A stretch of 63,896 nt of DNA, the filler included. It is 8 parts of 8 records of this genome, joined end to end, with 100 filler letters (N's around TTAATTAATTAA, not from the genome) between each part and the next. Parts side by side here need not be neighbours in the genome. Positions count along the whole stretch, not along the records: positions 44,562 to 51,779 come from SRR20825010_843; 7 more parts are not named here. One strand, given 5' to 3'. Positions 1 to 63,896 of this stretch are shown here, in pieces. The position numbers and the translations under genes were made by a program. Within the stretch, counting starts at the first letter, position 1, and each line of letters opens with the position of its first letter. The notes under the pieces are model-generated. The model ran no database searches. It was not told where the DNA came from and worked only from the letters and a program-made list of their open reading frames with translations.

Positions 1-603
1 CTACTGATCCCCCTACATGGTGCAGCGCAATTAATGTCCAACACCAATCGGGTGCTGGTACAGCGCAGGCATATTAACTGGGCTTACATCAAACCGTTTT
101 TGCTTGGCGCGCTTGCTGGTGGTGCCTTGATTACGCCGTTGGCACTGCACATCCCCGTGCCGGTGGGGCAGCTATTGCTGGGCCTGTTTATCCTGCTGGC
201 CACCTGGAAAGCAGCATGGCTGAAACTGAGCCACTGGCACCCGGCCGCATCAGGTGGCGTTACCACTGGCTTAAGCCTGGTGTTGGGTGCCACAGGCCCT
301 TTGGTCATGTCAGTGATGCCCAAAACCAAATGGGAACGCCACATGGTGGTGGGCACCCACGGAATGGCCATGACCATTCAACACGGCATCAAGGTGATCG
401 CATTTGCCAGTCTGGATGTCAACCTGATTGCCTACTGGCCCCTGCTACTGGGTATCGGAATTGCCACAGTGGGGGGCAACCTGCTTGGCGCAAAATTGCT
501 GGCTCGCGTGCCAGAACACCTGTTCAAAACCCTGCTCGACTGGCTGCTGACCGTACTTGGCATTAGGCTTTGCTGGCAAGGACTGTCGGCGCTGTTTTTC
601 TGA
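1..603 (+). CDS. Sulfite exporter TauE/SafE family membrane protein (5'-truncated)
   Basis: Frame is open from base 1 (LLIPLHGAAQLMSN...); multiple TM segments with the GATGP motif typical of TauE/SafE. Confidence 0.75.
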   Translation, partial: LLIPLHGAAQLMSNTNRVLVQRRHINWAYIKPFLLGALAGGALITPLALHIPVPVGQLLLGLFILLATWKAAWLKLSHWHPAASGGVTTGLSLVLGATGPLVMSVMPKTKWERHMVVGTHGMAMTIQHGIKVIAFASLDVNLIAYWPLLLGIGIATVGGNLLGAKLLARVPEHLFKTLLDWLLTVLGIRLCWQGLSALFF

Positions 604-706
604 TTTACTAACCATTTCGGGTTCACTTTGAACAGGGATGCCAAACCCCACCATGCACTGCACACTTGATCTCATATCACCAAGTCCAGCAGCTCAGGGG
701 AAATAA

Positions 707-2662
707 ATGCCGCTCAAATCAATTCTTGATTCACTCACGCTACCCAAAAAATGTGCACTGATTGCGTTGCCATTGCTGCTAGCGTTTGGCTTTCTGTTTC
801 AACAAATGTACACCCAAATCAACACATTGATTGGCTCTTCAGAAAACGAATTGCGCGGCGCCATCGCCTTGGAAAAAATCAATCCTGTGTTTCAAAGCAT
901 TCTTGTTGGCCGGGCCCAAAAACAAACTGAATCAATCGGCCAAGCCAGCGAAACCTTGAACAAACTAAAAGCGGACTTGCCTGAAAGCTGGTCAAACACC
1001 AAAGCCAACATCGGCAAAATAGTCGAACTGTTGCCAGTGGCATTGTCCAAACAGGCCACACCGGCCCAGTCCGAAGCACTGGGAAATCACATGGTGATCC
1101 TGGTTCGACAACTAGCCGATGAAAGCGAACTGACTCTGGACCCCTACCTGCCCAGTTATTACATGATGAGCCCAATGGCCTTTCAGTTACCCGGGGTGAT
1201 GGAATACCTGGCCGACCTGGAAGGCAAGCTGCGCTTTCAAGACAGCGATGTGGCAGGCACTTTGAGTTTTGCCCGATCCCGAATTGGCACCTTGAACAGG
1301 GCGCTGGACGAAATCCGGGAGGCCACCGAAAAATCGGCAGCCGCAGGGGGAAAAATGTCAGCCGATGTGGGCAAACAGGTAGACACCATTGGTCAACGTC
1401 TGGATTCAATTCGGACGTGGGTTCAAACTGAATCCGCCAAGGATTTGAACTACGAAACACTGAGCGGCTCGCCCGACGCAGTTCGTTTGCTCGGCGAAGC
1501 CACCAGCAGCAGCTTCCAGTTGAGCAATGAATTGAACAAAGCGCTTCAAACCGACCTTGTTGCACGCATTTCCGGCATGAAAGCCGACTTGGTTAAGTCA
1601 GGAGTAGGCTCGCTGGCTGTGTTGCTGGTGGCATTCGCCTTGGGCTTCGTGGTGTTTCGCGACACCAATGTGGAAATTGCACAAATTCTGGCCCATGCAA
1701 AAATCATTGGAATGGGCGATTTGTCCAAACCCATTCGTAGCAAAGGCAACAACGAAATCAGCAAGATACGTGATGCACTTGAACACATCCGCCAGAAGCA
1801 AACTGGTTTGGTTGGCGAAGTAAAAGACGCATCCAACCGCATGGCCGAAACCATACAGTCATTGGTCACCGCCGCATCACAGGTTAAAACCAGCGCGCAG
1901 GAACAAACTGATTCAGCCTCGGCCGTAGCAGCATCGGTGGAAGAATTGACCGTGTCGATCAGCCAGGTACACACCCATGCCAACCAGGCCTTGGGTTTGT
2001 CGAATCAGGCGGGGCAATCATCCATCCAGGGTCGGGAAAGTGTAAAGCAGGCACGCCTGGCCATGGACGAAATTGGCACCGCATCCAGTAACCTGGCAAA
2101 AAGCATCAACAACCTGGGGCTGCAATCGGACAATATTTCCAGCATTATCCAGGTGATCCATTCGATTGCCGCTCAAACCAACTTGTTGGCCTTGAATGCC
2201 GCCATTGAGGCTGCCCGTGCTGGTGAGCAAGGGCGCGGTTTTGCCGTGGTGGCCGACGAAGTGCGCAAGCTGGCGGAAAAAACCGCGGAGTCGACAAAAA
2301 GCATATCTGCCTTGATTTCAGACATTCAGGAGGAAACCCGATCCGCAGTGGAACAGGTCAATGGATGGACCGGTATGATCAATTCAGGGCAACAGTCTTC
2401 GCTTGGTGCTGACCAACAAATGGAAGCCATCAACAACCACACAGGCAATGCGGAACAGGCTGTCAATGAAATTACCGAAGCCTTGAAAGAGCAAAGCTCA
2501 GCCTCGACCCTGATTGCCCAGCAAGTGGAAAAAATAGCCCGAATGACCGAAGAAACCCAAGGCGTTGCCCAAGAAGTGAATCAGGTGATTGCAGCACTGC
2601 AAGGCCTTTCAAACCAGATGGACACCGTCATGGGCAAATTCAAGATCGAGCAGCAGGCCTGA
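707..2662 (+). CDS. Methyl-accepting chemotaxis protein
   Basis: Two TM helices, HAMP-like segment, signalling hairpin [38 protein letters not shown]. Confidence 0.95.
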
Positions 2663-3028
2663 TCAATCGATACGCTCGATCCTGACCTTCTCCTGAAGCA
2701 GGATCGAGCTTAAGAACGTGGCAAACGGCGAATACAGCAGCGCTGCAAGCACAGCCCACCAGAAGCCGCTGACCTGAAAGCCATCCAGAATGGAGCCCAC
2801 CCAGTAAAACATCAAACCGTTCAGGATGAAATAGAACAAGCCCAGTGTCAGTACGGTCAGTGGCAGGGTCAAAATCAGCAAAATCGGTTTGACCACCGTG
2901 TTCACCAAACCCAAAATAAGAGCGGCCCACAGCGCAGCCCAGAAGCCCTCAACCACAACACCCGGCAACAAATAAGCAACCGCCATCAAGGCCACTGCAT
3001 GTAGAACCCAGCTTAACAAGAGTTTCAA
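2663..3028 (-). CDS. Phage holin family (YvlD-like) 4-TM membrane protein
   Basis: LKLLLSWVLHAVAL...ALILGLVNTVVKPILLILTLPLTVLTLGLF pattern; TTG start at 3028 with GAGGA RBS upstream, preferred over the ORF-track start at 3106. Confidence 0.8.
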   Translation of the reverse strand: MKLLLSWVLHAVALMAVAYLLPGVVVEGFWAALWAALILGLVNTVVKPILLILTLPLTVLTLGLFYFILNGLMFYWVGSILDGFQVSGFWWAVLAALLYSPFATFLSSILLQEKVRIERID

Positions 3029-3146
3029 ATTCAATTCCTCCAAGTTGCAAAACCGGTGATGTACAATCTTTTTTCGACTGCATGTCAACCGTTGCCAAAC
3101 TAACATATTTCACCAAATCACATGAACAAACCACGGGAATTCCAGA

Positions 3147-3965
3147 ATGGATGTTAGTTCACGCCTTGTGTCACGCAGCTGCCCTTTTTGTCAGGCCGAC
3201 GCAGAACATGCCAAAACACTGGGTTACGGCAACACCGAATGGCCGATGATTGAATGCAACAGTTGCCAGTTTGTCTACTTGAAACGGGCCCCGGTGTATG
3301 AAAGGCTGAGCGAAGAATTTGCTTGGGAAAAAACATCGGAAACCGAACGCCAGGTGCGTGAAGAACGCGAACCGGTAAAACAGGGCTTAAGCCGCGCGTT
3401 CAAACATTTCCGCCAAAAGGTACTGAAGCGCAACAAACTGCCCGAACTGATCGAGAAATACATTTCAGGCGGGCGCGTTCTTGACATTGGTTGTGCAGCA
3501 GGAGGCCTGCTGGCTACCCTGCCTGCCAAGTACCAACCTTACGGCATTGAAGTGTCAAAGGCACTGGCGCAGGCCGCCAGCGAGGTGGTTGAACCAAGGG
3601 GAGGCAGCATCATGCACGACAACGCGTTCAACGGCATACAAAAACTGCCCGAGAACCACTTTGCAGGCGTGTTGATGAGCGCATTTCTGGAACATGAAGT
3701 GGAACCGGACGGCTTGCTGAAAGGCGTGGCCAGGGTACTACAGCCGGGCGGTGTGGTCATTATCAAAGTGCCCAACTATGGCTCGTGGAACCGAAAAATC
3801 CGCGCTGAAAAATGGTGTGGTTTTCGCCTTCCCGATCATGTGAACTACTTCACACCAAGCAACCTGGAAGCATTGGTTACCCGCCAGGGCATGAAAGTGA
3901 TCCAGTTTGGTTTGGCCGACCGCCAACCCACCAGCGACAACATGTGGATAGTGGCGGCAAAATAA
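3147..3965 (+). CDS. Class I SAM-dependent methyltransferase with N-terminal CxxC...CxxC
   Basis: VLDIGCAAG motif I, FLEH, LQPGGVVIIKVPN; CPFC and CNSC near the N-terminus. Confidence 0.85.
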   Translation: MDVSSRLVSRSCPFCQADAEHAKTLGYGNTEWPMIECNSCQFVYLKRAPVYERLSEEFAWEKTSETERQVREEREPVKQGLSRAFKHFRQKVLKRNKLPELIEKYISGGRVLDIGCAAGGLLATLPAKYQPYGIEVSKALAQAASEVVEPRGGSIMHDNAFNGIQKLPENHFAGVLMSAFLEHEVEPDGLLKGVARVLQPGGVVIIKVPNYGSWNRKIRAEKWCGFRLPDHVNYFTPSNLEALVTRQGMKVIQFGLADRQPTSDNMWIVAAK

Positions 3966-3973
3966 GCCAAACA

Positions 3974-6250
3974 TCAGCCCCGCACGGGCTTGGCCAGTTT
4001 ATTCAACAACAGCATCAATTCATCAGGCTGAAGGGGTTTGTGGAGCACCGCACTCATGCCAGCCTGCAACGCACGTTTCTCATCTTCAGGGCTTACCTCG
4101 CCGGTTAAACCAATAACTGGCAGGTCTGCATTGAATGGGTGCTTGCGCAATTCGCGCGTTGCCTCCAGACCGTCCATCAACGGCATTTGAACGTCCATCA
4201 CCACCGCGTCAAAGCCATGGCCAAACTGCAACAGGAAAGACAAAGCCTCCAGGCCATTGTAGGCCTTGGTGATGTTGGCTTGCTTGCGGCTCAAGATACC
4301 CTCCAGCACCTTCAGGTTCAGCTCGCTGTCATCGACGATCAACAAATTCATTTTGCTCATTTCGACACTCAAAAAATCTGTGTTGTCCATCACATGGGAA
4401 TGCGAACCCCTGAATATGCTTTGAAGCTGCGACGGTGTCAGGGGTTTCACATAGATGGCGCTAAACACATCACTGATTTCCTGGCTCAACAAACGCGGAG
4501 GATCGTCACTGCGCAACAACGCCGCGCATGGCACCCCATGCAAACCCATCGCTTTTACAAATTCCAGCCAAACCAGCCGGTCAATCGGCCCGCGAGGAAA
4601 GTCCAGCAACACCCCAACTGACTTGCCACCACCTTGCACCCACTGCAACGCATTCTGCAAATTGGGCATTGCCTTCAGCTTGATGCCCACCAAGTCTGCC
4701 GCATTACCCATCGCCTGTGTTTGCATTGAATTTTCTGAAACGAACAGCACCATTCCTGGTGACTCATTCTGAACGGCCATTGGGGGGGCATGTCCTTTTT
4801 TGAACTCCATTTCAGCCCAGAACGTGCTGCCCTGCCCCAGTTCGCTGCTAAAACCCAAGCTGCCATTCATCATGTCTACCAGCTTTTTAACCAAGCTCAA
4901 ACCCAGACCAGAACCACCAAATTCACGTGCCACCGATGCATCGGCCTGATGGAACTGTTTAAACAGATTGGCTTGCCCTTGCGGGGAAATACCCACACCG
5001 GTGTCTTGCACTTGCACACGCAAACGACAAACACCATTTGAATTGGATAACACACCAATCGACAGATGCACATGGCCAAGCTGAGTAAACTTGATAGCAT
5101 TGCCCACCAGGTTCACCACAATCTGCCTGAAACGCAGCTCATCGCCCACCAGCTCCAAAGGCAGGTCTGCTGCCGGGTCTATGATCAGTTCGATAGGTTT
5201 GAGGGCCGCCGCCCCGGTCATGATGCCCGACACTTTGTCGATACACTCCAGCGTGGAAAACACCCTGCTCTCCAATTCCATGCTGCCAGATTCGATCTTG
5301 GAAATATCCAGAACATCACTGACCAGATCAATCAGGTTGCGCGATGTTTTCTCGAGGCTATCCAGCAGCAACTTTTGCTTACTCGACGTCGAAGATTCTT
5401 TCAGCAAATAAGTCAAACCCACAATACCGTTTAGCGGCGTGCGAATTTCATGGCTCATGTTTGAAAGGAATTCCGTCTTGGCCTGACTGGCCATTTCAAC
5501 CCGCGAATTGGCCTCGCGAAGCCGTTTGTTCTTGTTCGCAAGGTTGTGTGCCATCTGGTTCACAGCCCGTGCCACATCGCCCAGTTCATCGTGTGTGTTT
5601 ACATCACACACTGCATGTTCGTCACCATTGCGAACTGCATCGGCAGTACGCTTGAGTTTCACCAACGGGTTCAGCACACCCATGCGCATCAACACCACCA
5701 ACATGGCAATCACCACCACAAAACTGCCAAGCCCCACAAACTCCAGCAGGGTCAGCCCTTTCAAGTTGCTGGCCTGATCCCGATTAACTTGTTCGGCCCA
5801 CCGGTAGCCCGATTCAGAGATCATCAGGGTTTCCGAAATCAAACGCTCAACAATCAGACTTTCACGGCGCTCCAAAAGATCCGGATTGTCGTCAACCGGT
5901 AAGTCACTGCGATTCAATTCATTAAAAATGGGCCTGAGTTCAGCCAGGCTTTCGTGAATGTCATCCAGTTCCTGCTGACGAAGAAATGAGATGGAGGTAG
6001 ACGCCAAAGCACCTTCCAGCGCCTGATGGGTACTGAACCAGGCCTCGGCGACCGATGGTGACTTGAACAACACATATTCCTGGGTCAACACAAGAAGGCT
6101 TGAAGACAGGCGGGTAATGTTCTGGGCTTTTTCCGTGCGTTCCAGCCCATTGAACTGCTCACGGATAACAAACAAATTACCCAAGACCAAAACGATCGCA
6201 CAAATCACCGTGCTGAACGTTGCGAGATTGATCTTGGTTTCAACACGCAC
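3974..6250 (-). CDS. Hybrid sensor histidine kinase / response regulator
   Basis: TM-HAMP, H-box FLSNMSHEIRTPLNG, NLVGNAIKFT, DTGVGI, GGSGLGL, C-terminal receiver (LIVDD...VMDVQMPLMDG...KP). Confidence 0.95.
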   Translation of the reverse strand: MRVETKINLATFSTVICAIVLVLGNLFVIREQFNGLERTEKAQNITRLSSSLLVLTQEYVLFKSPSVAEAWFSTHQALEGALASTSISFLRQQELDDIHESLAELRPIFNELNRSDLPVDDNPDLLERRESLIVERLISETLMISESGYRWAEQVNRDQASNLKGLTLLEFVGLGSFVVVIAMLVVLMRMGVLNPLVKLKRTADAVRNGDEHAVCDVNTHDELGDVARAVNQMAHNLANKNKRLREANSRVEMASQAKTEFLSNMSHEIRTPLNGIVGLTYLLKESSTSSKQKLLLDSLEKTSRNLIDLVSDVLDISKIESGSMELESRVFSTLECIDKVSGIMTGAAALKPIELIIDPAADLPLELVGDELRFRQIVVNLVGNAIKFTQLGHVHLSIGVLSNSNGVCRLRVQVQDTGVGISPQGQANLFKQFHQADASVAREFGGSGLGLSLVKKLVDMMNGSLGFSSELGQGSTFWAEMEFKKGHAPPMAVQNESPGMVLFVSENSMQTQAMGNAADLVGIKLKAMPNLQNALQWVQGGGKSVGVLLDFPRGPIDRLVWLEFVKAMGLHGVPCAALLRSDDPPRLLSQEISDVFSAIYVKPLTPSQLQSIFRGSHSHVMDNTDFLSVEMSKMNLLIVDDSELNLKVLEGILSRKQANITKAYNGLEALSFLLQFGHGFDAVVMDVQMPLMDGLEATRELRKHPFNADLPVIGLTGEVSPEDEKRALQAGMSAVLHKPLQPDELMLLLNKLAKPVRG

Positions 6251-6261
6251 GGCGCGCTCCC

Positions 6262-7221
6262 TTAGTGTAGCGACACCGCGCCTGGGTCAATCGATTTCAG
6301 AATATCCGGGTACACCAGCCGTGCAAAATCAGGCTGTGGCAGTGCCCGATCTACATGGCCTTCCCGAAGGGCCCAACGTGCCTGCCCTTCCATGGTTCGC
6401 ACCAACGAACGGTTCAAGCTTAAGCGGTAACGGTAATCGTCAAAAATTCCGTTGATCAAGGAGAAGGGAATGCTCAAATGCCTGACAGCCAAAGCCTTCG
6501 CCCCATCGGGGTTGGCCTCAATGTAATTGGTACTGTCTTTCAAAGCCAGTACAATCCGCTCCAGTTGCTTGGGCCTGCTTTTGATCACCGCATGCGTGGC
6601 CATCAAATTGAATGTTTCGGTGTACAACTTGGGAATGGGAACCAGCTGCACCTGCGAACCTAATTCACGCTGAATTCTCGACACGAAAGGCTCCCAGAGG
6701 CAAAGTGCATCCACCTCCCGGTTCGCAATCGCTGCAAGTGCATGTTCAGGCTCAATTGCGCGCAAATTGACTGCTGCACGATCAATGCCGCTGTATACAA
6801 GAACCAGATCAAGAACATACTGGCTTACGCTGCCCTTGACATAACCCAGTGTTTTTCCCTTTAACTTGCCTGGTTCCGTAATCTTCGCACTACGAAGGGA
6901 TACGACCTTCACGTCGCTGGAAACACTGACAAAACTGGTCAATATTGCGAAATCATTGCGCGTGAAACCAATCAGCACAGCGGGCAGTTCCGCAGAGATT
7001 GACAGCTCGGTCTGCCCGTTTAGCATGTTGGTCAAACAACGGTGCCCAAACACACACCTTACTAGCTCAACATCCACCCCTCGCTTGACAAAGAACCCCT
7101 CTGACTTGGCCACATGCAAAGGAAGGGAAAGAATGCTGTCTGTTACACCAATGCGCAACGGTGCCGCCTGCGCAGAAGCGAAGGCGAGAAAAATTCCAAC
7201 AAAAAACGCAAGGCGAACCAT
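6262..7221 (-). CDS. ABC-type substrate-binding protein (SsuA/NMT1-like)
   Basis: Signal peptide (AQA-A), LRIG, LHVAKSEGFF, LKGKTLG, VDALCLWEPF. Confidence 0.8.
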   Translation of the reverse strand: MVRLAFFVGIFLAFASAQAAPLRIGVTDSILSLPLHVAKSEGFFVKRGVDVELVRCVFGHRCLTNMLNGQTELSISAELPAVLIGFTRNDFAILTSFVSVSSDVKVVSLRSAKITEPGKLKGKTLGYVKGSVSQYVLDLVLVYSGIDRAAVNLRAIEPEHALAAIANREVDALCLWEPFVSRIQRELGSQVQLVPIPKLYTETFNLMATHAVIKSRPKQLERIVLALKDSTNYIEANPDGAKALAVRHLSIPFSLINGIFDDYRYRLSLNRSLVRTMEGQARWALREGHVDRALPQPDFARLVYPDILKSIDPGAVSLH

Positions 7222-7369
7222 TCAAACTCTCTGCCAGTCGATGTACCCCCCAAAAGTGTAGGGGTACTATGCCACTAGAAAAGTAACAATAAGACACACA
7301 AAAAGCCACCACTTCAGCATATGCGTGCCTGATCAGTCGGAGAGTGTCGTTCGCCAGTCACAGAATGAA

Positions 7370-7885
7370 TCAGAAGGCGAACGTCGCGGTCAAATTCAAA
7401 CCTTCGGCTTCCACATTGTCACGGTCGTAAAGCATTTCGTAACCCGCACGAATGTTCACATTGCCTGCGGTGTACATCACGCCGCCACCATAGCTGACAC
7501 CGCCGTCATCGTCGTTCACGTTAAAGCCTGGACCGCTAATGTTGGCATCCAGAAAGCCGTAACCCAAGGTACCGTACAACGACAGCTGATTATTCAAGGG
7601 CAACTTGCCGAGCAGGTTGGCACCGATGTATGAATCGATTTCTGCACGGAAACCGCCGGAATTTTCTTCGTCCACACCCGTCAACAAGCGACCTTCAATG
7701 GCCAGGTTGGGGCTAAGTTCATAGCCACCCACCACACCCAGGGTATCCACATCAAGCTCAACACCATTAATACGGCTGTCGGTAATCGCCAAGCTGTTGT
7801 AAGCGGCACCCAGATATGGGCCTTCAGCAAAAGCTGGACTGGCTGCGGCGGCAGACAATACGGCAACAGAGATTAGTTTTTTCAT
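7370..7885 (-). CDS. Small outer-membrane beta-barrel (porin/OmpA-like) protein
   Basis: Signal peptide (PAFA-E), alternating beta-strand pattern, C-terminal Phe (ATFAF). Confidence 0.8.
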   Translation of the reverse strand: MKKLISVAVLSAAAASPAFAEGPYLGAAYNSLAITDSRINGVELDVDTLGVVGGYELSPNLAIEGRLLTGVDEENSGGFRAEIDSYIGANLLGKLPLNNQLSLYGTLGYGFLDANISGPGFNVNDDDGGVSYGGGVMYTAGNVNIRAGYEMLYDRDNVEAEGLNLTATFAF

Positions 7886-7976
7886 GGCTGACTTCCTATG
7901 TTTGTTTTAAATACTGCGCCCCCCTTGGGAGGGTGCACAGTATCCAATAACGCAAAGGGAAAGCCATTGGATTACA

Positions 7977-8187
7977 TCAAGCGACCAAAGCCTCTGTACG
8001 CTTGCGCTTCAAGCTTGGCAAGCTGTACTTGAACGCACGGCCTACCACTGTGGAAAACTGCTTGAACAGGGATGCCTTGTTGTAATGCTGCCCATAGCGC
8101 TTGCAAATTTCCTGCACCTCGACCGACATTTCCGCGTAACGGTGCGCTGGCACCTCGGGGAACAGGTGGTGTTCAATCTGGTGGCTC
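7977..8187 (-). CDS. Fatty acid desaturase, C-terminal fragment (absent from ORF track)
   Basis: Manual translation SHQIEHHLFPEVPAHRYAEMSVEVQEICKRYG...ALVA*; QIEHHLFP is the third His box of membrane desaturases. Confidence 0.85.
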
Positions 8188-8287
8188 NNNNNNNNNNNNN
8201 NNNNNNNNNNNNNNNNNNNNNNNNNNNNNNNTTAATTAATTAANNNNNNNNNNNNNNNNNNNNNNNNNNNNNNNNNNNNNNNNNNNN
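8188..8287. other. Artificial contig linker (44 N + TTAATTAATTAA + 44 N); identical linkers at 15778-15877, 22658-22757, 29664-29763, 44462-44561, 51780-51879, 60342-60441
   Basis: Identical 100-nt structure with stops in all six frames; gene content and composition change across each linker. Confidence 0.98.
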
Positions 8288-8715
8288 GGTGGCCAGTATG
8301 GGAACGGAAGGTATCTTTTATCCCAATTGACTGAGCGATAGGATACGGGGTATTTGAGAGATGTGGCTATTTCCTGAAGCTGATCCTGATAGTAGGATCG
8401 CTCCGATTTAAAATCAATTTCCTGAAATCCAATTACATCAGCTTCCAAATTTGACAATACATCAATGGCCTTTTCCAGATTCTTATCAAAGAGTATTTTT
8501 TCCCTTGATTCAGGTAGATTATTGGTCATTCCGGATAAATACCCTATATTATAGGTTACAATGGTTAAAGTATCTCTGGGCGACCTAAATGGATACTCAA
8601 GTTTATCTAGTTGATAATATTCCGAAATATCAAGATTGGGGCTTTTTGCGTAGAAGAAGAATCCAAAAAATGAGATAACAAGAATGAATATTACAGCAAG
8701 TGTAAATTTTTTCAT
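8288..8715 (-). CDS. Endonuclease/exonuclease/phosphatase family protein (3'-truncated)
   Basis: TIVTYNIGY and ADVIGFQEID motifs after an N-terminal TM. Confidence 0.85.
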
Positions 8716-8768
8716 TATTTGGTTGTTCGTGGTAAATTAGCTTATATTAGTTTTTTATCAATCAGTCT

Positions 8769-9083
8769 ATGGATTTTTCCTTTTTAATTTCGATCAGTGA
8801 CGGAGATGTGGAGTTTATATCCGACTTTGTGTCGACGTATGAGGCAACTACTCTGGCCCAGATAGTCAAAATGAAGCAAGCTTTGACGGATGGCGACTTT
8901 GAATCCATTGGCAGGTTAGCTCATCAAATAAAACCTACGGGCGAAATGTTAGCCTTTGATTCCCAGTCGCTTATTGTTGAAATGAATGACAACCCGAAAA
9001 CGGCTACTTCTGAGCGTATTGAAACGGTAATAGCGGAGGCTCAACAAGCACTAAAGGCAATGAAAGCCGAATTCTCACTATAA
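8769..9083 (+). CDS. Hpt (histidine phosphotransfer) domain protein
   Basis: Small helical protein with LAHQIKP motif. Confidence 0.8.
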   Translation: MDFSFLISISDGDVEFISDFVSTYEATTLAQIVKMKQALTDGDFESIGRLAHQIKPTGEMLAFDSQSLIVEMNDNPKTATSERIETVIAEAQQALKAMKAEFSL

Positions 9084-9725
9084 GTCGATCTCTTCCATTT
9101 CACCCATAATGGCTGGTTTTTTGTTCCAAATATAGAGATCAAAAACAGCTACAAAACGGGCAAATATTTCTCTTATCGCCAATTCAACCGGTATTGTTTC
9201 CTTGGCGTCTGCTGAAAAGGCTACTGCGTTCAGATCAAAATAGTTGGCTATGAATAAGGATCTGTAGCAATGAAAGTCCTGGGTAACAATGACAACATTC
9301 TTTTGACCAAAAATAGAGTCAGAGCGCACAATTGAGTCCAGCGTACGTAAACCAGCAAAATCCAGGGTGATCACTCCCTTGGGCACATTTAAGTTCACCA
9401 AGGCATTGTACATGTCCCGGGGTTCATTGTAATAGATCGTTCGGTTGTCACCACTCACAATGATGTGTTTGACTTTTCCTGCGTGAAACAGTTTAGCAGC
9501 AGCGTTGATTCTTTCGTGAAAGTATTTGTTAGCGTCCCCTTCTACGGTGCGTTTGCTGGTTCCCAATATCAGAGCCACATTCCGCGATGGGATTTCTTCG
9601 ATCGTTCGGAAGACCTGATCCTCTGTGGAAGTGACCACCCAAAAATTAAGACCAATAACTAGTACAGCCACGGCAAGCACTAACAGTGAAGTGTATCTAA
9701 GAATTTGGAGTGATAACCTCATCAT
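9078..9725 (-). CDS. sanA: SanA/ElyC/YdcF family protein
   Basis: N-terminal TM; ALILGTS, IVSGDN, YNEP, LDFAGLRTLDSIVR, VTQDFH. Confidence 0.85.
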   Translation of the reverse strand: MMRLSLQILRYTSLLVLAVAVLVIGLNFWVVTSTEDQVFRTIEEIPSRNVALILGTSKRTVEGDANKYFHERINAAAKLFHAGKVKHIIVSGDNRTIYYNEPRDMYNALVNLNVPKGVITLDFAGLRTLDSIVRSDSIFGQKNVVIVTQDFHCYRSLFIANYFDLNAVAFSADAKETIPVELAIREIFARFVAVFDLYIWNKKPAIMGEMEEIDL

Positions 9726-12362
9726 TTATTCTTCCTTGCTTTCGCCAAATAAGCCCAGCTGGTTTTCTTCTCTCTCCACTTCATCCTTTATCGTACTTTT
9801 TAAGCTTTCCAGATCGAGACTTCCTTTTGGCTTCACCTCGGCTGGAGTTTCTTCTTCCTCAATCTGGACTTCCTCTTGCTTCTCAACGATTTTCTCCTGA
9901 ACCGACTGCACCGTTTGAATCGGAAACCTGTTCCCAATCGCTTTCCACCCTTTCACATCTATCAGCTCGGTCAGGTCAAAGTCTTTGCTTTCATTCTTTC
10001 GGCCATCCTTGTAGCTGACAATTACTTCAGCATCTTTTGAGTTGTTGGCAAATAGTAGCTTTGACCCTTTGGATTCGCTGACAAACAAAAACCGTTTATT
10101 TGGACTTGTTGTTTCAACCAGGAACCTTTTAACATAAAATTGTTTCCCTTCTCCGTCATAATGAATGGCATTCACAGGTTGATCAGCCTTGAATTTACTT
10201 AAAAGCAAAATCTGGTTCGTGTCGTACCTATTTGTCAACTCGAATGAAGTGAGCTCATAGGTTCCATCTTTGTAAAAAACAATGATCTGATCCTCTGGTT
10301 GGAAGTTGCCCAGCGCTCTGCCTCTTTTATCGGTGTTGAGCCTACCCACGATTGCATCGTACCAAACATCCAACCCGCCTAGCGTGGAAACTCCAGCAGA
10401 CTTGAATTGAATCTTTCGAACCGCGTAGCGCGTGAGAATGTTTCCTCCCGCTCCCCGACCTTTTATTTCTATTTCAGAAAAATCAAAATCGAAAATTTTC
10501 TTTCGGGATTTAGTCGCTGCTGTGAGCGAAACAGTGATGACCTCCGCTTCTCCATTTGGATTTGCTGTTAGGTAGAGCACTCTTGACCCTTTGGCCCCTT
10601 TGGTCAGATCATATTCCCTATCTCGGGTGACAGAAAGCACTTGAAAGCGCTTGACCATCGATCGGCCTGATTTTCCATCCAGATAGATGAGGTTGTAAAC
10701 CATACGCTCGTCTCCTTTGCTGAAAACGCCTACATGAAGTATGCCTTTCCCCACAAATACTTTTTCCTGAATACGGGTGACCTGGCAAATACCATCTTTA
10801 CGTATGACGATGATGTCATCAATGTCCGAGCATTCGGTTACGAATTCATCTTTTTTGATTCCATATCCAATGAAACCATCCTCTCGGTTGACGTATAGTT
10901 TGGCATTGTTAGCTGCAACTACCGCTGCAGAAATGGTATCGAAGTTGGCAATTTCCGTTTTTCGTTCTTTGCCTTTTCCGTATTTAGAAAGCAGGTTTTG
11001 GTAATAGGCAATGGCATAATCGGTAAGATGGGCAAGATGATGTTCCGTTTCCCGAAGCTCCTCTTCAAGCTTTTTCATCAGCTCATCGGCTTTAAACGCA
11101 TCGAACCTGGAAATTCGCTTGATTTTTATTTCCGTCAGTCGAACAATATCTTCCTCGGTGATCGTGCGATAAAACTGCGGCTTAAATGGATCTAATCCTT
11201 TGTCGATGGTTTGGATAACCTCTTCCCAGGTTTCGCATTCCTCTATGTCACGATAGATTCTGTTCTCGATGAAGATTTTTTCCAATGAAGAAAAAAGGAT
11301 TTTCTCCATCAATTCTTTCCTCCGTATTTCCAGCTCCTCTTTTAGAAGTGCCAGCGTTTGATCGACGGAATGTTTGAGTATTTCGGTGACGCCCAAAAAT
11401 TTTGGCTTATCGTCGTGAATAATACAGGCATTTGGAGAAATTGAAACTTCACAATCGGTGAATGCAAACAGGGCATCAATGGTGATATCCGGCGATGTGC
11501 CTGGGGCGAGTTTTATCAGGACTTCAATATCAGCAGCAGTGTTGTCAATTACCTGCTTGATTTTGATTTTCCCTTTGTCGTTTGCTTTTATAATGGAATC
11601 GATGAGTGAAGTGGTAGTTGTTCCATAAGGAATATCCTTGATCACCAGGGTCTTGGAGTCCATTTCTTCAATGGTAGCGCGCACACGAACTTTTCCGCCC
11701 CGTTCTCCATCGTTGTAATCGCTTACATCGATTTTTCCTCCAGTCTGAAAATCAGGAAACAACTGAACCTTCTTTCCTTTGAGAATATTGATGGATGCTT
11801 CAATTAATTCGATGAAATTGTGCGGGAGGATTTTTGTAGAAAGCCCTACTGCAATCCCTTCCACACCCTGGGCCAGAAGCAAAGGAAACTTTACAGGGAA
11901 GGTTACGGGTTCCTTTTTTCGTCCGTCGTAGGAGAGTTGCCATGCGGTGGTTTGCGGATTGAAAATGATTTCCAAGGCGAACTTTGAAAGTCGGGCCTCA
12001 ATGTATCTGGGAGCAGCAGCACCGTCACCGGTGCGGGCATCCCCCCAGTTACCCTGCATGTCGATGAGCAAATCCTTTTGCCCCAAATTGACGATGGCAT
12101 CACCAATGGATGCGTCACCGTGCGGATGAAACTGCATGGCGCTACCGATGATATTGGCAACCTTATTGTAACGACCATCATCCAGCTCCTTCATGGCATG
12201 AAGAATCCGACGCTGCACGGGTTTCAAACCATCTTCAATAGCAGGAACTGCCCGCTCAAGGATCACATAAGATGCATAGTCGAGAAACCAATTCTCGTAC
12301 ATTCCTGACACAGGAATCACATCCTGCAGACCATCATCTTCATTTATCAACTCTTCACTCAT
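9726..12362 (-). CDS. parC: DNA topoisomerase IV subunit A (GyrA/ParC family)
   Basis: DGLKPVQRRIL, FHPHGDASI, catalytic AAPRYIEARL; Bacteroidota-type ParC downstream of parE. Confidence 0.9.
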   Translation of the reverse strand: MSEELINEDDGLQDVIPVSGMYENWFLDYASYVILERAVPAIEDGLKPVQRRILHAMKELDDGRYNKVANIIGSAMQFHPHGDASIGDAIVNLGQKDLLIDMQGNWGDARTGDGAAAPRYIEARLSKFALEIIFNPQTTAWQLSYDGRKKEPVTFPVKFPLLLAQGVEGIAVGLSTKILPHNFIELIEASINILKGKKVQLFPDFQTGGKIDVSDYNDGERGGKVRVRATIEEMDSKTLVIKDIPYGTTTTSLIDSIIKANDKGKIKIKQVIDNTAADIEVLIKLAPGTSPDITIDALFAFTDCEVSISPNACIIHDDKPKFLGVTEILKHSVDQTLALLKEELEIRRKELMEKILFSSLEKIFIENRIYRDIEECETWEEVIQTIDKGLDPFKPQFYRTITEEDIVRLTEIKIKRISRFDAFKADELMKKLEEELRETEHHLAHLTDYAIAYYQNLLSKYGKGKERKTEIANFDTISAAVVAANNAKLYVNREDGFIGYGIKKDEFVTECSDIDDIIVIRKDGICQVTRIQEKVFVGKGILHVGVFSKGDERMVYNLIYLDGKSGRSMVKRFQVLSVTRDREYDLTKGAKGSRVLYLTANPNGEAEVITVSLTAATKSRKKIFDFDFSEIEIKGRGAGGNILTRYAVRKIQFKSAGVSTLGGLDVWYDAIVGRLNTDKRGRALGNFQPEDQIIVFYKDGTYELTSFELTNRYDTNQILLLSKFKADQPVNAIHYDGEGKQFYVKRFLVETTSPNKRFLFVSESKGSKLLFANNSKDAEVIVSYKDGRKNESKDFDLTELIDVKGWKAIGNRFPIQTVQSVQEKIVEKQEEVQIEEEETPAEVKPKGSLDLESLKSTIKDEVEREENQLGLFGESKEE

Positions 12363-12379
12363 CTAATTCAAGTATCGCG

Positions 12380-13378
12380 TTATTGTTTCAAAATCTGTTT
12401 CAATTCATTTTCGTCTACATCAAGCACTCCATTTTCGATGAGACGTGGGGTCAATTTTTTCCAGTTGGAGTCTTTGGCAAAAATGGCCTTGAACATGGGC
12501 AAAGCTTCTTTCCACTTGTCGGTATTTGCCAGATTTACCGCATGCCAGTACTGCATTTCAAGGTTGTCGGGAAACATCGATTCTGCTTTGCTATAAAGAT
12601 CACTTGCTTTGTTGTAATCTCCTTTTTCAAGAGCCACATCACCTTGATTCATAAATTCATAAGCCTGATGGACTTTCAATAACCGTCTCAATTCAACTAT
12701 CGGTTCAGCGTGATCATCAACCCTAAGATCAACCTTCGTGTCAAGCCATTTTTTTCCGGTAGGTGTCCCTGAAACAACCAGTATCGCCGCAGACTGCTTT
12801 CCTCTGATGTCTCCACCTTCGCTCTGGGCCGCTTCCAGAGCCTTAAGCATACGCTCTGCCAATGAGCCTTTTGCTTCTTCAAAAGTCTTTGCCATCGCTG
12901 GCCAGACTCTCTCGTTTTCCATCATATTGGCCTGTACGGCATAGTGCTTGCCCACGATTCCTCCTGCTGCGGCTATGTTTTTTGCTCCGGTATGATTGGC
13001 CGCCATTCCTTTCGCATCAATAACCCCTACTTGTCTGAAACCACGTCCATCATCAGCTATTAGCATGGCTTTTAATGTTTGTTCGGCATTCAGTCCTGAC
13101 TTCATTAAAGCTAATCCTTGTGGTCCAAATGCTGGATTTGAAAAGGATTGCGTCGCAACAGCCCCTACTCCTGCTTCGGCCCAGGTAACGACCGTTCCGA
13201 CCGAAAACCAATGCGACTGAACAGCCACTCCTATGTCTCCGGTTATGGAATCATAAGCCACAATGGAGTAGGTATGAACCAACGGGTTCGCTCTGTTGTA
13301 CTGTGCAGTAGCACCAACTGAAAGAAGAAGCAAAACCCCAAGAAAAAGCGAGTAGGCTTTAGTCATTTTCCAAATCAA
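12380..13378 (-). CDS. DUF1028 (Ntn-hydrolase-like) protein with C-terminal TPR
   Basis: HTYSIVAYD...GVAVQSHWFSVG...GGDIRGKQSAA...DLRVDDH; start could be 13378 or 13366. Confidence 0.85.
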   Translation of the reverse strand: MIWKMTKAYSLFLGVLLLLSVGATAQYNRANPLVHTYSIVAYDSITGDIGVAVQSHWFSVGTVVTWAEAGVGAVATQSFSNPAFGPQGLALMKSGLNAEQTLKAMLIADDGRGFRQVGVIDAKGMAANHTGAKNIAAAGGIVGKHYAVQANMMENERVWPAMAKTFEEAKGSLAERMLKALEAAQSEGGDIRGKQSAAILVVSGTPTGKKWLDTKVDLRVDDHAEPIVELRRLLKVHQAYEFMNQGDVALEKGDYNKASDLYSKAESMFPDNLEMQYWHAVNLANTDKWKEALPMFKAIFAKDSNWKKLTPRLIENGVLDVDENELKQILKQ

Positions 13379-14582
13379 TTAAAACGTTTAGAAAGCCTTC
13401 CAAATAAGGGCCAACCCCCGTGGCGTGTGTTCCTCCGGGAAGTGTGGTAAAGCTTACAACGGATTCAGATGCGCCACCAGTGATGTATGCATTGTAAACC
13501 CCAACAGAATTCTGATAAGGAACCGTAATGTCGGCATCTCCATGATACATGTGCATAGGTATGGTTGGTGTCCAGCCTGTCGGACTATTTTCGTTGTAAG
13601 CATCAATCAAATACGTGTATGCAGCACTTTTCGGATCGTTGAGATAAGATTCGTTGATCAAATCCGCAACAGTTGTCGTAAGCATTTCATTGATTTCTCC
13701 ACCAGAATAAGTACCATCCACCAGATCAGGAATTTTAGAGGCATAAGGCTCTTTAAAAAATTCGGTCAAAGAATGTGTGCCTTCCCAATCGTAGTAGTCA
13801 AAGTACGCTTGCGCTACGTATGCCAAATAAAATGGCTGGTGATAGGTTTCCTGTTCAAAGAAATAATCCTGCATTCCCTCTATGTTGTAGCCTCCCGAAG
13901 AAGGAAAGGAAGCCTTTAACTCAAAATATTCGATCCCATTTTGCTCGATGTATTTGTGTGTACTCATGGTGGAATAACCTCCCTGAGAATAACCGGCCAA
14001 ATACAACTCATTATCAACCTTAAGGTTCAGTTCCTGAGCTAATAACCTGCTGGCCAATATGTTGTTGATAGTGGCTGTAGCCGTAGGTTCGTGGATGTAA
14101 TAGGGATGGTAATATTCGGAAGAAGCCCCAAAACCAATCAAATCAGGAGCGACCGTAACCATTCCCATGGAGGCTAAACCCGACAAAAGAATGATGGTGT
14201 TATTTCCGGCAGCAAGGCTGGTAAAGGCCTCTTCGTCCGAACCGATTGTGCCGTGACTAAAACAGGTTGTGGAAAGTTGATCTTTCGTCTCAGGTACCAT
14301 AACCCGTCCTGAGGCAGTAATCATTTGCCCTTTATAAGGTGTCTGATATTCAACATCATAAATCGTCACATCATAAGCTATTTTATCAATAGGTAAATCC
14401 AAGCCTGATAGATTTAATCGGCCTTTTAATTCACCTTTAGGCCATGTGAAAATCTTAGTATAACCAACCAGTATACTCTGATCAATGGTAATATCGTCTT
14501 CACCGTCTCCACTGTTGCAGCCAACAATAAAAACCAACACGGCTAAGCAAATAATAAAAATGGGGTGTTTGCCTGATTTCAT
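13359..14582 (-). CDS. Secretory lipase / alpha-beta hydrolase lipoprotein
   Basis: Lipobox IVGC, HGT, nucleophile GYSQGG, HGDADITVP, late His. Confidence 0.8.
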   Translation of the reverse strand: MKSGKHPIFIICLAVLVFIVGCNSGDGEDDITIDQSILVGYTKIFTWPKGELKGRLNLSGLDLPIDKIAYDVTIYDVEYQTPYKGQMITASGRVMVPETKDQLSTTCFSHGTIGSDEEAFTSLAAGNNTIILLSGLASMGMVTVAPDLIGFGASSEYYHPYYIHEPTATATINNILASRLLAQELNLKVDNELYLAGYSQGGYSTMSTHKYIEQNGIEYFELKASFPSSGGYNIEGMQDYFFEQETYHQPFYLAYVAQAYFDYYDWEGTHSLTEFFKEPYASKIPDLVDGTYSGGEINEMLTTTVADLINESYLNDPKSAAYTYLIDAYNENSPTGWTPTIPMHMYHGDADITVPYQNSVGVYNAYITGGASESVVSFTTLPGGTHATGVGPYLEGFLNVLIDLEND

Positions 14583-14626
14583 AATCGTATGTTTTAAGGT
14601 TTGGCTATGTAAGCTACTAAAGCTCA

Positions 14627-15777
14627 TCAAACCACCGCTTCTTCAACCAAATCCTTTTCTACCTTAAGTCGGTCAATAATAAACCGCTGGCGATCCGGTG
14701 TGTTTTTCCCCATGTAGAAACTCAGCAGATCTTTGATTTTGGTATCTTTCTGAAGAATAACAGGATCGAGTCTGATGTCTTCCCCAATGAAAGCACCAAA
14801 TTCATTTGGTGAAATCTCTCCCAAACCTTTGAAACGTGTTATTTCAGGTTTATTGCCAAGCAATTCAATCGCATTTTTCCGCTCTTCGTCGCTGTAGCAA
14901 TAGATGGTCTGTTTCTTGTTTCGAACCCTAAAGAGTGGCGTATCCAGAATATAAATATGGTTATTACGAACTAATTCAGGGAAAAATTGAAGAAAATACG
15001 TCAATAGTAAAAGCCGGATGTGCATACCATCAACGTCCGCATCTGTGGCGATTACAACCTTTCTATAACGCAATCCTTCCAACCCGTCTTCAATGTTGAG
15101 CGCATGTTGCAGTAGGTTGAATTCCTCATTTTCGTAGACAATCTTCTTTGTTTGGCCGAAACAGTTGAAGGGCTTTCCCCTCAAGCTGAAAACAGCCTGG
15201 GTTTGAACGTTTCGTGTCTTGGTAATGGATCCACTTGCAGAATCACCCTCGGTGATGAACACCATAGTATTCTCCAGCAATTCAGCATCTTTGTTTTTAT
15301 CATTATAATGAATTCGGCAATCGCGAAGTTTTTTGTTATGAAGGTTGGCCTTTTTGGCTCGCTCGTTTGCCAGTTTCTTAATCCCGGCTATTTCCTTACG
15401 CTCTCTCTCCGATTGGATTATACGTTTCAAAAGCGCATCTGCTGCTTCGCTGTTTCTATGCAAGTAATTGTCCAACTCTGTTTTCAGGAAATCACTAACA
15501 AACGTGCGAACTGTTGGCCCTTCATTAGCTATATTTTGTGATCCCAGCTTGGTCTTGGTCTGACTTTCGAAAACGGGCTCCTGCACCCGGATTGCAATGG
15601 ATGCCACAATAGACGCACGAATGTCAGAAGCATCAAAATCTTTTTTGTAAAACTCCCGGACAGTCTTAACGATTCCCTCCCTGAAAGCCGCAAGGTGTGT
15701 TCCTCCTTGTGTGGTGTATTGACCGTTGACGAATGAGTAGTACTCCTCACCATATTGGTTAGCATGCGTCAATGCCA
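14627..15777 (-). CDS. parE: DNA topoisomerase IV subunit B (5'-truncated)
   Basis: [37 protein letters not shown] motifs. Confidence 0.9.
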
Positions 15778-15877
15778 NNNNNNNNNNNNNNNNNNNNNNN
15801 NNNNNNNNNNNNNNNNNNNNNTTAATTAATTAANNNNNNNNNNNNNNNNNNNNNNNNNNNNNNNNNNNNNNNNNNNN

Positions 15878-16381
15878 GTCAGATAACACTACAACCAAAT
15901 CTTTGTCGTAGTCCAAAGTCTTTTCTTTAGGATGAATGACGATTGAGCCATAAACTCCTTTTTGCTCTTGTAACATCGTATGGGAATGATACCAATATGT
16001 ACCAGATTGGTTTATAGGTATTCTATATTGAAATGTAGTATTTGGTTTTATAGGTGGCGTAGTTAAATAAGGCACACCATCATAAAAATTAGGAAGTATT
16101 AAACCGTGCCAATGTACAGAGGTTTCTTCATCCATTTTATTGGTTACGTTAATAATGGCAAGGTCACCTTCATTAAATTCTAATGTAGGACCTGGAATGC
16201 CACCATTAATTGTCATTCCGCTTGCGGTTACACCTGCAAGGGTTATTTCATTTTCTTCGATAGTAAGGTTATATTCTTTTATGTTTCGACCTTCTTCTTT
16301 TCTATCTTCACCATTTGTCCCAACTTGGGCGAATGTAATTGAAGTTAAGAATAAGAGAAGTATTGTGTTAAGTGTTTTCAT
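15878..16381 (-). CDS. Multicopper oxidase (3'-truncated)
   Basis: SVHWHG and YWYHSH copper-binding motifs; signal peptide. Confidence 0.9.
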
Positions 16382-16384
16382 TGT

Positions 16385-17602
16385 TTACTTAATTAAATAA
16401 TTAATGATTGTACTTTGCACATAGTAGGTCTTCACAGATTCTATTTGGTTTATTTGAAACTTTAATTGCAATTCCTGAATGTCCAGCACATCATTAAAAT
16501 CGATAGTGACGGTCTCATAGTTCTTTACCAGAATTTCTTCGGCATCTTTGGCTTGTTTCAGGTTACGAGCTTGTGTGTTGTATGCTATGCGTGCTTGGTT
16601 ACGTTGTGATTGCGCTTTCGCGAAAGCGGATTCCAGCACATTCAATCGCTGTTCCCGTTGGGTTTCTATTTCTTGCTGTCGCAGTTCATTTTGCCTTGAA
16701 ATGGATTTGTAGCGATTGTTGAAAATGGGGATGGAAACCGACACCATCGGCATCAATACATCTTTCCCATTATCGCTGAAATTGACATCGCTGCGTTCCG
16801 TTACGGGCAGGTAGTCTAAACCAAAACCAATCATAGGCAAACTCTCGCGCTGGTTGAGCAGTTCAGATTGTGCTACCGATTCATAGAGTTTGTCATATTT
16901 GAGCAGTTCGGGATTGAGTGATAGCGCTTCATTAGTATAAAATGGGTCTTCCTGTGGAATTTCCATTTCTGGAACAACGTCAACCGTCATCATTGCATCA
17001 CGGTTGAGCAAATTGTTAAAAGTCGTTTGTTCTGCTGTAAATTCTTCTTCCAGCACTTCCTTTTGTTGTTGTAATTCATTTTGTCTAATCTGAAGTCGCA
17101 ACACATCTACGGCACTCGCTTTGCCCACTTCTACAGATGTGAGTGCAAGTCGTTCGTAGGTTTCCAGTAGCTGTATATTTTCATCCAGTACGGCTTGCTT
17201 GGCTCTTATGGCAAATAGACGATAATAGGATTGTGCGACCGAAAGTGCCAGCTTACGCTTTGCAATCGTAATGTCCACATATTCGGCATCTGCCATTGCG
17301 GTGGCATAATTTTCACGAGCTGTAATAGTACCGAACCACGGCAACATCTGTTTTACGCCTATTCGTGCACGTTGCGCACCCACTCTTGTTTCAGGCTCGC
17401 TCACAAAGTAGCCGGCACTTACTTCGGTATTTGGAATCCAGTTGGCTTCGTTTACCTTTTCTTCGGCGATGTTGTATCGCAATTCAAAGGCTTGAATTTC
17501 TGGATTGTTGGCTTCAGCTTCCTGAATGTAGGATTGTAATTGTTGCGCTTTCGCGAAAGCAGTAACAAACAAGAACACCAGTATATATTTTAATTTTTTC
17601 AT
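16385..17602 (-). CDS. TolC family outer-membrane efflux protein
   Basis: Signal peptide, helical repeats, QMLPWFG and SIPIFN; directly downstream of the RND gene. Confidence 0.85.
   Translation of the reverse strand: MKKLKYILVFLFVTAFAKAQQLQSYIQEAEANNPEIQAFELRYNIAEEKVNEANWIPNTEVSAGYFVSEPETRVGAQRARIGVKQMLPWFGTITARENYATAMADAEYVDITIAKRKLALSVAQSYYRLFAIRAKQAVLDENIQLLETYERLALTSVEVGKASAVDVLRLQIRQNELQQQKEVLEEEFTAEQTTFNNLLNRDAMMTVDVVPEMEIPQEDPFYTNEALSLNPELLKYDKLYESVAQSELLNQRESLPMIGFGLDYLPVTERSDVNFSDNGKDVLMPMVSVSIPIFNNRYKSISRQNELRQQEIETQREQRLNVLESAFAKAQSQRNQARIAYNTQARNLKQAKDAEEILVKNYETVTIDFNDVLDIQELQLKFQINQIESVKTYYVQSTIINYLIK
16610..16627. repeat. 18-nt exact repeat TTGCGCTTTCGCGAAAGC containing palindrome GCTTTCGCGAAAGC, copy 1 (copy 2 at 17543-17560)
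   Basis: Two identical copies inside tolC, both read as AFAKAQ. Confidence 0.85.
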
Positions 17603-20600
17603 CTGTTTGCTTTTTTAAGTTGGTATTCCTTTTTCCAGCTGTACAGGACTGGCAATAGGAAATAGGACGTGACATCGATTATCATTCCGCCAAAAATGGG
17701 AATTGCCATCGGTATCATTATATCGCTTCCCTTTCCTGTGGATGTGAGTACGGGAAGTAGTGCCAACACCGTAGTTACAGTAGTCATTAAACATGGACGA
17801 ATGCGTTTACCTGCGGCTTCCAAAGTGGCGAGACGAATGCCCTTTTTATTGTCTGGTTCGTTGCTTTTGAAAGATTGGTCTAAATAGGTGGCCATTACCA
17901 CACCATCATCCGTAGCAATACCGAAGAGGGCAATAAAACCTACCCAAACGGCCACACTTAAATTGATGGTTTTCATATTGAACAAGTCCCGCAGATTTTC
18001 GCCAAAAAAGCCGAAGTTGAAAAACCAATCTTGCCCGTACAGCCATATCATTATAAAGCCACCTGCAAAGGCCACGGCGATTGCAGTAAACACCATAAGA
18101 GACGTAGAGACGGACCTGAACTGGAAATACAAAATCAAGAAAATGACGAGCAAACAAAGCGGTACGACAACCGATAGCGTTTTTTCTGCCCGTAACTGAT
18201 TTTCATATGTTCCCGTAAAACGATAGCTCACGCCCTGTGGTACGACCAGCGAACCCTTATCAATATTTTGTTGAATCAGCGCTTGGGCATTTTCTACCAC
18301 ATCCACTTCGGCAAAGCCGTCGAGTTTATCAAACAGCACGTAGCCAATTAGAAAAGTGTCTTCACTTTTAATGACTTGTGGACCTTGCTCGTATCGAATT
18401 TTAACCAATTCGCCCAACGGTACAGGGCTACCTTTTTCCACTGGAACATAGATATTTTTAAGGTCGTCTGGGTCTGCCCGTAACTCTCGTGGATAACGCA
18501 CACGCACCGCATAACGCTCACGACCTTCAACAGTTTGCGTGAGTGGCATTCCGCCCACGGCCACTTGAAGGATTTCCTGAACTTCCATTATGGACACACC
18601 ATATCGAGCCAATTGGTCTCGCTTAATATCTATGAGCAAGTAGGGTTTGCCCACGATTCGGTCTGCAAAAACAGCTTGTTCCTTAACGCCTTCGGCTTGT
18701 TTTAGGATATCTTCCAATTCCAGTCCAAAACTTTCAATAGACTTTAAATCGGGACCTTTTACCTTGATGCCCATAGGTGCGCGCATACCTGTTTGTAGCA
18801 TTACCAGTCGTGTTTCGATAGGTTGCAGCTTGGGTGCCGATGTAACGCCTGGTAATTTGGTTACTCGAACTATCTCGTTCCAAATATCATCTGGACTTTC
18901 AATGTCCGGTCGCCAGTTTCGGTAGTACTCGCCATCGTCATCTTCAATCAAGTCTTCGCGTGTAGCAGTCGTTTTTAGCGATGTTTCGGCATAGTTGACG
19001 CCTTCATCTATCTCATTGTTTGGGTTGATAATGAATTTGTTATTCTTCAGTACAAATAATCCATCGTCATTGACCTTGTAACGTTGTCGCTCGCCAGAAC
19101 TATTCCGCATATATTCCGATTTATACTGAATCACATTTTCATACATCGAGAGTGGTGCTGGGTCAAGTGCGCTTTCGGTTCTTCCCGCTTTTCCCACCAC
19201 GGTTTCAATTTCAGGAATGCTTGCCACAGCCATATCGAGCTGTTGCAGCACACGCTTATTTTCTTCTACACCTGCGTGTGGTAAGGATGTAGGCATCAAA
19301 AGAAATGAACCTTCATTGAGTGCTGGCATAAATTCTTTGCCCGTATTTCGCATTATGATGATGCCCAGCGTAAGGACCGTAAGGGGAACGATTAAGAATA
19401 GATACCGGTTTTGAAGTGCCCAACGTAAAATACGCTCGTAGTATATTCTGAAAATCGAGAATACACCCAGCAGTCCAAAACAGATGATGGAAACAAATAT
19501 CAGGTTCATCACGATGCTTCGGTCAAAGCCCAATGGTCGCCAGTATTCTGCTAATAAAACTACGATGGCAATAGATGAAATGATAATATCAAGCAGATTT
19601 TTGCGCTTTTTGGAAAGCGTACCACGAATCTTTAAGAACGATGTGATGGCAAAGGCGATAAGAATTAGTCCTAACCAGAATCCGTAAATAATGGCGAGAA
19701 TTCCCAATAAAACAAGCAAGCCATTAATGGCATACTGTGTACGTTCTCGAACACTCGTCTTACGGAAAAGAAATGCCGCAATGGGTGGAATGAGAAATAG
19801 CGCAATGATAAGCGATGCCGTGAGTGCCATTGTTTTGGTAAAGGCAAGCGGACGGAACAGTTTTCCTTCGGCACCTATCATTGTGAATACGGGTAGGAAG
19901 CTGATTATGGTCGTCAGTACAGCCGTCAGAATAGCACCAGAAACTTCGGCAGTTGCGTTGTAGATGATTTCGTTCGTGGTGTATTCCTTACCATTTTCAT
20001 TAAGGCGTAGCTTTTCATCTTCCAAGTGCCGTATCATATTTTCGGCGAGTATTACGCCCACGTCCACCATTGTACCGATGGCAATGGCAATACCAGAAAG
20101 TGCGACGATGTTTGCATCTACATTAAAGAGCTTCATCGTGATAAAAACCATCAGAACTGCTACGGGTAACAATCCCGAAATTAGGATGGATGCACGTAGA
20201 TTGAACACCATAATAATAATGACTAAAATGGTAATCAAGATTTCCAAAGTCAAAGCTTCGTTGAGCGTGCCCAACGTTTCCTGTATGAGTTCGGTACGGT
20301 CGTAAAACGGCACGATGGTTACTTGCGAGGTGCGACCATCTGATAAAGTTTTTGTTGGAAGTCCAGAGCTTATTTCGGCAATTTGTGCCTTGACATTATT
20401 GATGACTTCCAACGGATTTGCACCGTAGCGAGCGACTACGACACCACCTACGACTTCGGCACCTTCCTTATCGAGAATGCCACGTCTGGCAGCAGGACCC
20501 AAATGAACGTTAGCTACGTCTTTAATGCGGATGGAAGTAAAGTTTTCTGAATCAACAACCGCACTTTCAATGTCTGCGATTGACTTGACGTAGCCCAATC

Positions 20601-21351
20601 CGCGCACGAGATATTCGGCTTGATTTATTTCGAGGGTTTGTGCACCTATATCCTGATTGCTTTGCTTTACGGCTTTGACCACATCGCCCATACTTACATT
20701 ATATTGACGCATTTTTTCTGGGTCGATATCGACTTGATATTCCTGAACATAACCACCAATGGAAGCCACTTCAGAAACACCGCTTGCAGAGGATAATCCA
20801 TACTTCACATAATAGTCCTGAATGCTACGCAATTCCTGTAAATCCCATCCGCCAGTTACGTTGCCATCTTTATCGCGACCTTCCAATGTGTACCAAAATA
20901 TCTGTCCGAGACCTGTGGCATCTGGCCCTAATGATGGGTTGACACCATCGGGCAAGAGGTTTGCAGGAAGTGAGTTCAGTTTTTCAAGAATGCGACTGCG
21001 CGACCAATAGAACTCGATATCTTCTTCAAAAATGATATAGATGCTGGAAAACCCAAACATCGAAGAACTACGGATGGTTTTCACGCCTGGAATACCCAAA
21101 AGGGAAGTGGTAAGCGGATATGTGATTTGGTCTTCAATATCCTGTGGCGAGCGCCCTTGCCACTTGGTAAAAACAATTTGTTGGTTTTCACCAATGTCTG
21201 GAATGGCATCAACGGCAACTGGGTCTGTGGGCAGAAAGCCAGTTTCCCAATTAAAAGGCGCGTTGACCACGCCCCAACCCACGAATAGGGCAAGTAGTAG
21301 AACGGCAACAAGTTTGTTTTCTATGAGAAATTTAATGCTCTTATTTAGCAT
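17599..21351 (-). CDS. cusA: Heavy-metal efflux RND permease (CusA/CzcA family)
   Basis: DAIPDIGENQQIVFT, GPDATGLG, AIAIGTMVD, RIRPCLMT; 1250 aa with insertions. Confidence 0.9.
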   Translation of the reverse strand: MLNKSIKFLIENKLVAVLLLALFVGWGVVNAPFNWETGFLPTDPVAVDAIPDIGENQQIVFTKWQGRSPQDIEDQITYPLTTSLLGIPGVKTIRSSSMFGFSSIYIIFEEDIEFYWSRSRILEKLNSLPANLLPDGVNPSLGPDATGLGQIFWYTLEGRDKDGNVTGGWDLQELRSIQDYYVKYGLSSASGVSEVASIGGYVQEYQVDIDPEKMRQYNVSMGDVVKAVKQSNQDIGAQTLEINQAEYLVRGLGYVKSIADIESAVVDSENFTSIRIKDVANVHLGPAARRGILDKEGAEVVGGVVVARYGANPLEVINNVKAQIAEISSGLPTKTLSDGRTSQVTIVPFYDRTELIQETLGTLNEALTLEILITILVIIIMVFNLRASILISGLLPVAVLMVFITMKLFNVDANIVALSGIAIAIGTMVDVGVILAENMIRHLEDEKLRLNENGKEYTTNEIIYNATAEVSGAILTAVLTTIISFLPVFTMIGAEGKLFRPLAFTKTMALTASLIIALFLIPPIAAFLFRKTSVRERTQYAINGLLVLLGILAIIYGFWLGLILIAFAITSFLKIRGTLSKKRKNLLDIIISSIAIVVLLAEYWRPLGFDRSIVMNLIFVSIICFGLLGVFSIFRIYYERILRWALQNRYLFLIVPLTVLTLGIIIMRNTGKEFMPALNEGSFLLMPTSLPHAGVEENKRVLQQLDMAVASIPEIETVVGKAGRTESALDPAPLSMYENVIQYKSEYMRNSSGERQRYKVNDDGLFVLKNNKFIINPNNEIDEGVNYAETSLKTTATREDLIEDDDGEYYRNWRPDIESPDDIWNEIVRVTKLPGVTSAPKLQPIETRLVMLQTGMRAPMGIKVKGPDLKSIESFGLELEDILKQAEGVKEQAVFADRIVGKPYLLIDIKRDQLARYGVSIMEVQEILQVAVGGMPLTQTVEGRERYAVRVRYPRELRADPDDLKNIYVPVEKGSPVPLGELVKIRYEQGPQVIKSEDTFLIGYVLFDKLDGFAEVDVVENAQALIQQNIDKGSLVVPQGVSYRFTGTYENQLRAEKTLSVVVPLCLLVIFLILYFQFRSVSTSLMVFTAIAVAFAGGFIMIWLYGQDWFFNFGFFGENLRDLFNMKTINLSVAVWVGFIALFGIATDDGVVMATYLDQSFKSNEPDNKKGIRLATLEAAGKRIRPCLMTTVTTVLALLPVLTSTGKGSDIMIPMAIPIFGGMIIDVTSYFLLPVLYSWKKEYQLKKANR

Positions 21352-21459
21352 AGCATTTGATTATTAGATAATTGGAATTACGTGTTGCAGAATATGGCAA
21401 ACACGAGTTTTAGCCCACTACAGCATAGCTATTGGGCTTCATTCAAAAAATCTAACAAA

Positions 21460-21879
21460 TCAAATTAAGAAAGTCTGGTGCAGCACTTGCACATCCCGTT
21501 TGACAAAGGGTCGCGGGTAATCTTCAAAAGGAACTTCTTCAGATTCGGTTCCTTCAAATAGGTTTATATAAGAGTATGTAAAAGCAGCGATGAACGTTTG
21601 CTGCTCAAAAGAAAGCGTGTCAAAAGATATTTTAAGGTCGTCTTTGCCTTCCTTTACAATTTGCTCGTCAGAACAACAAGATTTCTCAGTCATTTTAGGA
21701 TTCTCACAACTTTTAACTGGTTGTGCTTTTTCCATTCCACAACCTTCAGCTTTTGAGAATAAACTAAAATCGACCAAATTGTCCCCACAATAATGCATAT
21801 CCACAGTAAATGACATTGTAGAGAACATCACTACAAAAGCCATCGAAATAGATAATATTTTATGGAAAACCTCTTTCAT
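21460..21879 (-). CDS. HYC_CC_PP family protein
   Basis: VDMHYCG...KSCC...YPRP motif order; typical neighbour of Bacteroidota metal transport genes. Confidence 0.85.
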   Translation of the reverse strand: MKEVFHKILSISMAFVVMFSTMSFTVDMHYCGDNLVDFSLFSKAEGCGMEKAQPVKSCENPKMTEKSCCSDEQIVKEGKDDLKISFDTLSFEQQTFIAAFTYSYINLFEGTESEEVPFEDYPRPFVKRDVQVLHQTFLI

Positions 21880-21884
21880 CGTTG

Positions 21885-21892
21885 CAAAATTA
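21885..21892 (-). promoter_or_regulatory. Bacteroidota -7 promoter element TAATTTTG
   Basis: Matches TAnnTTTG, 5 nt upstream of the ATG at 21879, implying a near-leaderless mRNA. Confidence 0.6.
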
Positions 21893-22105
21893 CAAAATTT
21901 TGGAATTAACCGCATTACTTTAAGTTAAGTTTAAGGCAATCAATCGATGAAAAGTTTTATAAGGGAATGTTTTATGTCGCAAAAAAACCTTGAAAAACAA
22001 AAGCTGTTGTTATATGTGTAACCCTCCCTTTTGTCGGGCTATTTATTGGACGATTTTTATTTGTCAATAAAATTGCATTTGCAGTTTTGGATTGACAAAA
22101 AAATA

Positions 22106-22131
22106 ACCCATCCGAATTATCGAATGGGTTT
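22106..22131. terminator. Hairpin AACCCAT..ATGGGTT, likely intrinsic terminator
   Basis: Inverted repeat with A-run and T-run flanks just after the 22149 stop. Confidence 0.5.
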
Positions 22132-22148
22132 TGAGATTTTTTGATCTA

Positions 22149-22574
22149 TTATAGTTCGAATGCAAGAATCTCCTGCTCAAACTCCGACTTTCGTTCCTCC
22201 AAGGTATTCTGCAATTGTGTGGTCACCAAATTGATGAGATTGCTGTTGGTTGTCTTGAATTCCAATCCATGGGAATCCCTGATGTAAAATGAACTGGAAC
22301 CGTCCTGGTTGTAGTTGAACTTGGTGAGTTCTCCAAGGGTCTGGTTCAGGCGTTCCCTGTTGGTCGCCAAGCCTCTCAACTTTTCAAACTTCTGGATCCG
22401 GCTGTCGATGCTGATTTTGGGAACCACCACCGGTGCCTTGGCTTCTTTGGTCTTTTCAGTACCATTGGCGTTACCAGTAGCCTCCTTGGTCAGTTGGTCT
22501 TTGACATCCTTGTTGGATGCTTTTTGTCTTGTTACCGTTTTCTTGGTTCCGGTCTCTTTTGTTTTTGTTTCCAT
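22149..22574 (-). CDS. Hypothetical protein (Lys/Thr-rich N-terminus, coiled-coil C-terminus)
   Basis: Clean ORF from METKTKE; no recognisable motif. Confidence 0.7.
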   Translation of the reverse strand: METKTKETGTKKTVTRQKASNKDVKDQLTKEATGNANGTEKTKEAKAPVVVPKISIDSRIQKFEKLRGLATNRERLNQTLGELTKFNYNQDGSSSFYIRDSHGLEFKTTNSNLINLVTTQLQNTLEERKSEFEQEILAFEL

Positions 22575-22757
22575 GTTAAATGAATTTTTAATTAAACAAT
22601 ATTTGAGCATGTAACAAGTGGTAGACAAAATTTTGGAGCGGCAAGGAAACGGAATCGNNNNNNNNNNNNNNNNNNNNNNNNNNNNNNNNNNNNNNNNNNN
22701 NTTAATTAATTAANNNNNNNNNNNNNNNNNNNNNNNNNNNNNNNNNNNNNNNNNNNN

Positions 22758-22897
22758 CCCCAGAAGCTTGGACTATAGTGGATGATAAATTGTACCTGAA
22801 TTACAACAAGAAAGTGCAGGCAGACTGGAATACTGATCAGGCTGAGATGATCAAAAAAGCAGATAAAAACTGGCCGACCGTCAAGAAAGAAAAATAA
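22758..22897 (+). CDS. YHS-domain protein, C-terminal fragment (absent from ORF track)
   Basis: Manual translation PEAWTIVDDKLYLNYNKKVQADW...KADKNWP*. Confidence 0.8.
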
Positions 22898-22900
22898 AGT

Positions 22901-23971
22901 ATGGAGGTAGAAGTCAAACAAAATCTTGAGTCTTTTGAAGCCTCTAGTTCAGATTGGGAAAGGATGCCTGATCCCACGAGGATGCATAATTCCTTTGAGT
23001 TTGCACACGCTTGGTGGTTTCACGTCCCAATGTTTGTGTTGGGGATTTCTTGGGCTATTCGACTTCGGAAAGCCAATTTCTTTGCAGCTGTAAATCCTTC
23101 CTTGGGTAATGGAGGATTGTATAACTATTCAAAATTTGAAGCCCAAAATCACTTTCCAAAAATCAATCTTCCTAACACGTGTTTGATTCATTCCGAGGAG
23201 AATTTTGATGTAATTCTGAGTAAGATAAATGCCGGAAATCTGAACTATCCTTTCATTATAAAGCCTGATGTTGGAGAGCGAGGAAAGGGAGTGAAGCTTA
23301 TTCAAAATCAAGGCGAGCTTGAGATTTATTTGACTGAGCAACCCATTGAGGCATATTTGATTCAGGAGTTTATCGAGAAGGCTCAGGAATACGGAGTGTT
23401 TTTCCTTAAAAACCCTATGACTGGAAAGTTTTCAATTCCTTCTCTAACTAGAAAAATCTCCCTTCAGGTGATTGGTGATGGTATTTCCAGCATTTCCGAA
23501 TTGATACAAAACCATCCCCGAGCAAGCCGCTATCAGAATCTAATTCAAGCAGGAGATTCAAATCATATCCCCTTACACAACGAAGTGGTAAAGCTGAGTC
23601 CGATGGGAAATCACTGCAAAGGAGCAGTTTTTCTGGATTACAGCTCTTATATCAGTTCTGAAATGATTGCCTCTTTTGAGCAGATTTTTGAAGCTGTAGA
23701 AGGGATCAACTATGGCAGATTGGATGTGAAAGTAGATGAGCTGAGCGACCTCTGTGATCCAGAAAATATCATTATTCTTGAAGTGAATGGTGCAAATGCT
23801 GAACCTATTCATATGTACTCTCCAGAGAAAAACTACCATGATGGATTGAAAACGATCAATTCCTATTTCCAAAATATGGGCATGATGGCGAAGCATAACT
23901 TGGTCGGCAGAAGACGTCAATTTCGGGAGACAGATACGTGGAGAAGCTTCGTAGAGTATTTGAAAAAGTGA
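22901..23971 (+). CDS. ATP-grasp domain protein
   Basis: YPFIIKPDVGERGKGV, LIQEF, YGRLDVK, ILEVNG; GNHCKGA. Confidence 0.85.
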   Translation: MEVEVKQNLESFEASSSDWERMPDPTRMHNSFEFAHAWWFHVPMFVLGISWAIRLRKANFFAAVNPSLGNGGLYNYSKFEAQNHFPKINLPNTCLIHSEENFDVILSKINAGNLNYPFIIKPDVGERGKGVKLIQNQGELEIYLTEQPIEAYLIQEFIEKAQEYGVFFLKNPMTGKFSIPSLTRKISLQVIGDGISSISELIQNHPRASRYQNLIQAGDSNHIPLHNEVVKLSPMGNHCKGAVFLDYSSYISSEMIASFEQIFEAVEGINYGRLDVKVDELSDLCDPENIIILEVNGANAEPIHMYSPEKNYHDGLKTINSYFQNMGMMAKHNLVGRRRQFRETDTWRSFVEYLKK

Positions 23972-24053
23972 ATCCTCATTGTCTAAAAGTATTCTTGCGG
24001 ACAATTTGAGATTAGTAGAACCGCGATATTTACATATCAACCCAACAGCTATT

Positions 24054-24476
24054 ATGATACCCAATACATCTCAATCGAATAAGAAATTGACAATCCTGAT
24101 ATGGGTTTTGCGGTTGATAGCATCTGGGATTTTGGTGCAGACGCTATATTTCAAATTTGGAGTGCATCCAGATTCCGTCGCTTTATTTACCGAACTAGGA
24201 GTGGAGCCCTATGGTAGAATTGGACTTGGCATTGCTGAGTTGATTACTGCGATCTTGATTTTAGTTCCGAGAACAACTGCTTTTGGCGCGATACTGGGAT
24301 TGTTCTTAATGATAGGAGCAATTTCTACACATTTATTTATTATTGGAATTGAGTTTAGAGGAGATGGGGGAGCACTTTTCTCGCTTGCGGTCACCTGTTT
24401 CTTGGCTTGCTTGATTCTTTGTGTTATTTTAAAAAATCATATTCTAACCTTTTTAAAAAGTACCTATGCTAGTTAG
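24054..24476 (+). CDS. DoxX family membrane protein
   Basis: LRLIASGILVQTLYFKF...EPYGRIG...GAISTHL; 4 TM segments. Confidence 0.8.
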   Translation: MIPNTSQSNKKLTILIWVLRLIASGILVQTLYFKFGVHPDSVALFTELGVEPYGRIGLGIAELITAILILVPRTTAFGAILGLFLMIGAISTHLFIIGIEFRGDGGALFSLAVTCFLACLILCVILKNHILTFLKSTYAS

Positions 24477-24963
24477 TTTGAATTCGGAAGTTTTAGGAGA
24501 ATTATCAGATTTTTTGGCTCAATTGAAATCAGAAGATTTTGCCGATTGCTCTCCTGTTTTGAGGACTTCCAGTATAGGTCAGCACGTTCGCCATATACTG
24601 GAATTGTATGACTGTATGTTGTCTCAATATGAGTCAGGAATAGTTTGCTATGATGATAGAAAGCGTGACAAGAGACTGGAAACAGATGTGGCATTTGCTT
24701 TAGCTAAAGTAAAAGAGATCCAATCCAATCTCAAATTAGAAGACAAGGAGATTATTCTAAAAATGGCTGTAGGGACAGATTTTGAGACGATCCGAAGCAG
24801 TTACAATCGCGAACTTTGCTACAATCTGGAGCATTGCATTCATCATCAGGCGCTGATCAAAATTGCCTGTAATCAGCTCGATTACCTTTCGCTTCCATCT
24901 AGCTTTGGCGTTGCCAAATCAACAATTGACTATATCAAAAGCTTAGCATCCAGCGCTAATTGA
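24466..24963 (+). CDS. DinB family protein
   Basis: SIGQHVRH, YDDRKRD, HCIHHQALI metal-binding His pattern. Confidence 0.8.
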   Translation: MLVSLNSEVLGELSDFLAQLKSEDFADCSPVLRTSSIGQHVRHILELYDCMLSQYESGIVCYDDRKRDKRLETDVAFALAKVKEIQSNLKLEDKEIILKMAVGTDFETIRSSYNRELCYNLEHCIHHQALIKIACNQLDYLSLPSSFGVAKSTIDYIKSLASSAN

Positions 24964-25213
24964 TACAGTCAAGTCGATAAAGTTGTGTTGGGCTTCACTC
25001 ATAGCGCTCTTTGAGCTAAATTTTATGGATAGCCAGAACTCAGAATTAGAACTTTATACCCTCCATTTTTTTTTTCATAAACATTTCCTGAATTAGGTGT
25101 ATTCTGCCTATGACAAATCCCAATTATGTATAATAAGAGGAATTAGTTCTTAATAAGGATGTTTTTAATCCATCGAGGCGTAAATTCGGGGCTGAAACTG
25201 TATCAACCCTATT

Positions 25214-27370
25214 ATGTCTATTATCAAACCCCAAACTCTGGCTAAGCTTTCACTTTTTGCTGGTCTCAGCCTAGCTTCGCAAATTTCTTTTGCCCAAACC
25301 AACGATACCATTCCCGAAACACAGCTTGGAGAGGTAATGGTGACTGCTCAAAAGGAAACAGAAAACCTCCAGAAAGTACCTTTCAGTGTGTCAGCAATTG
25401 ATGATCGAAAGGTAGAAGAAATGAACTTATGGCAGACAAAAGACCTGCGAGGATACATTCCAAACTTATATTCTTCAAATCCTGGAGACAATAGAAACGT
25501 GATTTCAATTCGTGGTATCACTACTACTTCCTATGAGCCTGCTGTGGCTACGTATGTAGATGGAGTGAATCAGTTTGGTCTTGACACCTACTTTTTCCTG
25601 CTGAATGATGTGGAGAGAATAGAAGTTTTGCGAGGGCCTCAAGGAACGTTATATGGGCGAAACGCCATGGGCGGAGTGATGAATGTGATTACCAAACCTA
25701 AGTCTGATGATCTATCAGGTTTTATCCGTACTGATCTTGGGAATTATGGCTTTTCTAGAATAGCGGCGGGACTGAAGACTATGGTGCTGCCGCAAAAGCT
25801 ATACGTGGGTTTCTCTGTTTTATCGGATAAGCTGGATGGATATTATACCAATTTGTATAACGATAGCAATTTTGACAAACAGAAGAATACCCTGTTTGCC
25901 GGAAATGTGAATTACCTTTTTGCGAACAACTGGGAGGCAATCTTGAACTTCAAATCCAATGCAGGAAGAAATAACGGTCCTTTTTCTTTGGCTCCAGATC
26001 CTGATTCGGCAATAGAAAATCCTTATGAAGTCAATCAAAATGCTACCACTGAAATGGTGGACAATAGCCAGAATATCTCATTGGTACTTAAGAATACTGG
26101 GCCAAAATTCAACTTCTCCTCACAGACAGCTTACCAAAATAATTACCGCTATTACAAAACTCCGATTGATGGGGATTTCTCTCCGATAGATGCAGTTTCC
26201 ATTGTCAATGATTATGGATCGGATTGGAATACTGTTTCGGTATGGACTCAGGAATTTAGATTGGCTTCCGCAAATACTGGTCAGAAGCTGAATTGGCAAG
26301 TTGGATTTTTTGGATTTACCTCCGATGCTCCGACTAAGCAAGGAGTGTATTTTGGAGACGATGCAGCACTGATTGGATCACCGATTTCCAACTTCACTAC
26401 CATCAATACAAACATTGCTTCAGGGTACGGTTTAGCTTTCTTTGGTCAAGCTACTTACAGCTTAACTGACAAATTGAAGCTGACTGCTGGCTTGAGATCT
26501 GATTATGAGAAAAAAGAACTTAAGGTTTCGCAAGAGCTAGACTTCGGACAAGGTGACCCATTAGTGACACAACCAGATACTTTAGCAAATGCGAGTTACA
26601 ATGCAATTTCTCCAAAAGTTGCTTTGGCTTATCAACTGGCAAGTACGAATGAAATTTACGGTAGTTATAGTCGTGGTTTCAGACCTGGAGGCTTGACTCA
26701 GATTGGTTCTGATCCAAGTAACCCACCATTATTTTCATACGATCCTGAGTTCTCAAACAATTTTGAAATCGGAAGTAAAAATTACTTCTTCAATAGAAGA
26801 GTTCGGGCAAATGTTTCAATTTTCTATTCCACCATATCAGATGTGCAAATCCCTGCTTTGATTTTGCCAGATGCGTTTATTGTGACCAACAATGCGGGTG
26901 ACTTGACTAGTACTGGCATAGAGTGGGAGATCAATACTATCCCAACCAATAATTTGAGCATTGACTGGAGCTTTGGATATACCCAAGCTACCTATGATAA
27001 TTTGATGCTACCTGGAGAGTCAGGACAAGTGGATTATGCTGGTAACAGACAGATATTTACTCCTGAATTCACTTCGATGGTCGCTGCGCAATGGACTCCA
27101 CAGTTCTTCAACTCAAATTCCCTTGATTGGATGCTAAGAGGAGAATGGTTGTATTTCGGAGAGCAGTTTTTCAATTTAGAAAATACCATCAGCCAAGATG
27201 CGTATCAGATTGCCAACGCAAAGTTCGGGGTAGTTTCAGATACTATGGAACTTACGGTTTGGGCTAAAAATATCTTCGACACGACTTATATAGACTATGC
27301 ATACAACTTTGGTCCTTCTCACTTAGGAAATCCGGCGACTTTCGGACTGACGGCGATGTATAAGTTTTAA
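25214..27370 (+). CDS. TonB-dependent receptor
   Basis: Signal peptide, EVMVTAQK, IEVLRGPQGTLYGRNAMGG plug motif, C-terminal Phe. Confidence 0.95.
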   Translation: MSIIKPQTLAKLSLFAGLSLASQISFAQTNDTIPETQLGEVMVTAQKETENLQKVPFSVSAIDDRKVEEMNLWQTKDLRGYIPNLYSSNPGDNRNVISIRGITTTSYEPAVATYVDGVNQFGLDTYFFLLNDVERIEVLRGPQGTLYGRNAMGGVMNVITKPKSDDLSGFIRTDLGNYGFSRIAAGLKTMVLPQKLYVGFSVLSDKLDGYYTNLYNDSNFDKQKNTLFAGNVNYLFANNWEAILNFKSNAGRNNGPFSLAPDPDSAIENPYEVNQNATTEMVDNSQNISLVLKNTGPKFNFSSQTAYQNNYRYYKTPIDGDFSPIDAVSIVNDYGSDWNTVSVWTQEFRLASANTGQKLNWQVGFFGFTSDAPTKQGVYFGDDAALIGSPISNFTTINTNIASGYGLAFFGQATYSLTDKLKLTAGLRSDYEKKELKVSQELDFGQGDPLVTQPDTLANASYNAISPKVALAYQLASTNEIYGSYSRGFRPGGLTQIGSDPSNPPLFSYDPEFSNNFEIGSKNYFFNRRVRANVSIFYSTISDVQIPALILPDAFIVTNNAGDLTSTGIEWEINTIPTNNLSIDWSFGYTQATYDNLMLPGESGQVDYAGNRQIFTPEFTSMVAAQWTPQFFNSNSLDWMLRGEWLYFGEQFFNLENTISQDAYQIANAKFGVVSDTMELTVWAKNIFDTTYIDYAYNFGPSHLGNPATFGLTAMYKF

Positions 27371-27436
27371 GTAGTTCGGGATTAAAGCTGACCTGCTTTT
27401 CCAGGTGCAGTCCTAGTTTAGAAAAACCCATAAAAC

Positions 27437-27471
27437 AAAGCCTCTGAAATCAATAGATCTCAGAGGCTTTA
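27437..27471. terminator. Bidirectional intrinsic terminator
   Basis: AAAGCCTCTGA...TCAGAGGCTTT between convergent genes. Confidence 0.75.
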
Positions 27472-27508
27472 TTATGGCGGATATTCAACTTTTGTGGGGT
27501 GAAAACAG

Positions 27509-28030
27509 CTATTCTATTTTCAGGAAATCTTTAAAATACTTCACTAAATTCTTGTATTCCTCCGTGTCAATTTTGCCAATCTCAATTACTTTTTCTACAA
27601 CCTCATAAATTTCATTGAATGGGTAGGTTGCGCTCAAATGCTCATTTTTATCCATCCATTTCTTTAGCATTTCGATTTCATATTTGTTGATATCTCCATC
27701 TGCCATGATGCCGTAGCATATTCCTTGGAGAAAATGCAAGTCTGCTTTTGTTTTATCCTTTTCTTCGAAACTCAAAGCATGTTTTTCTAGAATTCCTTTG
27801 AGTTCGATGATCTCCTCTGAGCCTATTGTGCCCGTTTTAACTTTGTTAGAGATTTCCTCAAAAAATGAATGGAAAGGTTCCTCAGAGCAAAGTCCTTCGT
27901 GTGTCGTGCACCAGGATTTCAATGCCTCATATTCACTGATGGTAATTCGGCCATCCATGGCGATACCATTTACCAAGCCATTTAAATTGTGAAAAGCTAC
28001 TTGAGTTTGGGTCAAAAAATTATTCTTCAT
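27509..28030 (-). CDS. Hypothetical protein with two TerB-like repeats
   Basis: LNGLVNGIAMDGRITISEYEALKSW and LQGICYGIMADGDINKYEIEMLKKW are an internal duplication. Confidence 0.6.
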   Translation of the reverse strand: MKNNFLTQTQVAFHNLNGLVNGIAMDGRITISEYEALKSWCTTHEGLCSEEPFHSFFEEISNKVKTGTIGSEEIIELKGILEKHALSFEEKDKTKADLHFLQGICYGIMADGDINKYEIEMLKKWMDKNEHLSATYPFNEIYEVVEKVIEIGKIDTEEYKNLVKYFKDFLKIE

Positions 28031-28173
28031 ATCCTATACAGTTTTGTATAAGATACAAAGTCTTGATAAACAATGAAATGAAGGTGGCGTAGTATTTTTT
28101 GTATGTGGAAGGAAAAAACGGTTCCTTATAGCTTTTGGTGATGTCTTATATAGGTGCAAGGGAGTCGTAAGGT

Positions 28174-28268
28174 CCTCGACTCCGCTCGGACTGACAAGCT
28201 TTCAGTTTCATTGGAAGAATCTTTCATTCGTAGCGAAGTCTAATTGTCAGCCTGAGCGAAGTCGAAGG
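28174..28268. repeat. Inverted pair of REP-like palindromic elements
   Basis: CCTCGACTCCGCTCGGACTGACAA (28174-28197) and TTGTCAGCCTGAGCGAAGTCGAAGG (28244-28268) are imperfect reverse complements. Confidence 0.7.
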
Positions 28269-28281
28269 CTCTCCCCAAAAG

Positions 28282-29634
28282 TTACCTGAAATTCATCGTG
28301 AAAACCGTGCGTTCATTTGGGATGGAAGTCACTTGAAGGCTACCATTGTGTAGGTTCATAATCTGTCTAGAGATTGCGAGTCCTATGCCACTTCCAGTCT
28401 TTTTGGTAGAATAAAAAGGAACAAAGATCCGCTCCAAAGCTTCAGGGATAATCCCAGGTCCACAATCTTCCACTTGTATCATCAAACCTAGATCGCCCTG
28501 TCCAATCGATGAAAGCCATATCGTGCGGTCTGCCTGATTTTGCAAAGATTCAGAGGCATTTTTCACTAAATTAATCAAGATCATAGTGATCTGATCCGGA
28601 TCACAATGGATGTCCAAGTCGTTTGGATGAATCTTAGTTTCTATTTTGACCTCAGCCGATTTTAGATCCTCTTTCATCAAATTCAGTACATTTTCGAAGA
28701 GCTGCTTGACTGGTATTTTTACTTTTTTGGGAGCAGGTATATTCGTGTAATCACGGTATGCATTCACGAAGTTCACCAGACCTTTACTTCTATTGGCTAT
28801 TGTGTCCAAGCCTTCCTGCATATCCATAAAGCCATCTCTTTTGATCAAAAAACCTTCTTGCTGTACGTAGCTATCCTCATCCAAAATGGTTCGAAGTGAT
28901 TCCACCAAACTTGAAATCGGTGTAATGGAATTCATGATTTCATGACGAAGCACTTTGGTCAAGTTTTGCCAAGCTTCAAGTTCGTTTGACTGAAGTTCAG
29001 CATTGATGTTTTGAAGGGAGAGTAGTGTCCAGCTTTGACCGCCCATCTTGAGAGAAGTGGACTGAATGATCAGATGGAGCGAAGGATTTACCTTTTTGGA
29101 AATTCTCTGTCCCGGTTTCATTTCCATCACGTCTTCCAGAAGCTTTGGAGATAGCTTGCCCAAATCAGTAATGTCCCGAAACTGTGGAATCTGAAGCAAA
29201 TGCTTCGCAGCATTATTGATAACACCGATTTTCCCTTGGTCATTGAATGAGATAATTCCCGTGTTGATATGCTGAATGATGACCTGAAGAAAAAGCATTT
29301 GTTCTTCCTTTTCGGCACGGGTTTGCTTGAAAACATCCATCACCTCATTGAATGAGGTATTCACCTCCCTGAATGAGCTTCCCATTTTGCTGTCCGAAGT
29401 GAAAGAACTTGAGAAATCAGCGTAGCGAATGGAGTCAAGAAAACGGGCAAGTTTGTGGTTGATCGAGTTTACATAATAAATCATTTCTCCAACCTGGATC
29501 AAAGCAATTATGCCTAGAATAGCGGGCGCCAACCAAAGATCCTGACTGTAGTATAGCCAGAGTCCCAGGTAAATGCTAATGATAATTCCGAAAATTCTCA
29601 GTCCAACACCAAGAGAAAAGCGCTTATAAACCAT
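28282..29634 (-). CDS. Sensor histidine kinase (NtrY-like)
   Basis: Two TM segments, PAS-like region, LRHEIMNSITPI, NLVKNA, DCGPGI, GSGIGL. Confidence 0.92.
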   Translation of the reverse strand: MVYKRFSLGVGLRIFGIIISIYLGLWLYYSQDLWLAPAILGIIALIQVGEMIYYVNSINHKLARFLDSIRYADFSSSFTSDSKMGSSFREVNTSFNEVMDVFKQTRAEKEEQMLFLQVIIQHINTGIISFNDQGKIGVINNAAKHLLQIPQFRDITDLGKLSPKLLEDVMEMKPGQRISKKVNPSLHLIIQSTSLKMGGQSWTLLSLQNINAELQSNELEAWQNLTKVLRHEIMNSITPISSLVESLRTILDEDSYVQQEGFLIKRDGFMDMQEGLDTIANRSKGLVNFVNAYRDYTNIPAPKKVKIPVKQLFENVLNLMKEDLKSAEVKIETKIHPNDLDIHCDPDQITMILINLVKNASESLQNQADRTIWLSSIGQGDLGLMIQVEDCGPGIIPEALERIFVPFYSTKKTGSGIGLAISRQIMNLHNGSLQVTSIPNERTVFTMNFR

Positions 29635-29663
29635 ACTTCTCCAATCTGCGATAAAGAGATGAT
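29624..29663 (-). CDS. Sigma-54-type response regulator, C-terminal Fis-HTH fragment
   Basis: Translates SSLYRRLEKYGL*, overlapping the kinase start. Confidence 0.65.
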
Positions 29664-30327
29664 NNNNNNNNNNNNNNNNNNNNNNNNNNNNNNNNNNNNN
29701 NNNNNNNTTAATTAATTAANNNNNNNNNNNNNNNNNNNNNNNNNNNNNNNNNNNNNNNNNNNNCGGCATCTCTTGGGGATTATGTAGGGGTGGCTAAACG
29801 GCTGTTGACGCCAGGATTGCGGCAGTATAGTTGCATTTCGATTCGCGAGGAATCGGTCTTGAGCGGTAGATTTTCGCAACGCTCGAACTCAGGCTTTGCT
29901 GAGCAATCAGAATCGTTTCCACTCGCCTAAGTTGCCACTGCGAAGCAGCGATGCGGCTCAGTCCAGGATCCTTTGTCTACGAAGCCGCCATCCTCGAAGT
30001 GAACAACTCGGGCAACAATCTGCCAGCGTTTTGCCCAGCCCGGCTGACTGCTCCAATCCGCACAAGCAGAACGTTTTAACAAGCGGTGTTTTTTAGGGTT
30101 GGAATTGGTCGAAACCATTTGTGATCAACTCCCGACCGATCTCTCCCCGCGTCGTTGTTGGCATCACAATTTGAATGGCGGTCCCCGTCGTTTGATTCCG
30201 CGTGCTCCGTTCGTTGGCTCCTCCCATTGCCGCTGAACGCGTGTTGGATCGAGACGAAATCGTCGCGGTGATGCATCGACTCGTGATTTGTCGGAACCAC
30301 CTCCCTTTCCCGACCGGATCGCCACCG

Positions 30328-31233
30328 ATGACTTTCTCCGAATCTCTTGAGCAGGACGAACTCACGCTGCTGAAAAAGAGTCGACGCAAAACGCCGACCC
30401 GCCGAAGTGAAGCGGCTCAGTCGCCTTTGGAAACTTACCTCCGCGAAATCAACGAAACTCCGTTGTTGTCCGCCGAGGAAGAGCTTGAACTCGCCGCCAG
30501 GATCGCCCAAGGCGATGTGATGGCACGCGACCAAATGGTTCGAGCGAACCTGCGGTTGGTCGTGAACATCTCGCGGGGCTACACCGGCAAAGGGCTCGGA
30601 CTGCAAGACCTGATCGAAGAAGGCAACCTGGGCTTGCTGCGGGCGGTCGAAGGTTTCGATCCGATTCACGGCACACGGTTCAGCACCTATGCAAGTTACT
30701 GGATCAAGCAATCCATCAAACGAGCGTTGATCAATTCAGCCAAAACCATTCGTATCCCCGCGTACATGGTTGAGTTGTTGAGCAAGTGGCGTCGAGCGAC
30801 CGCACGGTTGAACGAAGAGTTGGGCCGAACGCCGACCAACGAAGAAGTCGCCCGGGTGTTGGGACTGCCCAAGAAGAAATTGCCGATCATTCGCAAGGCA
30901 ATCAAGATCAACAACTCGACGCCGCAAAGCGATCAAACCGAAGCAGGTTGGTCGTTGGGTGACATGGTGCAAGATGAGCGATTGAAAGCACCTGATGAGG
31001 AGATGCTCGACCACGACATCCTCAAACATGCGATGAGCCTGTTGGGCGATTTGGAAGAACGCGAATCGACGGTTTTGAAGCTGCGATTTGGGCTGGGCGG
31101 TGTCGAGCCGATGACGCTGAAGGAAATCGGTGCGGAGCTCGGACTGACTCGGGAACGTGTGCGTCAGATCGAAACCGAAGCACTGCGTCGCTTGGCAGAC
31201 GGTCTGACCGATCCTCGGGAACGCGGGTACTGA
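30328..31233 (+). CDS. Sigma-70 family RNA polymerase sigma factor (RpoD/RpoS-like)
   Basis: YLREINETPLL, ANLRLVV, DLIEEGNLGL, RFSTYASYWIKQ, TLKEIG...TRERVRQIE. Confidence 0.93.
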   Translation: MTFSESLEQDELTLLKKSRRKTPTRRSEAAQSPLETYLREINETPLLSAEEELELAARIAQGDVMARDQMVRANLRLVVNISRGYTGKGLGLQDLIEEGNLGLLRAVEGFDPIHGTRFSTYASYWIKQSIKRALINSAKTIRIPAYMVELLSKWRRATARLNEELGRTPTNEEVARVLGLPKKKLPIIRKAIKINNSTPQSDQTEAGWSLGDMVQDERLKAPDEEMLDHDILKHAMSLLGDLEERESTVLKLRFGLGGVEPMTLKEIGAELGLTRERVRQIETEALRRLADGLTDPRERGY

Positions 31234-31310
31234 TCGACTCGCCGATGTTCGGTCCGACCGGCAATGTTGGAACGCTTTTCAGCGTACGAAACGAGATCAC
31301 CTACACCGCA

Positions 31311-32504
31311 TCACTCAGCAAAGAGTGAGCTACGCACTTCTTCATCGATGGATTTGCGTTGGCTCATGACGTCCGAGAAGGTGGGGGCGTCAAGGCTGTA
31401 GGTGACCGTTTCGGTGGTGGCGTCCACATGTGCGTTCCGAGGTTCGCCGGTCAACAACGCAGTTTCGCCGAAGTAGGCACCTTCGCTCAGTTGTGCCACT
31501 TCGCGAAAATCATTGCCGCCAGGTTGGGTGGGCTGTTTGACCGAAACGGTGCCTTCGCGAATCAAGTAGAAACGATCGCCGACGTCGCCGTACGTCACGA
31601 TTCGGTCGCCGGGGCCATGCGTCGTTCTCGTCATGCTGCGAGACAGTTCGGTCAATGTACTGATCGCGACACCTGAGAACACACTGCACTGGGAAAGCAT
31701 TTCGCCAAGCACGGCGGCTTCGTTCAAATTGGTGTCGCGAGCAATTTTGCCAAAGTCCATTTTGACGATTCGGTCCGCGACATCCAAAATGCGGTTGTCG
31801 TGAGTCACAATTACAATCGCGACACCGCGTTCGCGAGCCTCACGCTGAAACAGCGTCACGACTTGCCGTCCGGACTCTTCATCCAAAGCCGCCGTCGGTT
31901 CATCGGCCAACAAAATATCCGGTTGATGCACGAGCCCTCGTGCAACCGCGACCCGTTGTTTTTGGCCACCGGACAACCCACCGGGTTTGTATTGAATTCG
32001 TTCACCCAAGCCGACTTCGGTGAGCATTTTCGCACAACGTTCGTTCTCTTCCCGGCGAGAAGTGCGATTCGGTTGCAGTTCCAACGCCATGCGAACGTTC
32101 TGCATCGCGGTGAGCGAACCGAACAAGTTGTGGGCTTGGAAAATGAAGCCCAACCTTTTGCGTAGCGCCCCGATGTTGGTTTGAGACAAATTGTGAAGCG
32201 GTTGGCCGAGCACGTTCAATTGGCCCTCTTGAACGCGACGCAAAGTGCCGATCAACGTCAATAAAGTTGTTTTGCCAGAACCGGATTGCCCGGTCATGAT
32301 GACAATTTCCCCGGGTTGGACCTGCAGATGGTTGTCGTGAAGCACCTGTTTTCGCGCGTCACCGGTCCCGTAGTAGTGATTCACGCCGCGAACGTCGATT
32401 GCGGCGGACCCATCCAAGGCGATCTCGGGCGTGATCCCGCGCGAAGCGGATGACCGAGCGCCGTTCTGGCCGGGACGATTGTCGTTTCGAAAAGGTAATT
32501 TCAC
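31311..32504 (-). CDS. DevA-type ABC ATPase fused to a cyclic-nucleotide-binding domain
   Basis: GQSGSGKT, LSGGQKQR, LADEPT; C-terminal GDRFYLIREG...FGETALL...PRNA. Confidence 0.9.
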   Translation of the reverse strand: MKLPFRNDNRPGQNGARSSASRGITPEIALDGSAAIDVRGVNHYYGTGDARKQVLHDNHLQVQPGEIVIMTGQSGSGKTTLLTLIGTLRRVQEGQLNVLGQPLHNLSQTNIGALRKRLGFIFQAHNLFGSLTAMQNVRMALELQPNRTSRREENERCAKMLTEVGLGERIQYKPGGLSGGQKQRVAVARGLVHQPDILLADEPTAALDEESGRQVVTLFQREARERGVAIVIVTHDNRILDVADRIVKMDFGKIARDTNLNEAAVLGEMLSQCSVFSGVAISTLTELSRSMTRTTHGPGDRIVTYGDVGDRFYLIREGTVSVKQPTQPGGNDFREVAQLSEGAYFGETALLTGEPRNAHVDATTETVTYSLDAPTFSDVMSQRKSIDEEVRSSLFAE

Positions 32505-32674
32505 GCGAATTTTCAGGACATTTTGCGTGCCAGACCCTTCGATCGCGATGGCCCGGCGGAGCGGAAAAACGTTACCTTAGCAACTTGTCCCGAATTCGTG
32601 TCACCTCGTTTTTGCAGTTGTTCGTCGTGCCCCAAGCCAAGCAGCCGATCTCAGCCGGTTCGATCCAACAAGGC

Positions 32675-33877
32675 ATGATCCGTTTGCCGCTCTCACTCGC
32701 AATCGGTTTTTTTGCGATCGGTTCGGGATGTGATTGGCGATCGGCGTCCAGCCCAACTCAAACGGTTGATCCGTCCAAGCCAGCACAAACGGTGGCATTG
32801 CAGCGGGTCATGGCGCTCGGCACGCTGGAACCACGGGGCGGAATCTTGGCAGTCATGGCTGCCCCCGGCGATCGAGTTTCCAAGATCTACGTCGAACCGG
32901 GCCAAGACGTCGCAGCAGGAACCGTGCTGATGGATTTGGAAAGCCTGCCTGCTCGACAACTCGAGTTGAGTATCGCTCAAACCAAACTCGACGAAGCCAA
33001 ACGACGCATCGCTGCCGAACGCGCCGCGGGCGAAGCCAAACTGCAAGTCGCTCGCTCGTCACTGAAGCAAGCTGAATCCAAGCTGTCCGATGCTCAAAAG
33101 CGTTTCAAAGATTCGAAAGCCGATGGTGGCGAACTGAATTTGCTCAAGCAAGCTGCGGATTTGGGACAACGCCGATTGAGGCAATTGGAATCCGCATCGC
33201 GAGACCCGGCGCGGCAACGATTGGTATCTGAAAACGCACTCGATACCGAAGCACTCAAAGTCAGCGAGTCGCAGGCACGATACGAATCGGCTCTGCGTGA
33301 CGCTCAGGAAGCAATTGACGAAGGACGCTTCGCGGTCGACTCGGCCGAGCAAGAAATTCGGGCGACTGAGCTCTCTTTGATCGCCGCCGAACAATCCGCG
33401 TCCCTGGAATCGTTGAAACAACAGATCGAACTGTTGAAGTTCAACGTTGCAACGTCGCGATTGGTTGCACCAACCAAAGGTCGAGTGTTGCGAGTCGATG
33501 CGACCATCGGTACCGCAACGGGCGTCTCCGCTTTGATGCACATGGCAGACACGTCCAACATGGTCTGCGTCGCCGAAGTGAACGTTGCTGATCTTTCACG
33601 TGTCGAAGTCGGGCAAACTGCAACGATCACTTCACCAGCACTTCGCGAACCGTTGCGAGGCAAAGTGCACCGCATTCAGTCATTGATCGCGGCTCCGACG
33701 CTGGCAAGCCCCTACCCAATGGCTGCCGTCGATCGATACTCCGCCGATGTGGTCATTGCGATCGATTCAGATGATTCGACCAGTGCCAGCCGTTTGATCG
33801 AGCTTCAGGTGGATGTGGAGATCAAAACAGGCGGCTCGAAGGAATCCGCCAAAGTGGCTTCGGCAGCGAAGTCATGA
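32675..33877 (+). CDS. HlyD/DevB family membrane-fusion protein
   Basis: Lipobox-like GSGC, ALGTLEP, long coiled coil, APTKGRVL. Confidence 0.85.
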   Translation: MIRLPLSLAIGFFAIGSGCDWRSASSPTQTVDPSKPAQTVALQRVMALGTLEPRGGILAVMAAPGDRVSKIYVEPGQDVAAGTVLMDLESLPARQLELSIAQTKLDEAKRRIAAERAAGEAKLQVARSSLKQAESKLSDAQKRFKDSKADGGELNLLKQAADLGQRRLRQLESASRDPARQRLVSENALDTEALKVSESQARYESALRDAQEAIDEGRFAVDSAEQEIRATELSLIAAEQSASLESLKQQIELLKFNVATSRLVAPTKGRVLRVDATIGTATGVSALMHMADTSNMVCVAEVNVADLSRVEVGQTATITSPALREPLRGKVHRIQSLIAAPTLASPYPMAAVDRYSADVVIAIDSDDSTSASRLIELQVDVEIKTGGSKESAKVASAAKS

Positions 33878-35121
33878 CGACGACCAGCCCAGGTCAGAAG
33901 CCCAGCGGCAAAACTGCCGAGACGTCACGTCAACGCCGAAGCGTCGTTCGGACTTCCTTGGCATGGTCAAACCTGAGCCACATGTGGGTTCGAACGGTTG
34001 TTTCCATCTGCGGAATCGGTTTCGCGATTCTGTTGATGTTCATGCAGCTTGGGTTTCTGGGGAGCGTTGGCGATACCGCAACAGTGTTGCTGGACCGGAT
34101 GCCGTGCGACGTTTTGGTTCGATCACCCGATTACTTGCACGTTTACGACGCGTCAAAGATTCGAAGCGATCTGCGTCCCTGGTTGAACTCGATTGACGAA
34201 GTCGACCAGGTCGTGCCGCTGGACATTGGCGTGACTCAATGGACCAACCCAACGAACCAAGATCCGCGGGCGATCGCTGTGATGGGGATCGATCTGAACG
34301 ATCCTGCGTTTGAGTTGCCAGAGCTGACCCGAGAAGTCCGGCGTCAGCTATTGGTCGAGGGAGCAGTCCTTGTCGATGATGCCACGAAAACGGACTTCGG
34401 CCCCAAGAACGGCGTGAAGTTCGGTTCGGATGATACCGGAACCGTCGCGAGCGTCTTTGGAACCCCCGCCAAAATTGTGGGGACGTTCAAGATGGGAACG
34501 GGGCTAGCGGCCAATGGCGCGCTTTTGTGTTCTCGCGAAACGTTTCGCAAGTTGGTGCCAGGCAGCAGCGATGACGAAGTTTCGCTATTGCTGATTCGAT
34601 TGACCGAAGGTGTCAGCAACGAACGAGGACGTCACATGGTTGCGGGTCGGCTGAATGCGTTGGCTGGTCCCGCGTCACATGCTTCCACCCTGACCATCGA
34701 AGATGCCAAAAAAGCTGAAGTGTGGCGTTGGTACACCCAAACTCCCATCGGAATGATTTTCGCGATGGGAGTCGCATTGGCCGTCGTCGTGGGAGGCGTG
34801 ATCAGTTACATGATCCTTGCCTCGGACGTGCAGGCACACTTGAGCGAGTACGCAACGCTAAAGGCGATGGGATATGGAACTGGCTTTCTGATCCGAACGC
34901 TTTTAACCCAGTCCACCTTGCTCGCAACAATCGCGTTCCCGCCTTCCGTAGTCGCCGCACTCGCCCTTTATGCGATCACGTCAGCGCTCGCCGGCGTTCC
35001 TATTCGCATGACGCTGACATGGCTGGTCTTGGTCGCCGTGCTGTCGCTGCTGATGTGCAATGCAGCCGGTCTCATTGCGATTCGAAAGCTGATTCGAGCC
35101 GAACCCGCGAATCTGTTTTAA
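33874..35121 (+). CDS. DevC family ABC permease
   Basis: LAWSNL, GIGFAILLMFMQLGF, EYATLKAMGY, terminal EPANLF. Confidence 0.9.
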   Translation: MTTTSPGQKPSGKTAETSRQRRSVVRTSLAWSNLSHMWVRTVVSICGIGFAILLMFMQLGFLGSVGDTATVLLDRMPCDVLVRSPDYLHVYDASKIRSDLRPWLNSIDEVDQVVPLDIGVTQWTNPTNQDPRAIAVMGIDLNDPAFELPELTREVRRQLLVEGAVLVDDATKTDFGPKNGVKFGSDDTGTVASVFGTPAKIVGTFKMGTGLAANGALLCSRETFRKLVPGSSDDEVSLLLIRLTEGVSNERGRHMVAGRLNALAGPASHASTLTIEDAKKAEVWRWYTQTPIGMIFAMGVALAVVVGGVISYMILASDVQAHLSEYATLKAMGYGTGFLIRTLLTQSTLLATIAFPPSVVAALALYAITSALAGVPIRMTLTWLVLVAVLSLLMCNAAGLIAIRKLIRAEPANLF

Positions 35122-35134
35122 GCTTGTTCGCTTT

Positions 35135-36103
35135 TCAACTGAAGTTTGGCGTTGGCGGACGGTAGTCGCCCAGGTTGATCGTCTTGAACCAATCGATCGT
35201 ATGCTTGAGTCCTTGCTCCAGTTCGATCTTTGGTTCCCAGTCCAGCTTTTCTTTTGCGAGTGAGATGTCAGGACGACGACGAGTTGGATCGTCAGCCGGC
35301 AGTGGAGCCTCGATAAGCTTGCTGCTCGATCCCGTCAATTCGATCGTTTTTTCAGCGAGCTGGCGGATCGTGAACTCGTGCGGATTTCCAATGTTGACCG
35401 GGCCTATGAAACCGTCGCAGTTCATCATTCGGATAATGACTTCGACCAAATCGTCTCGGTAACAGAACGAACGGGTCTGCGAGCCGTCACCGAAAATGGT
35501 GATGTCATCACCGGCTAATGCCTGGCGGATGAAGTTGGCAACGACACGTCCGTCAAACGGATGCATCCGCGGCCCGTAGGTATTGAAGATGCGAACAATT
35601 CGGACATCCACGTTGTTGCTGCGGTGATAGTCCATGAACAAAGTTTCGGCGACGCGTTTTCCTTCGTCGTAACAGGCCCGAATACCGATCGGATTGACGC
35701 TTCCGCGATACGATTCCGTTTGCGGGTGCTGCTCCGGATCGCCATACACTTCGCTGGTGCTGGCCTGCAGGATCCGCGCACCGCATCGCTTGGCGATGCC
35801 CAGCATATTGATCGATCCCATCACGCTGGTCTTGATCGTTTTGATGGGATTGAATTGGTAGTGCCCCGGTGCGGCCGGGCAGGCCATGTTGTAGATCTGG
35901 TCGACTTCCAAATGGATCGGCAGCGTGATGTCGTGTCGAATCAATTCAAAATTGGGTTTGTCGAGCAGATGAACGACATTGGTTTTCTGGCTGGTGAAAA
36001 AGTTGTCCAGGCAGATCACATCGTGACCGTCGCTGACCAAGCGTTCGCAAAGATGCGAGCCTAGAAATCCCGCACCACCTGTCACCAAAATACGTTGAAT
36101 CAT
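35135..36103 (-). CDS. UDP-glucuronate decarboxylase (UDP-xylose synthase)
   Basis: [42 protein letters not shown]. Confidence 0.92.
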
Positions 36104-36414
36104 CGATCGAGCCGTTCGCAGAAACCGTTGTCGGTTGAAAATCAAAGGAGCTGGCTGGACGGTGCCAATTTGAATTTGCCGTTTTGGCGTTCGTGCCGAT
36201 ATTCATGGGTCGGCACCATGGCTATCGGCGAAGTGGAATCGTCCAGCAAGAAGCTCTCAATTCTACCCGCCGGCTTCGTGCTGACTCGCTAATTGATGAC
36301 AGAAATGTCCGCTCACCGCGCAGTGTCGGGGCGACCATTCGGAAGGTGCCTGTTACGCGGATTGTCGTTTGTTGCGACGGCGGTTCAGCTACCGTTGCTC
36401 AGTCGACTTCAATT

Positions 36415-37266
36415 TCACGCGACGATCAATTCACGATTGTCGATCAATCTCGTCACGCCGACCCTCACCGCAACCAGAGCAACCGCGTTCTGCGTGATCT
36501 CTGAAATCGGTAGCAATGTTTGGCGATCGACCACGACCGCGTAGTCGACGCTGTCACAAGGGGACAAGTGGTCGGCCATGATTGACTCGAGTTGCTTCGG
36601 GTCGTGGTTGCCTTCAAGAAACGCTTGTTCGACTTGGTTGAGCGACTTGCTGATGCAAAGTGCTCGCTGTCGTTGATCATCCGACAGATAGCGATTGCGG
36701 CTGCTCATCGCCAAACCATCGGGCTCTCGAACGATGTCGCAGGGAACAATTTCAATCGGCAAGTTCAAATCACGCACCATGTGTTCGATGACACAAAGCT
36801 GTTGAAAGTCCTTGCGGCCAAAAAACGCTCGGTCAGATGGTGCCGCTTGAAAAAGCTTCATCACCACCGTCGCAACACCGACAAAATGTTCAGGACGGTG
36901 AACTCCTTCTAGCGGCAACGCGACCGCGGAAGGATGCACCGAAGTGGCGTGCGTTTGCGGTCCACCCGGATACATTTCATCGGCGGTTGGCATGAATACC
37001 GCTTCGACACCCGCGTCACGAAGCATCGCGAGGTCGTCTTCGATCGGGCGGGGATACTGATCGAGATCTTCGTTAGCAGCGAACTGTGTCGGGTTCACAA
37101 AGATCGACGTAACACAATGATCGCAGTCCTTTTTCGCGGCGTGAACCAAAGACAGGTGTCCGTCGTGCAACGCTCCCATCGTGGGAACCAAGCCAATCGT
37201 GTTGCCCCCACGAGACTTCTCGCGGCACCACGCTCGCATGGCATCAATGGATGTGAATGTTTCCAA
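36415..37266 (-). CDS. panC: Pantoate--beta-alanine ligase
   Basis: VPTMGALHDGH, FVNPTQF, FGRKD, GLAMSSRN, RLIDN. Confidence 0.95.
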   Translation of the reverse strand: METFTSIDAMRAWCREKSRGGNTIGLVPTMGALHDGHLSLVHAAKKDCDHCVTSIFVNPTQFAANEDLDQYPRPIEDDLAMLRDAGVEAVFMPTADEMYPGGPQTHATSVHPSAVALPLEGVHRPEHFVGVATVVMKLFQAAPSDRAFFGRKDFQQLCVIEHMVRDLNLPIEIVPCDIVREPDGLAMSSRNRYLSDDQRQRALCISKSLNQVEQAFLEGNHDPKQLESIMADHLSPCDSVDYAVVVDRQTLLPISEITQNAVALVAVRVGVTRLIDNRELIVA

Positions 37267-37345
37267 CAGAGGGGCCTCAATCGGTCGTTCAAAGAGCAGG
37301 CAAATGCAGCCAAAGACAGTGACGGACTTACCACGCCATCGTCAA

Positions 37346-37765
37346 TCAATCGTCGCTTGTTCCGGTCGCTCCGCTAAGGACTTCTTCAGACACAAAGATC
37401 GGAAGAGGTGGATCAAAGGTGACCGCCACCGCGATCGCGTCGCTCGGCCGAGCGTCAACTTCGATTAGCTCACCGCTGCTGGTTCGCAGATGCAGTTGTG
37501 CGAAATAAGTGTGTTCGGACAGGTCGCTGATTACGACTTGTTCAATCGTCGCGTCCAACGATTCGGCAACGTTGACGATCAGATCATGTGTCAGCGGACG
37601 CGGCGGAACGTAGTCATTTTTGACTCGGCGATCGATGTTGGTAGCTTCAAAGATTCCGATCATGATCGGGAATTGACGCGTCCCGTCGACTTCCTTGAGA
37701 TAAATCACTTGGTTATCGGTTAGCTCGGAAATGATGATCCGAGCGAGTTGCATTTGGACGGTCAT
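37346..37765 (-). CDS. Bifunctional nuclease (DUF151) family protein
   Basis: PIMIGIFEA, PRPLTHDL, DARPSDAIA. Confidence 0.9.
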   Translation of the reverse strand: MTVQMQLARIIISELTDNQVIYLKEVDGTRQFPIMIGIFEATNIDRRVKNDYVPPRPLTHDLIVNVAESLDATIEQVVISDLSEHTYFAQLHLRTSSGELIEVDARPSDAIAVAVTFDPPLPIFVSEEVLSGATGTSDD

Positions 37766-38097
37766 AGAAAAGTTCGCCAAAAGGTTTCAGAATTCATTTG
37801 AATCGATGGATTCGAGGAGGCCGAGATTTCTCGCCTGTCACCTGCATGATATCGCAGCGTCTGGCTGCCTTCCATGACGAGCTCCGCGGATTGTTCCGGT
37901 TGTGCCGGAAGCTGTCTCAGGAAATCCCATCGTGGTAATGAATTTGGGGTTGCAGCCAACGCACGGCGCAAGAATGCGTTCCATGGTTGAGGTGGACGCA
38001 GAGCCATGCGCTTTACGTCCAGGGTCATTCCGACGCTTCGGCACCCAACTGGTTGACCCCTTCTACTCAACATCAACCCATCTTTGGGAATAATAAC

Positions 38098-40143
38098 ATG
38101 ACTCGGATCAACACCAACGTTTCTTCTTTGGTTGCACAGAACCGCCTCCAAAGCAGCAACAATGACTTGCAACAATCTTTGACGCGATTGAGCACTGGTC
38201 TTCGGATCAACTCCGGTAGCGACGACCCCGCCGGTTTGCTGGCCAGCGAAGCTCTTCGTGGCGAAATCACCGGTTTGACCAAATCGATCAGCAACACGCA
38301 ACGTGCCAGCCAAATCATCAGCACCGCTGACAGTGCTCTGGGCCAAGTCAGCAACTTGCTCAACGACGTCCGCGGTTTGGTGGTCGAAGCCGCCAACTCG
38401 GGTGCATTGAGCAAAGAGGAAATCGCTGCTAACCAGTTGCAGATCGACAGCTCGCTCGAAGCCATCAACCGAATCTCACAAACAACGACTTTCCAAGGTC
38501 GTAAGTTGCTCGACGGTTCGCAAGACTTCGTTAGCACCGCCAGCGGCGTCAGCAGCATCAGCGACATCTCGATTGACCAAGCCAACTTGGGAAAAACAGG
38601 AAAAATCGACGTTGAAGTCGTCATCAATTCAGCTGCAACGCAAGCGACAGCAACCGCAGCTGATTCAGGTTTCAGCGCTGCTGCTCAAGCGACAGCAACT
38701 ACCCCAGCTGGAATCAACTCGGTCACCCTTGGTGATGCGACCAACAACCTGACGATCGAAGGCCAATTCGATAGCGTTGAGGTCATCGACGGCGGTGCAT
38801 CTTCAGCAACGTCGGCTTCGATCACTGATGGCGTTTTGACCATCTCCGTCGACGCGGCCGCAACTGTAACGGGTGCATCGGTTGTTACTGCACTGAACGG
38901 TGTGTCAGGCGTGTACGCTGAAGAAACAGGAACGGTTGCCGATGTGAACGCATCAGCCGCTACTGATGCAACCGCAATCGAAGGTGCCGGCTTGTCCATC
39001 ACCGCAGCGGACTCGGGCGGAGACTTCAACAACGTTCAAATCAACTACGTCGCTGGTGACGCCGCAGCGACCACCGCAAGCTACGATGCCGATCAAAAAG
39101 CGTTGACGGTCACAATTGGTACTGGTGCTGGCGAAAACAATCTGGCCGCCATTGCTGCCGCGATCAATGCAGGAACGACGGAATTCGATGCTGAGGTGGC
39201 TGATGGAACTGGTGCGACACCGGCAGCCGGAAAGGTTACCGAGTATGGCGAATTCACCATCGATACGGCCGACCTGCCAGCCGTCGGTTCGACCGGCAAC
39301 ACCGGTGGTGAGGTGCTCAACGCAGACTTAGTGTTCCAGCTGAGCGGCGAAAACGGAGCGGAAACGTTCAACTTCGGTGCAGGCACCACCAAAGATCAAA
39401 TCGCAGCAGCCGTCAACTTGGTATCAGACAGCACCGGTGTGTCAGCCGATGCAACGGGCGCTCTGGAATTCAGCTCGACTGGTTTCGGAAGCGACGCTTT
39501 GGTCGACATTGACGTCATCAGCGAAGGTGCTGGTGGAACGTTCAAAGGCAGCTTGGACAACACTCGTTCAACGGGTGCCGATATCGTTGCAACAGTGAAC
39601 GGCGTCGAAGCAAACGGCTCTGGTAACAGCCTTTCGATCAACACCAGTTCGCTCGACTTGAGCTTGACGGTTGACGACGGCAGCAGCACGAACTTCAGCT
39701 TCAGCATCACCGGTGGTGGAGCAACGTTCCAACTCGGCCCAGACGTGACCAGCACCCAGCAAGCTAGCTTGGGTATCGGCAGCGTTTCGACTGGTCAATT
39801 GGGTGGTGCATCAGGTCGTTTGTACGAACTGGGCAGTGGCCAAGCGAAGAGCCTGACCAACGACGTCGAAGGTGCCGCCAAGGTCATCGACGAAGTGATC
39901 GGTAAAGTGGTTGGACTGCGTGGTCGTTTGGGATCATTCCAAAGCACGACGCTGGAAAGCAACCTGGTATCGCTCAACGAAACCAAAGCCAACCTGCAAG
40001 AAGCTGAAAGCTCGATCCGTGACGCTGACTTCGCTCAAGAGTCGGCCAACCTGACTCGTGCTCAGATCCTCGTTCAGTCCGGTACCAACGTGTTGTCGCT
40101 GGCCAACCAAAACCCACGAAACGTTTTGTCGTTGTTGGGTTAA
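38098..40143 (+). CDS. fliC: Flagellin
   Basis: MTRINTNVSSL...RLSTGLRINSGSDDPAG N-terminus; IRDADFAQESANLTRAQIL...VLSLLG C-terminus. Confidence 0.95.
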   Translation: MTRINTNVSSLVAQNRLQSSNNDLQQSLTRLSTGLRINSGSDDPAGLLASEALRGEITGLTKSISNTQRASQIISTADSALGQVSNLLNDVRGLVVEAANSGALSKEEIAANQLQIDSSLEAINRISQTTTFQGRKLLDGSQDFVSTASGVSSISDISIDQANLGKTGKIDVEVVINSAATQATATAADSGFSAAAQATATTPAGINSVTLGDATNNLTIEGQFDSVEVIDGGASSATSASITDGVLTISVDAAATVTGASVVTALNGVSGVYAEETGTVADVNASAATDATAIEGAGLSITAADSGGDFNNVQINYVAGDAAATTASYDADQKALTVTIGTGAGENNLAAIAAAINAGTTEFDAEVADGTGATPAAGKVTEYGEFTIDTADLPAVGSTGNTGGEVLNADLVFQLSGENGAETFNFGAGTTKDQIAAAVNLVSDSTGVSADATGALEFSSTGFGSDALVDIDVISEGAGGTFKGSLDNTRSTGADIVATVNGVEANGSGNSLSINTSSLDLSLTVDDGSSTNFSFSITGGGATFQLGPDVTSTQQASLGIGSVSTGQLGGASGRLYELGSGQAKSLTNDVEGAAKVIDEVIGKVVGLRGRLGSFQSTTLESNLVSLNETKANLQEAESSIRDADFAQESANLTRAQILVQSGTNVLSLANQNPRNVLSLLG

Positions 40144-40201
40144 TCCAAAATCGATTCAGTGCGGCCACCCTAACGGCCGCCTGAATCCAAAGTGCATATC
40201 G

Positions 40202-40239
40202 AAAAGCAGCAGTGAGCTCCGGCTTGCTGCTGCTTTTTT
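40202..40239 (+). terminator. Intrinsic terminator after flagellin
   Basis: AAAAGCAGCAG...CTGCTGCTTTTTT. Confidence 0.8.
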
Positions 40240-40606
40240 CGTTTGATGATCCGCCGCCCGCACTGATGGGAAGACAACCACTTTGAGCACCCCTATGTTC
40301 CGCTCGAGCATGTGTTCGGGTTACGCAAGCGTTGCGTTGATAAACTGCAACGATCTGGCGCCTTTTTCCGGGCTTTGCCTCTCAGTGTCGCGCATCTTAA
40401 CCTAGCTGGTTTGCGTTGCGAACAATCATTTGGGCGAACGATCGATTCGTCGACACTCATGACGAATCGTTCGAACGGATGCGTGCAACTTGTCCAGCCA
40501 ACAACTCTTTCGATGAAGAAAAAAGGTTCGAACGTCGATACTACTATGCGGTGCATGCTGGCCTCGGCCCGCAAGCTCGTTTCCAACTCCCGCTACCGGA
40601 AACCCG

Positions 40607-41212
40607 ATGTACAACACGGCTGATTCTTTCGTTCCTCCGCCGATGACCTTCGTTGGAGACGACAACGCTTCGACCAGCAGTGATTCCCAGGCTTCGCCCA
40701 ACAGTGCATCCTCTCAGTCGATGCCTCGTCCCGGCGAGCCAGGCAGCCTGAGTGAAGGCATGGAAAACTTCGGTCGTCGAAGCGGAGACGCCTACCTGGA
40801 ATCGATGGTGAAGACCGCTTCACCCGCTCGACTGCGACTCATGTTGATCGAACGAGCCGTCGAGGTTTCTCGGCACTTGGCCAATCACTGGAAGACTCAG
40901 CCAGGCAAGCGTGGAACAAACGAGTACTCGCTCAAGCTGCTCGAACTGCTTTCGGAACTCTTGTCAGGCGTCACCGACAGTTCGGTCGATGTCTGTCGCA
41001 CCGTCGCCGATTTGTACGTGTTCTTGTGCCAGCATTTGATCGCCGCCGAAGCAAACGGCGACTCGACCATGATCGATGAGATCCGCTTGGTTCTCGAAAC
41101 GGAAGCGGAAACCTGGCGAATGGTCTGTGCCCGTGAAGGCGACAAGGCGATTGCCAACAAGCGAGTCGCAAACGCTCTTTCCGATGGCGGCGGGTTGAAC
41201 TTGCAGGGCTAG
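40607..41212 (+). CDS. fliS: Flagellar export chaperone FliS
   Basis: AYLESMVKTASPARLRLML, ADLYVF; next to flagellin; start uncertain. Confidence 0.8.
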   Translation: MYNTADSFVPPPMTFVGDDNASTSSDSQASPNSASSQSMPRPGEPGSLSEGMENFGRRSGDAYLESMVKTASPARLRLMLIERAVEVSRHLANHWKTQPGKRGTNEYSLKLLELLSELLSGVTDSSVDVCRTVADLYVFLCQHLIAAEANGDSTMIDEIRLVLETEAETWRMVCAREGDKAIANKRVANALSDGGGLNLQG

Positions 41213-41363
41213 ATCGTAACGATCAGGAACAGATAACACGTTTGAGTTGCTGTTGAGAAACGTCCGCAACCGCAAGCCAAGCGTGACACTTTGGCTCGAG
41301 GATCGAGTTCATTCCATTCAGGCCGGATGCCGCTTCGAATCACAATGCATCCAATCGAATCAC

Positions 41364-42362
41364 ATGTCATCATCGCTCGAGTCCGCCGTTGCTCAAATTG
41401 CTGGCACGCGTTGTTTGGTCACTGGTGCCGCGGGATTCATCGGTTCGCAAATGGTCGAGCGGTTGCTCGATGCCGGAGCGGAAGTGGTCGCGTTGGACAA
41501 CCTCAGCACCGGATTCAAGCATAACCTGACGCCGTTTTTGGAAGGTCCGCAACGGGATCGTCTGACCTTTGTCGAAGGTGACGCCGCGAACCGGGCGTGT
41601 GTGCAACGGTCAGTGGAAGGCGTGGACCACATTTTTCACTTCGCAGCGATGGCCAGTGTGCCGCGCAGCATGCGAGAGCCCGGCATGTGCCATGATTGGA
41701 CCACCACCAGCACAGTTGAGTTGCTGGCCGCCGGTTCTGCCGCGGGTGTGAAGCGTTTCGTCTTGTCGTCTACCAGCGCCGTTTATGGCAACTCACCGTA
41801 TGTTGCCAAACGCGAAGACGATATGCCCGCGCCATTGTCGCCATACGCTGCCGCGAAGTTGTCCTCCGAGAACTATTGCCAAGTCTTTCAACGTGAGTTT
41901 CCAATCGAAACTGTCGTGTTGCGATACTTCAACGTCTTTGGTCCGCGGCAAGACCCGAAGAGCGAGTACAGCGCTGTGATCCCTCGTTTTGTCTCGATGA
42001 TTCTCAGCGGCGAACGCCCAATCATCTACGGCGATGGTCAGCAATCTCGCGATTTCGTGTTTGTTCGTGATGTTGCCAACGCGAACATGTTGGCGGCAAC
42101 CGTTGCTGATGCGGCCGGCGGAATTTTCAATGTCGGCCGAGGACAGCGAACCACGTTGCTGGAGTTGCTCGACACCCTCCGTGAATTGCTAGAGGGTGAC
42201 ATTCAACCGATTCACGAGCCACCGCGTGCCGGCGACGTTCGAGACTCATTGGCAGATACAAACCAAATCCGATCTCGCCTCGGTTTTGAACCAACGGTCG
42301 ACATGACCGAAGGGTTACGCCAAAGCATTGAATACTACCGTGGGCTTTGCTCGCCCGCCTAA
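41364..42362 (+). CDS. NAD-dependent epimerase/dehydratase (extended SDR)
   Basis: TGAAGFIG, YAAAK, LRYFNVFGPRQDP, GDGQQSRDF. Confidence 0.92.
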   Translation: MSSSLESAVAQIAGTRCLVTGAAGFIGSQMVERLLDAGAEVVALDNLSTGFKHNLTPFLEGPQRDRLTFVEGDAANRACVQRSVEGVDHIFHFAAMASVPRSMREPGMCHDWTTTSTVELLAAGSAAGVKRFVLSSTSAVYGNSPYVAKREDDMPAPLSPYAAAKLSSENYCQVFQREFPIETVVLRYFNVFGPRQDPKSEYSAVIPRFVSMILSGERPIIYGDGQQSRDFVFVRDVANANMLAATVADAAGGIFNVGRGQRTTLLELLDTLRELLEGDIQPIHEPPRAGDVRDSLADTNQIRSRLGFEPTVDMTEGLRQSIEYYRGLCSPA

Positions 42363-42485
42363 CACCTTCATCGGAATCTCGCTTCCGCTCGGATGTGTCA
42401 CCGGCCTGTTTGCGTGCGTCACTGGGTGACTCGGCTTACAATCGCGATACCAATCGCCTTTTGTCCTCATTGCCGAGCTCCTTTC

Positions 42486-43943
42486 ATGCGTCCCTGGATG
42501 CTTCTACCGATCCTTTGTGCGATAAGCGTTCCCGTCGCGGCGAAGGAGTCGATGAATGTACTGTTCATCATTTCCGACGACCTGACGTCGACCGCACTGT
42601 CTTGCTACGGCAACGATGTCTGCCAAACGCCGAACATCGACGCGTTGGCTGCCGAAGGCATGCGGTTCACGCGAGCCTATTGCCAAGCGACGTATTGCGG
42701 ACCATCCCGGGCATCCTTCTTGTCGGGCTACTACCCGCACGCGACTGGAGTGCTTGGATACAAGAGTCCGCGTCCCCAAATTGGCGATCGGCAAACATGG
42801 CCGCAAGCGTTCAAAGATGCCGGCTATTACACGGCTCGCGTCAGCAAGATCTATCACATGGGTGTGCCAGGGGGGATCGAAACAGGTGGCGATGGTCGCA
42901 ATCACAACGGCGGCAATGGTGCCGACGATGCCTTGTCTTGGGTTGAACGCTTCAACAGTCCCGGACCGGAATGGAAGGCTGCGGGTGTTGGTGAAACGTT
43001 GGAAGGGAACCCTGATGGCTCACGTCCGGTGGTCGGAGGCAACACCTTTGTCGTGGTGGAAGCCGAAGGAGGCGACGAAGTTCATTCCGATGGAAAGACG
43101 GCGGCCAAAGCAAGCGATCTAATTCGCGAAAAACGTGAGCAGCCGTTTTGGCTTGGCGTTGGTTTTGTGCGGCCCCACGTTCCGTTTGTCTCCCCGGCAA
43201 ACTATTTCGAGCCCTTCAAACCATTCAGCAAACTTTCGTTGCCTGAGCGTGTGGAAGGTGACTGGAACGACATCCCCAAACTTGGCATCAACTACAAAAC
43301 AAGCATGAACATGAAGATGGACCTGCGTCGACAACGCAAAGCCATCGGTGGCTACTACGCGTCGGTCGCTTACATGGACGCGCAGGTCGGCAAAGTCATG
43401 ACCGCTCTTCGCGAATCGGGAAAGGCCGACAACACAATCGTGGTATTCACCAGCGACCATGGATATCACCTTGGTGAACACGATTTCTGGGCCAAGGTCT
43501 CTCTGCGAGATGAGTCGTCTCAGGTCCCATTGATCATCAAAGTGCCAGGCAAGGCTCCCGGCGTTTGCAACAGCTTGGTGGAGATGTTGGATTTGTATCC
43601 CACCATCGGCAACCTATGCGGAATCAATGTGCCCGAGCATGTGCAGGGAACGGACATTTCCAAGATGCTCGATGATCCGAGTCACACCGTTCACGAATTC
43701 GCGTTCAGCGTCGCCCCCATGAGAAAGGGATTTTTGATCCGGACTGATCGATGGGCCTACATTCAGTACAAAGAAGATGCGTCAGGTGGGATGGAATTGT
43801 TCGACATGGAATCCGATCCAAAGCAATTCACCAACCTAGCCACTTCCGCAGAACACCAATCCATCGTTGCGGCAATGAAGCAAATCTTGAAAAGCAAACT
43901 TACGGAACTACGAGCCAACGACTTGGCCGAGAGTGTCGACTAG
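42486..43943 (+). CDS. Sulfatase (iduronate/choline-sulfatase-like)
   Basis: NVLFIISDD, formylglycine motif CGPSR, RPHVPF, SDHGYHLGEH. Confidence 0.92.
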   Translation: MRPWMLLPILCAISVPVAAKESMNVLFIISDDLTSTALSCYGNDVCQTPNIDALAAEGMRFTRAYCQATYCGPSRASFLSGYYPHATGVLGYKSPRPQIGDRQTWPQAFKDAGYYTARVSKIYHMGVPGGIETGGDGRNHNGGNGADDALSWVERFNSPGPEWKAAGVGETLEGNPDGSRPVVGGNTFVVVEAEGGDEVHSDGKTAAKASDLIREKREQPFWLGVGFVRPHVPFVSPANYFEPFKPFSKLSLPERVEGDWNDIPKLGINYKTSMNMKMDLRRQRKAIGGYYASVAYMDAQVGKVMTALRESGKADNTIVVFTSDHGYHLGEHDFWAKVSLRDESSQVPLIIKVPGKAPGVCNSLVEMLDLYPTIGNLCGINVPEHVQGTDISKMLDDPSHTVHEFAFSVAPMRKGFLIRTDRWAYIQYKEDASGGMELFDMESDPKQFTNLATSAEHQSIVAAMKQILKSKLTELRANDLAESVD

Positions 43944-43978
43944 GCAGGTCGCCGGAAATGATCGGTTAGAACCCCACG

Positions 43979-44461
43979 ATAGGGGTAGGGAAGTCCGGTT
44001 GAGCCGGACTCCCCTCCCTCCGAACCGTGCGTGCGGTTCTCCCGCACACGGCTCTCCAGTCAGTGGGTCCCCTCAAGGGATTGAACGTAAGCTGAGTGAG
44101 CTAAACGCAGACTTCGATAGCCTCGCTCGCTGAAGTAGGCATTGGGCCAACGATGGGTGCGACACAGCCGCTTAGGATTGCGTCGATGACGCTTCAAGAG
44201 CTGACGTCGCAGTCGTTTGCGAACCATCCTGTCGTACTTGTCAAAGATGTTCCACGTACAGTGACGAAAGTAACTGAACCAACCCACCGTCACGCGATTG
44301 ATCTGGGCGATCGTCGCTTCCAGCGATTGGCCGCTCTTCCGGGACGTTAACCGTCGAATCGTGTCGACCATCTTTCGGTGACTCTTCGCTCGCGGAAATC
44401 GAAGCTTCCCGCGGAACGAATAACCTAGAAAGTCAAAACTCTTGACCCGACTGTCAACGAT
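43979..44461 (-). mobile_element. Group II intron, 3' portion (end of IEP ORF plus domains V and VI)
   Basis: Minus strand after the IEP stop reads GAGAGCCGTGTGCGGGAGAACCGCACGCACGGTTCGGAGGGAGGGGAGTCCGGCTCAACCGGACTTCCCTACCCCTAT: DV with AGC triad, DVI with bulged A, AY terminus at 43979. Confidence 0.92.
44060..44461 (-). CDS. ltrA: Group II intron reverse transcriptase/maturase, C-terminal fragment
   Basis: FDFLGYSF (RT7), domain X INRVTVGWFSYFRH, ends WPNAYFSERGYRSL; no endonuclease domain. Confidence 0.9.
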   Translation of the reverse strand: MVDSRVKSFDFLGYSFRGKLRFPRAKSHRKMVDTIRRLTSRKSGQSLEATIAQINRVTVGWFSYFRHCTWNIFDKYDRMVRKRLRRQLLKRHRRNPKRLCRTHRWPNAYFSERGYRSLRLAHSAYVQSLEGTH

Positions 44462-44658
44462 NNNNNNNNNNNNNNNNNNNNNNNNNNNNNNNNNNNNNNN
44501 NNNNNTTAATTAATTAANNNNNNNNNNNNNNNNNNNNNNNNNNNNNNNNNNNNNNNNNNNNGCTATATTTGTGTGTAGTACTAATTAAAAAAGTACTGAT
44601 AATACAAGTTTGGTACAAGCTGAAAACAAATTGTAACATTAATAAAAAATAGTAAAAA

Positions 44659-45204
44659 GTGAGAAAATTAAAACTTCAAATTCAACTCTCAATTGACGGA
44701 TTCATTTCCGGTCCGAGCGGAGAAATGGATTGGATGATTTGGAATTGGGATGAAGAACTAAAGAACTTCGTCAAAGAATTAACAGAATCAACTGACACCA
44801 TTGTTTTAGGACGAAAACTTGCTGAAGGATTTATTCCACATTGGAAATCCAACAATGAATTGGAAGGTGCTGAAAAAATTAATAACTCAAATAAAATAGT
44901 TTTCACAAAAACGCTCGAAAATACTGAATGGGAAAATACCCTTTTGGAAAAAGGAGATTTAGTCGAAAAAATAGAAAAATTGAAGTTATCAAATGGAAAT
45001 GATATAATTGCCTATGGAGGTGGCGAATTTGTTTCGTCACTAATAAAAGAAAATTTAATTGATGAATATTATTTTTTCATAAATCCTTCGATTTTGGGGA
45101 ATGGAATGCCAATATTTAAGAAAGCTAATTATAAAACTGAATTAAAATTGGAAAGTGCAAAAGCCTATGAATGTGGAATAACAGTACTGACCTATAAAAA
45201 GTAA
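44659..45204 (+). CDS. Dihydrofolate reductase-like (RibD C-terminal) protein
   Basis: SIDGFISGP, LGRK, YGGGEFV, LIDEY...PSILGNG. Confidence 0.88.
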   Translation: MRKLKLQIQLSIDGFISGPSGEMDWMIWNWDEELKNFVKELTESTDTIVLGRKLAEGFIPHWKSNNELEGAEKINNSNKIVFTKTLENTEWENTLLEKGDLVEKIEKLKLSNGNDIIAYGGGEFVSSLIKENLIDEYYFFINPSILGNGMPIFKKANYKTELKLESAKAYECGITVLTYKK

Positions 45205-45344
45205 AAGCCAGCTAAAGATGGCTATAAGTAATTGCTTATTCTCGCTTACTTCTGAAAATCCTCGCGGATTTTCAGCTTGGTGTGTACTTGCAAAGTTATG
45301 TGCTAACTTACGCAACTACTCATAGCCGAGACATTGTAAACAAT
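45205..45344. repeat. Structured intergenic repeat R1 (attC-like candidate)
   Basis: Outer arms GGCTATAAGTAATTGC (45220-45235) / GCAACTACTCATAGCC (45312-45327); perfect inner stem CTGAAAATCC-TCGC-GGATTTTCAG (45252-45275); homologous to R2 and R3. Confidence 0.85.
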
Positions 45345-45821
45345 ATGAAAAAAACGATATTCTTAATATTATCATTACTGATTTTCCAATTTGGAATTTC
45401 TCAAAACTTAACTGAATCTGATTTATTTGGAGAATGGAAGTTTATAGAATTGCAAGATGAGAATGGAGAAAAGCAAACTAAAATCCCTATGATAAGATTC
45501 GGAACAGATAGGGGAATTGAAAATGTGAATAGAGATAGTTATGTTTTCAATGAAGATGGAACATATAAAAGTTTTAATCCGTTCAATGTGTCATTTGGAA
45601 CTTGGTATTTTGACAAAATGACTCAAGAGATAAATTTAGAACTACAAATTGCACCTGATAGTCCATATTTGCCATCTCTGAAAAAAACAAAAATTGTAAA
45701 GAAAAGAAAAGACGGGTTTTATTATCAAAAACCTGTAAAGAAAAAAATATTGATTTATTCAAAAGATGGAATGACTATAGCAGATAGAGAAAAATACGTT
45801 TTAATTTACAAACGGAAGTAA
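45345..45821 (+). CDS. Secreted hypothetical protein (lipocalin-like GEWKF motif)
   Basis: ATG at 45345 directly after R1 gives signal peptide MKKTIFLILSLLIFQFGISQ; LFGEWKF. The ORF-track start 45282 lies inside R1. Confidence 0.75.
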   Translation: MKKTIFLILSLLIFQFGISQNLTESDLFGEWKFIELQDENGEKQTKIPMIRFGTDRGIENVNRDSYVFNEDGTYKSFNPFNVSFGTWYFDKMTQEINLELQIAPDSPYLPSLKKTKIVKKRKDGFYYQKPVKKKILIYSKDGMTIADREKYVLIYKRK

Positions 45822-45846
45822 ATACTGTCTACAACAAAGCACTGAA

Positions 45847-46041
45847 ATAAAAAATAACACAAAGTATACTTTATTTTTGGTTAGTGGAATCATAGTGTTT
45901 ATTTACACTATTATAAAACAAAGGATAAAAATTAAGAAGAAAGTTGAAGTTGCAGAAGCCAAAATTATTATAATCCTACTTTTAATTTCTACTTTTTTAG
46001 CCATTAGCTCGTTATATATTCCAGATTATTTAGTAAACTAA
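45847..46041 (+). pseudogene. 64-codon two-TM ORF beginning ATA (mutated or non-canonical start)
   Basis: Manual translation (I/M)KNNTKYTLFLVSGIIVFIYTIIKQRIKIKKKVEVAEAKIIIILLLISTFLAISSLYIPDYLVN*. Confidence 0.5.
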
Positions 46042-46115
46042 AACTAAATAGACGCTATTATTTACTCCCTATAATTTCATAACAGCTTTTAAAACCACAT
46101 TAATAAAAACTTAAA

Positions 46116-46946
46116 ATGAACGACTTAATAATCTTAGATATACTTTGGGATCGACAACTGGTAAAAGATAAATCAGGCAAAGAATTTGAAATTTTTAGAG
46201 GGAAAGATTACGACCACGACTGGGTACATTTAGGACATGGATATTCAAAAAATAAAGATTGGATTTATTTTTATCTCAACACTTGTTTTGAACAACATCT
46301 AAACAAGATTGATATTGCCAGCTTTATTTTAATTGAAGCAAATGAAGCTGAAAACACCGTTTATTTTAAAGATAAAAACGCTGTTTATCTAAAAAGCTAT
46401 ATGTGTGGTTTTGAAACCTTACCAAAAGTAAATCCAAACAACTTTTGCGTTATAGATATTGATAAAGGCTACTCAACTTCGGGGGAATTCGATTATTGGT
46501 ATGAATCTAAACTACCTTATTCCCTTCCTGAAATGACACCAATTAATGGATGTTACCAAAGAGTAGGAGACACTATATATTATGGTCATATCGTAAGAAT
46601 GACTTGTGATGTGGATACTTTTGAACAAGTTCACCCCAAAATTGATACACTTTTTAAAGATAAAAACCATCTCTATTTTAAAAATGAAATAGTAGAAGGA
46701 GCGAACCCAGCAACTTTTCATTTCTTAGAAGAATGTATAGGAAAGGATGCCCCATATTATTTAGAATGTGATATCCATTACTATGCTAAGGATGACAAAT
46801 ATGCCTATTTTGTAAATGAACCTTTTGGTATTAAAATAATTAAGACCAGAGATCTGGATAATTTTAGGTTTGAAGTGATAGATGAAATAGGGTATGGAAG
46901 AGACTCTAAATACAGATATGAAAAAGGGAAAAGAAAAAAAAATTGA
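46116..46946 (+). CDS. DKNYY-repeat family protein
   Basis: Repeated YFKDKNAVY / LFKDKNHLY / YAKDDKYAY units with ANPATF-type linkers. Confidence 0.8.
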   Translation: MNDLIILDILWDRQLVKDKSGKEFEIFRGKDYDHDWVHLGHGYSKNKDWIYFYLNTCFEQHLNKIDIASFILIEANEAENTVYFKDKNAVYLKSYMCGFETLPKVNPNNFCVIDIDKGYSTSGEFDYWYESKLPYSLPEMTPINGCYQRVGDTIYYGHIVRMTCDVDTFEQVHPKIDTLFKDKNHLYFKNEIVEGANPATFHFLEECIGKDAPYYLECDIHYYAKDDKYAYFVNEPFGIKIIKTRDLDNFRFEVIDEIGYGRDSKYRYEKGKRKKN

Positions 46947-46955
46947 AAAAAAAAT

Positions 46956-47095
46956 TAACTATTACTAACTCTGTATGTAATTTATTGCTAGCTTTCTAAC
47001 GAAAATCCTCGCGGATTTCCTATCTGGTTTTTAATCTGCTAAATTAGATACTTAAACAAACCACTAAGCATACATAATCACCTTGTGTGTAATTT
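46956..47095. repeat. Structured intergenic repeat R2
   Basis: Core GAAAATCCTCGCGGATTTCC (47001-47020); outer TGTATG...CATACA pairing; right half 45/50 identical to R3. Confidence 0.8.
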
Positions 47096-47121
47096 AAGCA
47101 AACAAACTAAAAACAAACTGA

Positions 47122-47553
47122 ATGGGAATATTTGAGAATCTATTTGGAAGTAAAAAGCTAAAAACGACTGACTCTGATTTTGGAGAAATCGAGAGCTTTA
47201 CCACGAGAGGAAGTGACGTTGGTTGGCAAGTGAATAAAAGATTTTTGAATTGTGATATTGAAATTTTAATCGCAGGAAATAAAGATGGAATATCTGAAAA
47301 CCAAAAGCGGATTTTACTCAATGCGCTGAATAACGAAATAGAAATAAAATCTGAATCGGAAAAAGCACTTAAAGAACAGTTTGAAAATGCAGGAATGGAA
47401 TTCGTTTCAATTGAAAAACACTTTAAACTGAAAGGAATATCAGTACTTGATGAAGGATTTGAAATGGCGTTTCAAGAAAAAGAAGGTGAAAACTACTTTT
47501 TCAATGTTCTTTTTGAGAATAATAAACAAGTTGGTGTTTCAGTAGATGGGTAA
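47122..47553 (+). CDS. Hypothetical protein
   Basis: MGIFENLFG start; acidic 143-aa ORF directly after R2. Confidence 0.75.
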   Translation: MGIFENLFGSKKLKTTDSDFGEIESFTTRGSDVGWQVNKRFLNCDIEILIAGNKDGISENQKRILLNALNNEIEIKSESEKALKEQFENAGMEFVSIEKHFKLKGISVLDEGFEMAFQEKEGENYFFNVLFENNKQVGVSVDG

Positions 47554-47764
47554 TTTGGACGTAAAACACTATTTAGGAATTTATACAATCCGAATGCAAA
47601 TGCAAAACGAAGGAATTACTAATCCTTCTGACGAAATAAAATTATTAACTAAAACCATCGTGGAGAAATTATCTAAATTACCTCTTACCGAAAAAATTGA
47701 ATTAGAGAATGGAAAAATGACCGATTCAAAAGGAAATGTAATTGTTGTTTTTCCAAGAAATTGA
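47546..47764 (+). CDS. Hypothetical protein (72 aa) overlapping the upstream stop
   Basis: ATGGGTAA overlap; ends directly before R3. Confidence 0.6.
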   Translation: MGNLDVKHYLGIYTIRMQMQNEGITNPSDEIKLLTKTIVEKLSKLPLTEKIELENGKMTDSKGNVIVVFPRN

Positions 47765-47771
47765 ACTAATA

Positions 47772-47918
47772 AAAACTAAAGACAACAATAGCTATAAGTA
47801 ATTGCTCGTTCATACCTACTTCTGAAAACCCTAGCGGATTTTCTATCTGGTTTATAATCTGCTACATTAGATTCTTAAACATGCCACTAAGCAAACACAA
47901 CAACATTAGGCATAATTT
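47772..47918. repeat. Structured intergenic repeat R3 (hybrid of R1-type left half and R2-type right half)
   Basis: 47791-47843 vs 45221-45273: 45/53 identical, ungapped; 47844-47893 vs 47021-47070: 45/50 identical, ungapped. Confidence 0.85.
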
Positions 47919-48104
47919 TAAAAAAGCCAGCCGCACATTTTAACACATTTGTTTTTTGCCAACGCTCTTTGCCAATTCTGAAAAACCAAAAGAGCTAAAA
48001 TCTCCCCACGCACGGAGGACGATAATAATTCAAACGGTTTTTATATTGAAAAACGAGATAATTAAACAATTAATATTATCTTGGCTGGATAATTTTAGAC
48101 GGAC

Positions 48105-48302
48105 ATGAACCGAATAAAGGAAGTACTCGAAGAGAAAGGTATTAAGCAGACTTGGTTGGCTGAAAAAATTGGCAAGAGTTACAACATGGTGAACGGATAT
48201 GTGCAGAATAGACAGCAACCAAGATTGGAAGTGCTTTATGAAATTGCAAAAATATTGGACGTGAATCCAAAGGATTTATTGAAAGAAGATTTGAATGACT
48301 AA
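48105..48302 (+). CDS. XRE-family HTH transcriptional regulator
   Basis: MNRIKEVLEEKGIKQTWLAEKIGKSYNMVNGYVQNRQQP; overlaps the hsdR start. Confidence 0.88.
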   Translation: MNRIKEVLEEKGIKQTWLAEKIGKSYNMVNGYVQNRQQPRLEVLYEIAKILDVNPKDLLKEDLND

Positions 48303-51297
48303 GGAACATCAAATAGAAGAAAATCTGATTGAGCAACTCAAAGAGCTCAAATACACCTACCGTTCTGATATTACGGACAGGAAAGCGCTTGAACAAAACT
48401 TCAAAACGAAATTTGAGGCATTGAACCGTGTACGCTTATCGGAGAGTGAATTTTTACGCTTACGAGAAGAAATTATCGAACCTGATGTTTTTGCTGCTTC
48501 TAAAAAACTTAGAGAAAGACAGTATTTTCAAAGAGAAGATGGAACTCCACTGCATTACACTTTGGTCAACATCAAAGATTGGTGTAAAAATGAATTTGAA
48601 GTCATCAGTCAATTACGCATCAATACAGAAAACAGCCATCAGAGGTATGACATCATTCTTCTTATTAATGGACTACCAGTAGTTCAAATTGAATTGAAGA
48701 AGCTGGATGTTTCACACCGTAAAGCCATGCAGCAAATTGTGGATTATAAAAATGATCCTGGCAATGGTTATACCAATACGTTGATGTGTTACATGCAGTT
48801 GTTCATTGTGAGCAATGGGTCAAGAACTATTTATTTCTCCAACAATAAGAATCAGCACTTTCAATTCAATGCAGATGAACAATTCCTACCTGTGTATGAA
48901 TTGGCAGATGTTGAGAACAAAAAAATCAATAACCTCAATCTTTTTGCTGAAAAGTTCCTTGCTAAGTGCACACTTGGCGAAATGATTAGTAAGTACATGG
49001 TATTAGTAGAAAGCGAACAGAAATTGCTCGTGATGCGACCATACCAAGTTTACGCTGTAAAAGCTATTGTGGATTGCATTAAGGATAATCGTGGAAACGG
49101 TTATATCTGGCACACCACAGGGAGTGGTAAAACGCTGACTTCATTTAAAGCCTCTACGCTACTAAAAGACAATGCGGATATTGAAAAATGTCTGTTTGTA
49201 GTTGACCGAAAAGACCTTGACCGTCAAACGCGTGAAGAGTTCAATAAATTTCAGGAAGGTAGTGTAGAAGAAAATACCAATACTGAAACCTTAGTAAGAC
49301 GATTACTTTCTACCGATTATGCTGACAAGGTAATTGTTACCACCATTCAAAAATTAGGCATTGCATTAGATAGCACCTACAAGAAAAACTACAAAGAGCG
49401 TTTAGAGCCGTTGAGCGACAAACGAATCGTTTTCATTTTTGACGAGTGCCACCGTTCACAGTTTGGTGAAAATCATAAAGCGATAAAAGAGTTCTTCCCC
49501 AATGCACAATTGTTTGGATTTACAGGAACGCCCATTTTTGAGCAAAATGCCACTTATAGACAAATAACAGGTGAAGAAGAAACATTAAAAACCACAGACG
49601 CCATTTTTGAAAAGCAGTTGCACGCTTATACCATTACACATGCCATAGATGATAGAAACGTGCTTAAGTTTCATATTGACTATTTTAAGGGTGAAGGAAC
49701 TGTAAATGCTAAACCAGGAGAAGCAATTGCCCAACAAGCCGTTGCAGAAGCGATTATCGACAAACACAATGCAGCTACCAATCAACGCAAATTCAATGCG
49801 GTGTTGGCAACTGCCTCTATCAATAATGCCATTGAATACTTTCGTTTGTTCAAAACCATTCAGGAACGAAAGAAAAGTGAGGATGAAGATTATGTTCCGC
49901 TCAATATCGCTTGTGTATTTTCTCCACCCGCTCAGTTAATTGCACAGAATGGTGACCAACAAAGCCAAAAAAATGCTGCTGACATTAAGCAGCTTCAGGA
50001 AGATTTAGCGCAGGAGAAAGAAGACAACAAGCAAAATCCTGAAGAGAAGAAACAAGCCCTGATAGAAATCATAGCCGATTATAACCAACAGTTTGGCACC
50101 AATCACGACATCAATAATTTTGATATCTACTATCAGGATATTCAAAGACGCATCAAAGACCAGAAATTCACCAATAAGGACTATCCGCACAAAAACAAAA
50201 TTGATATCACCATAGTGGTAGATATGTTGCTCACAGGTTTTGATTCCAAATACTTGAATACGCTGTATGTGGACAAGAACCTGAAATACCACGGATTGAT
50301 TCAGGCATTTTCACGAACCAATCGGGTATTGAACGACACCAAGCCTTACGGGAATGTACTCGATTTCCGTTCGCAACAAGAAGCAGTAAATCAAGCCATA
50401 ACCCTCTTTTCTGGTGAAGATGGAGGCAAAGCCAAAGAAATTTGGATGGTGGATCCTGCTCCAGTGGTGATTGACCAATACCAAAAGGCAGTGGAAGCTT
50501 TAGGCGATTTTATGAAAGAACACAACTTGGTAAATGAACCTCAAGAAGTGTACAATCTGCGTGGTGATGCTGCGAAGGTTGCTTTCGTAAAAAACTTTAA
50601 GGAAGTGCAACGCCTAAAAACCCAACTCGACCAATACACCGATTTAGATGAAAAGCAGCAAGAAGCTATTGAAGCCATTCTACCGAAAGACAATTTACAA
50701 GAGTTTAGAAGCTCGTACTTAGAAACCGCCAAGCAACTACGTGAGATACAGCAAAAAGAAGGTGGTGGTGCACCCGAAGACATTCAACAATTAGATTTTG
50801 AGTTTGTACTCTTCGCTTCTGCGGTGATTGACTACGATTACATCATGAGCCTGATTGCCGACAGCACACAACAAAAGCCATCTAAACAAAAAATGTCCAA
50901 ATCTCAGGTGATTAGTTTGCTTAAATCCAACTCTAACCTAATGGAAGAAGAGGAAGACTTGACAGACTATATCAACAGTTTGGATTGGGAAAGTGGAAAA
51001 GATGTAGATGCACTCCGCCAAGGTTATGAAATCTTCAGAGTCGAGAAATACGACAAAGAGTTGGCTAAGATTGCAGGCGACCATGGATTGCAAACAGCGT
51101 CCTTAAAAGCCTTTGTAGAGAAGATTATGAACCGAATGATTTTTGACGGAGAAAAGCTCACTGACCTGATGGAACCCTTGGAACTGGGTTGGAAACAACG
51201 TAGTAAAGCAGAAATAGCCTTGATGCAGGACTTGGCACCCCAATTAAAAAAGCTTGCCCAAGGGCGTGAAATTTCAGGATTAGCAGCGTATGAGTAA
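48295..51297 (+). CDS. hsdR: Type I restriction endonuclease subunit R
   Basis: YDIILLINGLPVVQIELKK nuclease motif, HTTGSGKT, DECHR, GFTGTP, MLLTGFD, QAFSRTNR. Confidence 0.95.
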   Translation: MTKEHQIEENLIEQLKELKYTYRSDITDRKALEQNFKTKFEALNRVRLSESEFLRLREEIIEPDVFAASKKLRERQYFQREDGTPLHYTLVNIKDWCKNEFEVISQLRINTENSHQRYDIILLINGLPVVQIELKKLDVSHRKAMQQIVDYKNDPGNGYTNTLMCYMQLFIVSNGSRTIYFSNNKNQHFQFNADEQFLPVYELADVENKKINNLNLFAEKFLAKCTLGEMISKYMVLVESEQKLLVMRPYQVYAVKAIVDCIKDNRGNGYIWHTTGSGKTLTSFKASTLLKDNADIEKCLFVVDRKDLDRQTREEFNKFQEGSVEENTNTETLVRRLLSTDYADKVIVTTIQKLGIALDSTYKKNYKERLEPLSDKRIVFIFDECHRSQFGENHKAIKEFFPNAQLFGFTGTPIFEQNATYRQITGEEETLKTTDAIFEKQLHAYTITHAIDDRNVLKFHIDYFKGEGTVNAKPGEAIAQQAVAEAIIDKHNAATNQRKFNAVLATASINNAIEYFRLFKTIQERKKSEDEDYVPLNIACVFSPPAQLIAQNGDQQSQKNAADIKQLQEDLAQEKEDNKQNPEEKKQALIEIIADYNQQFGTNHDINNFDIYYQDIQRRIKDQKFTNKDYPHKNKIDITIVVDMLLTGFDSKYLNTLYVDKNLKYHGLIQAFSRTNRVLNDTKPYGNVLDFRSQQEAVNQAITLFSGEDGGKAKEIWMVDPAPVVIDQYQKAVEALGDFMKEHNLVNEPQEVYNLRGDAAKVAFVKNFKEVQRLKTQLDQYTDLDEKQQEAIEAILPKDNLQEFRSSYLETAKQLREIQQKEGGGAPEDIQQLDFEFVLFASAVIDYDYIMSLIADSTQQKPSKQKMSKSQVISLLKSNSNLMEEEEDLTDYINSLDWESGKDVDALRQGYEIFRVEKYDKELAKIAGDHGLQTASLKAFVEKIMNRMIFDGEKLTDLMEPLELGWKQRSKAEIALMQDLAPQLKKLAQGREISGLAAYE

Positions 51298-51779
51298 GGA
51301 TAAATTAATACCAGAGTTACGTTTTCCTGAGTTTGAGAAGGCTGATAGATGGAAAGAAAATGACATAGGAAAGCTATTCAAATTTAAACAAGGTGTTCAA
51401 GTTGCTGTTGAAAATCAATATCCCATTCAAAAAGACGGGATGGTTCGTTTTATTAGAATAATTGACATTACAAGCGATTCAGAAGCACCTAGATATATTG
51501 AAAATCCTGGTCAAGATCATCTAATCGAAAAGAATGACCTTTTCATGATTAGATATGGGACTCCTGGTTTAATCTCTATGGGTTTTAGTGGTGTAATTGC
51601 AAATAACCTTTTTCGATTAATTTGGAATAATGGCCAACATTTTGTTGCAGAATATTGGTTTTACTCATTTCAAAATTTAGAGAAAACCGTCTATAATTTA
51701 TCGGGTTCGTCTTCAATGCCTGCTATTAGTTTTTCTACTCTAGACAATCTGAATGTTCGTTTTCCAAATAATCCCCAAG
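51290..51779 (+). CDS. hsdS: Type I R-M specificity subunit S (3'-truncated)
   Basis: PELRFPEF start, TRD-like region, GSSSMPAI; overlaps the hsdR stop. Confidence 0.88.
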
Positions 51780-51879
51780 NNNNNNNNNNNNNNNNNNNNN
51801 NNNNNNNNNNNNNNNNNNNNNNNTTAATTAATTAANNNNNNNNNNNNNNNNNNNNNNNNNNNNNNNNNNNNNNNNNNNN

Positions 51880-53367
51880 CTTGAAGTCCATGTCGCCGAG
51901 GTGATCTTCATCACCGAGGATATCGGACAGGACCGCATAGCGACCGTCTTCTTCCTTCACCAGCCCCATGGCAATACCGGCCACCGGCGCGGTCAGCGGC
52001 ACACCCGCGTCCATCAACGCCATGGAGGTACCACACACGGACGCCATGGAAGACGAACCGTTGGACTCGGTGATCTCGGAAACCACACGAACCGTGTAAG
52101 GGAAATCCTGCACGCTCGGTACAACCGCTTCCACACCACGACGTGCCAAACGGCCATGGCCGATTTCACGACGCTTCGGAGAACCAATAAAGCCGGTTTC
52201 GCCCACACAGTACGGAGGGAAGTTGTACTGCAGCATGAAGTGATCCTGGCGGGACCCTTCCAGTGCATCGATAAACTGGGCATCACGCATGCCACCCAGA
52301 GTCGCGGTCACGATAGCCTGGGTTTCACCACGGGTGAACAACGCAGAACCGTGAGTCTTGGAGAGGGTGCCGACCTGACAATCGATCGCACGAACCGCAT
52401 CCAGAGCACGGCCATCGATACGCGGCTTGCCGGATACCACGGCTTCACGCACCACGCTCTTCTCAATCTTGCCGAACAGTTCTTTCACTTCGCCGGCTTC
52501 AGGAGCACCTTCTTCGCCAGTGGCAAAGGCCTCAACACACGCATCGCGCAGCTCGCCAACCTTGGCGTAACGGGCCATCTTCTCGGTGATGGTGTAAGCC
52601 TCACCCAGTGCCGCGGCGAACTTGTCCTTGATGGCTGCTTTCAGGGTTTCGTTCTGCTCGGCCGGTTTCCAGTCCCAGGTTTCCGTGCCCACTTCGGCAG
52701 CGAACTCCTTGATGCCCTGGATCAGCGGCTGCATTTCCATATGACCGAACAATACCGCACCCAGCATCTGATCTTCAGACAGCTCCTGCGCTTCGGATTC
52801 CACCATCAGGACCGCAGGCTCAGTGCCGGCAACAACCAGATCCAGTGCAGATTCGGCCAGCTCGGAGTAGCTCGGGTTAAGAATGTACATGCCATCCTTG
52901 TAACCAACCCGTGCAGCGCCGATAGGACCATTGAACGGAATACCGGAAATGGACAGCGCCGCAGAGGTACCGATCAGGGCAGCGATATCCGGATCACGGT
53001 TCTTGTCAGAGGACATCACCGTAGCCACAACCTGTACTTCGTTCATGAAGCCTTTGGGGAACAGGGGGCGAATCGGGCGATCGATCAGGCGACAGGTCAG
53101 CGTTTCTTTTTCGCTGGGGCGGCCTTCTCGCTTCAGGAAGCCACCGGGGATGCGGCCGGTTGCGTAGGTCTTTTCCTGATAGTTAACGGTCAGGGGAAAG
53201 AAGTTCTGCCCTGGGTTGGCTTCTTTTCTGCCCACTACGGTGACCAGCACCTCGGTGTCACCGATACGGACCATGACCGCGGCAGTTGCCTGGCGGGCAA
53301 TCTGCCCGGTTTCCAGGGTGACGGTGTCACGGCCAAACTGAATTTGCTTGGTGATTTTATTAAACAT
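51880..53367 (-). CDS. pnp: Polyribonucleotide nucleotidyltransferase (3'-truncated)
   Basis: [51 protein letters not shown]. Confidence 0.97.
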
Positions 53368-53564
53368 ATCTCGTCTCTTCTCTCTTCTTCACGACAGTCT
53401 TCGAGGCCCATGCCTCTAATAAACAACTTTCTAAACAATCTTCTTTCGTTCGCGCATCATAACCAGAAACGCATCACGCATCACGCCCCCACGCTGCCAG
53501 GTAGCGGACCCTGCAACCATCCCAACACCGCCTTGTGAACGGGACATGATTTATTGCCTGCCCC

Positions 53565-53602
53565 AAAACAACAGAAGCCCGGCAAATGCCGAGCTTCTGT
53601 TG
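53565..53602 (-). terminator. Intrinsic terminator after rpsO
   Basis: AACAGAAGCCCGGCA-A-ATGCCGAGCTTCTGTT hairpin with a T-rich tail on the minus strand. Confidence 0.75.
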
Positions 53603-53624
53603 TGGTTACCCGATCTGCAGCCTG

Positions 53625-53894
53625 TTAGCGACGCAGACCCAGCTTTTCGATCAGCTGGAGGTAACGGGTGCGGTCTTTCTTGGCCAGGTAGTCCAGCAGC
53701 TTACGACGCTGGTTTACCATGCGGATCAGACCACGACGGCTGTGGTGATCCTTCTTGTGGCCTTTGAAGTGATCCTGCAGACCATTGATGTTGGCGCTCA
53801 GCAGAGCCACCTGAACTTCCGGGGAACCGGTGTCGTTCTCTTTGCGGCCATGCTCTTTCAGGATCTCAGCTTTCTGTTCAGCGGTTAACGCCAT
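53625..53894 (-). CDS. rpsO: 30S ribosomal protein S15
   Basis: [26 protein letters not shown]. Confidence 0.98.
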
Positions 53895-53975
53895 GTTGCT
53901 TCTCCAATATGCTCAATTAAGGTCACGGCCAGCCATGCATATTTATAGCTGCCGTCATTAATCAGGCCAGTCTCC

Positions 53976-54902
53976 TCAGGAGGCTCCGCCTGCGATCAGA
54001 CGACGGGGGGCAATCCGCCCGTCTTCCAATACTTCTCCGACACCCAGAAACTCACCGCTGGATGCCTGATAAACGCTGACCCAGCCGTCCAGAGGACGGT
54101 CTGAGGCCATCACTGGCTGCCCCTGCTGCAGGTAATAAGCAGCATTGTCACCCAATTCAACGCGCGGCCAGTCTGCCACGCTGGTAGATAAAGGCAAGAG
54201 CAGCTCGTCGATTGCCTCGACCCCGCCGGTTTCCTTGATCTTGCCCAGCTGCTCCAGAGTCAGCATGCGCTCCGACGGATAAGGCCCGGCCGACAGACGG
54301 TGCAGCGCCGTTACATGGCCACCACAGCCCAATATCGCACCGGTATCTTCCACCAGAGAGCGTACATAGGTGCCCTTGGAGCAATCCACCTCGAATTCCA
54401 CCTCATCACCATCGATGCGCAAAATTCGCAGGTCGTAAATGGTCACCGGCCGCGGCTTGCGCTCCACGGTCTTGCCCTCGCGGGCCAGCTTGTACAGCGG
54501 CACACCCTCGTGCTTGATGGCCGAATACATGCTGGGGATCTGTTCGATATCGCCCTTGAACGACAGCAAAGCAGCCTCGATCTGGTCTGGCGACGCGGTC
54601 ACGTCGGTGGTTTCCACCACATCACCGTCGGCGTCACCGGTTTCCGTAGTCACACCCAGCTTGGCAGTGACCCGGTAACTCTTGTCGGATTCCAGCAAAA
54701 ACTGGCTGAACTTGGTGGCTTCACCAAAACAAATCGGCAACATGCCGGTGGCCAGCGGATCCAGACTACCGGTATGCCCCGCCTTGGCAGCGGCAAACAT
54801 TTTCTTGGCCATTTGCAGCGCGCCGTTACTGCTCACGCCAGACGATTTATCCAATAGCAGGATGCCGTTGAGATCACGGCCTCTGGGACGACGCTTTGCC
54901 AC
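53976..54902 (-). CDS. truB: tRNA pseudouridine(55) synthase
   Basis: GHTGSLDPLATG, PSMYSAIK, CSKGTYVRSL. Confidence 0.97.
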   Translation of the reverse strand: MAKRRPRGRDLNGILLLDKSSGVSSNGALQMAKKMFAAAKAGHTGSLDPLATGMLPICFGEATKFSQFLLESDKSYRVTAKLGVTTETGDADGDVVETTDVTASPDQIEAALLSFKGDIEQIPSMYSAIKHEGVPLYKLAREGKTVERKPRPVTIYDLRILRIDGDEVEFEVDCSKGTYVRSLVEDTGAILGCGGHVTALHRLSAGPYPSERMLTLEQLGKIKETGGVEAIDELLLPLSTSVADWPRVELGDNAAYYLQQGQPVMASDRPLDGWVSVYQASSGEFLGVGEVLEDGRIAPRRLIAGGAS

Positions 54903-54916
54903 CTGACAGCTCCGAG

Positions 54917-55330
54917 TTACTCGTTGTTTCCGGTTTCGTCGTCTTCCGGACGCAGCACCCGGTCTTCGGCACGGGCATCATCAATCAACTGCGACAGATG
55001 TGCCGCCCGCTCCGGGGTCATGTCGTAATGGAAACGCAATTTGGGGGTAGTGCGGGTATTGAGGCTCTTGGCCAGGCTACTGCGCAGGAAGCCGCTGGCC
55101 TTGACCAGCGCTTCTTCGGCTTCCGCGCCGGCTTCCTCGCCCTGCCCCAGCAAGGTGAAGTACACCTCGGCATAGGACAGGTCCCGGGAAACCGTCACAT
55201 CCTGAATCGTCGCCAGATTGACCCGCGGGTCTTTCATTTCAAACTGCAGCAACCGCGACAGTTCACGCTGAATCTGATCAGCAATACGGTCGGTGCGGTT
55301 AAAGCCCTGGGGGCGGCGATGACGGCTCAT
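54917..55330 (-). CDS. rbfA: Ribosome-binding factor A
   Basis: RIADQIQREL, KDPRV, VSRDLSYA, TPKLRF. Confidence 0.95.
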   Translation of the reverse strand: MSRHRRPQGFNRTDRIADQIQRELSRLLQFEMKDPRVNLATIQDVTVSRDLSYAEVYFTLLGQGEEAGAEAEEALVKASGFLRSSLAKSLNTRTTPKLRFHYDMTPERAAHLSQLIDDARAEDRVLRPEDDETGNNE

Positions 55331-55352
55331 AAAAGGGTTCGGGCACACTCCT

Positions 55353-58055
55353 TTACAGGAAGCGCGCCACCTCCTTCACTTCGAAGACTTCGATCTTGTC
55401 GCCTTCTTTCACGTCGTTGTAGCTCTTCACCGCGATGCCACACTCCATGCCGTTACGCACTTCAGGCACATCGTCCTTGAAGCGACGCAGGGATTCCAGC
55501 TCGCCTTCGAAGACCACTACATCGTCGCGCAGAACGCGGATCGGACGGTTCCGGTACAACGTACCTTCCACCACCATACAGCCGGCAACAGCACCGAACT
55601 TGGAAGAACGGAACACGTCGCGCACCTGAGCCACACCAAGGATCTCTTCGCGTTTTTCCGGCGCCAGCAAACCACTCATGGCCTGCTTCACATCGTCAAT
55701 CAGCTCATAAATCACGCTGTAGTAACGCAGGTCGATGCCTTCCTGCTCGCAGGTTTTCTTGGCCTTGGAATCTGCACGAACGTTAAAGCCCAGCAACACA
55801 CCTTCACTGGTCATGGCCAGGTTAACGTCGGATTCGTTGATCGCACCAACGCCGCTGGAGACCAGATTCACCTTCACTTCATCGGTGCCCAGATCATTCA
55901 GGGCACTGGTCAGCGCTTCCAGTGAACCGCGCACATCGGTCTTCAACACGATGTTGACGGTCTTGGTTTCTGCGCTGCCCATATTTTCAAACAGGTTTTC
56001 CAGTTTGGATGCCTGTTGACGCTTGAGCTTGAGCTCACGGTCACGTTCCTGACGGAATTCGGCCACTTCCCGCGCTTTACGCTCGTCGGTCACAACCTGG
56101 ATCTGTTCACCGGCTTCCGGTGCGCCATTCAGGCCCAACACTTCCAGCGGAATAGACGGGCCAGCTTTTTTGATTGGCTTGCCATTCTCATCGATCATCG
56201 CCCGCACACGGCCAAAGTGAGCACCGGCCAGCAGCATGTCACCGATCTGCAGCTCACCACCTTGAACCAGGATGGACGCAACGGTACCGCGACCTTTCTC
56301 GATACGGGACTCGATGACCACACCAGTGGCTGAACCAGACGCCTGAGCCTGCAGCTCCAGCAATTCAGATTGCAGCAGAATGGCATCCAGCAGATCATCG
56401 ATGCCTTGGCCAGTATGGGCCGACACATTAATGAACTGGTACTCGCCACCCCACTCTTCCGGGATCACATCCTTGGTCGCCATCTCGTTACGCACGCGAT
56501 CAGGATCCGCCTGTTCTTTATCGATCTTGTTGACCGCAATAATGATCGGCGCACCGGATGCTTTCGCGTGGTTGATCGCTTCTTCGGTTTGCGGCATCAG
56601 GCCATCATCGGCCGCCACCACAATCACCACGATATCGGTGGCTTTGGCACCACGGGCACGCATGGCGGTAAAGGCCGCGTGACCGGGAGTATCGAGGAAG
56701 GTAATCATGCCCTTCTCGTGCTCGACGTGGTACGCACCAATGTGCTGGGTAATGCCGCCCGCTTCACCGCTTGCCACCTTGGCTTTACGGATATAGTCCA
56801 GCAGGGAAGTCTTACCGTGGTCCACGTGGCCCATGATGGTAACAACAGGAGCACGGTGCTCGGAATCCACGCTGTCACGGGTAACCAGATCCGCGGCCAG
56901 ATGATCTTCAAGCAGCTCTTCCTGCCCTTTGCTGGCAATGGGCTTGTGCCCCATCTCTTCCACCAGCAGGAAGGCGGTTTCCTGATCGATCGGCTGATTA
57001 ACCGTGACCATCTCGCCCATCTTCATCAGGGACTTGATCAGCGACTTGGCCTTGACGTTCATACGCTGGGCCAGGTCGGTCACAGTAATAGTATCTGGAA
57101 CTTCGACTTCGTAGATTTTCTTCTCCGTCGGCGTTTTAAAGCCATGCTGCTTGTTCATGGAGCTCTTCATCTTGCCGTGCACAACACCCGCAACCTTGGG
57201 TTTGCGACGACGACGGCGAGACTGACGCTCTTCACGCTGATAGCTGGCTTCCTGGGCAGCATTAACGATGGACGAACCCTTGTCCTTTTCGTCTTCCGCA
57301 GCAGGCTTTTTCTCTTCCTGCTCGCCACGCTTTTCCAGTTCTGCCGCAATGCGGGCCGCTTCTTCGGCCGTGCGGCGAGCAGCTTCTTCTTCCGCTTTCT
57401 TGCGAGCTTCCGCTTCCTGTTTGCGCTTGGCTTCGTCAGCTTCACGCTGCTTGCGCTCGGCTTCTTCGCGCTTGGCTTTTTCTTCCGGCGTTTCTTCCTT
57501 GGCTGGTTTCTTGGTTGCAGAAACCTTTGGCACAGAAACGCGCTTACTCTTTTCTTCCGCCGCTTTTTCGCCGGCAGCCTTGCGTTCCTGCTCAGCTTTG
57601 GCGCGGGCTTCGTCTTCCTTCAACCGTGCCGCTTCATCATCCGCAGCACGTTTCGCGGCCTCTTCTGCCGCGCGTTTCTCTTCTTCCGCAGCACGCGCAG
57701 CTTCTTCAGCCGCCAGGCGTTCTGCTTCTTCACGCTCTTCCGCTTCCAACACATCGCGTTTCACGTAGGTGCGTTTCTTGCGCACCTCCACGTTCACGGT
57801 CTTGGACTTGCCGGCAGCGCCGGTGGTCTTGATGGTGCTGGTGGATTTACGCTTCAGCGTAATTTTCTTTCCACTGCTTTCGTCCTGGGCACCATGAGAC
57901 TTGCGCAGATGCGCCAGTAGCTGCTGCTTCTGTTCATCGGAGACCACTTCGCTGGCATCGCCATGGGGCAACCCTGCGTCTTTCATCTGCGTGAGCAGCT
58001 TCTCGACGGGCGTCCCTACGATGTCGGCCAGTTTCTTTACGGTCGTTTCTGCCAT
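55353..58055 (-). CDS. infB: Translation initiation factor IF-2
   Basis: [31 protein letters not shown]. Confidence 0.98.
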
Positions 58056-58117
58056 GTCAGCAACACTCTCCTGTCCGTCTCTGATGGTGCCTGCTTGATC
58101 AGCCTGAAAAGGGGCAG

Positions 58118-59626
58118 TTATGCCCCGGCTTCGTCTTCGCCTTCAAACCAGGGCGCCCGTGCAGTCATGATCAACTCGGCTGCACGCTCTTCGCTCAGGC
58201 CTTCAATTTCCAGCAGGTCATCCACCGCCTGTTCGGCGAGGTCTTCCATCGTGACAATGCCACGGGAAGCCAATTCAACGGCCAGCTCACGGTCCATACC
58301 TTCCATGCGCAGAAGGTCTTCCGCAGGCTCGGCCTGTTCAAACTTCTCTTCAGAGACCAGGGCTTTGGTCAGCAGCGCGTCTTTGGCGCGCTGGCGCAAC
58401 AGCTCCACGATCTCTTCATCAAATCCGTCAATGGCCAGCATCTCTTCCTCGGGCACATAGGCCACTTCTTCGAGGGTAGAGAAACCTTCATCAACCAGCA
58501 CGCCCGCCACATCTTCGTCCACGTCCAGCTCATTGATGAACGTCTGCAGGGCCTGCTCCGCTTCTTCTTCCTGTTTGGTCTCAGCGTCATCAATGGTCAT
58601 GACGTTGAGCTCCCAGCCGGTCAGCTCGGAGGCCAAACGAATGTTCTGCCCGCTGCGACCAATGGCCTGTGCCAGTGCGGATTCGTCTTCCACGGCAATA
58701 TCCATGGAATGACTTTCTTCATCCATCACGATGGAGGCCACTTCCGCCGGCTGCATGGCGTTAATCACCAACTGCGCCGGGTTGTCGTCCCACAGGACGA
58801 TATCGATACGCTCACCCGCCAGTTCGTTGGACACCGCCTGAACACGCGCGCCGCGCATACCCACACAAGCACCCACCGGATCGATGCGCTGATCGTTGGT
58901 CTTCACGGCAATCTTGGCGCGGGAGCCGGGATCACGGGCGGCGCCCTTGATCTCGATCAGCTCTTCACCGATCTCCGGCACTTCAATCTTGAACAATTCG
59001 ATCAGCATGTCCGGGCAAGCACGGCTGGCGAACAGCTGCGGGCCACGGTTTTCTTCATTCACGCCCAACAGATAGGCACGAATGCGATCGTTCTGGCGAA
59101 CGGCTTCACGCGGGATCATGTGCTCGCGGGTAATCAGCGCTTCGGCATTACCACCGAGATCCAGAATAATGGAATCGCGGCTGGCTTTTTTCACTGTGCC
59201 GCTGACCAGATCACCGATGCGATCACGGTATTCTTCAACAATCTGACGGCGCTCGGCTTCACGTACCTTCTGTACGATAACCTGCTTGGCAGTCTGTGCA
59301 GCGATACGACCAAAGGCTTCGGATTCGACTTCCTCTTCCCAGATATCACCGATCTGCAGCGACGTATCCTGCTCGTGCGCTTCATCCAGAGTCAGCTGCT
59401 TGCCAAATTCGTAGAGCTCCTCGTCCGGCACCACGTGCCACACACGGAAACTCCTGGCATTGCCGGACACCCGGTCAATATCCACACGAATCTCTACGTC
59501 TTCTTGCTTGAAACGTTTCTTGGTGGCCGCCGCGAGCGCCAGTTCAATGGCCTCGAAGATTACGTCCCGGCTTACACCTTTCTCGTTTGATACTGTTTCC
59601 GCTACCAGCAGGATCTCTTTGTTCAT
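58118..59626 (-). CDS. nusA: Transcription termination/antitermination factor NusA
   Basis: [46 protein letters not shown]. Confidence 0.97.
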
Positions 59627-59666
59627 GGCCAGGCCTTTACAAAGACTAAAGTTCTTCAGGGCGTGC

Positions 59667-60122
59667 TCAGTCGAAGCGAGGCTGCAACCGGGCACGATCT
59701 ACCTGACTGTAAGGAACACGCAAGGTTTCGCCATCCAGCTCAACCACCAGCGTATCGCCATCCACGGCCACAATGGCCGCCGTCATTTTGCGCTTGCCGC
59801 TTACCGGCGCCAGCAGCTTGAGCTGGACATCTTCACCGATGTAATCGACATACTGCGCAATTTCGAACATGGGCCGATCCATGCCCGGTGAAGACACCTC
59901 AAGGTTGTATTCACCGTTAATCGGATCTTCCACATCCAGCACGCCGCTGACTTCGTGACTCACGGCCGCGCAATTATCTACCGAGATACCGTCTGCATGG
60001 TCAATAAACACACGCAAAACAGCCCCGCGCCCCTGGATGTATTCAACACCCCAGAGCACGAAGCCCAGATCTTCCACTACCGGAGCCAGCAGCTCCGTTA
60101 ATTGTTCCGTGCGTTTTGACAT
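59667..60122 (-). CDS. rimP: Ribosome maturation factor RimP
   Basis: [24 protein letters not shown]. Confidence 0.95.
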
Positions 60123-60144
60123 AAAACTTTCCGACGGTACAAAC

Positions 60145-60215
60145 AAAAAATGGGCCCGAGGATGTCACAGCGATTGCAGCTTTGCTGCACAACGACCGTG
60201 TATCCACCGCCCATT
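60145..60215 (-). promoter_or_regulatory. rimP leader hairpin / attenuator-like structure
   Basis: AATGGGC...GCCCATT closing a ~67-nt stem-loop, followed by a U-tract on the minus strand, ~25 nt before the rimP ATG. Confidence 0.55.
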
Positions 60216-60244
60216 CCCACTAACCGGGTCGGTTTGCGGATAAC

Positions 60245-60271
60245 AAAAAGCCCCTGCTAGAGGGGCTTTTT
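60245..60271 (-). terminator. Intrinsic terminator after tRNA
   Basis: AAAAAGCCCCT-GCTAG-AGGGGCTTTTT. Confidence 0.85.
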
Positions 60272-60311
60272 GTCCGCTTTGAACCAGAGGTGTTTTTCTG
60301 GTTCATCTAAG

Positions 60312-60341
60312 TGGTAGCGGGGGCAGGATTTGAACCTACGA
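60312..60341 (-). tRNA. tRNA 3' fragment, probably initiator tRNA-Met (metY position)
   Basis: Minus strand TCGTAGGTTCAAATCCTGCCCCCGCTACCA (T-arm, acceptor, CCA) upstream of rimP; the anticodon is cut off by the linker. Confidence 0.85.
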
Positions 60342-60441
60342 NNNNNNNNNNNNNNNNNNNNNNNNNNNNNNNNNNNNNNNNNNNNTTAATTAATTAANNN
60401 NNNNNNNNNNNNNNNNNNNNNNNNNNNNNNNNNNNNNNNNN

Positions 60442-61137
60442 TTCGCCTCTCAGGCAGAGTTGCATACCATTGTCGATGCCGGCAGGGACTTTGATTTCCA
60501 GTGTCGTTTCTTGTGCGACGCGACCCTCTCCACGGCAGTCCGAACACTTTTCGACGATGACTTTGCCAGCCCCACGACATCGGGGACAGGTCGTCTGTAC
60601 CCGGAAAAATCCCTGTGACTGCACGACCTGGCCGGCACCGCCGCAGTAATCGCATTCATCTGGCTCTGTACCCGGTTTGGCACCTGAGCCATGGCAGGTA
60701 TCGCATACTTCCTGTCGATTGATATGGATTTCCCGTTCACAGCCTGCTGCAGCATCCAGCAGATCGATTTGCAGGCTGGTTCTCAGGCTTTCACCCTGTC
60801 GCGGACGGTTGCCGCCGCGTTGCGATGAATTCCGGAAACCGAAGCCCTCAAACAGGTCTCCAAACGCACTGAAGATATCGGAAACATCATGGAACTGACT
60901 GGCGCCTGCGCCGAAATCAGCGTGTCCATAGCGATCATAGTGGGCGCGTTTTTTATCGTCACCCAGTACTTCGAATGCTTCCGCAGCTTCTTTGAAACGT
61001 TTAATGGCTTCTTCATCGCCCGGGTTGCGATCCGGGTGATTGGCCAGCGCCAGTTTCTTGTACGCTTTTTTAATTTCAACGGTGGTCACTTCGCGCGATA
61101 CGCCGAGAATTTCATAATAATCGCGTTTCGATGCCAT
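60442..61137 (-). CDS. dnaJ: Chaperone DnaJ (3'-truncated)
   Basis: [14 protein letters not shown]-domain, four CxxCxGxG repeats. Confidence 0.96.
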
Positions 61138-61228
61138 AAATCACAACTCGTCGTATATCTAGAAGGTTTTGAATCAGACCATGTCCGCTCTGGTCAGATT
61201 CTTGCTATTCTCGTTCTAATCAGAACTG

Positions 61229-61262
61229 AAAAAAACGGGCCACCATTTTACGGCGGCCCGTC
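61229..61262 (-). terminator. Probable intrinsic terminator between groEL and dnaJ
   Basis: Minus strand ACGGGCCGCC...GGTGGCCCGTTTTTTT. Confidence 0.7.
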
Positions 61263-61320
61263 TGTTATCACAATGTTTCTCCTGAATTCCAGTTATATAG
61301 AACTCAGTCTGTGTCAGAAA

Positions 61321-62940
61321 CTATCGAACACTACCTTCGACGTCAGCCAGCTTTTTACCTTCAGTGCTGTCACTGCGGGTGACAAGTACCTGGGTGGTCA
61401 GCATCAGGCCGGCAATCGAGGCGGCATTTTTCAGGGCGTTTTTCACGACCTTGGCCGGATCAATAATTCCTGCTTTGAACATGTCGACGTATTCGCCAGT
61501 GTTGGCATTATAACCTTTGGAGCCAGTCAGTTGTTTGACTTCATCGGCGACAACAGCACCATCTGTTCCGCAGTTTTCTGCGATCTGTCGAATGGGGCCT
61601 TCAAGAGCACGGGCAACGATGTTGATGCCAATTTTCTCGTCGTCGTTTTTGCCTTTGACTTTTTCAACGGCTTCAATGGATCGCAGCAGAGCAACACCAC
61701 CACCGGGGAGAATGCCTTCTTCGACAGCAGCACGAGTGGCATGCAGAGCATCTTCCATGCGGGCTTTTGTCTGTTTCATTTCGGTTTCAGTTGCTGCACC
61801 GACAGAAATGATGGCAACGCCACCAGTCAGTTTTGCCAGACGTTCCTGGTATTTTTCACGATCATATTCACTTTCAGTTTTCTGCAGCTGTCCGCGGATC
61901 TGAGCGACCCGAGCTTGCAGTGCATCTGTTTTTCCGGCACCTTCAATCAGGGTGCAGGAATCTTTCGTAATCTCAATCTGCTTGGCCTGACCCAGTTGGG
62001 CCAGTTCCACTGATTCCAGTTTGATGCCCAGATCTTCAGAAATGACTGTTCCACCGGTCAGCACAGCGATGTCTGCCAGCATGGCTTTGCGTCGATCGCC
62101 AAAACCAGGAGCTTTGACGGCAGCAATGTTAAGAACGCCACGAAGTTTGTTGACGACCAGAGCTGTCAGTGGTTCGCCTTCAACGTCTTCAGCAATAATC
62201 AACAATGGTTTTCCTGTCTGAGAAACTTTTTCCAGCAGAGGAACCAGATCGCGCAGAGCAGAGATTTTGGATTCGTGAATCAGAATATAGCAGTCTTCCA
62301 GAATGCACTTCATGCCTTCCGTATCAGTGACAAAGTAAGGCGAAATATATCCTTTGTCGAACTGCATCCCGTCTGCGAAAGTCAGGGTTGTTTCATTTCC
62401 TTTACCTTCTTCAACGGTGATCACTCCGTCACGGCCAACTTTTTCAACGGCGTCGGCAATCAGGTTGCCGATCACGCTGTCATTGTTGGCTGAGATCGCT
62501 CCAACCTGAGCAATTTCTGCCTTTTCGGTAACAGGCTTGGCCAGTGCTTCGATCGCAGCGACAGCAGCTTCAACTGCTTTGTCAATTCCCCGACGAACGA
62601 TCATGGGGTTTGCTCCCAGAGATAAGCCACGCAGGCCTTCCTGGTAGATGGAGCGGGCTAAAACGGTAGCAGTCGTTGTACCATCACCGGCAACATCGCT
62701 GGTTTTGGTTGCAACTTCGTTGACCAGTTTCGCACCCATGTTTTCGAACGGGTCTTCGAGTTCAACTTCTTTACTGACTGTAACACCGTCTTTGGTCACC
62801 AGGGGGTTGCCAAAATTTTTATCGATGATCACGTTGCGTCCCGTGGGACCCATGGTGATGGCTACAGCGTCGCTGATAGTTTGCACGCCTTTTTGCAGCT
62901 TGGCACGTGCGCGATCTTCAAACAATAGTTGCTTTGCCAC
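61321..62940 (-). CDS. groEL: Chaperonin GroEL (paralog lacking the GGM tail)
   Basis: [33 protein letters not shown]. Confidence 0.97.
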
Positions 62941-63100
62941 GCTTATAAACTCCTCTGTTTAACAGGAATGAACATTCAATCGGATTGCTCCGTTCTCCCC
63001 TGCGTGAATTGTGATTGATTAAAATTCTCGAAGCAGACAGAGAAAGAGTTGAGTTTTACAATTCATTTCTCTGTCCGAATGGTCCGATTCAGTACGTTCT

Positions 63101-63391
63101 TTACTTGATAATTTTAGCAAGAATGTCACTTTCCCGCAGGATCTTGACGTCTTTACCACTGACTTCGATATCGGTTCCGCCGTATTTGCCGTAGAGAACT
63201 TCATCACCGACTTCAACAGCAACCGGGCAACGCTCGCCACTTTCCAGAAGACGTCCCGGTCCTACAGCGATTACAGTACCGCTCTGTGGTTTTTCCTGAG
63301 CTGTGTCAGGCAGAACAATCCCACCAGCAGTTGTTTCTTCTGCAACATTGGGTTCAATCACGATACGGTCATCAAGAGGATTCAGTTCCAT
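63101..63391 (-). CDS. groES: Co-chaperonin GroES
   Basis: [37 protein letters not shown]. Confidence 0.97.
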
Positions 63392-63543
63392 TATGTTAAC
63401 TCCCAAGTATTCCAATTAGTCTGGTTGTATGTGTGATTCCGGGAGCAGTTCCCGGAAATAATTTGTCTCTTCTTGTTTTAGTCAGGATCCGGTGAAGGTC
63501 CTGTTGCCATACTCTTGCATCAGAAGAGGATGGCGATGGTGAC

Positions 63544-63896
63544 TTAGAAGCCACCCATGCCGGGCATGCCGCCCATTCCAGGCATACCACCACCCATTCC
63601 AGGCATACCGCCCATACCACCCATGTCGTGGTGGTCATCATGGTGGTGATCGTCTTCTTCGTCCTTGGGTTCTTCGACAACGATGGAATCGGTTGTCATC
63701 AGCAGGCAGGCAACACTGGATGCATTCTGCAGTGTGGAACGAACGACTTTAGCCGGGTCCACGACACCAAATTCAAACATGTCGCCATAACGGTCATTCA
63801 AAGCATCGTAACCGTAGGAGCTGCTCTTGTCTTTTTTAACACGATTGGCAACAACAGAACCATCCTGTCCTGCATTTTCGGCAATGGCCCGCAGTG
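63544..63896 (-). CDS. groEL: Second GroEL paralog, C-terminal fragment with His/Asp + GGM tail
   Basis: [20 protein letters not shown]...[25 protein letters not shown]...F*. Confidence 0.92.

Follow-up and report, generated by a model that had tools for sequence, protein, structure and literature searches.

The window analyzed here, i.e., the whole stretch of 63,896 nt, is a concatenation of unrelated contigs, one of which (44562-51779) carries the array under study. All ORFs in this contig lie on the + strand, with a GC content of 0.29-0.32 at 45-48 kb (Table 1). Using Pfam, we identified a RibD_C/DHFR-like ORF (1e-25) and a DKNYY-family ORF (4e-23), both named by a first-pass annotation of this DNA; another of its cargo calls, a lipocalin-like protein, has weak support, at 7e-4 below the cut-off. 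The ORFs of 54, 143 and 72 aa gave no confident Pfam family, the same search found no immunity family among the nine window ORFs, and no recombinase gene is visible within the window.

Table 1. Features of the array-bearing contig, with positions counted along the window
Feature	Position	Strand	Basis and details
attI-like / promoter-bearing end	44562..44610	+	TATATTTG 44564-71; AGTACT-N9-AGTACT palindrome 44577-97; GTT 44608-10
Cassette 1: RibD_C/DHFR-like ORF (44659-45204) and R1	44609..45333	+	Pfam; homologous cassettes
R1, attC-like site	45205..45344	-	Predicted crossover 45333/45334; bottom strand folds; central palindrome 45254-45273; right core ATT; left AAC deleted
Cassette 2: 158-aa secreted ORF (45345-45821)	45334..45835	+	Sequence; weak Pfam match
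R1b, fourth site, left arm only (45824-45835)	45824..45861	+	AAC core 45833-35
54-aa hydrophobic ORF	45877..46041	+	Pfam: no family
DKNYY-family ORF, cargo of the R2-ending cassette	46116..46946	+	Pfam
R2, attC-like site	46956..47095	-	Predicted crossover 47082/47083; central palindrome 47001-47020; right core CTT; left AAC intact; several stem mismatches
Two-ORF cassette (143 aa, 47122-47553; 72 aa, 47546-47764) and R3	47083..47905	+	
R3, attC-like site	47775..47918	-	Predicted crossover 47905/47906; central palindrome 47824-47843; right core ATT; left AAC intact; stem decayed
Long cassette (probable), cut by contig end	47906..51779	+	Leader motif 47925-37; HTH 48105-48302
Type I hsdR (48295-51297) and hsdS (51290-end)	within 47906..51779	+	Pfam

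Re-inspection of the sequence bore out the first-pass description of the repeats R1-R3, namely their coordinates and shared motifs, their paired outer stems and their right-end motif. Each repeat begins just after a stop codon (stops at 45204, 46946 and 47764), and R1 and R2 end 0 and 26 nt before the next ATG (45345 and 47122, respectively). To the three elements counted at that time we add a fourth, truncated site, R1b, where the left arm is cut by a stretch itself repeated in one run and where we looked for a right arm and found none; interrupted left arms resembling R1b are also present in other loci (L018, L214/L252). R1 alone folds better than shuffled sequences (z -4.1 / -4.8), with no gain for R2 and R3 (z about -1), and the damaged cores leave a strict AAC...GTT detector with zero sites in the window. 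The contig had been thought to start inside the array, which we revise, since it starts with the attI-like/promoter end and not clearly inside the array. The TATATTTG motif of this end agrees with TAnnTTTG, the -7 box of Bacteroidota. The end is multi-copy in the source community, three of four runs showing it at ~5-6x the depth of unique DNA, and other contigs carry the same end up to 44610 and terminate in R1/R3-type sites. Its pattern was absent from the 401 Flavobacteriaceae genomes, JGI metagenome contigs and array loci examined, and gave chance matches only in plasmids. At the other end of the contig, the leader of the probable long cassette is also present at the start of two other cassettes, of 3.7-4.9 kb, whose ends match at 6/6 positions.

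A search of GTDB genomes with the exact 20-nt core gave matches in at least 144 stretches, with Bacteroidota titles on 73 of the 74 loci among the matches listed; these matches are not chance. Flavobacteriaceae are the closest relatives, and in them the site family is common, with one site per cassette, up to 50 sites per genome and mixed cargo. These sites are fixed in orientation 3′ of stop codons, are typically ~122 nt long (120-129 nt in 248 of 325 Flavobacteriaceae sites), and share only their ends, the middle sequences being unrelated; one subfamily shows high sequence conservation. Intact copies terminate in AAC...GTT, and since 121 of 123 scorable copies (147 extracted) have GTT, the “non-canonical ends” of R1-R3 represent decay. 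The earlier statement that the ends fit attC cores only loosely holds for the window copies; in the family, the AAC/GTT triplets are kept. In a complete Formosa genome (G001), 31 of 50 sites follow the single family recombinase, with 19 of 50 solo or in recombinase-less clusters. At one locus (L179), sites are interrupted at the left core by an IS110 element and by a group II intron annotated there; GTGCC/GTGCG ends at four others (L013, L041, L113 and L124) were considered as group II introns, a reading we do not put forward, as their register differs from that of the annotated intron.

Motif-picked sites from these genomes fold preferentially on one strand, with the bottom strand more stable than the top in 78 of 79 sites, and with a 17-bp stem whose best pairing is without a bulge in 77 of 78. 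Over 1326 stem positions, top-strand mismatches are A.C in 184 cases vs G.T in 2, i.e., they form G-T wobbles on the bottom strand. Stem positions are paired in 94% of cases vs 29-48% in slid controls, and 13 of 20 stem pairs covary (0 of 500 shuffles) in a set of 34 rows, 31 of them picked by a detector whose scoring favors the stem.

The borders of the cassettes can be read from neighboring sites. In 162 of 225 adjacent pairs (43 loci), the six bases following GTT complement the left end of the next site at 6/6 positions, compared with 2 for the own site and 3.9 in the permuted control. Cassette borders thus lie between the G and the TT (G/TT), each cassette of the family having complementary ends of its own; on sequence grounds, this next-site complementarity is the trace that circular cassettes leave on insertion at G/TT, and a circularized cassette would close a long stem, as the six bases at its start complement the six at its end. 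In the window, the 5′ hexamer matches the left arm of the own 3′ site at 5/6 positions in cassette 2 and at 4/6 in the two-ORF cassette, a weak 5/6 match (46030-39) marks a possible 5′ end of the DKNYY cassette, and the DHFR cassette, with both ends decayed relative to homologous cassettes, has no match. Two of the window cassettes turn up in other genomes with other sites around them. For example, homologs of the RibD_C/DHFR-like ORF (93% and 89% aa identity) are present in 2 of 251 genomes with different flanking sites, one DHFR homolog (locus L211) lying 3′ of a similar attI-like end. In a plasmid array of Persicobacter, a homolog of the 143-aa ORF (80% aa) follows another site; DNA identity with the window begins there at TT, and the second ORF differs. 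The 5′ hexamer of the DHFR cassette is different in all three copies compared, so that a strict G/TT crossover leaves it unexplained. From these patterns we infer recombination of cassettes; circle joints (the joint going back) were absent from the assembled contigs of the source runs, contigs being a form of the data that drops rare variants.

In related genomes, arrays are preceded by a tyrosine recombinase gene of the same orientation and then by an attI-like site. The recombinases are 350-400 aa long with intact catalytic residues and lack the I2 insertion of IntI: their catalytic motifs are spaced by 91-92 aa vs 133 in IntI, TIGR02249 gives 189-219 bits vs a cut-off of 265 with the match split in two, and alignment to 2a3v leaves a gap. 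A Phage_int_SAM_4 domain is present in 32 of 32 array enzymes, the best NCBIfam match is NF040815, and the nearest structures are XerA. In 22 loci, an attI-like end, to which the start of our contig fits loosely, is located 27-155 nt 3′ of the stop codon of the recombinase gene and represents a putative attI. Among 36 loci picked by recombinase, 16 have an attI-like GTT and a matching first cassette, a combination seen in none of 9 Xer-like and none of 12 IntI loci; one has a divergent site, and 17 have no site within the 1.0-1.5 kb examined, and some members of the recombinase family may work for other elements, IS91 for example. There is no enrichment of SOS boxes upstream of the recombinase gene (1 of 54 vs 0.8 expected). 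The enzymes also carry an extra N-terminal domain with a weak fold match that makes it possibly HARP-like: top rows of both structure searches belong to the HARP / XPB-DRD / UvsW-N fold group, all weak (UvsW, Z 6.8, rmsd 2.1 over 63; XPB, Z 6.8; range 6.4-6.8, below 8; SMARCAL1 HARP, Foldseek E 0.024), Pfam HARP matches 1 of 32 family members, and a profile of the domain found no solved sequence relative. Proteobacterial plasmids carry truncated members of this family directly 5′ of tet(X3) and of blaVEB-3. Our recombinase tree is a quick version, which omits four rows of unclear class and those without a parsable motif; since its deep branches are weak, we draw no order of events from it.

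The integron-like interpretation of the first-pass annotation is supported by the tests it named: copies are grouped in arrays in which each ORF or operon has a single site, a given cassette occurs between different sites in different genomes, and a tyrosine recombinase heads the arrays. We put at roughly 75% the probability that this region is a decayed cassette-array stretch of an integron-like Bacteroidota platform whose I2-less recombinase acts on the folded bottom strand. Judged by sequence, R1-R3 are worn copies of the recombination sites that mark swappable cassettes in marine Bacteroidota, and with their damaged cores are probably immobile. A cassette comprises one gene or operon and a site of ~122 nt; the recombinase, in cis or trans, would excise cassettes as circles, and these would enter attI through a cut of the folded bottom strand within AAC. 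Strand choice would come from the asymmetry of the spacer (3 vs 5-6 nt) together with the G-T wobbles rather than from extrahelical bases, and the HARP-like domain might, speculatively, bind the ssDNA/dsDNA junction.

The same platform and enzyme could instead work by double-stranded, Xer-like recombination with two strand exchanges, the hairpin being a terminator, an RNA-processing signal or a cruciform. The XerA structures, the lack of extrahelical bases and the absence of I2, which the literature available to us links to single-strand recombination, are all in keeping with this, and we nevertheless consider it unlikely: the hexamer beyond GTT differs freely between neighbors, so that shared homology is three bases, as in the IntI single-exchange pathway, and the conserved G-T pairs are on the bottom, non-transcribed strand, with no T-run 3′ of the stem. 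More improbable still is that the repeats are a MITE, REP or ncRNA family, with cargo moved by homologous recombination between them. Solo copies, recombinase-less clusters and the one strongly conserved subfamily would suit such a family, which is largely refuted by ends that complement the next site rather than forming a target duplication, and which accounts poorly for fixed orientation 3′ of stops and for unrelated middles between common ends; at gathering score, Rfam, whose families include the Flavo-1 motif, matched no family in the contig or in four array loci, as the first-pass annotation had asked to be checked. It is very improbable that these are ordinary attC sites (CALIN) on which a true IntI acts in trans, or relics of one, since despite AAC/GTT cores, an attC-like bottom-strand bias, the occurrence of true IntI across the phylum (50 of 151 sampled genomes, which led us to reject an “integron-free” phylum) and a veb1 attC of class 1 integrons scoring 44.5 bits with the site model, this model has no match in six true-integron loci, an I2-less enzyme precedes the attI-like start, TIGR02249 is above cut-off in 0 of 151 Flavobacteriaceae genomes, and the array-bearing G001 has no IntI.

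In surveys of the IntegronFinder type, Bacteroidetes proper are almost devoid of integrons, and the literature available to us holds that the I2 helix enabled single-strand cassette recombination, with no intermediates known. Arrays without I2 bear every sequence footprint of cassette shuffling, so a single enzyme and a single site would suffice for a direct test of this view. We give even odds to the broader proposal that Bacteroidota have a second integron class, in which an I2-less recombinase acts on folded single-stranded sites without extrahelical bases, in place of which it uses a HARP-like domain that binds the junction, and which would be an intermediate from Xer-like enzymes to IntI, the mechanism of rAID-1 and a source of cassettes for Proteobacteria (veb1 and tet(X3) contexts). 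The arrays expose a large pool of mobile genes whose integrase link IntI-based tools would miss, and they give rAID-1 of gut Bacteroides a concrete candidate mechanism and cassette borders; the window itself contributes just one decayed example.

Compared with known systems, the arrays share with integrons their cassettes, AAC/GTT cores, G/TT borders, bottom-strand bias with G-T pairs, attI-like first site beside the recombinase gene and Phage_int_SAM_4 domain. By definition the system is not an integron: unlike attC, its sites lack an extrahelical base, have a free hexamer in place of RYYY/RRRY and are of near-fixed length, and unlike IntI, its recombinases lack the I2 insertion and have the extra N-terminal domain, with no SOS box enrichment. 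XerA, XerC, XerD and IS91-associated recombinases have a similar catalytic fold without the insertion, and the XerC/XerD genes are separate in the same genomes, forming their own branch (support 100) without arrays. Among described systems, the nearest relative is rAID-1, found in gut Bacteroidales (Ross et al., bioRxiv 10.1101/471110; 10.1101/2025.05.03.651265). In the parts of these sources available to us, rAID-1 has an XerD-like recombinase at its 5′ end, low-GC ORFs in a common orientation and intergenic motifs that recur and are “reminiscent of integrons”; it is described only in Bacteroidales as orphan-immunity arrays, and is given no cassette borders or mechanism. Its definition asks for a recombinase >44% identical to BF9343_RS08045 and for at least two co-oriented downstream genes with GC ≤41%; our contig has such genes, and against WP_004316061.1, a proxy standing in for BF9343_RS08045, array recombinases show 32-55% identity (e.g., 50% over 271 aa in L152 and 37% in L148). 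Orphan immunity cargo in a Bacteroidales host, a further rAID-1 trait, is not seen in the window. In a rAID-like cluster of Parabacteroides distasonis (L178), the recombinase has the same 91-aa motif spacing, nests among array recombinases in the quick tree with up to 50-55% identity over the core, and 6 of 7 cassettes have the end-complement footprint; rAID-1-type sites are ~50 nt with ATT ends and at most weak model scores, whereas Flavobacteriaceae sites are mostly 120-129 nt. The first-pass proposal was thus right about a site family of its own and only partly right about an undescribed platform, given the AAC/GTT cores kept and the kinship with rAID-1: the array system is already partly known via rAID-1, and the Flavobacteriaceae site family is its own.

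Re-reading the sequence confirmed that R1, R2 and R3 lie where the first-pass annotation had placed them, with the motifs it described, and supports its view of the array as a genuine feature, which is confined to one contig (GC approximately 30% across the array) in a window of unrelated contigs strung together. The Rfam search it proposed gave no match in this contig or in four related arrays. The exact core motif occurs in at least 144 stretches of GTDB genomes, and 73 of the 74 loci listed carry Bacteroidota titles, mostly Flavobacteriaceae, often with several copies.

Features of the window and of related loci
Feature	Position	Strand	Source
Contig carrying the array	44562-51779		window
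attI-like left end	44562-44610		window
First hexamer of DHFR cassette	44611-44616		window
RibD_C	ORF before R1	+	Pfam
R1	45205-45344		window
DKNYY	ORF before R2	+	Pfam
R2	46956-47095		window
R3	47772-47918		window
HTH, type I hsdR, hsdS	3′ of R3	+	Pfam
Apparent group II intron reverse-transcriptase fragment	43970-44461		window, preceding contig
tet(X3) locus	L180:4052-6221		Acinetobacter indicus plasmid
blaVEB-3 and veb1 attC	L230:4145-5766; L248:3429-3575
IS110 and group II intron insertions	L179:14284-18692		Chryseobacterium plasmid

Clustering of the repeats with ORFs, as anticipated, was seen in related loci, where nearly every intergenic gap in co-oriented gene runs carries a site with AAC and GTT ends and one of several unrelated middles. 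In 12 loci, our end detector found 3-45 sense sites per locus, 0-3 antisense and 0-2 in shuffles, and 248 of 325 sites were 120-129 nt long. Among copies chosen by central motif alone, folding energy was lower on the bottom strand in 78 of 79 and bulge-free pairing of the 17-bp outer stem was best in 77 of 78; top-strand stem mismatches were A.C 184 times versus G.T twice, which places the G-T pairs on the bottom strand. An alignment of 34 sites, biased towards this result by the 31 rows taken from the end detector, had 94% of cells paired and 13 of 20 pairs covarying, more than in any of 500 shuffles or any slid control. Since GTT ends 121 of 123 scorable copies, we read the right cores of R1, R2 and R3 (ATT, CTT and ATT) and the missing AAC of R1 as decay; the ends of these three repeats are indeed non-canonical, as first annotated, but those of their family are not. 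R2 and R3 have lost any folding advantage over shuffled sequences, and the window's array is a decayed example of an integron-like platform.

If circular units integrate at G|TT, the bases after GTT would belong to the next cassette and complement the left end of the next site. For adjacent pairs in 43 loci, the six bases past GTT fully matched the next site in 162 of 225 cases, as against 2 for their own site and 3.9 for permuted partners; with the largest array excluded, at least five bases matched the next site in 146 of 182 and the own site in 12. Read from the window sequence, the hexamer matches 5/6 for the lipocalin-like cassette and 4/6 for the two-ORF cassette, with own-site matches of 1/6 at both R2 and R3. 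Cargo context also varies, as the first-pass annotation had suggested examining: homologs of the DHFR cassette (93% and 89% identity) are flanked by other sites in two of 251 genomes (L211 and L212). The first hexamer of this cassette differs in all three copies, which counts against the footprint, and fully matches the cassette's own left arm in L211 only. An 80% homolog of the 143-aa ORF is present in an array of Persicobacter, where identity at the DNA level begins at TT. The restriction-modification operon after R3 is probably cargo as well, since two of the 3.5-4.9 kb cassettes in related loci begin with a leader also present there. The Persicobacter psychrovividus plasmid pPP2 (L139) contains 45 sites within 40 kb; between its gene cassettes, two types of cassette with no annotated genes recur many times.

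A PF00589 search of five array-bearing genomes demonstrated that a tyrosine recombinase, the flanking gene that the first-pass annotation had suggested looking for, heads the arrays in four: a co-oriented 375-397-aa enzyme directly upstream of the cassettes, followed by an attI-like GTT, and the sequence immediately past this triplet matches the first site. L149, the fifth, has its enzyme directed away from the array and an attI-like end upstream of the enzyme. Among 36 loci chosen by enzyme alone, with at least 1 kb of downstream sequence, 16 contained attI and a first cassette, 3 contained just a site and the other 17 had none of these; none of 9 Xer-like and none of 12 IntI loci had attI with a first cassette. 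Of the 50 site-model matches in the complete Formosa A9 genome, 31 follow its single family recombinase, 15 are in three recombinase-less clusters and 4 are single or inverted. All 32 aligned family recombinases share the catalytic residues R, K, HxxR, H and Y, with an R-to-HxxR spacing of 91-92 aa (XerC/D, 94-98; IntI, 133). The predicted structure (mean pLDDT 87) has an additional N-terminal domain which, modelled alone, has its closest matches, all weak, in UvsW-N, XPB-DRD and SMARCAL1 HARP. TIGR02249 matches the enzyme in two pieces, under cut-off. Above cut-off, it matches 50 of 151 genomes sampled phylum-wide; these genomes carry true IntI genes with canonical attC (loci L215-L226), some co-oriented with their own arrays.

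The window's attI-like left end only loosely resembles its counterparts, and similar promoter/attI modules recur within arrays of other genomes. It is multi-copy in three of four sequencing runs, from two studies and possibly including the window's own sample, where other contigs are identical up to its GTT and terminate in sites of R1 or R3 type. Upstream DNA, sought by left-end pattern in 401 Flavobacteriaceae genomes, JGI metagenome contigs, collected loci and plasmids, was not found, so the contig could be either the head of an array or a satellite array. In L252 and L249 (a complete Formosa genome), a multi-copy 150-200-nt module with a promoter-like motif and attI-like end replaces right site halves inside arrays, and may be of the same kind as the window's left end.

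A truncated family recombinase (N-terminally in L180) and attI-like end also precede tet(X3) in L180 and blaVEB-3. In appearance, tet(X3) is a first-position cassette, followed by the left half of a site that gets no score from the site model. Our model gives 44.5 bits (E 6e-8) to the veb1 attC of class 1 integrons, a site reported in PMC3518468 as a poor IntI1 substrate. In L179, the left AAC cores of sites have been invaded, in antisense orientation, by two annotated elements, an IS110 and a group II intron. Classical attC sites have similar parasites. In the window, what looks like an intron fragment ends the unrelated contig preceding the array, after a sulfatase gene.

Cassette borders, end complementarity, strand asymmetry, recombinase linkage and I2 absence are shown by the sequence comparisons. 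We consider recombination through the folded bottom strand by an I2-less enzyme the likely reading (probability about 0.75): cassettes would be excised and inserted as circles through one exchange of strands at AAC, which replication would then resolve, as in integrons. I2 docks the extrahelical bases of attC (excerpts of PMC3053210 and PMC7790495), and the absence of such bases here agrees with the absence of I2. Both absences would also suit recombination on double-stranded DNA, an alternative that we consider unlikely; with the hexamer free, homology is shared over the triplet alone, a better fit to a single exchange than to an Xer-type double exchange. That the repeats are simply a repeat or MITE family is more doubtful still, and IntI acting in trans is the least probable, with TIGR02249 above cut-off in none of 151 Flavobacteriaceae genomes.

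Our literature search, mostly outside subscription journals, returned no description of these Flavobacteriaceae arrays or their site anatomy; the mechanism of the platform is testable. Compared with integrons, the platform works alike (cassettes, AAC/GTT, bottom-strand bias and attI-like start), but two defining features, I2 and extrahelical bases, are missing. The rAID-1 elements of Bacteroidales are defined, in the portions consulted of 10.1101/471110 and 10.1101/2025.05.03.651265, by an XerD-like recombinase at the 5′ end, genes of low GC in one orientation, and integron-reminiscent repeated motifs. We represented them by a Parabacteroides distasonis cluster of the same build (L178), a proxy whose recombinase has spacing identical to the family's and nests among the array recombinases in a quick tree, and in which 6 of 7 cassettes have the end-complement footprint. 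Judged on these sequence comparisons, the platform is integron-like and, through the proxy cluster, homologous to rAID-1.
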